The notes beneath the pieces are model-generated. The model saw nothing but the letters and a program-made list of their open reading frames with translations. It was not told the DNA's origin and did no database searches. The position numbers and the translations under genes were made by a program. Positions 1-30,872 of a stretch of 30,872 nucleotides of DNA are shown one piece after another. The DNA comes from a virus (Duplodnaviria > Heunggongvirae > Uroviricota > Caudoviricetes): IMG/VR virus record IMGVR_UViG_2657245091_000018, one strand, 5' to 3'. Positions within the stretch are counted from its first letter, which is position 1. Each line of letters starts with the position of its first letter.

Positions 1-8469: not shown

Positions 8470-8796
8470 TTATGTAGTTTGCCCACTGAGCAGGTCCAGC
8501 GCGAATTGACGTTCTTCCGGCTTGAGCCGGTCAATCAGGAATTTAACCAGCTTGTTGCCGGTCAGCCCGCTGGGGCTGAGGGTATGTGAAAACTCAACGC
8601 TATAAACAAATGTATGACCACATTCCACTTCTGTGCAGCCACAGTATAAAGACGCCAGTTTTTTATCTTTCCAGTCAGATTTGCGAATGATGGCCGGTGA
8701 GCCGCATTCAGGACATTTAATTTTAAAAACTCGCATGTTCACCATCCCGCACGCCATTGCTAATAATGGGGGGGATTTTAACTTAACTGCGCTCAT
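8470..8796 (-). CDS. Ogr/Delta-family zinc-finger late transcription activator
   Basis: C2C2 pattern MRVFKIKCPECG...LYCGCTEVECGHTF as in P2 Ogr / 186 Delta (CPxC...CxxxxC.H). The long form starts at 8796 in an ATGA overlap with the portal stop (plus 8793-8796 = tcat). An alternative start is the internal Met at 8736 (MRVFKIKCPECG), directly at the zinc finger. Confidence 0.7.
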   Translation of the reverse strand: MSAVKLKSPPLLAMACGMVNMRVFKIKCPECGSPAIIRKSDWKDKKLASLYCGCTEVECGHTFVYSVEFSHTLSPSGLTGNKLVKFLIDRLKPEERQFALDLLSGQTT

Positions 8797-9854
8797 TTTT
8801 CGCCCTTTTCGGTGGCAATTGCCGGGATATCCACGTCAAAAACCAGGTGCAAGTGTGCGGGGATCTCCGGGTCATTATTGACGCCGTTCATTAGCTTGCG
8901 CTGCAAGGGGATAACTTCATCCTTGCGATAGGTTGTGCGGGCGGTTTCAGGGTTGCCCATTACCGCGCCGTTGGTCGGGATGATACCCGCCAGGCCAGCG
9001 GGGAAACGGTGGGCGGTAAAGATATCCTGCGCGGTTATCCCTTTGATGTTGGCAAATTCATCCTTTGCGCTGACTTCACCCACTGGCATGATTTTAACCC
9101 CTTCCGGGTCGCCCTTCGGGATGTTGATAAACATATTTCGGAAGTTACCCAGCCCTTTGGACTGGGCGATCTTCTCTTTGATTTCATTTTCCATTTCCAG
9201 CGTAAGATTCGGATCGCTGGTATAGAGAATAAAGCCCATATGTGCCCCATTATTGTAGTAACGGCGTCGGAAGATGGTTGCCTCACTGTTGAGTAACACC
9301 GAATGGATGCCGCCGATATAGTCAGGCAGGCCATACACCTGCTGGCGCGGGTCGTACATTTTAAAAAAGACGATGTCTTCCGGTTCATAGATAAGTGCTG
9401 GCCCTTCCTGCAAAACAGCAAACGCCCCGTCTTTTCGGCAGCGCAGATACAGCGACGGCAGCGGCAGCAGGTCGATCACTTCCCCGAATACGTTACGAAT
9501 TTTCAGGATAGCGACGTCACCAAACAGCAGGTAATCAAAGACAGCCTGTTCGACCTGGTCAGGCGTCAGGCCGCCGCCGATGTAGCCACCGGCAACCATA
9601 TTGCGCCGCGCATACAGTACCCCACCGTGCTGGCCGTTAAGGTTCGGCAACTGGGCCAGCGCTAGGCGATCAATCGGGAGTCGCCAGTGGTCATACTCAT
9701 TGTCATACCAGATATTGTGATAATCAGTGCCGGTCGTCAGGATGGGTTCGGGTTCGCCAAATGTGATCACGCTTCCGCGCCCTGGCGTGAAGGATTCAAC
9801 CTTGCTGCCGGTCATGGACCTGAATTTTTTATTATTACGCTGTTTCTTTGTCAT
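8793..9854 (-). CDS. portal protein (P2 gpQ-like)
   Basis: 353 aa (P2 Q is about 344 aa). Lies next to and is co-oriented with the large terminase, as in P2-like phages. Start overlaps the terminase stop (9851-9854). Confidence 0.85.
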   Translation of the reverse strand: MTKKQRNNKKFRSMTGSKVESFTPGRGSVITFGEPEPILTTGTDYHNIWYDNEYDHWRLPIDRLALAQLPNLNGQHGGVLYARRNMVAGGYIGGGLTPDQVEQAVFDYLLFGDVAILKIRNVFGEVIDLLPLPSLYLRCRKDGAFAVLQEGPALIYEPEDIVFFKMYDPRQQVYGLPDYIGGIHSVLLNSEATIFRRRYYNNGAHMGFILYTSDPNLTLEMENEIKEKIAQSKGLGNFRNMFINIPKGDPEGVKIMPVGEVSAKDEFANIKGITAQDIFTAHRFPAGLAGIIPTNGAVMGNPETARTTYRKDEVIPLQRKLMNGVNNDPEIPAHLHLVFDVDIPAIATEKGEK

Positions 9855-11662
9855 GCTGCTTTCCCAAAGTACCAGCCCGATGGGCGGTCATATTCGTGAT
9901 CGATAGGTTCGTTAATTACGGCGTGCGAGATAGCGAAGAAAACATCTGCATGGCCGGTCGCGTCTGAACGTTCGGCAACAAACGTCAGCGCGTTGCCGCT
10001 GTTGGTTGTCGTGCGCCGGATAGCCATAAAGCTGGGCGGAATTTCGACGCGCTCTTTGTTCGTTTCGTCTACGGCGTCTTTTGCCCATTCGATGCGCTTA
10101 CGCTCGACAACGTCGATCATCTTCATTACCAGACGGTTTTTGCTTTCGACGCTGTAAAGAATGGGTGTGGCTTCGCGCGGTGCAAACTTGCTGACCAGGT
10201 CATAAACGCCCTTACCAATGCCGGTTGTATCGATCCCGATGTAAGTGATGTTAAAGCGGCGCATAAGCTGCTTTATCTGGTCGGCCTGCCAGCTGAAGTT
10301 AAAGCCCTGCCATTGCCAGACGGCCAGCACGCGGAAGCGCTCGCCGTCCTCTATGGGGGGCGCGATTAACACAAAGGTGGAGTTGTCGCCGGATCGTGAC
10401 GGGTCAAAGCCTGCCCATACTTCGCGATTGCCGAAGGGCCGCGCAGCGGTCAGATCAAAGTCGCCCCATGTGGCCCGGTCCACTTCGCAGCCGACAAGCG
10501 CGGAGAACTTGAACACCGCGTCCTTACTGTCAACAAACTGGCACATGTAGAGCATGGCGAACGCGGTCGGGCTGTATTTGTTGCGCAGCCGTTCAATATC
10601 GACAAGCGCACCGAGGCCACCTTCGATAGCGTCTTCCATCGTTATGATGTAGCGCCAGATCTGGTCCGGGCAGAGAATACCCTGGCGCATTTCGCTTTCT
10701 GTCGGGAACGCCACACCTTTGCGTTTCGGGTCGTCCCCGCGCCAGGCTTCGCCAGTCCATACCGGGTAAGCCTGGTGCGTTTTCGCGCTGGGCGTCGAAA
10801 AGTAGGTCGTCCGGTATTTGTTATGCGTTGCCATTGCGCTGGCAACTTCGTGCAGGCGCGTGAACTTCGGGATCCAGAAAACCTCATCGCCATACAGGTG
10901 GCCGTTAAAGCCCTGCGCGGTGCTGGCGTTCGTGGACAAAAAGCGCAGTATTGCGCCGTTGCTGAGGCGGATATTTTTACCCGTCAGCGTCACGCCGAAA
11001 TGGTTCTGGGCGATCTGGACGATGTATTCACGGAAGATTTCAGACTGGGAGCGGCTTGCAGAGAAAAAGACCTGGTTATCACCGGTAATGACAGCATCTT
11101 CGAATGCCTCCCAGGCGAAATAATAGGTCATGCCGACCTGTCGGCTTTTCAGAATGAAGCGCCAGTCTTCGCCTTTATGTTCGCGGCAGTGCAGCTGGTA
11201 CTCGAAGAGATGTTCCCGCGCCCAGGTGTCGAGCATTTCCGGTGTAATACCGGAAACGTCGTTTTTCTTATACCGGCGCTTTCTTTCCTCTGGTTCCCCG
11301 CCTGCGCTGCTGAGGCAGTACCCTTCACCATCATAAGCCGCTTTCTGGGCCTGAATTTCTGCCAGCTTTTCGGCGTGTTTGTTGCGCTGCGCCATGAGTT
11401 TCACATGGTGAGCAATCAGATCGCGCAGTTCTTCCAGTTCCAGCGCTGTTTTTTTCTCGCGGCGGGAGAGCTGGTCGATACGGCGGGCGATGACATTTTC
11501 CACCGATTCAACAGGCAGCAGTGATGCCCACTTCCCGACATCAGCCCAGTGGTAAATTGTACGCGGTGGAATATTCAGTTCCTGCGCAATATCTTTCGGC
11601 GTCCAGCTTTTCATATAAAGCGTGCGGGCCGCTTCTTTTAATTCATCGGAATATTTAGCCAT
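9851..11662 (-). CDS. terminase large (ATPase) subunit (P2 gpP-like)
   Basis: 603 aa (P2 P is about 590 aa). Position is divergent from the scaffold/capsid operon, matching the P2 Q-P / O-N-M-L layout. Confidence 0.85.
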   Translation of the reverse strand: MAKYSDELKEAARTLYMKSWTPKDIAQELNIPPRTIYHWADVGKWASLLPVESVENVIARRIDQLSRREKKTALELEELRDLIAHHVKLMAQRNKHAEKLAEIQAQKAAYDGEGYCLSSAGGEPEERKRRYKKNDVSGITPEMLDTWAREHLFEYQLHCREHKGEDWRFILKSRQVGMTYYFAWEAFEDAVITGDNQVFFSASRSQSEIFREYIVQIAQNHFGVTLTGKNIRLSNGAILRFLSTNASTAQGFNGHLYGDEVFWIPKFTRLHEVASAMATHNKYRTTYFSTPSAKTHQAYPVWTGEAWRGDDPKRKGVAFPTESEMRQGILCPDQIWRYIITMEDAIEGGLGALVDIERLRNKYSPTAFAMLYMCQFVDSKDAVFKFSALVGCEVDRATWGDFDLTAARPFGNREVWAGFDPSRSGDNSTFVLIAPPIEDGERFRVLAVWQWQGFNFSWQADQIKQLMRRFNITYIGIDTTGIGKGVYDLVSKFAPREATPILYSVESKNRLVMKMIDVVERKRIEWAKDAVDETNKERVEIPPSFMAIRRTTTNSGNALTFVAERSDATGHADVFFAISHAVINEPIDHEYDRPSGWYFGKAA

Positions 11663-11723
11663 GCGGCTATTATGGCGGGATTATTTTGCAGAATTGATAA
11701 TTAAATATCGGTAAAAAGTGGCT

Positions 11724-11745
11724 ATGTATTTATAACCGAATACAT
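11724..11745. promoter_or_regulatory. dyad-symmetric element in the divergent late-promoter gap (candidate activator site)
   Basis: ATGTAT-ttataaccga-ATACAT, perfect 6-bp inverted arms, in the 176-bp gap between terminase (-) and scaffold (+) starts. The P2/186 late-activator consensus is TGT-N12-ACA; here TGT and ACA are 14 nt apart, so the match is imperfect. Confidence 0.3.
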
Positions 11746-11838
11746 AAGAAATAAAGCGGTCGCGCTGTTTTAATCAATTCGCAATACTGACCACCACAAA
11801 CGAATCATTGTTATTAAATTCATTATTAAAGGTCAGTT

Positions 11839-12900
11839 ATGCCGCAATCTCATTACCGCACGGATTGGCTATGTATTGCCACATCTGGAAAGGCTGTGGA
11901 CGGTCGCACCATTGAACCGCAATGGTTGATTGATGCGGCAGAAACCTACACCCGCAAAACCTACACGGCCATGATTTGGCCGCACCATCCGCAATGCGAT
12001 ATCAGCGAACGTGAATTTACCTGCAATCTGGGGGAAGTGGACGCGCTGAAAGTGGAAACGGAAGGTGATGTCACGAAGTTATATGCCCAGTTAATCCCAA
12101 ATCAATTTTTAATTGATGCCAATCGGCAGGGGCAAAAGTTATTTACGTCAGCAGAATTTGTCACTGATTTTGCAGGCAGTGGTCGTGAATATCTTTTTGG
12201 GCTGGCTGTGACGGATATTCCGGCAAGTCTGGGAACGGAAAAACTTAAATTCGTTTTAGCCGGTGAAGAAAAGGACGCCGAACGCGGGAGTCTGGAAACA
12301 TTCAGTTTAGGAAAATTACAGACAAGTAAACCGGATAAAAAAAATTCTTTCTGGTCGCGTTTATTTTCGGCCAGTAAAGATTTTACGCCAACCCCAGAGC
12401 CAAACACTGACAAGCCCACCGAGGGCGACGGAGAAAAAATGGAAGAATTAAAAGCGCTCATTCAGCAAATGCTGGATCTGCTTAAAAGCGGTAAAGACGC
12501 CGCAACGGGTGATGCTGACACGGTTGATACCCCTGAACAGGCCGCTGATGTGGTGGCAGATGTTGCCGCCCAGATCGCTGATGCTGCCGACGAGGTGGCC
12601 GAGCTGGCGCAGGACGTTATCGAAAACCCGGAAGACGAAGTCAAAGCGGAAGAATTCAGCGCCGCCAAAGCCAACCTGGCAAAAGTCATGAAGTCATTCA
12701 ATGTGACGCCAGCGAAGCGCCCACGCGCCAGCCGTCGCCGTGACTTTTCCGCCCGTCGCCAGCCAGCTGGCAACCAGATGGACAACCTTACCACGCAGCT
12801 GACTACCGTCCTGACTAAGTTGTCAGCGATGGAAAACGGCAATACGCGCCGCCCTGGCAGTGCGCCAGGCGGAAGCAAAGAACCGTTTGAGTTTGTTTAA
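11839..12900 (+). CDS. capsid scaffolding protein (P2 gpO-like)
   Basis: 353 aa. Contains LFGLAVTDIPASLGTEKLKF, matching the conserved LVGLAVTDDPASLGTE segment of gpO as I recall it. Acidic Ala/Asp/Glu-rich C-terminal half. First gene of the rightward late operon. Confidence 0.8.
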   Translation: MPQSHYRTDWLCIATSGKAVDGRTIEPQWLIDAAETYTRKTYTAMIWPHHPQCDISEREFTCNLGEVDALKVETEGDVTKLYAQLIPNQFLIDANRQGQKLFTSAEFVTDFAGSGREYLFGLAVTDIPASLGTEKLKFVLAGEEKDAERGSLETFSLGKLQTSKPDKKNSFWSRLFSASKDFTPTPEPNTDKPTEGDGEKMEELKALIQQMLDLLKSGKDAATGDADTVDTPEQAADVVADVAAQIADAADEVAELAQDVIENPEDEVKAEEFSAAKANLAKVMKSFNVTPAKRPRASRRRDFSARRQPAGNQMDNLTTQLTTVLTKLSAMENGNTRRPGSAPGGSKEPFEFV

Positions 12901-12928
12901 CAGCCATTCTTTTCAGGAATAAAAGATT

Positions 12929-13951
12929 ATGCAATTAACCCCAAAAGCAGAGCAGATGCTGCGTAAGTTTGCCGCAGGCCTGGCGAAAGCTAACGGCCAG
13001 GTGGACACGTCGCGCTACTTCTCGCTGACAAATCCGAAAGAAACCCAGCTGCGCAATGCCCTGCTGCAAAGTTCTGAGTTCCTGCGCCTGCTGCCCAATG
13101 TGCTGGATGTGGACCAGATCACCGGCCAGGTGGTCAGCACCGGTAAACCGGGTATTTACACCGGGCGTAAAAAAGATGGTCGTTTCTCCCGCGCCCTGGG
13201 CGTGTCCGGTAACGAGTACAAGCTGGTAGAAACGGATTCCGGTTCGTATCTGCCTTACTCCCTGCTGGTTGTCTGGGCGAACGCGGGCAGCGAAGAGGAG
13301 TTCTTCCAGCGTATTCAGGCATTCAGCAACGAATCTTTCGCGCTGGATATGCTGCGCGTGGCGTTCAACGGAACGAGTGTTGCAGAAGATACAGACCCGG
13401 AAGCCAACCCGAATGGCGAAGACGTCAACATCGGCTGGCACAAAATCGTTAAAGACCGTTCATCTGAGCAGATTATTTCTGATGCCGTCACTATCGGCGC
13501 GTCGGGTGCTGACTTTATTGGTCTGGATGCGGCAGTCACTGACCTGGTGCACACCTGCATTTATGAGCCATTCCGCAATGACCCGCGCCTGGTTGTGCTG
13601 GCTTCCGCTGACCTTATCGGCAACGACGCCACCACCATGATGAATAAGATTGATCGCCCGACTGAGAAAGTCGCCGCGCAGCTTATTGGCCGCCAGATTG
13701 CTGGCCGTACCGTGTACACCCCGCCGTTTATGCCGGAGGGGCGCCTTATCGTCACCACGCTGGACAACCTGCATATCTATACCCAGCAGGGCACACGTAA
13801 GCGTAAAGCGGAATGGAACGACGACCGCAAGCGCTTCGAGAATAACTATCTGCGCATGGAAGGTTACGGCGTCGAGCATGACGAGCTGTATGCGGCATTC
13901 GACAAAATCACCCTTGCGACCGGCGAAGTTGCACCGGGAGGGGGCGCGTAA
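12929..13951 (+). CDS. major capsid protein (P2 gpN-like)
   Basis: 340 aa. Shares motifs with gpN as I recall it (GWHKIV, DPRLVVL, TTLDNLHIY versus P2 GWLQKY, DPDLVVI, TKLENLSIY). Sits between scaffold and small terminase. Confidence 0.8.
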   Translation: MQLTPKAEQMLRKFAAGLAKANGQVDTSRYFSLTNPKETQLRNALLQSSEFLRLLPNVLDVDQITGQVVSTGKPGIYTGRKKDGRFSRALGVSGNEYKLVETDSGSYLPYSLLVVWANAGSEEEFFQRIQAFSNESFALDMLRVAFNGTSVAEDTDPEANPNGEDVNIGWHKIVKDRSSEQIISDAVTIGASGADFIGLDAAVTDLVHTCIYEPFRNDPRLVVLASADLIGNDATTMMNKIDRPTEKVAAQLIGRQIAGRTVYTPPFMPEGRLIVTTLDNLHIYTQQGTRKRKAEWNDDRKRFENNYLRMEGYGVEHDELYAAFDKITLATGEVAPGGGA

Positions 13952-13953
13952 AA

Positions 13954-14655
13954 ATGGCCATGACCCCGTGTCAGCGACACCGAGCACGCGTGAAAGCCAC
14001 AAAGGCGCTGGATAAGTGCGAAGCCCTGACGGCATCGCCGGTCAGCTTTCACATTCAAATGCTGGAGCTGGAAAGGGATGTTGAACGGCTTCGCAGTCTG
14101 ACGCGTGCAGAACGCATGGACATGAAGCGCGACGTTCTTTTGCCGCGCTGGATGCCGACCGTCGAGGCATATCTCGCCGGTGATGCCCGCTTTGCCAATC
14201 CGGCCCTGGTTTACTGCGTGATCTGGCTGTTCGATACGGGGGAAATGGGCAAGGCGCTGGACTGGGCTGACGTGGCTATCAGTGAGAGCCAGGCCACGCC
14301 GGAAAACTTCAAAAGCAACCTGCCTGCCTTTGTGGCCGACACGGTGCTGGAGTGGGCGATCATGCAGGCGGAAGCCGGTCACAGCATCGAACCCTATTTC
14401 AGCCGCACGTTTGAAAACATCCGCGAAAAGTGGCGTTTGCACGAAGACATTAACGCGAAGTGGTTCAAGTTCGCCGGTCTTTACCTGCTGCGCGACGAGA
14501 AGGGGCAGCCGCGTGCCACTGCCGTGGATGATGTGAACACGCTGGAGCAGGCCGACGCCCTTTTGGCCCAGGCGGCGGCGTACAACAAAAACGCCGGAGT
14601 TAAGACCATGCGCGAAAAAATCCGCGCCCGGATTAACGGCCTGACCCAGCTTTAA
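13954..14655 (+). CDS. terminase small / endonuclease subunit (P2 gpM-like)
   Basis: 233 aa. N-terminal M-x-x-P-x-Q-R-H pattern and position after the capsid gene, as in P2 O-N-M-L. Confidence 0.75.
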   Translation: MAMTPCQRHRARVKATKALDKCEALTASPVSFHIQMLELERDVERLRSLTRAERMDMKRDVLLPRWMPTVEAYLAGDARFANPALVYCVIWLFDTGEMGKALDWADVAISESQATPENFKSNLPAFVADTVLEWAIMQAEAGHSIEPYFSRTFENIREKWRLHEDINAKWFKFAGLYLLRDEKGQPRATAVDDVNTLEQADALLAQAAAYNKNAGVKTMREKIRARINGLTQL

Positions 14656-14697
14656 CGACTCCCGCAAGCCGGGACGGGCGCGGGGGAGGCATCAACC

Positions 14698-15231
14698 ATG
14701 CGGTTGTTGGCCGTGGAACCCGTTAGCCCGTTTCTATTGCAAAACCGAGGTGCGCCAATGAGTGGCCCAAGTTTCAGTATCAGCGGCAAGCCGGTGACGG
14801 TGACGCCAACAGCGATCACCAACGGCGTGACATTCTGGCCCGATCTCGATCTGGCCGAGTTTCAGAAGGTGCGCACGCTACCCGCCGATCTGCCGCCAGA
14901 AACCGCAGGCGTGGCCCTGCTGGCTGCTATTGCGGAAGTAAACGACGCGCTGGCCGACGTGGTGACGTACTGGAACGCGAAAGCCTGCGAGCGGGCTGCA
15001 GATGTACCGGGTGCAAAGATGGGCGACGAAACCCAGTTAACAGCCCAGTACAAAAAAGCGGTCTACGCCCGCGCAAAGGCCGATTTGCTGGGGGAGTTCG
15101 CCACCATCGGGCGGCGTGAATCGCATCCGGGGCAGGAAAGCCAGGACACCCGCGCCAGCCTGCTGGCCGAGGCGGCCAACGTGATGCGAAACATGCTGCG
15201 GCAACCACGCGTGGGGGTGCATCTGATATGA
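14698..15231 (+). CDS. head completion/stabilisation protein (P2 gpL-like)
   Basis: 177 aa; position and size match gpL. Alternative start at ATG 14758 with GAGGTG upstream; the 14698 start has GGGGGAGG upstream. Confidence 0.65.
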   Translation: MRLLAVEPVSPFLLQNRGAPMSGPSFSISGKPVTVTPTAITNGVTFWPDLDLAEFQKVRTLPADLPPETAGVALLAAIAEVNDALADVVTYWNAKACERAADVPGAKMGDETQLTAQYKKAVYARAKADLLGEFATIGRRESHPGQESQDTRASLLAEAANVMRNMLRQPRVGVHLI

Positions 15232-15704
15232 GCCAGCTTGAAAGCCTGACGGCGTTTATTACGGCAAATCTGCCGCCTGATGCCATGCAGATGTTTTCCA
15301 GTTCAATGGAGGATTGCGAGCTGGTACGCAACGCCAAAGCGCTGGGAAACAACCAGCGCCGGATCGGAGTGCTGACTTACACCGCCCGTTTGTCGTGGGA
15401 TGACTTCCCCTACCGCAAATATTCGCCGGGGCTGATTTATGCCCTGGTGCTGGCCTGGGTGGATGAGTTCGCCAACGAGCTGCGCGACGAACTGAAGTTA
15501 GCCGATCCCACCGTGGACCCGGAGTTCGACGACGAAGGGTCATGCATTCTGGATGTGGTTGTCCCGCTGGTTGATCCGCTGGTCCTGCGTGAAGTGGAAA
15601 AAGGGCCGATCCCTTTCAAGGGCAAGAAATGGGACATCGTAAACCCCGAAATCTGGGAGGCGTCGCAACTGGAATTTATTGTCCAGCGTGGTGACGCGTC
15701 GTGA
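15228..15704 (+). CDS. tail completion protein (P2 gpR-like)
   Basis: 158 aa. LVLAWVDEFANEL resembles the gpR region around VLAWLRENQPD as I recall it. Overlaps the previous stop (ATGA). Family assignment is moderate. Confidence 0.5.
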   Translation: MSQLESLTAFITANLPPDAMQMFSSSMEDCELVRNAKALGNNQRRIGVLTYTARLSWDDFPYRKYSPGLIYALVLAWVDEFANELRDELKLADPTVDPEFDDEGSCILDVVVPLVDPLVLREVEKGPIPFKGKKWDIVNPEIWEASQLEFIVQRGDAS

Positions 15705-16396
15705 TCCGTGGGGAGCTGAACCAGCAACAGCTAAAGCAGATGCGGGAAACGCTGGCAAAAGCTGACCTTCCCCCGCGTAAGCGCCAGCGCCTTTTATGGC
15801 GTATTGCAAAGCTGGGCATTGTCGCAGCGGCAAAACGTCACCAGCGCCAGCAGGCGGCCCCGGACGGTACGCCGTGGGAGCCGCGCAAGCGTGGCAAAGG
15901 GAAGATGTTAAAAGGGCTGCCCAAGCTGTTGGCCGTGCGCGAAATGCCGGAGATTCAGGGGGTAAGAATTTACCTCAAGGGCGGGAACTACCGGAACGGG
16001 ACGAAGCCCATCGCGGCGGGTCTGGTCGGCGCGGTCCAGCAGGACGGCGCACGGATCCAGATGAAAGCCAGTAACGCCCCGCGTAAGCCGCAGGCTGACA
16101 AGCCAGCGCTACCGCGACAGGCCAAGCGTCTGCGGGCGCTGGGTTACAAAACCCGCAAGGGCAAACGCTGGGTTAAGCCGTCCAGCAAGCAAATCATGGA
16201 AACCATGAGCATGGCCCAGGCGGGATTACTGATTCGAAAACTGAAAGGCACACCCTCAAAACGCACATGGACCATTGATATTCCTGGGCGCGTTTTTCTG
16301 GGGGTGAGCAACGACGAATTTAACCAAATTATTGCGCGGCAAATGCAGGCAATCGGCTTCGGCTGGGACGTCAACGCGCAGCAAATCAGGGGGTAA
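15701..16396 (+). CDS. phage virion morphogenesis / tail completion protein (gpS-like family)
   Basis: 231 aa, basic and Lys/Arg-rich, immediately after the R-like gene with overlapping start. Position is consistent with the gpS virion morphogenesis family. Confidence 0.55.
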   Translation: MIRGELNQQQLKQMRETLAKADLPPRKRQRLLWRIAKLGIVAAAKRHQRQQAAPDGTPWEPRKRGKGKMLKGLPKLLAVREMPEIQGVRIYLKGGNYRNGTKPIAAGLVGAVQQDGARIQMKASNAPRKPQADKPALPRQAKRLRALGYKTRKGKRWVKPSSKQIMETMSMAQAGLLIRKLKGTPSKRTWTIDIPGRVFLGVSNDEFNQIIARQMQAIGFGWDVNAQQIRG

Positions 16397-16398
16397 AA

Positions 16399-17541
16399 AT
16401 GACCTGGCCGAATGTCAACGTCAGTCAGAAAAACCGCTTCAACGGCACAACGAACGACGTCGAGCGCGTCATCCTCTTTGTGGGTTACGGCGACACTAAC
16501 ATCGGGAAAACCCAGTCGCTGAATACCGGCAGCGATCTGGATAAAGCCCTGGGCGACAAAGACAGCCCGTTAAAAAATATGGTGGCCGCAGCGGCCAATA
16601 ACGCCGGTCAGAACTGGTTTGCTTACGTGCATGTGCTGGCAGAACCAGACAAGGAAGCCGAGGGCTATAAACCAGATGAAGACTGGATGAACGCGGTCAA
16701 GATGGCCCAGAGCGTGGCATCCGTGGAAGGGGTTTTCCTGGTATTTGATACCGACGAAGTGGCAACCATCAACCGTGCAACGGAAATGCGTATCACCTTG
16801 CAGGCTAATTATGGGCGATTTATCTGGTTTGGCCTTGCGATAGGCGGGCCGAAACAGGGCGAAGCATGGGCCGATTATGTGACGCGCCTGGCACAACTCC
16901 AGGACGGTATTGCGTCACCGGGTGTGCAACTGGTCCCGCGTCTGTGGGGCAATGAACCCGGCGTCCTGGCCGGTCGCTTGTGTAACCGTTCGGTGACGGT
17001 GGCAGACAGCCCCGCCCGCGTTGCAACCGGCGCAGTCACCGCGCTGGGGCGTGACAAACTGCCGGTTGACGGGACGGGAGCCGAAATTGATCTGTCCGTG
17101 TTGCAGTCCCTGCAGGTGAACCGCTACAGCGTGCCGATGTGGTATCACGACTATGACGGCATCTACTGGGCTGACGGTCGCACCCTGGACGTTGAAGGCG
17201 GCGATTATCAGGTCATTGAAAACGTGCGCGTGGTTGATAAAGCATCCCGACGCGTCCGTCTGCGTGCTATCCCCAAAATTGCCGATCGTTCACTGAACAG
17301 CACACCGGGCAGCATTGCCGCGCATGAAACCTATTTCGGCAAGCCGCTGCGTGAAATGGCGATTTCAACCCAGATCAATGGCGTCGAATTTCCGGGCGAA
17401 GTGAAGCCACCAAAGGACGGTGACATCACCATCACCTGGACCAGTAGCGAAGCGGTACAGATTTACCTTGTGGTTCGACCGTATGAGAGCGCGAAAGAAA
17501 TCAGCGTCAGCATCGAACTGGACACCTCACTGGAGAGCTAA
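16399..17541 (+). CDS. putative tail sheath-like structural protein (DUF2586-like)
   Basis: 380 aa, located before the tube-like gene and upstream of the chaperone/tape measure. Does not resemble P2 FI sheath as I recall it; assignment is by position and size. Confidence 0.45.
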   Translation: MTWPNVNVSQKNRFNGTTNDVERVILFVGYGDTNIGKTQSLNTGSDLDKALGDKDSPLKNMVAAAANNAGQNWFAYVHVLAEPDKEAEGYKPDEDWMNAVKMAQSVASVEGVFLVFDTDEVATINRATEMRITLQANYGRFIWFGLAIGGPKQGEAWADYVTRLAQLQDGIASPGVQLVPRLWGNEPGVLAGRLCNRSVTVADSPARVATGAVTALGRDKLPVDGTGAEIDLSVLQSLQVNRYSVPMWYHDYDGIYWADGRTLDVEGGDYQVIENVRVVDKASRRVRLRAIPKIADRSLNSTPGSIAAHETYFGKPLREMAISTQINGVEFPGEVKPPKDGDITITWTSSEAVQIYLVVRPYESAKEISVSIELDTSLES

Positions 17542-17544
17542 TCA

Positions 17545-18000
17545 ATGACTGAACGTATTAGCGGCGGATCGTTCGATGTGAACTACGACAGCATCATGAT
17601 TCACGTCGAAAACGCCACCGTCACCATTACGGATAACAGCGCCGTTGCGCAGTCGCGTGGCATCCCGAACGGCCACACGAAAGGGTCAGTTTCGGCGGAT
17701 GTGGAAGTCGAAGTCGATTCCCAGAGCTTTAAAAAGTTTACCGCCGTTGCCCGTGCCGCAGGTTCCTGGCGAGCCATTCCGGCAAAGGACTTTTTGTTCT
17801 ATGCCAATGCGGGGGATGACGAAGAAAAAATCGAGGTGTTTGGCTGTGTTCCGACGCTGTCCGACATCGTCAACATCAACCCCAACGAGGCCAGCAAAAC
17901 CACGAAAAAAATTAAATTCATGGTGACAAGCCCGGACTTTGTCGCGATTGACGGCGTGCCGTACCTGTCAGCCCGTGACACTCGAGATCTGAAAGGCTGA
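17545..18000 (+). CDS. putative tail tube-like structural protein (DUF2597-like)
   Basis: 151 aa, follows the sheath-like gene. Size and position are typical of a myovirus tube protein. Confidence 0.45.
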   Translation: MTERISGGSFDVNYDSIMIHVENATVTITDNSAVAQSRGIPNGHTKGSVSADVEVEVDSQSFKKFTAVARAAGSWRAIPAKDFLFYANAGDDEEKIEVFGCVPTLSDIVNINPNEASKTTKKIKFMVTSPDFVAIDGVPYLSARDTRDLKG

Positions 18001-18004
18001 CACG

Positions 18005-18316
18005 ATGATGAACGGAGAAACGTCACTGCTTGAAAAGCTGTTGCTTATCGGGGCCGTGATCGGCCTGGGGCAACTGATGGTCAGCAATGAGCGAATCACA
18101 ACCCGTCTGCTGGTCGGGCGGATGATTCTGGGATCTGCAGTCGCACCGCTGGCCGCAATCCCGCTGCTGAAATTCCCCGATATGCCGGAACTGGTCGTCA
18201 TTGGGCTGGCCTGCGCCCTGGGCATTCTGGGAAGTGCGTTTATTGAGGCGGGGCTAAAGCGCTGCCTGGACATGTATATCAAGCGATGGGGGAGCAAGCG
18301 CAATGAAACTGAGTGA
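18005..18316 (+). CDS. holin
   Basis: 103 aa with three hydrophobic segments (LLLIGAVIGLGQLMV, LVGRMILGSAVAPLAAIPLL, LVVIGLACALGILGSAFI) and a charged C-terminus. Immediately upstream of and overlapping the endolysin. Confidence 0.6.
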   Translation: MMNGETSLLEKLLLIGAVIGLGQLMVSNERITTRLLVGRMILGSAVAPLAAIPLLKFPDMPELVVIGLACALGILGSAFIEAGLKRCLDMYIKRWGSKRNETE

Positions 18317-18641
18317 AAAACAGCAACTTTTTACGGTGATGATCGCCAGCCTGATTCATTTTGCCCAGGAAAAAGGCTATCGCCTGACGTTTGGCGAAGC
18401 GTACCGCACGCCGGAACAGGCCGCGCTTAACGCAAAAAAAGGGAGCGGCATTACTAACAGCCTGCATACCCAGCGCCTTGCGGTGGATTTTAACCTGTTT
18501 ATTAACGGCGAATACCAGACCGACAGCGCCGCATATCGCCCCCTGGGCGAATACTGGGAATCTATCGGCGGATCGTGGGGTGGACGTTTCAGTAAGCCGG
18601 ACGGGAACCATTTCAGTCTTGAGCATAACGGGGTTCGCTGA
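18303..18641 (+). CDS. endolysin, peptidase M15 family (L-alanyl-D-glutamate / D-Ala-D-Ala peptidase type)
   Basis: 112 aa. Zn-binding pattern H...D (SLHTQRLAVDF) and HxxxxH (DGNHFSLEH), characteristic of the small M15/VanY-like phage endolysins. Confidence 0.8.
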   Translation: MKLSEKQQLFTVMIASLIHFAQEKGYRLTFGEAYRTPEQAALNAKKGSGITNSLHTQRLAVDFNLFINGEYQTDSAAYRPLGEYWESIGGSWGGRFSKPDGNHFSLEHNGVR

Positions 18642-19024
18642 TGCGCAATTTGCTGGGTCTTTTGCTGATTCTGGCAGCTGCAATGTCAGCGGGCTGGCAG
18701 GCGCATGACTGGCACGACGCAAAGCTGAAACTCGCTGCCAGTGAAGCGGCAGAACAAACGCGCCAGATTGTTGTTGAGGTGACACAGCAGTCTGGTGAAG
18801 CGCTGGAAGCAAAACTCGCGGAGCTGAGGGCCAATGAAATTCATACGGAACGGGTTATCCGCACGGAAACCATTAAATCGGTTTTTAGCAATGTTTGTGC
18901 TTCTGATGATTACGTCCGGTTGTTCAACGAAAGTGCAGATCAAGCCGAACGAAAATTATCAGGAAAACCAGCTGGCACTTTGCCCGGTCACGTTGCCACG
19001 TCTGGCCGGACCGACCGGAAGTGA
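18641..19024 (+). CDS. i-spanin (Rz-like inner-membrane spanin)
   Basis: 127 aa. N-terminal TM (LLGLLLILAAAMSAGW), then charged helical region (KLKLAASEAAEQTRQ...LEAKLAELRANE). Start overlaps the endolysin stop. Confidence 0.7.
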   Translation: MRNLLGLLLILAAAMSAGWQAHDWHDAKLKLAASEAAEQTRQIVVEVTQQSGEALEAKLAELRANEIHTERVIRTETIKSVFSNVCASDDYVRLFNESADQAERKLSGKPAGTLPGHVATSGRTDRK

Positions 19025-19130
19025 CTTTGACGCGGCGCTGAAAGCCTACCGGCTGATGTATACCGACTGCGCCGCCCGACATAACGCCCTGGTGGGCATC
19101 ATTCGACAACGTAAGGAATTAGCACAATGA
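18891..19130 (+). CDS. o-spanin (Rz1-like outer-membrane lipoprotein), partly overlapping the i-spanin in another frame
   Basis: ORF 18834..19130 in the +1 frame relative to the i-spanin. The internal Met at 18891 gives MFVLLMITSGCSTK..., a signal peptide with a lipobox-like TSGC Cys. Overlapped spanin architecture. Confidence 0.65.
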   Translation: MFVLLMITSGCSTKVQIKPNENYQENQLALCPVTLPRLAGPTGSDFDAALKAYRLMYTDCAARHNALVGIIRQRKELAQ

Positions 19131-19396
19131 GCAAATCGAAAAAAATCGCCATGACCGTGGCGGGCGTAAATCTGAGCTTTGAGCCGAATAAAACCGCGTT
19201 CAACAACCTGCTTAACGAAATGACCATGACCAATAAAGTTGCCCCAATGGTGACGTATCTGGGCCGCATTGTTGATGCCGAGTGTAAAGAGGCGCTCAAC
19301 AAGCTGATGGAAGATTATCCGGGCTGCGAAATGCAGATCGTCGAGAAGGTTAACGAAATTTACTCCCCAAAACTTGAGATCGAAGTAAAAAACTGA
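19127..19396 (+). CDS. tail assembly chaperone (P2 gpE-like, short product)
   Basis: 89 aa, directly upstream of the tape measure. Ends ...EIEVKN with the slippery heptamer A_AAA_AAC at 19387-19393. Confidence 0.65.
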   Translation: MSKSKKIAMTVAGVNLSFEPNKTAFNNLLNEMTMTNKVAPMVTYLGRIVDAECKEALNKLMEDYPGCEMQIVEKVNEIYSPKLEIEVKN

Positions 19397-19584
19397 CGGC
19401 GCGGGTAGCGGCCATTCGCACGAATGCCCTGGAGCAATACCTTGCCTTGCGCCGCTATTACCTCCCGCACGAAGACGACGACGAAGAAAGCATCGCCCGC
19501 GCCCTGTGGCTGGATGAATATTTCGCCCAGACCCGCGCCAGTAAGACGGCGGAAGGGATAGCAATCGCATTTAACGGAAACTGA
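19127..19584 (+). CDS. tail assembly chaperone, -1 frameshift-extended product (gpE+E'-like)
   Basis: A -1 slip at A_AAA_AAC (19387-19393) continues as KKLTARVAAIRTNALEQYLALRRYYLPHEDDDEESIARALWLDEYFAQTRASKTAEGIAIAFNGN, stop at 19582-19584, 1 nt before the tape measure ATG (19586). The 190-bp gap is otherwise unexplained. Confidence 0.6.
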
Positions 19585-19585
19585 T

Positions 19586-21700
19586 ATGAGCCACCTGGAT
19601 TTTACCCTGAGCCTGATCGATAAGCTGACGCGGCCATTAAAGACGGCCCAGTCTTCGCTGTCTGGCTTTGCTGAAAAATCGCAGGAGTCTTTTACAAAAA
19701 TCGGGATTGGTGCGGCGGCTGTCTGGGGCGTGGCGCAGTCCATCGCGGGCGTGGTGGGTCCGGCGTATGAGATGAACGCCGCGCTTGCAGAAGTGGGTTC
19801 CAAAGGCGTAGCAGAGGACGCGCTGAAGCGTATGTCCGGCGAAGCCATGCGATTCAGTATGCGCTACGGCAAAGGGGCCGTTGATGTGGTCCGGTCAAGC
19901 TACGCGATGAAAGGCGCAATGGCGGGCCTGTCCGATCTGGACCTGCCCCGCGTTACCATCGCGGCCAATACCCTGGCCGCAGGCGTCAAGGCCAGCGGCG
20001 AAGAGGCAGGCGAATACATCGGCGCGATGGCGTCACGTTTCAACGCGGAATTGTCCAGTCTGGGGCATGTGCGTTTTGCCGAAGAGCTGGCAGGAAAAAC
20101 GGCGTACATGGTGCAAAACTTCGGCGTGAAAATGCAGACCATGCAGGAGCTTATCGAGGGGACGAAAAGCGCCGGTGCTGACTTTGGCGTCAGCCTGGAT
20201 GAACAGTTCGCCGTACTGGGTACGCTTTCGCGCACGCTGGGTACTGAGGCCAGCGGGATCTACGAGCAGTTTTTACGCAGCGCCCCGGCTGCCGCTGAAA
20301 AGCTGGGTATGAGCTTTGTCGATGCCACCGGAAAAATGCTGCCGATGGGCGACATTCTGCAAAAACTCCAGAACAAATACGGGCAGAGCATTGAAGGGAA
20401 CGTCAAGGCACAACAGGCGCTGGATGCCGCGTTCGGTGGTGGTGCTGACGTTATCAAAAAGCTGTACGGCCAGCAGGATAAATTAAACCGCAGCATCACC
20501 GAGCTGGGCCGAAATGACGGGATGAAACGCGCCCAGGAAATGGCCGAACGAATGGCTGAGCCGTGGGAACGTATCAAAGCGACATTCTTTGCCATTCGCG
20601 TGGCGATTGGTAACACGCTGTTCCCTATCCTGTCGCCGCTGATGAACCGTATTGCCGACGTGGGGACAAAATTTGCCCGCTGGCTGGATATGTTCCCGAA
20701 TATTGCCCGCTGGCTGGGTTACATCACCCTGGGCGTGCTGTCCTTCGGGTTGGCTGGGGCGGCGGTCAATATCGTGATGGGGGTCTTTGGCTTCACCATG
20801 ACAGGGCTGGCCGCAATTGCAAAAGTGCTGGGCGGGGCATGGAAACTCCTGTTATGGACGCTCAACCTGTTGCGTCCGTCCCTGCTGACGACGCGCATCG
20901 GTCTGGCTGCATTGTGGATCCAGTCAAAATTACTGGCGCTGTGGACGGGCGTCTGCCGCATCGCGCTTGCTGCATGGAATATCGCGTTAAAGGCCGGAGC
21001 CATTGCCATGCGGGTTTACGGTGCGGCGACCATGTTTGCCGGGGCGGCAATGCAACTCCTGATGAGTCCGATCACTCTGATCGTTGCCGGGCTGGCACTT
21101 CTGGCCGTGGGGGTCTGGTATGTCATCACCCACTGGGAAGAACTGGCGGCAGCAATCATGGATACGTCGGCTTTTGCCTGGGTGATGTCGGTCGCTGAAC
21201 AGGTAGGCCAGGTGTTTGCGCAGGTCTGGCAGTCCATCACAGACGGCTGGGCCGTGGTGGTTGATTTCTTTGCCGGTCTTTCCCCGCTTGCCACCTTTGA
21301 AGGGTTCGCACAAACCATCGGCGGGGTATTCAGCAAACTTTTTGACGTCCTCAAAAATACCTTTGCGTCTACCTATAACTGGATTGTCGAGAAGTTAAAC
21401 AAGATCCCCGGCGTAAACATCGACCTGAAAACCGTTTCGCCACCGGCAGCGGCTGCCGTTCCGGCAAATGCGGTCATTCCTGACAGTGCTGCAGGTTCAT
21501 CGAAGCTAAACAGCCCGTCCGTGCTGACGGGGAACCGAATTAATGCAGGCATCCCACGCGGCGGCCTGATGAGTCAGGTTAAAAACGACAGCAAAACCGC
21601 TGTTGATAACCGTAAAACGTGGGGCGATACCTACATCAACGCCCCCAATGGAATCACCCCGGCCCAGCTGGCTGAATGGCAGGAGCTTAACGCAGGATGA
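19586..21700 (+). CDS. tail tape measure protein
   Basis: 704 aa. Ala/Gly-rich with a hydrophobic central region (LGYITLGVLSFGLAGAAVNIVMGVFGF...), following the chaperone frameshift pair. Confidence 0.85.
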   Translation: MSHLDFTLSLIDKLTRPLKTAQSSLSGFAEKSQESFTKIGIGAAAVWGVAQSIAGVVGPAYEMNAALAEVGSKGVAEDALKRMSGEAMRFSMRYGKGAVDVVRSSYAMKGAMAGLSDLDLPRVTIAANTLAAGVKASGEEAGEYIGAMASRFNAELSSLGHVRFAEELAGKTAYMVQNFGVKMQTMQELIEGTKSAGADFGVSLDEQFAVLGTLSRTLGTEASGIYEQFLRSAPAAAEKLGMSFVDATGKMLPMGDILQKLQNKYGQSIEGNVKAQQALDAAFGGGADVIKKLYGQQDKLNRSITELGRNDGMKRAQEMAERMAEPWERIKATFFAIRVAIGNTLFPILSPLMNRIADVGTKFARWLDMFPNIARWLGYITLGVLSFGLAGAAVNIVMGVFGFTMTGLAAIAKVLGGAWKLLLWTLNLLRPSLLTTRIGLAALWIQSKLLALWTGVCRIALAAWNIALKAGAIAMRVYGAATMFAGAAMQLLMSPITLIVAGLALLAVGVWYVITHWEELAAAIMDTSAFAWVMSVAEQVGQVFAQVWQSITDGWAVVVDFFAGLSPLATFEGFAQTIGGVFSKLFDVLKNTFASTYNWIVEKLNKIPGVNIDLKTVSPPAAAAVPANAVIPDSAAGSSKLNSPSVLTGNRINAGIPRGGLMSQVKNDSKTAVDNRKTWGDTYINAPNGITPAQLAEWQELNAG

Positions 21701-22032
21701 GTACCGAACCGTTATACATCGACCTTTTGATCACTGACGGCGATTTCACGCTGGACAGCGGCAACGAGCCGCGCCGTTGCGATAACCGCGACAGCATCAC
21801 CCAGGACATTATTCACAGCATTCTGGAAAGCGGTATCACCACCCGCCTGATCGGTGAACGCAGCCCGACAATGCGCGGTGACGTGCTGACGCAACTGTCC
21901 TTACTGGTGGAAAGCGACGAACGTCTGGTCCCAGGAACCATAGTGATCACCGAAGAAACCCTTTCGAGGTTGTATATCACGGCGGAAACCTACGATTTCG
22001 GCCCTGTCAGTACAGAGGTTAACTATGACTGA
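21697..22032 (+). CDS. baseplate wedge protein (gpW/gp25-like, GP46/DUF2590-type)
   Basis: 111 aa, immediately before the baseplate J-like gene with overlapping start/stop. Position matches the W-J-I module. Confidence 0.5.
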   Translation: MSTEPLYIDLLITDGDFTLDSGNEPRRCDNRDSITQDIIHSILESGITTRLIGERSPTMRGDVLTQLSLLVESDERLVPGTIVITEETLSRLYITAETYDFGPVSTEVNYD

Positions 22033-23209
22033 GAAACCCGACGTTGATTTCGAAAAGGTACTGAATGACAGCGGGATGCCCGCGACAGAGGCCGAAATTA
22101 CGGCGGCATTTAAAGCCACCGTGCAGGCGGAAGGGTTCGTCACAAACACGTCGAGAATGTCACCTTTCTGGCGGCTGATTTCGAAGATTGTCACCACGCC
22201 GGTGTTATGGCTGCGTGCGGCGCTGATCGATGTGGTTCTGCGCAATATGTTTGTTGCGACTGCCACCGGTCCCATGCTGCGCCTGCTGGCCTGGGCGGTT
22301 CATATCGAGCCTAAACCGGCCAGTGCTGCCGCTGGCGTGCTGCGATTCTTCAAGCTGAATGCGGCGGATGTGGTCGTCGTGCCTGCCGGAACACTGGTGC
22401 AAACAGAGCGCATTAACGGCGTGGTTTACGTGCTGGCCGTGAATGAAGACGTGACACTGCCTGCCGGGGTTGAAAGCGGGCTGGTTCCCGTCACGGCGAC
22501 CGGCACCGGCAGCGGCTATAACCTTGCGCCAGGCTATTACCGGATCTTACCTGTTGCAGTAGCTGGAATCGCCAGCGCGGTCAATGAGGACGAATGGCTG
22601 ATTACGCCAGGGGCTAACGAGGAAAGCGACGACGAGCTGCGCGACCGCACCCGCAACCAGTTTAATCTGGTGGGGAATTACCACTCTGACGCTATCTACC
22701 GCAGCATGATTGCCAGCGTGCTGGGCCTGAGCATTGATCGCATCTACTTTTTGCACGATGCCCCGCGTGGGCCGGGTACGGCAAATGCTTATCTGTTACT
22801 GGACAGCGGCGAAATATCACAGCCCTTTATTGATGCGGTTAACGATTATGTGAATACCCAGGGCCACCACGGACACGGTGATGATCTGCAGTGTTATGCC
22901 ATGCCGGAAACCAGTCACACCCTGGCGGTTACTGTCTATGTCAAAAGCGTGGAAAACATGGAAGCGGAAGACCTGAGCGCGTTAAAAACCGGTATTACCG
23001 ACCTGATTCGTTGCGCGTTTCGCGAGAACGCCAATTACGACGTTAAAAAGACGCAGCCCTATTCGCGCTATTCCTTTTCGAATCTGGGCCGCGAGATCCA
23101 CAAGGCTTTTCCGGTTGTCGATTCACTGCATTTTTCACTAACGGATATTGTCAGCGAACTGTCGGTCCCGCGCCTGTCAGGGTTAACGGTGGAGATTGAA
23201 AATGACTGA
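22025..23209 (+). CDS. baseplate J-like protein
   Basis: 394 aa, between the wedge-like and I-like genes. Size and position fit the baseplate_J family. Confidence 0.7.
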   Translation: MTEKPDVDFEKVLNDSGMPATEAEITAAFKATVQAEGFVTNTSRMSPFWRLISKIVTTPVLWLRAALIDVVLRNMFVATATGPMLRLLAWAVHIEPKPASAAAGVLRFFKLNAADVVVVPAGTLVQTERINGVVYVLAVNEDVTLPAGVESGLVPVTATGTGSGYNLAPGYYRILPVAVAGIASAVNEDEWLITPGANEESDDELRDRTRNQFNLVGNYHSDAIYRSMIASVLGLSIDRIYFLHDAPRGPGTANAYLLLDSGEISQPFIDAVNDYVNTQGHHGHGDDLQCYAMPETSHTLAVTVYVKSVENMEAEDLSALKTGITDLIRCAFRENANYDVKKTQPYSRYSFSNLGREIHKAFPVVDSLHFSLTDIVSELSVPRLSGLTVEIEND

Positions 23210-23795
23210 GTTTTCGAAGTTGCTTTCCGGTCTGAAATTGCCGTCGTGGCTGAACAAAGGCGACCCCGCCAGGCTGTTGCGTGGCAGCGTGAAGTTCTGG
23301 TCGCAGGTGTACGGGTGGATCACCTGGCCGTTAAAGCAGTTTGACCCGCTGGTTTGCCCTGAGCCGCTGTTGAACCTGATTGCCTGGGAGCGCGACATCG
23401 ATCGGTTTAAGGGGGAGCCGCTCGACATCTTCCGCAAGCGGGTGAGTTACGCATTTATCAATGCGCAGCAGGCCGGAGAGGTGGCGGGCTTTATTGCCAT
23501 TTTTGAGCGACTGGGGATTGGTTACGTTGAATTACTGGAACGGCAGGACGGACTCGACTGGGACGTGATTGTCGTTCGAGTGACAAGCAGCCAGGTTGCG
23601 GAAAATGGCGATCTCCTGCTGGAAATCATTCGCAAATATGGGCGCACATGCCGCCGTTACCAGTTTGAAGTAATCGACACCCTGCCACTGAATATCAATA
23701 TTGGCTGGTATCAGGGGGAATATATTTGCTGGCCTGCCACCCTGGGCGATGTGAATAACCAGTCAGAAGCAACATATAGCGCAAGTTTGAAGTAG
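23196..23795 (+). CDS. tail protein I-like (baseplate)
   Basis: 199 aa (P2 gpI is about 176 aa), directly upstream of the tail fibre, overlapping the J-like stop. Confidence 0.55.
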
Positions 23796-23806
23796 AGGGA
23801 ATATTA

Positions 23807-25771
23807 ATGTCACAGGCCGTCATTACAAAAGCATTTGCAGAGTGGAAAGCCCAGCAGGCAATTAATAACCAGCCCGTCACGCTGGATGAGTTTATTTTTG
23901 CTTATATTCCGGGGCTGGATGCTGACAAGCCGATTAATAATACTGAAACAACGCCAGCGGAAGATAAAATAGTTTGTCGTCAGGCGGTGAATAAAGCCGG
24001 TGTTGTGAATGAAAACTCTGTCGTTTATTCCGTTACCCTGGGGGCGGATGTGGGCGATTTTGATTTCAACTGGATCGGGCTGGCAAATAAGGCAACGGGT
24101 ACACTGGCGATGATTATTCACGCCCCGACCCAACGAAAAATTAAAAACGCAGACGGTCAGCAGGGAAACGTTCTTGTTCGTTCCATGCTGATGGAATACA
24201 GCGGAGCCAGGGAAGCGACCGAAATTAACACTCCGGCAGAGACATGGCAGATTGATTTTACTGCCCGACTGGTGGGAATGGATGAACGCCAGCGCCGGGA
24301 AAATATCGATCTGTATGGCGCAGCGGCATTTTTTGATTCGGGCTATCTGGTCGCAAAGTCCGGCAATCAGTTTTTTGTCACAAAGGGGGCGGGATATGTC
24401 GCCGGATTGCGTGCCGAATTGCCCGCAAACTTCAATATCACAGTATCCGCGAAACCGACAAAAATCTGGCTTGATGTGAGCTGGACCGGGACGTTAACAA
24501 GCGAATGGGCTGTACAGAGCAAAATTACTGTTGCTGCAGATCTTGCCGATTATGTGCTGGGCGGTGTGCAGCATTATGTCTTTGCGGTGGCGAGTATTGA
24601 TGCTGCCGGAAATATCACTGACCTGCGCCCGAAAGGCACGCTAAATGACCAGGCGGCCAGCGATGCGCTGAAAAAGCATGAACAATCCCGAAATCACCCT
24701 GATGCATCAACCAGTGAAAAGGGTTTTGTGCGGTTAAGCAGTGAAACGAACAGTGATTCCGAAGCGATGGCCGTCACGCCAAAAGCATTAAAAGCGGTGA
24801 ATGAGAATGCAAATGGCCGCGTTCCGGCATCACGAAAAGTGAACGGCCATGCCCTGAATGGAGATATCAATGTCACTTCACGGGATATTTTTGACGGCCA
24901 GGTTATAGCGATTGGTGCAAATAAGAATCTGGATGATTACCAGGTACCGGGGCTTTATTTTCAGGAAGCGAACAACAATACCAGTGCAGCAATGAATTAC
25001 CCGGAGAATAGCGCGGGTTCTCTGATGGTACTGAGAGGTGCCGGAGTCACTCAGGTTTATCGTGTGTACAACAGCTCGCGCAGTTATTCGCGCAGCAAGT
25101 ATTCAACGCTGGCATGGACGCCGTGGATGCCAGAAGATTCTTACCCTGTCGGCGCACCTATCCCCTGGCCATCGGATGTTACCCCGACAGGGTACGCCTT
25201 AATGCAGGGGCAGCCCTTTGATAAAGCGGTCTATCCATTGCTAGCGATTGCCTATCCTGCGGGGATTATCCCGGACATGCGAGGCCAGACGATTAAGGGT
25301 AAACCGAACGGTCGCGCGGTACTCTCGTATGAACAGGATGGTGTTATATCGCATACCCACGGAGCCAGTATTTCCGATACCGATTTGGGGACGAAATACA
25401 CCAGCTCTTTTGATTATGGTTCAAAACCAACAACCAGTTTTGACTACGGCAATAAATCCTCCACTGAGGGTGGGTGGCACGCACATAACTTTCGTTATTG
25501 CGCAACGTCTGCATACCGGGATACCCCCGGTCAGGGGCTGGGGATGCATTCGTCTAATGTTTCATGGGCGGCGGGAGATCGCATTGAGGGAAGCGGTAAT
25601 CATGCTCATGTGACATGGATCGGCCCTCATGATCACTGGGTGGGTATTGGTGCGCATAACCATTATGTGGTTATGGGCTATCACGGACATACAGCGACCG
25701 TTCATGCCGCAGGAAATGCGGAAAATACCGTTAAAAATATTGCGTTTAACTACATTGTGAGGCTTGCCTGA
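23807..25771 (+). CDS. tail fibre protein with tail-collar domain and HxH-rich C-terminal tip
   Basis: 654 aa. Conserved P2/Mu-type fibre N-terminus ([38 protein letters not shown]). Collar-like segment [38 protein letters not shown]-terminal 115 aa carry six HxH motifs (HTH, HAH, HAH, HDH, HNH, HGH). Confidence 0.85.
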
Positions 25772-26358
25772 TGACTTTTGAAATGACCGGAGAAAACCGG
25801 ACAATTACCATCTATAACCTGCGTGCTGATACAAATGAATTTATCGGGAAAAGTGATGGGTTTATCCCTGCTAATACCGGTTTGCCTGCTAACAGTACCA
25901 ATATTGCGCCACCGCCGATGAAAGCCGGTTTTGTCGCTGTATTTAATTCTGCGTCAGAAAAATGGTCACTTGTTGAAGACCATCGCGGGAAAATTGTTTA
26001 CGACATTCTCACCGGGAAATCCATCACGATTGATGAATTAGGTCAGTTACCTGACGACGTTGTTTCCGTTGCGCCGGAAGGCCATTTTGTTAAATGGAAT
26101 GGTAAAAAATGGGTGCATGATGCTGACGCAGAAAAAACGGCACAGATTACACAGGCTACACAGCAAAAAGACAGTCTTCTGGCGCTGGCTGCATCAAAAA
26201 TTGCCCCATTACAGGATGCTGTTGATCTGGATATTGCAACGGAAGAGGAAACAGCGCTTTTGCTGGCGTGGAAAAAATACAGGGTTTTGATTAATCGTAT
26301 TAAGCCAGAAGATGCGCCAGATATTGACTGGCCGGAGGTTCCGGGCGATGTGGCGTGA
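25771..26358 (+). CDS. tail fibre assembly protein (Tfa/gpG-like)
   Basis: 195 aa. C-terminal LQDAVDLDIATEEETALLLAWKKYRVLINRI is the characteristic Tfa motif. Start overlaps the fibre stop (ATGA). Confidence 0.85.
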   Translation: MTFEMTGENRTITIYNLRADTNEFIGKSDGFIPANTGLPANSTNIAPPPMKAGFVAVFNSASEKWSLVEDHRGKIVYDILTGKSITIDELGQLPDDVVSVAPEGHFVKWNGKKWVHDADAEKTAQITQATQQKDSLLALAASKIAPLQDAVDLDIATEEETALLLAWKKYRVLINRIKPEDAPDIDWPEVPGDVA

Positions 26359-27076
26359 GTCGGTTATAAAGATTGCTGATGATATGGGGGCGCTGGCCTG
26401 TTCAATTGTGCCAGCGCATCCCTGGGTTTACGGTCTGGGACAGAACACCGATTCAGGCGGTTATCTCAGTCCGGCCAATGCGCTGGGATACCTTGCTAAA
26501 AAGCTGTTATCCGGTGGCGGTAGCGGTAGCGGTGATGTCATCGTCATGATGGTGGCGGAGAATACCCACGATGCTTTTATGCAGGGACTGAATAAACTGT
26601 CCACCGTATTTCCGGCCCCGGTATTTACGCAGGTAAGCCGTATGGCCGCAGCCGCCGCAGAACTCAGCACGGTAAAAATGCAGTTGCCGGTTAAAGCCGA
26701 TGTATTGCCAGCCAGTGCGCCGTTATCAGTCTCAACCAACCGGCTGGCGCTGAATGCCCAGCGTGTTGCCGCCGCGCAGCTGGCCGCCGCAGTCAGTACC
26801 ACCACAACAGATCTAAAAAACCAGGTGACGGGATTTATTCAGGAACGGGCCGGTTTGCTGTCCTCGCTCAGCCAGGGACTGGACGACCTGAAAGCCGCCA
26901 GTGCGAATATTTTTGCATTCAGTTACAGCGGGAGTTATGCCGTTGCTGCCGCAGAATTGCTGAAAGGCATCCCGCAAACAACGGCAGTGCATACCGCCGC
27001 GATGATGTTTATCGGGGATTCGTTATCTGACTTAGGGAAGATGCTACATGAGCCAGACCGCATTACTCGCGCTTGA
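26348..27076 (+). CDS. phage tail-associated protein of unknown function
   Basis: ORF 26312..27076; probable start at ATG 26348 overlapping the Tfa stop. Ala-rich, contains a GGGSGSG linker. Family not recognised. Confidence 0.45.
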   Translation: MWRESVIKIADDMGALACSIVPAHPWVYGLGQNTDSGGYLSPANALGYLAKKLLSGGGSGSGDVIVMMVAENTHDAFMQGLNKLSTVFPAPVFTQVSRMAAAAAELSTVKMQLPVKADVLPASAPLSVSTNRLALNAQRVAAAQLAAAVSTTTTDLKNQVTGFIQERAGLLSSLSQGLDDLKAASANIFAFSYSGSYAVAAAELLKGIPQTTAVHTAAMMFIGDSLSDLGKMLHEPDRITRA

Positions 27077-27590
27077 TGGTGAAGGGATCGCCATGCAGAA
27101 CATGCTGGTTTCACCTTCCATGCAGTTTCAGGAAAAGGACCAGTCGGGCCAGACATCGAGCACGGCCAATGCTGAACAGGGTATCAAGGCCAAAGAGCTG
27201 CGCGTATCGGGTCTGGTGACATTCGACGACGAAGCCGTCTTACAGCGGCTTTTCCAGCTGGCATCCGCGACCGAAGCCAGCGGCGCACTGAAAAAGTACC
27301 GCGTCGCCAATGCGACGGCGACGGCTATCAACCTTCGTGAAGCCACGTTTACCGGTCAGATTGATGCCGTACCGCAGGAGGATCGCCTTGCCTGGCAGGT
27401 AAGTTTCACCCTGCGTGAAAAAGGCAGCGTCCCGGAAAAACGACAGGCCCGAAAAGGCAACGCGACGGCCAGCACCAAGCAAACAGGGGCAAAGGGCGCG
27501 GGTCCGGCTGCCGGAGCTGATGAGCCAGCCGACAAAATGAGCTGGTTTGAAGAAAAGGTCTTAAAGCCGGTCAACGATGCGCTGGGGTAA
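27048..27590 (+). CDS. phage tail/baseplate-associated protein of unknown function
   Basis: 180 aa, RBS AGGGAAG upstream, overlaps the previous gene and precedes the hub-like gene. Family not recognised. Confidence 0.45.
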   Translation: MSQTALLALDGEGIAMQNMLVSPSMQFQEKDQSGQTSSTANAEQGIKAKELRVSGLVTFDDEAVLQRLFQLASATEASGALKKYRVANATATAINLREATFTGQIDAVPQEDRLAWQVSFTLREKGSVPEKRQARKGNATASTKQTGAKGAGPAAGADEPADKMSWFEEKVLKPVNDALG

Positions 27591-27597
27591 TTAAACG

Positions 27598-29322
27598 ATG
27601 AAACCAATTAAACGCCTGTACCTTTCCTCTGATCCGGTCCATCTGATTGACTGCAATATCGTGCTGGAGCTGAACGCGTGCGGTCGGGGGTTTATTACGG
27701 CGGGGACAGAGACAGATTACACCGGCAAAATGGTGCGTATCGATGTTGGTTATGATGGTCTGGTCCTGCGCTGGTTTACCGGGTACGTCGAACGGTCACA
27801 GCCTGCTGATAATGGAACATGCCGGTTGTTCGTGCGTGAGCTGGTCGGCATCTTTGATAAATTGTGGCCGTGTTCTTTCCAGCATCCAACGTTGCGCCAG
27901 ATTACTGACTGGATAAGTGAGCAAAGCGGGCTGACCGTCACAACGCCGGTCGGCGCTGCTTATGCAGATAAACCGATCCCCCACTTTACGCACAGCGGCA
28001 CGGGCTATCAGCTTTTTGCCAGTCTGGGCCGTGCATTTTCAGTGACGGATTATCTTTGGTATCAGTTGCCGGACGGGGATGTCTTCGTCGGCGCTGCGGA
28101 GCATAGTCTTTTTGCGGGAAAACCAGTGGAGATCCCGCACGAATTTAGCCAGGAATCGGCAGGCGGAAATTCAATGGTTGTGCCAATGATTCAGAGCCTG
28201 CGCCCGGGTGCGGAGGTAAACGGCCAGCGGCTGAACCAGGTCCGGCTAAATAACGATGACATGGCAATTACCTGGCAGCCCCGCAACAAAGCCAACGGCC
28301 AGCCATTGCAAAAATCACCCATTCAGCGGCAGATTGAAAACGCATTCCCGGAGCTGGCAAGCGGCCTGCATCTTCCAAGATTCGCTAGGGTGGAAGCGCC
28401 AAGCGAGGATGTTTCAGGGGGGGATATTGCCGATCCATTCCGCCCACGCTATGCCGTGGATCTCCAGCTGCTTGACGAAGACGGCAAGCCAGCCGCAAAT
28501 ACGCCGATCTATTCTGCCGTTCCACTACCTGTGCCAATGGCGGGCAGCGAGTCAGGAATGTTTCAGTTTCCGCCCCCTGGCACGCTGGTTGAAGTTGGGT
28601 TCACTGAGGGGCGGCAGGATAAGCCCTTTGTGCGTCAGATTATGGCGGAGGGTCATAACCTGCCAGCGGTTAAACCCGGTGAGCAGTTGCAGCAACAGCG
28701 CGATGGTGTATCGCAGCGCGTGACGGTTGCCGGAGACTGGGAACGCCAGACGGATCAGACAATCCGCGAAAACTCCATGACTCGCGAAGTCACCACCGAC
28801 GAAGAGATCCGCAAAGTGGTTGCCCGTGAAACTACGGTCCAGGCAACAGATAAAACAACCGTGCTTGGCACGGCCACACTTCTGGCCGGGGCGGTCGTTC
28901 ATATCAGCGAGGGGGATTACAGCGTCGGCACATCCGGCAACCTGACAGTAACCTGCAGCAAGGACAATTCCGTCAGTGTTGGCCGGAACGTGAAACGGGA
29001 TGTCGCGGGCAATGTTACAGACGACGTGAAAGGGGATGTCACGTCAAACGTCAGCGGCGCACTGACTGAAAAAATCAGCGGCATTCGCCGAAGTGTGGCC
29101 CAGGCGCAACAACTGATTGCCCCGGTGGTAAAGCTGGGAAGCGAAGAGATTAACGTCCTGACACTGCTCACCGACACCCTGGACGTGGTGAGGGAGCTGG
29201 CAGAGACTGCCGCATCACATACTCACCCCAATACGGGGGCCAGTGGGCAGGCGGCGCAGTTCACCGCAACGGCCAATAAAACCGGCACATTGAAAAGCAA
29301 ATACGGCCCCCTGATAGCCTGA
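27598..29322 (+). CDS. baseplate hub / spike-like protein (gpD-like N-terminus with beta-helix-like C-terminal repeats)
   Basis: 574 aa. C-terminal region has short repeated V/T/S/N-rich segments (NLTVTCSKDNSVSVGRNVKRDVAGNVTDDVKGDVTSNVSG) typical of spike beta-helices. Last gene of the late operon. Confidence 0.5.
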   Translation: MKPIKRLYLSSDPVHLIDCNIVLELNACGRGFITAGTETDYTGKMVRIDVGYDGLVLRWFTGYVERSQPADNGTCRLFVRELVGIFDKLWPCSFQHPTLRQITDWISEQSGLTVTTPVGAAYADKPIPHFTHSGTGYQLFASLGRAFSVTDYLWYQLPDGDVFVGAAEHSLFAGKPVEIPHEFSQESAGGNSMVVPMIQSLRPGAEVNGQRLNQVRLNNDDMAITWQPRNKANGQPLQKSPIQRQIENAFPELASGLHLPRFARVEAPSEDVSGGDIADPFRPRYAVDLQLLDEDGKPAANTPIYSAVPLPVPMAGSESGMFQFPPPGTLVEVGFTEGRQDKPFVRQIMAEGHNLPAVKPGEQLQQQRDGVSQRVTVAGDWERQTDQTIRENSMTREVTTDEEIRKVVARETTVQATDKTTVLGTATLLAGAVVHISEGDYSVGTSGNLTVTCSKDNSVSVGRNVKRDVAGNVTDDVKGDVTSNVSGALTEKISGIRRSVAQAQQLIAPVVKLGSEEINVLTLLTDTLDVVRELAETAASHTHPNTGASGQAAQFTATANKTGTLKSKYGPLIA

Positions 29323-29527
29323 CAAAAAAGCGGCATAACCGCACACCTCACCAGACACCACAGAACGCGCCACAGCAGGCGCAAAGATTAAAGGTCGCCA
29401 CCGTGCGGCCTTTCTTTCGTTCGTTCAACAGCGGCCCACAGCGTAAGCGACAGCAGGCAAACGGAAGCGGATCCAGGACGGAAACGGCGCTACACCGCAC
29501 CCGCCTGCGCAGTTTGGATCATAAAAA

Positions 29528-29816
29528 TTTTGCAAAAGAAATTTTGTGCAAAGCACCCCGCCAGCCTGCGCCGCTGCTGGGCTTTTGCATCCTGCGGGCG
29601 TTGCACTCTGCGCAAAGATTTGCAGCACTTTGCAAAAGTCATCGCGCCGCCAGCTACTAACTGACTGGATAACATGATGTTTTTAAAAGGATCGTTTTGG
29701 TTTCCGTGACGATCAAAATGATTAGGTGGTATCCGATGGTTTTCGGGGGCGGATATCGTGAAGCCTTGTGCGGTGAGGGCTGGCGGCTAGTTTGCTTTGA
29801 TTTGGGTTTTGCAAAA
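29528..29816. promoter_or_regulatory. cluster of TTTTGCAAAA-type palindromes in a convergent intergenic region (candidate operator sites or structured RNA)
   Basis: Perfect 10-bp palindrome TTTTGCAAAA at 29528-29537 and 29807-29816; TTTGCAAA at 29629-29636; degenerate copies (ttttgtgcaaag ~29541, gcaaagatttgc 29611-29622). The surrounding 584-bp gap between convergent genes has no convincing ORF. Confidence 0.3.
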
Positions 29817-29906
29817 TGATGCACGAAGTTTTGATAAAAGGATCTCTAGCTAAGGGGGAGGGGAACGTATAAAAACCCCCGCCCTCTGGGTGATATTTTG
29901 TTCTAT

Positions 29907-30872
29907 TTATAGAAGTTTACTTACTGAAATCAGTTTGGGTGATTTAATGCCAATCTCACATAATGTTGTATGATGTGCTTCACGCTCAGTTTCCTGATAA
30001 TAGGTGGCTATCCATTCCGTATTTTCACTAACAATGCTATGTATAAAAGAAAAGTAGGGAACATCTACAGATGATAACGAATGGCCGATGATGATGATTT
30101 CGTCTACGTTGCTGAGATTTTTAAAAAATTTAGCGCTGTCAGCAATGACTTTTTCAGTATTCTTAAAAGAACAAGTGAAGTATTTATTAATAGTCTGCTT
30201 TCCCATTTCATAAGAGTGATCGTAATTATCAGCCATACACTGACGCCACTCTTCAAGTTCTTCATCGGTTGCATTTTCGGGCGGGACTGCTTCCTTTTCT
30301 TCAAAGTTGATAGGGTCAATACCATGACCTAAAATCAACTGTTGATCTGATGATGCTTTTCCATGGATATATAAAATTTGTCTATCATCAATACCATAGT
30401 ATTTCTGAAGAGTCTCAGTATAATTAAAACTGATAAAGATAGAGTCAGAATCGATACGCAATCTTTTATTTAAATTAAGTTCGGGGTAGTTAACCTGCAA
30501 TATAAATGACTTGAATTGTGTTAAAAGCCCTTCGGTTAAATTTTTTAGTATACGTTCCATTTCAATGCTTAATGAGCCCCAGTCCTTGTCACGAAAATCA
30601 GGGCTGCTAATTTGGGGTAAAAGATAGCAAAACTCTTCGAGCACTGACTCTGTATCCAGACCCGCTAAGCTGTTTTCGAAATCAGACCAAAGAAAATGTT
30701 TTGACTTATCAACTGCGGAAAGTTTAGGGGGTAAGTCAGTAAATCCCATAAAATCAACCAAGTGATCGTAAATGTCTTGGTCTTTCTTCCGAAGATAATC
30801 CCCAAATGAGAAATAGCTCGTGTCAAGTTCGTGATGCAGATCAAACCCATTCCCGATGATGTATAGCTTCAT
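29907..30872 (-). CDS. AbiH-like abortive-infection protein
   Basis: 321 aa; the start codon is the last three bases of the window. N-terminus MKLYIIGNGFDLHHELDTSYFSFGDY carries the conserved GNGFD signature I associate with the AbiH family. GC is about 35% by eye, clearly lower than the phage late genes. Confidence 0.65.
   Translation of the reverse strand: MKLYIIGNGFDLHHELDTSYFSFGDYLRKKDQDIYDHLVDFMGFTDLPPKLSAVDKSKHFLWSDFENSLAGLDTESVLEEFCYLLPQISSPDFRDKDWGSLSIEMERILKNLTEGLLTQFKSFILQVNYPELNLNKRLRIDSDSIFISFNYTETLQKYYGIDDRQILYIHGKASSDQQLILGHGIDPINFEEKEAVPPENATDEELEEWRQCMADNYDHSYEMGKQTINKYFTCSFKNTEKVIADSAKFFKNLSNVDEIIIIGHSLSSVDVPYFSFIHSIVSENTEWIATYYQETEREAHHTTLCEIGIKSPKLISVSKLL

What the first reader, a model, noticed from the sequence alone, without database searches (positions are those of the whole stretch)
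29323..29906. 584-bp non-coding gap between convergent genes with TTTTGCAAAA palindromes and stem-loops
Convergent genes do not need a promoter region between them, yet there is a large gap here. It contains three copies of a TTTGCAAA-core palindrome (29528, 29629, 29807) plus degenerate copies, a gatcgt...acgatc hairpin (~29691-29715), and a GC-rich stem-loop gggggagggg / cccccgccctc (29855-29886) next to the AbiH stop. Candidates are operator sites for a dimeric regulator, a small RNA, bidirectional terminators, or the prophage attachment junction.
Basis: seen in the sequence. Interest (0 to 1): 0.45.

Follow-up and report, generated by a model that had tools for sequence, protein, structure and literature searches.

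The report
Prophage cos (DNA-packaging) site
The "empty" 584-bp gap is where this E. coli prophage's DNA is recognised and cut for packaging into virus particles (its cos site), with a transcription terminator on one side and an inserted anti-phage gene (AbiH) on the other: ordinary phage biology, but unannotated in this lineage.

Summary
The gap lies inside a P2/HP1-family prophage integrated at the 3' end of cyaR. The attachment junction is about 1.1 kb further right, beyond AbiH and outside the window.

The core of the gap (about 29461-29640) is the phage's cos site:
- CTACACCGCACCCGCC (29490-29505) matches the annotated 16-nt cohesive end of Aeromonas phage phiO18P at 12 of 16 positions, with conserved flanks.
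- It occupies the same syntenic slot as the cos of HP1 and phiO18P: last tail-module gene, then cos, attP and int.
- Four independent virion-derived genome records (ESSI-2, ev015, ev239, SW5) begin or end inside this sequence.
- The roughly 165-bp block is shared with P4-like satellites, which need only the helper phage's packaging signal.

The TTTGCA palindromes are six or seven repeats of a cosB-like array. Most relatives, and all satellites seen, carry TTTCAG at the same positions. Which protein reads the repeats is unresolved.

No RNA family or conserved RNA structure was found. A good plus-strand terminator sits at 29390-29423. The GC stem-loop next to AbiH is a junction left by insertion of the AbiH cassette. 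In relatives the same slot is a hypervariable defence hotspot.

Verdict: a new member of a known kind, of modest interest.

The parts
27598..29322 (+). Last gene of the tail/baseplate module (574 aa), the conserved left neighbour of cos in this phage group
   Evidence: 41% identical over its full length to HP1 orf35, the last gene before the HP1 right cohesive end. 85 of 111 IMG/VR loci that carry the cos core have a homologue next to it.
29330..29342 (-). Weak terminator-like hairpin (GCGG..CCGC followed by T6) readable on the minus strand
   Evidence: Consensus scan. The fold is not better than shuffles (z = -0.35). Relatives have a strong plus-strand terminator at this spot instead.
29390..29423 (+). 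Intrinsic terminator of the late tail operon (9-bp stem followed by a T-rich tail)
   Evidence: Terminator scan; fold -15.2 kcal/mol, z = -2.7.
29461..29489 (.). Left flank of cos with two ACGGAA(G/A)CGG repeats (29461-29470 and 29478-29487), ending in GACGGAAACGGCG
   Evidence: Repeats D9 and D16. The flank GAC.(A/G)AAA..GC is conserved in 116 blocks. HP1 and phiO18P carry CACGGAA repeats at the same place.
29490..29505 (.). Cohesive-end (nicking) sequence CTACACCGCACCCGCC, the cosN equivalent
   Evidence: Unique in the window. It matches the annotated 16-nt cosL/cosR of phiO18P, CTCATCCGCTCCCGCC, at 12 of 16 positions, with the same flanks. The ESSI-2 record carries its first 15 nt as a terminal repeat, and the SW5, ev015 and ev239 records start or end inside it. 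It aligns with the HP1 end.
29506..29640 (.). Right flank of cos, a cosB-like array. TTTGCA-type repeats lie at 29528-29537, 29544-29553, 29582-29590, 29600-29606, 29609-29617, 29618-29625 and 29628-29637, around a near-invariant GC dyad CCAG(29561-29564)...CTGG(29577-29580). A conserved GGATC is at 29516-29520.
   Evidence: Hexamer enrichment. Alignments show six sites at equivalent positions that read TTTCAG/CTGAAA in about 100 relatives and in all satellites seen. The block shared between satellites and phages ends at about 29640.
29684..29716 (.). TAAAAGGATC followed by the inverted GATC pair (GATCGT..ACGATC); function unknown
   Evidence: Conserved among 12 TTTGCA-type relatives. Pairs of GATC sites recur after the last repeat in TTTCAG-type phages but not in satellites. 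The phage encodes a Dam methylase.
29762..29770 (.). Conserved island GAAGCCTTG within variable sequence; function unknown
29807..29816 (.). Distal TTTTGCAAAA palindrome, outside the block shared with satellites
   Evidence: The TTTGCAA core is invariant in all 12 TTTGCA-type relatives although 29720-29800 varies.
29835..29846 (.). TAAAAGGATCT, the last island shared with most relatives and the left edge of the variable cargo slot
   Evidence: Relatives diverge within tens of bases to its right.
29854..29886 (.). G-run/C-run stem-loop: the left junction of the AbiH cassette, joined at an AAAACCCC microhomology
   Evidence: Relatives without AbiH (L134, L140) read GGGGGAGGGGAAAGTATTAAAAAACCCCGTTTTGTGGACGGGG and run straight into attR and cyaR. 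In the window the matching AAAACCCCGCTTTGTGGACGGGG lies on the far side of AbiH (L001 about 13628-13655). Fold z = -0.6 and -0.9.
29907..30872 (-). AbiH abortive-infection gene, cargo in the hotspot next to cos
   Evidence: Pfam AbiH E=2.4e-60; PADLOC AbiH. Absent from phage SI7 and from L134/L140.

Best explanation
The gap holds the cos site of an HP1/phiO18P-type member of the P2 family (Peduoviridae; 92% identical to Salmonella phages SI7, SW3 and SW5). During lytic growth the phage terminase (gpM, window 13954-14655, and gpP, 9851-11662) recognises the roughly 165-180-bp region 29461-29640. It makes staggered nicks at CTACACCGCACCCGCC (29490-29505), leaving 5'-protruding cohesive ends of about 16 nt, and packages the DNA.

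The ACGGAA repeats on the left, and the six or seven TTTGCA repeats around a GC dyad on the right, are the recognition and assembly sites. This layout is analogous to lambda cosQ/cosB on either side of cosN.

The rest of the gap has other roles. Upstream is the terminator of the tail operon (29390-29423). Downstream are lineage-specific conserved islands of unknown role. Last comes the junction where an AbiH defence cassette was inserted into the variable slot between cos and attP.

What is shown: homology, synteny, genome-end mapping in relatives, sharing with satellites, and the cargo junction. What is inferred: the nick positions and overhang length in this phage, that the repeats are protein-binding sites, and which protein binds them.
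For: 1. The prophage and att sites are defined, and the gap is internal to the prophage.
2. The synteny tail-fibre assembly, two small genes, ~550-aa gene, cos, attP, int matches HP1 (cosL annotated), phiO18P (cosL and cosR annotated, 16 nt) and the gene order of K139 (no cos feature annotated in that record; its cos-like core was read from its ends). The 574-aa protein is 41% identical to HP1 orf35.
3. Window 29490-29505 matches the phiO18P cohesive end at 12 of 16 positions. Both are preceded by ACGGAA..CGCG and followed by TGCG, a T-rich stretch and TTTTGCAAAAG. The HP1 junction also aligns.
4. Linear records from virions break inside this sequence. ESSI-2 has a 15-nt terminal repeat, CTACACCGCACCCGC. 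ev015 and ev239 run into Nextera adapter there. SW5 starts at GCACCCGCC.
5. A related K139-like phage, PV94, has experimentally determined 16-nt 5' overhangs (PMC3986222).
6. More than 120 IMG/VR contigs carry the 17-mer core. 85 are phages with the core directly after the 574-aa homologue, and 9-12 are satellites with a P4 alpha-like primase. In E. coli EC958 the core lies between the satellite's defence hotspot and its delta-like gene, where P4 has cos. Homology between satellites and phages covers this block.
7. The repeats are strongly enriched. They change together, TTTGCA to TTTCAG, at six equivalent positions between lineages, while cosN and the GC dyad stay the same.
8. The window encodes a P2-type terminase (Pfam Phage_term_smal; Terminase_5, Terminase_6N and Terminase_6C). 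No P2-type cos exists elsewhere in the window.
9. The slot to the right is a defence hotspot, as reported next to the cos of P2 and P4.
Against: - No experiment or read-level data exist for this prophage itself. The end positions come from relatives' assemblies, which are imperfect: one carries adapter sequence, one has a chimeric end, and SW3 and SI7 start elsewhere.
- The overhang length is not settled. ESSI-2 gives 15 nt, phiO18P and PV94 give 16 nt, and the HP1 record gives 9 nt. Three assemblies start at G29497.
- The prophage carries an IS3 insertion in its early region, so it may no longer package at all.
- The protein that reads the repeats was not identified. gpM identity does not follow repeat type. 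The N-terminal HTH of gpP does not either: phiO18P has TTTGCA-type repeats but the YYWAEK helix of the TTTCAG group.
- The distal palindrome at 29807 and the GATC pair lie outside the block shared with satellites and are not explained by packaging.
Confidence: 0.9

Rival explanations
1. The palindromes are operators for a dimeric transcription regulator (for example the phage repressor, Cox or Ogr) controlling a promoter in the gap.
For: TTTTGCAAAA is a perfect palindrome and is repeated. The distal copy at 29807 is conserved outside the block shared with satellites.
Against: No promoter-like site lies in the gap; the only hit is inside AbiH at 29947. Both flanking genes end here, so neither starts from the gap. 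The same positions in P4-like satellites carry the helper-type repeats, and satellites share packaging signals rather than operators. Repeat type does not follow the lysogeny module: ev239 has Cox/C while ESSI-2 has CI/CII, and both are TTTCAG-type.
Confidence: 0.06
2. The region encodes a small regulatory RNA or another structured RNA.
For: It is a long non-coding stretch with local hairpins (GATC hairpin z = -2.8). It lies close to the sRNA gene cyaR.
Against: There are no Rfam matches in the gap at E up to 10. RNAalifold on 116 homologues finds 7 pairs at -4.3 kcal/mol with almost no covariation. Conservation is of primary sequence and short repeats. No promoter-like site was found.
Confidence: 0.03
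3. The gap is the prophage/chromosome junction (attR), or a remnant of an older prophage end.
For: It lies near the right end of the prophage. K-12 has a P2 remnant at this locus (own knowledge).
Against: The 22-bp att core repeat lies at int and at the 3' end of cyaR, 1.1 kb to the right. The free phage SI7 carries the same sequence internally, between its last tail gene and int. Int arm-type TGTGGACA repeats lie next to the true att sites, not in the gap.
Confidence: 0.01

Closest known systems
cos of Aeromonas phage phiO18P (NC_009542; cosL and cosR annotated, 16 nt)
   Same: Same genomic slot: ~540-aa 'baseplate protein', then cos, attP and int. The cohesive end is identical at 12 of 16 positions. 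The left flank is ACGGAA..CGCG and the right flank is TGCG. A TTTTTTGCAAAAG repeat lies about 25 nt to the right.
   Different: Different host genus. The right flank is otherwise divergent, and no AbiH cargo is present. The phiO18P cos rests on its depositors' annotation, whereas the window's is inferred by homology.
cos of Haemophilus phage HP1 (NC_001697)
   Same: Same synteny, and orf35 is 41% identical to the 574-aa protein. CACGGAAA repeats lie left of the cut, the end is C-rich, and T-rich repeats lie to the right.
   Different: HP1 repeats are of TTTCAG type. Its annotated cohesive end is 9 nt and has a different sequence.
cos of P2 and P4 (Ziermann and Calendar 1990, as cited in PMC9122126)
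   Same: The terminase is of the same family (gpP 41% identical). The cohesive end is G/C-rich with an AGGCGGG motif on the G-rich strand. TGCA-containing repeats (TGCAT/TGCAA) lie on the same side of the cut. The site is shared between helper and satellite, and a defence hotspot lies next to it.
   Different: In P2, cos lies between gene A/old and the portal gene Q. Here it lies between the tail module and attP. The P2 19-mer GGCGAGGCGGGGAAAGCAC is absent from the window, and blastn finds no similarity.
Lambda cos (cosQ-cosN-cosB)
   Same: It works in a similar way: a nicking site flanked by arrays of short repeats that position terminase (own knowledge; PMC4669245 abstract).
   Different: There is no sequence or protein homology of the small terminase. 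Membership is not claimed; the comparison is an analogy of architecture only.

Membership tests
cos site of HP1/phiO18P-type Peduoviridae | Physical ends of virion DNA map to the site | tested here: met
   This was tested indirectly, in relatives only. The ESSI-2, ev015, ev239 and SW5 records begin or end within the homologue of 29490-29505. The annotated phiO18P and HP1 ends align there.
cos site of HP1/phiO18P-type Peduoviridae | Syntenic position between the last tail-module gene and attP/int | tested here: met
   85 of 111 loci.
cos site of HP1/phiO18P-type Peduoviridae | The phage encodes gpM/gpP-type terminase | tested here: met
   Pfam Phage_term_smal E=3.5e-34; Terminase_5, Terminase_6N and Terminase_6C.
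cos site of HP1/phiO18P-type Peduoviridae | Staggered nicks giving 5' cohesive ends in this phage | not testable with these tools
   This needs virion DNA. The related phage PV94 has 16-nt 5' overhangs shown by run-off sequencing (PMC3986222).
Helper/satellite shared packaging signal (P2/P4 paradigm) | The same block is present in satellites that lack structural genes | tested here: met
   9-12 IMG/VR satellites with a P4 alpha-like primase and the EC958 element carry the block. All are of TTTCAG type, and none has the window's TTTGCA type.
Prophage attachment junction (attL/attR) | A core sequence repeated at both prophage ends | tested here: not met
   The core repeat lies at int and in the 3' end of cyaR, not in the gap.
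Rfam RNA families / structured sRNA | A covariance-model match or a conserved secondary structure | tested here: not met
Rho-independent terminator | A GC-rich hairpin followed by a T-run, more stable than shuffled sequence | tested here: met
   Met for 29390-29423 on the plus strand. Not met for the 29854-29886 stem-loop (z = -0.6 and -0.9).
cosB-like terminase-binding repeat array | Repeats bound by a terminase subunit | tested here: inconclusive
   The repeats are enriched and change together between lineages. Neither gpM nor the gpP N-terminal HTH follows repeat type. Binding cannot be tested here.

The most novel reading that the evidence does not exclude
The short repeats that flank the conserved nicking site define interchangeable packaging-specificity classes within HP1-type phages: TTTCAG in HP1, ESSI-2-like phages and all the P4-like satellites seen; TTTGCA in this phage, SI7 and phiO18P; TTTCGA in K139. 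A switch of all the repeats would then make a phage invisible to, or unusable by, the very common satellites that carry the other class. In that reading, divergence of cos acts as an escape from satellite parasitism.
Probability: 0.2. Interest if true: 0.55.

Novelty: new member of a known kind. Interest (0 to 1): 0.3.

Why it matters
It assigns a function to a conserved, unannotated 165-180-bp element found in 19 complete E. coli genomes, in well over 100 viral contigs, and, in its satellite form, apparently in several hundred E. coli genomes.

It fixes the true prophage boundaries and shows that AbiH is phage cargo. The variable slot between cos and attP in this lineage is a defence hotspot carrying AbiH, AbiU, AbiJ, retron-like RT, ShosA, HEC and PDC systems, and R-M genes. 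This extends to HP1-type phages the rule, reported for P2 and P4, that hotspots lie next to cos.

It also gives a sequence marker for predicting which satellites a given helper phage could package. The finding itself is ordinary phage biology.

Tried and rejected
- Rfam, at the permissive threshold, found nothing in the gap.
- RNAalifold on 116 homologues found no conserved structure.
- att repeats were searched for and found elsewhere.
- A P2-type cos 19-mer was searched for anywhere in the window, including the classical position near the portal gene (8207-8470), and is absent.
- Correlation of repeat type with the small terminase gpM was tested. Identities are about 50-58% across types and 50-69% within the TTTCAG type, so there is no partition.
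- Correlation with the gpP N-terminal HTH looked promising when HP1 was added but failed once phiO18P and K139 were included.
- Coding potential of the gap's ORFs, and of the small ORFs annotated in SI7, was rejected because of a frame-shifting indel between close relatives.
- A full-text search for the cohesive-end sequence returned no paper. Searches for vB_YenM_324 and Irrigatiovirus returned nothing useful.
- The GC stem-loop as an AbiH terminator is not better than shuffled sequence and exists only in the AbiH-bearing variant.

Full report
OBSERVATION. The gap 29323-29906 lies between the stop codon of a 574-aa plus-strand gene (27598-29322) and the stop codon of a minus-strand AbiH gene (29907-30872). 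All three exact TTTGCAAA sites of the 30.9-kb window are inside it. Nine of the window's 30 TTTGCA/TGCAAA hexamers are in the gap (0.40 expected), and seven are in 29505-29640. Only 1 of 2000 dinucleotide shuffles of that block reaches seven. The GATCGT..ACGATC inverted repeat is at 29690-29714 and folds better than shuffled sequence (z = -2.8). The G-run/C-run stem-loop at 29854-29886 does not (z = -0.6 and -0.9).

CONTEXT. The window is an E. coli prophage. The gap is at least 99.8% identical in 19 of 5,426 complete genomes, and nothing is annotated in it. In strain 2011C-4251 the prophage lies between yegR and yegQ. Its gene order is int, HTH repressor, cox, an IS3 insertion, dam, replication endonuclease, a 930-aa ORF, ogr, portal, terminase, capsid genes, lysis and tail genes, the 574-aa gene, the gap, and AbiH. 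A 22-bp direct repeat, aaaaaataagcccgtgtaaggg, lies next to int and again inside the 3' end of the sRNA gene cyaR (Rfam CyaR 100.7 bits), about 170 bp beyond the AbiH start codon. TGTGGACA-type repeats lie beside both copies. The attachment junction therefore lies outside the window, at the equivalent of 31038-31059. The gap and AbiH are both inside the prophage.

WHAT THE CORE OF THE GAP IS. A sensitive DNA search found the gap at 92% identity in the free Salmonella phages SI7, SW3 and SW5, where it lies between the same tail gene and int, without AbiH. It also found a 50-nt piece (29482-29531) in about 500 E. coli genomes. In EC958 that piece lies in a P4-like satellite, between the defence hotspot (sce7725/7726) and a delta-like gene. 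That is where P4 has its cos site.

The 17-mer CACCGCACCCGCCTGCG occurs in more than 120 IMG/VR viral contigs. Of 111 true family members, 85 have it directly after a homologue of the 574-aa gene. Nine to twelve are satellites with a P4 alpha-like primase. The rest are too short to classify.

Linear genome records obtained from virions break inside one short sequence:
- Cronobacter phage ESSI-2 has CTACACCGCACCCGC at both ends of its record.
- ESSI2_ev015 ends at ...GGCGCTAC followed by Nextera adapter, and starts at GCACCCGCC.
- ESSI2_ev239 ends at ...CTACACCGCACC, and starts with adapter followed by GCCCCCGCC.
- SW5 ends at ...CTACACCGC and starts at GCACCCGCC.

The gene order tail-fibre assembly, two small genes, ~550-aa gene, genome end, attP, int is that of HP1, K139 and phiO18P. 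The 574-aa protein is 41% identical over its full length to HP1 orf35.

The annotated 16-nt cohesive end of phiO18P, CTCATCCGCTCCCGCC, matches window 29490-29505, CTACACCGCACCCGCC, at 12 of 16 positions. The flanks match as well: ACGGAA..CGCG on the left, and on the right TGCG, then a T-rich stretch, then TTTTGCAAAAG. The joined HP1 ends also align. A K139-like phage, PV94, has 16-nt 5' overhangs shown by run-off sequencing (PMC3986222). The window encodes gpM/gpP-type terminase and has no P2-type cos anywhere. I conclude that 29461-29640 is the phage's cos site, with confidence about 0.9.

THE PALINDROMES. An alignment of 116 distinct blocks shows an invariant nicking core and a near-invariant CCAG..CTGG dyad (29561-29564 and 29577-29580). 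It also shows six repeat positions. These read TTTGCA or TGCAA in the window's family (16 distinct sequences with 4-8 copies and no TTTCAG). They read TTTCAG or CTGAAA in about 100 others, including every satellite. HP1 is TTTCAG-type, phiO18P is TTTGCA-type, and K139 has TTTCGAAA. P2 and P4 have TGCAT/TGCAA repeats on the same side of their cut.

Repeats in direct as well as inverted orientation change together, and no RNA structure is conserved. Satellites, which need only the helper's packaging signal, keep the repeats. The best reading is therefore an array of protein-binding sites that positions terminase, analogous to lambda cosB. This step is inferred, with confidence about 0.55.

I could not identify the reading protein. 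gpM is about equally divergent within and between repeat types. The N-terminal HTH of gpP (Pfam Terminase_5) differs in the window (IYHWADVGK against IYYWAEKY), but phiO18P breaks the correlation.

THE REST OF THE GAP. 29390-29423 is a good plus-strand terminator for the tail operon. To the right of the shared block, the window's family keeps several islands within otherwise variable sequence:
- TAAAAGGATC followed by the GATC pair (29684-29716);
- GAAGCCTTG (29762-29770);
- the distal TTTTGCAAAA (29807-29816, TTTGCAA core invariant in 12 relatives);
- TAAAAGGATCT (29835-29846).

Their role is unexplained. GATC pairs also recur in TTTCAG-type phages but not in satellites, and the phage encodes a Dam methylase.

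Relatives without AbiH read GGGGGAGGGGAAAGTATTAAAAAACCCCGTTTTGTGGACGGGG and continue into attR and cyaR. In the window the AbiH cassette is inserted at the AAAACCCC microhomology.

HOTSPOT. In 58 non-satellite relatives, the first 3 kb to the right of cos holds 137 ORFs of at least 120 aa, falling into 90 clusters. I scanned 21 cargo proteins against PADLOC: 20 sampled from relatives plus the window's own AbiH. Twelve match defence models: AbiH, AbiU, AbiJ, a retron-like RT, ShosA, HEC-04, HEC-07, PDC-S49, PDC-S31, a type II methylase, an LmuA-like protein and an Aga-type nuclease. This fits the report that the P2 and P4 defence hotspots lie directly next to cos (PMC9122126).

COMPARISON AND NOVELTY. 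The element is a member of the known class of cos sites of P2/HP1-family phages. Its closest relatives are the annotated cos sites of phiO18P and HP1. It differs from P2 in position and in sequence. No paper in the searchable library contains the cohesive-end sequence, and no record annotates it in this lineage. It is therefore a new member of a known kind. The repeat-type classes and their relation to satellites are the only part that might interest a specialist.

LIMITS. No data come from this prophage's own virions, and the IS3 insertion may have inactivated it. The overhang length is unresolved, between 9 and 16 nt. The relatives' assemblies are imperfect.

Noticed in passing
window 5415-8207 (+): A 930-aa ORF lies between the replication endonuclease gene and ogr/portal. 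This is the classical P2 old/tin hotspot position, although cos is not there in this phage. It has no Pfam or PADLOC match.
   Followed up: partly
L005 (E. coli EC958) 1668-10051; L034, L073, L121: The P4-like satellites widespread in E. coli (the piece 29482-29531 matches in about 500 of 5,426 complete genomes; 428 genomes fall in the 80-90% identity band, and only EC958 was inspected) carry the HP1/ESSI-2-type cos core rather than the P2/P4 19-mer. With ESSI-2-like phages they also share an ogr/delta-like gene and a capsid-like gene. Phages with a matching cos seem far rarer in E. coli than these satellites.
   Followed up: partly
L189 (LR597649) and L191 (LR597637) record ends: The GenBank records of phages ESSI2_ev015 and ev239 contain Illumina Nextera adapter sequence at their ends. 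ev239 also has an apparently chimeric tail of coding sequence after CTACACCGCACC.
   Followed up: yes
L001 13551-13804 (just right of the window); L002 13236-13330: The prophage integrates into the terminator of the sRNA gene cyaR and regenerates it. A bidirectional terminator (AAAACCCCGCTTTGTGGACGGGGTTTG) lies between cyaR/attR and the AbiH start. An extra partial att-like remnant (aagggagattc...gatgtggtcaatgg) lies left of attL.
   Followed up: partly
window 29517, 29690, 29711, 29841; A1 columns 205-225: GATC sites sit at conserved positions in and after the cos block. Pairs of GGATC about 12 nt apart recur in most phage relatives but not in satellites. The phage encodes its own Dam methylase (window 1551-2441). 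This is reminiscent of Dam-dependent cleavage of the P1 pac site (own knowledge). It was not tested.
   Followed up: no
window ~29600: The window's clade has a 1-nt deletion in repeat 3 (GTTGCAC instead of GTTTGCAC) relative to all 11 other TTTGCA-type sequences aligned, including those closest to the free phages.
   Followed up: no
window 1-150; L002 15645-16858: The window starts inside an IS3-family transposase inserted in the prophage's early region, so the prophage may be defective.
   Followed up: no
L195 (K139) record ends: The K139 record is cut about 30 nt to the right of a cos-like core (CTCCTCTACACCCGCC). Its repeats are a third type, TTTCGAAA. The literature says K139 has terminally redundant ends, unlike its relative PV94.
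   Followed up: partly
L003 4183-4347 and 4517-4723 (SI7 QEI25454, QEI25455): The first of the two small 'hypothetical protein' ORFs annotated in the SI7 gap (QEI25454) overlaps the cos repeats, and a frame-shifting indel separates it from the window, so it is probably spurious. The second (QEI25455) lies to the right of the region shared with the window and was not checked.
   Followed up: partly

What the first reader, a model, noticed from the sequence alone, without database searches (positions are those of the whole stretch)
29907..30872. Low-GC AbiH-like gene abutting the tail-gene end of the prophage
The N-terminal GNGFD signature and the size (321 aa) fit the AbiH abortive-infection family, whose mechanism is still undefined. 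It is convergent with the late operon and has lower GC, so it looks like a second cargo or defence locus at the other end of the phage. Its promoter and any partner genes lie beyond the window edge, so I cannot tell whether it is inside the prophage or in the flanking chromosome.
Basis: partly seen in the sequence, partly recalled or inferred. Interest (0 to 1): 0.6.

Follow-up and report, generated by a model that had tools for sequence, protein, structure and literature searches.

The report
AbiH defence gene carried by prophage
This is an intact copy of AbiH, a known single-gene anti-phage defence with a sirtuin-like fold, carried as low-GC cargo just inside the end of a P2-like prophage in E. 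coli; public annotation already names it, so it is a sound but ordinary finding.

Summary
A 321-aa ORF lies at 29907..30872 (minus strand), convergent with the tail operon, at 36.5% GC against 55% for the late genes. It matches Pfam AbiH over the whole profile (E=2.4e-60), and RefSeq already names it an AbiH family protein.

A 22-bp att repeat lies next to the integrase and again at the 3' end of the sRNA gene cyaR, 165 bp past the AbiH start codon. AbiH is therefore inside the 34.5-kb prophage and has no partner gene. Compared with Salmonella phage SI7, it is a ~1.16-kb insertion between the conserved tail-end sequence and the attP arm.

The most likely mechanism is NAD+ depletion triggered by infection, leading to abortive infection. 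This is inferred, not shown.

Verdict: already known, low interest.

The parts
29907..30872 (-). AbiH coding sequence, 321 aa, a single-domain SIR2-like protein. Motifs: G7-N8-G9-F10-D11 loop, F149-N150, H170-G171, G182-H183-G184, G263-H264-S265.
29819..29906 (.). 3' flank of the AbiH cassette. Homology to phage SI7 stops at 29818. It holds a G/C-rich hairpin (about 29853..29885) and a short terminator-like site on the + strand (29880..29892) between the convergent tail operon and AbiH.
   Evidence: SI7 homology boundary. Terminator-like site at L001 13081-13093. The hairpin folds but is not significantly better than shuffles, z = -1.08, so its terminator function is only suggested.
29323..29818 (.). 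Conserved non-coding phage sequence between the last tail gene and the AbiH cassette. It belongs to the phage backbone, not to the cassette, and carries three TTTTGCAAAA palindromes.
   Evidence: The aligned stretch that includes this region is 94% identical to Salmonella phage SI7. Repeats.
27598..29322 (+). Last gene of the late (tail/baseplate) operon, 574 aa. It is convergent with AbiH and is listed only as the context that fixes where the cargo slot lies.
   Evidence: ORF. SI7 gp24 'baseplate protein'. The same gene neighbours AbiH in Salmonella and in IMG/VR contigs.

Best explanation
The gene is a functional AbiH, a one-gene anti-phage defence. It is carried as a ~1.16-kb low-GC moron cassette at the far right end of a 34.5-kb P2-like (Irrigatiovirus-type) prophage integrated at the 3' end of cyaR, next to yegQ/trhP. 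The cassette sits between the conserved tail-operon end and the attP arm, so it is inherited and transferred with the phage. These points are shown: family membership, position inside the att sites, absence of a partner gene, purifying selection, and a SIR2 (sirtuin-like, 'sirim') fold without a zinc module. These points are inferred: the lysogen expresses AbiH; a superinfecting phage activates it, probably through direct recognition of a phage component by the all-helical insertion (residues ~20-125), the only fast-evolving part; the activated enzyme consumes NAD+ using N150 and H170 as the catalytic pair; and the infected cell is starved of NAD+ and fails to yield phage, which protects the lysogen population and with it the prophage.
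Against: No NADase activity has been shown for any AbiH (searches list the mechanism as unknown). The link to sirtuins is at fold level only: nothing significant came from the PDB sequence search, from Pfam scans of 72 members, or from profile-profile alignment to CobB. The assignment of N150 and H170 as the catalytic pair therefore rests on motif order and secondary structure, not on a residue-level superposition. A second invariant His (H183) and invariant W62, E66 and K237 are unexplained. Foldseek E-values are weak (best 0.024). No convincing sigma-70 promoter was found upstream. This E. coli protein has never been tested against phages. An IS3 element interrupts the prophage early region, so the phage itself may be defective.
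Confidence: 0.62

Rival explanations
1. AbiH has the SIR2 fold but does not act by bulk NAD+ depletion. It could use NAD+ to ADP-ribosylate a specific phage or host target, or make an NAD-derived product, with the AbiH-specific invariant residues (H183, K237, E66, W62) forming a modified active site.
Confidence: 0.2
2. The gene is an inert passenger or decaying remnant that no longer provides defence.
For: The prophage carries an IS3 insertion in its early region. No clear promoter was found. There is no experimental test of this protein.
Against: The ORF is full length against the Pfam profile. All family-invariant residues are present. dN/dS is 0.31-0.36 against Salmonella and viral-contig copies. 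It is at least 99% identical across 19 E. coli genomes of several serotypes.
Confidence: 0.07
3. AbiH is not part of the prophage. It belongs to the flanking chromosome, or to a separate small island integrated in tandem at the same site.
For: Homology to phage SI7 stops at window 29818, before the gene. GC differs sharply from the phage.
Against: The att repeats enclose the gene and there is no third att copy. Phage-type P-arm sequence resumes beyond AbiH at L001 14180, as in SI7. yegQ-cyaR occurs in 5424 of 5426 genomes, but AbiH occurs only in the 19 that carry this prophage. The cassette has no integrase of its own.
Confidence: 0.03
4. The protein is a HAD-like nucleotidase or phosphatase rather than a sirtuin-fold enzyme.
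For: There are weak hits around the 'IIGHSLSxVD' strand-loop motif: PDB 5'-nucleotidase 4nv0 at E=0.07, and Pfam UMPH-1 in 7 of 72 members, best E=0.0055.
Confidence: 0.02

Closest known systems
AbiH of Lactococcus lactis (Prevots et al. 1996; Pfam PF14253; PADLOC and DefenseFinder 'AbiH')
   Same: Same family by full-length profile match. It is a single gene of similar size (321 aa here; the PADLOC AbiH profile is 343 positions), carried on mobile elements, with a SIR2-like predicted fold.
   Different: The host is Gram-negative and the vehicle is a P2-like prophage rather than an integrative conjugative element. The PADLOC profile matches only in two stretches, the best covering residues 119-308, so the N-terminal helical region is diverged. 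This member has not been tested.
Vibrio AbiH (bioRxiv 10.1101/2024.06.14.598830)
   Same: A one-gene SIR2-like AbiH in a gammaproteobacterium, shown to protect by 5.7 logs and to be inhibited by the small phage proteins Tlaloc and Enki.
   Different: Sequence identity to that protein was not measured here. Vibrio relatives in the homologue list are ~45% identical. The triggers and sensitive phages for the E. coli protein are unknown.
Defence sirtuins ('sirims'): SIR2-HerA/Nezha, ThsA of Thoeris, DSR2, KomC, Avs5 SIR2, and human FAM118B/SIRanc
   Different: AbiH is the SIR2 core alone. It has no SLOG, HerA, STAND, pAgo or large C-terminal sensor domain, so it must sense infection some other way. 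No sequence-level similarity is detectable. NADase activity has not been demonstrated.
P2-family cargo (moron) genes such as old, tin and fun/Z
   Same: Low-GC, non-essential defence genes inserted between conserved phage modules and variably present among related phages. The comparison with old, tin and fun is from my own knowledge of P2 biology.
   Different: The slot used here lies between the last tail gene and attP, not at the classical old/tin slot. In this prophage the old/tin position holds a separate, unannotated 930-aa gene.

Membership tests
AbiH (Pfam PF14253) | Significant, full-length match to the family profile above the curated cutoff | tested here: met
   E=2.4e-60, 205.3 bits against a cutoff of 30.9; residues 3-291 cover profile positions 1-260 of 260. 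phrog_19951 matches at 6.7e-54.
AbiH (PADLOC defence model PDLC02345) | Match to the defence-system HMM | tested here: met
   E=2.1e-29, 101 bits, in two stretches; the best covers residues 119-308 against profile positions 148-327 of 343.
AbiH | Conserved N-terminal strand plus the GNGFD loop and the other family-invariant residues | tested here: met
   G7-N8-G9-F10-D11 is at least 90% conserved. W62, E66, F149, N150, H170, G182, H183, K237 and G263 are invariant in 130 sequences down to 26% identity, and all are present here.
AbiH | Stand-alone, single-gene system with no obligatory partner | tested here: met
   The cassette flanks are 88 bp and ~100 bp and hold no other ORF. The neighbours are the tail gene and the att site/cyaR. 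The 56%-identity homologues have different neighbours. The literature describes a one-gene system.
AbiH | Confers phage resistance with an abortive-infection phenotype | not testable with these tools
   This needs plaque and MOI-dependent survival assays. It has been shown for homologues in Lactococcus, S. thermophilus and Vibrio.
SIR2 / sirim superfamily | SIR2-type Rossmann fold | tested here: met
SIR2 / sirim superfamily | Detectable sequence or profile similarity to SIR2 families | tested here: not met
   There is no SIR2 Pfam hit in any of 72 members at E up to 10. No sirtuin appears in the PDB profile searches. hhalign against CobB gives probability 0.2-0.4%.
SIR2 / sirim superfamily | Catalytic Asn and His in the NAD+ pocket | tested here: inconclusive
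   N150 and H170 are invariant. Each sits just after a beta-strand (145-148 and 166-168). They are collinear with CobB's TQNID and HG motifs, which are visible in the CobB sequence. No residue-level superposition was available, and H183 is a second invariant His.
Classical sirtuin deacylases | Zinc-binding Cys4 module | tested here: not met
   The protein has only four Cys (82, 212, 234, 305), with no CxxC pairs. None is conserved, and C82 is Ser in Salmonella.
SIR2 / sirim superfamily | NAD+ hydrolase activity | not testable with these tools
   A biochemical assay is required. No AbiH has been assayed in the papers read.
Prophage moron / cargo cassette | Lies inside the att-bounded element, is absent from a related phage at the same position, and has atypical composition | tested here: met
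   The att repeats enclose it. SI7 has ~100 bp there instead of 1160 bp. GC is 36.5% against 55%.
Prophage moron / cargo cassette | Own promoter and terminator | tested here: inconclusive
   Hairpins flank the gene on both sides. The upstream one, outside the window, has z = -2.84; the downstream one has z = -1.08. Only one weak promoter-like site was found (9 of 12 matches), and it lies upstream of the upstream hairpin.

The most novel reading that the evidence does not exclude
AbiH would be a minimal, sensor-less sirtuin whose fast-evolving helical insertion (residues ~26-60) directly recognises a phage protein. Its placement, convergent with and immediately downstream of the tail operon, would then act as a built-in safety switch: late-operon read-through during the prophage's own induction would silence AbiH by antisense transcription, so the phage does not abort its own lytic cycle. 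Alternatively, the AbiH-specific invariant residues (H183, K237, E66, W62) could mark a chemistry other than plain NAD+ hydrolysis.
Probability: 0.12. Interest if true: 0.55.

Novelty: already known. Interest (0 to 1): 0.2.

Why it matters
No AbiH protein has been shown biochemically to degrade NAD+, and no trigger is known, even though the family is very large (6,854 cluster representatives) and is reported to occur more often in phage than in bacterial genomes. This copy sits in E. coli, the easiest host for such work. It is a compact 1.16-kb cassette, and a natural comparison exists in the related phage SI7, which lacks it. It is therefore a convenient test case rather than a discovery. It also shows that this prophage type carries cargo at both ends of its structural module. 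Nothing here changes current understanding.

Tried and rejected
(1) I looked for a sequence-level bridge from AbiH to sirtuins. I tried profile searches of PDB sequences with a shallow and a deep alignment, Pfam scans of all 72 members at E up to 10, and hhalign against E. coli CobB, both as a single sequence and as an 81-sequence alignment. None was significant. The genome scan for CobB returned only orthologues of 86-100% identity, so that profile was too shallow.

(2) tblastn of AbiH against 50,697 sequenced phage genomes found nothing at E<=1e-5. The phage link comes from prophages and IMG/VR contigs.

(3) NCBIfam has no matching model.

(4) The tandem-island idea was rejected, because there is no third att copy even with four mismatches allowed.

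(5) I tested whether AbiH sits preferentially near the ends of viral contigs. The excess is modest (12 observed against 6.4 expected within 3 kb) and the contigs are not independent, so I did not rely on it.

(6) Searching for this prophage's integrase and tail genes near other AbiH loci found them only next to the 96-100% identical copies. There is no conserved AbiH-phage backbone pairing.

(7) The BFVD viral fold search gave one unnamed hit at E=3e-4 and was uninformative.

(8) The promoter scan found no convincing site.

(9) An Rfam scan of the region found nothing apart from CyaR outside the window.

Full report
**Observation.** The window holds an uninterrupted 321-codon ORF on the minus strand at 29907..30872, and its ATG is the last three bases of the window. 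RefSeq calls the same CDS in 19 complete E. coli genomes and names it 'bacteriophage abortive infection AbiH family protein', WP_000780870.1. A GGAG ribosome-binding site lies 8 nt upstream, just outside the window. The gene is convergent with the + strand tail genes. Its GC is 36.5% (GC3 35%), against 55% for the late region and GC3 61% for the adjacent tail gene.

**Family.** The protein matches Pfam PF14253 (AbiH) at E=2.4e-60 and 205 bits, against a cutoff of 30.9, covering profile positions 1-260 of 260. It also matches the PADLOC AbiH model at 2.1e-29 and phrog_19951 at 6.7e-54. NCBIfam has no model for it. An exhaustive profile search finds 6,854 cluster representatives at E<=0.001 and 973 at E<=1e-30, so this is a very large family. 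In 130 sequences down to 26% identity, W62, E66, F149, N150, H170, G182, H183, K237 and G263 are invariant. The GNGFD loop and H264-S265...D270 are at least 90% conserved.

**Location: inside or outside the prophage.**
- The window is identical to E. coli 2011C-4251 (NZ_CP027388.1), which let me read beyond both ends.
- Past the AbiH start codon come 165 bp of non-coding DNA, then the sRNA gene cyaR (Rfam 100.7 bits), then yegQ/trhP.
- At the other end of the element lie yegR, then a phage integrase, repressor and cox.
- A 22-bp direct repeat, AAAAAATAAGCCCGTGTAAGGG, occurs once between yegR and the integrase and once at the 3' end of cyaR. No further copy exists, even with four mismatches allowed.
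- The repeats bound a 34,469-bp element that includes AbiH.
- The yegQ-cyaR segment is present in 5,424 of 5,426 E. coli genomes. In some listed genomes without AbiH the homology begins at or 1 bp before the att core; in others it begins about 70 bp earlier, in shared P-arm sequence.
- K-12 carries the P2 remnant PR-X (ogrK, yegZ) at this site, annotated as starting inside cyaR. cyaR is listed as a P2-type insertion site in E. coli W, K-12 and B (PMC3032704).
- AbiH is found only in the 19 genomes that carry this prophage, always with the same junction. The Salmonella orthologue (92% identity) has the same yegQ-AbiH-tail gene arrangement.

AbiH is therefore phage cargo, not flanking chromosome.

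**Cassette structure.** The closest sequenced phage is Salmonella phage SI7 (Peduoviridae, Irrigatiovirus). It is 94% identical across the tail end up to window 29818. Its homology then resumes in the attP arm at L001 14180. SI7 has about 100 bp between those two points, and this prophage has 1,160 bp. AbiH plus short flanks is thus an insertion between conserved phage sequences, which is the pattern of a moron. Hairpins flank the gene on both sides, but only the upstream one, outside the window, folds clearly better than shuffled sequence (z = -2.84, against -1.08 for the downstream one). No convincing promoter was found. There is no room for a second gene. More distant homologues (56% identity) sit among HNH nucleases in a CP4-57-like island with variable neighbours. 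IMG/VR holds relatives on 114 viral contigs, but only the 96-100% identical copies are in this phage type. AbiH therefore moves as a self-contained single gene.

**Is it alive?** The ORF is full length and keeps every invariant residue. dN/dS against the Salmonella copy and two viral-contig copies is 0.31-0.36. Eleven of the 27 amino-acid differences from Salmonella fall in residues 26-60, where about three would be expected by chance. That stretch lies in the first helical insertion.

**Mechanism.**
- AlphaFold2 with a 72-sequence alignment gives a confident model, pLDDT 94.7 and pTM 0.89.
- Foldseek is weak, with a best E of 0.024, but ranks DSR2, SIRT3 and SIR2-HerA first.
- The four conserved strand-loop motifs of AbiH are LYIIGNGFD, FISFNYTE, ILYIHG and IIIIGHSLS. 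They are collinear with CobB's VLVLTGAGIS, LLVTQNID, VIHMHG and IFIAIGTS.
- There is no zinc module: the protein has four unconserved Cys and no CxxC pair.
- The residue equivalence is an inference. Every attempt at a sequence-level bridge failed, and I could not superpose coordinates.
- Published work reached the same fold assignment for AbiH and proposes NAD+ depletion (FEMS Microbiol Rev 2026; the SIRim paper).
- AbiH homologues protect Vibrio by 5.7 logs and are inhibited by two small phage proteins. They also protect S. thermophilus against one phage genus. No paper I read shows NADase activity for AbiH.

My best account is an infection-activated NAD+-consuming abortive-infection enzyme. 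It would sense the phage through its helical insertion, because it has no separate sensor domain. An ADP-ribosyltransferase or some other NAD-dependent chemistry remains a real alternative.

**Comparison and verdict.** This is a clear member of a known family and is already named in public annotation. It sits in a known kind of place, a cargo slot of a P2-like prophage at a known att site. The open question about location is now resolved, and the phrase 'mechanism undefined' should be softened to 'fold known, biochemistry untested'. Novelty: already known. Interest is low (0.2). Its value is as a convenient E. coli test case for AbiH biochemistry.

Noticed in passing
window 5415..8207 (+): A 930-aa ORF with 31% GC sits between the replication endonuclease gene and the ogr/portal genes, which is the position of the P2 old/tin cargo slot. 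It has no Pfam hit above cutoff, no PADLOC hit, and is 'hypothetical protein' in RefSeq. This large, unannotated candidate defence gene looks more novel than AbiH.
   Followed up: partly
window 1..~150 (L003 8645-9858): The window starts inside an IS3-family transposase inserted in the prophage early region, between a cox-adjacent gene and the downstream early genes. The prophage may be unable to induce.
   Followed up: no
window 29528-29537, 29628-29637, 29807-29816: Three copies of the palindrome TTTTGCAAAA (two perfect, one with a single mismatch) lie within 290 bp of the conserved non-coding region after the tail operon. These are the only perfect copies in the window, which has 9 matches allowing one mismatch against 3.1 expected. 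They may be binding sites for a phage regulator or recombination factor. The aligned stretch that includes this region is 94% identical to phage SI7.
   Followed up: partly
L003 6254-6266 and L001 14178-14190 (outside the window): A 13-bp motif, GATGTGGTCAATG, is shared between the chromosome side of attL and the phage side of attR. In some listed genomes without AbiH, homology to the attR P arm starts at L001 ~14165-14171. This suggests remnants of earlier P2-like arms at this att site.
   Followed up: partly
L001 15874-16468 (outside the window): A RelE/ParE-ParD toxin-antitoxin pair lies between yegQ and yegP in this strain. It is absent from the same interval in K-12.
   Followed up: no
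AbiH residues 26-60 (window ~30693..30797): Eleven of the 27 amino-acid differences between the E. coli and Salmonella AbiH cluster in this 35-residue helical stretch, where about 3 would be expected. It may be a diversifying recognition surface.
   Followed up: partly
L005-L009 (Klebsiella and related contigs): The 56%-identity AbiH homologue lies in a CP4-57-like island, with an HNH nuclease gene upstream in all five loci, an HNH_2 gene immediately downstream in four of them, and further ScoMcrA-type HNH_2 genes nearby. The island also carries antirestriction, RadC and CbeA genes. This looks like a defence-island context with possibly recurrent HNH neighbours.
   Followed up: no
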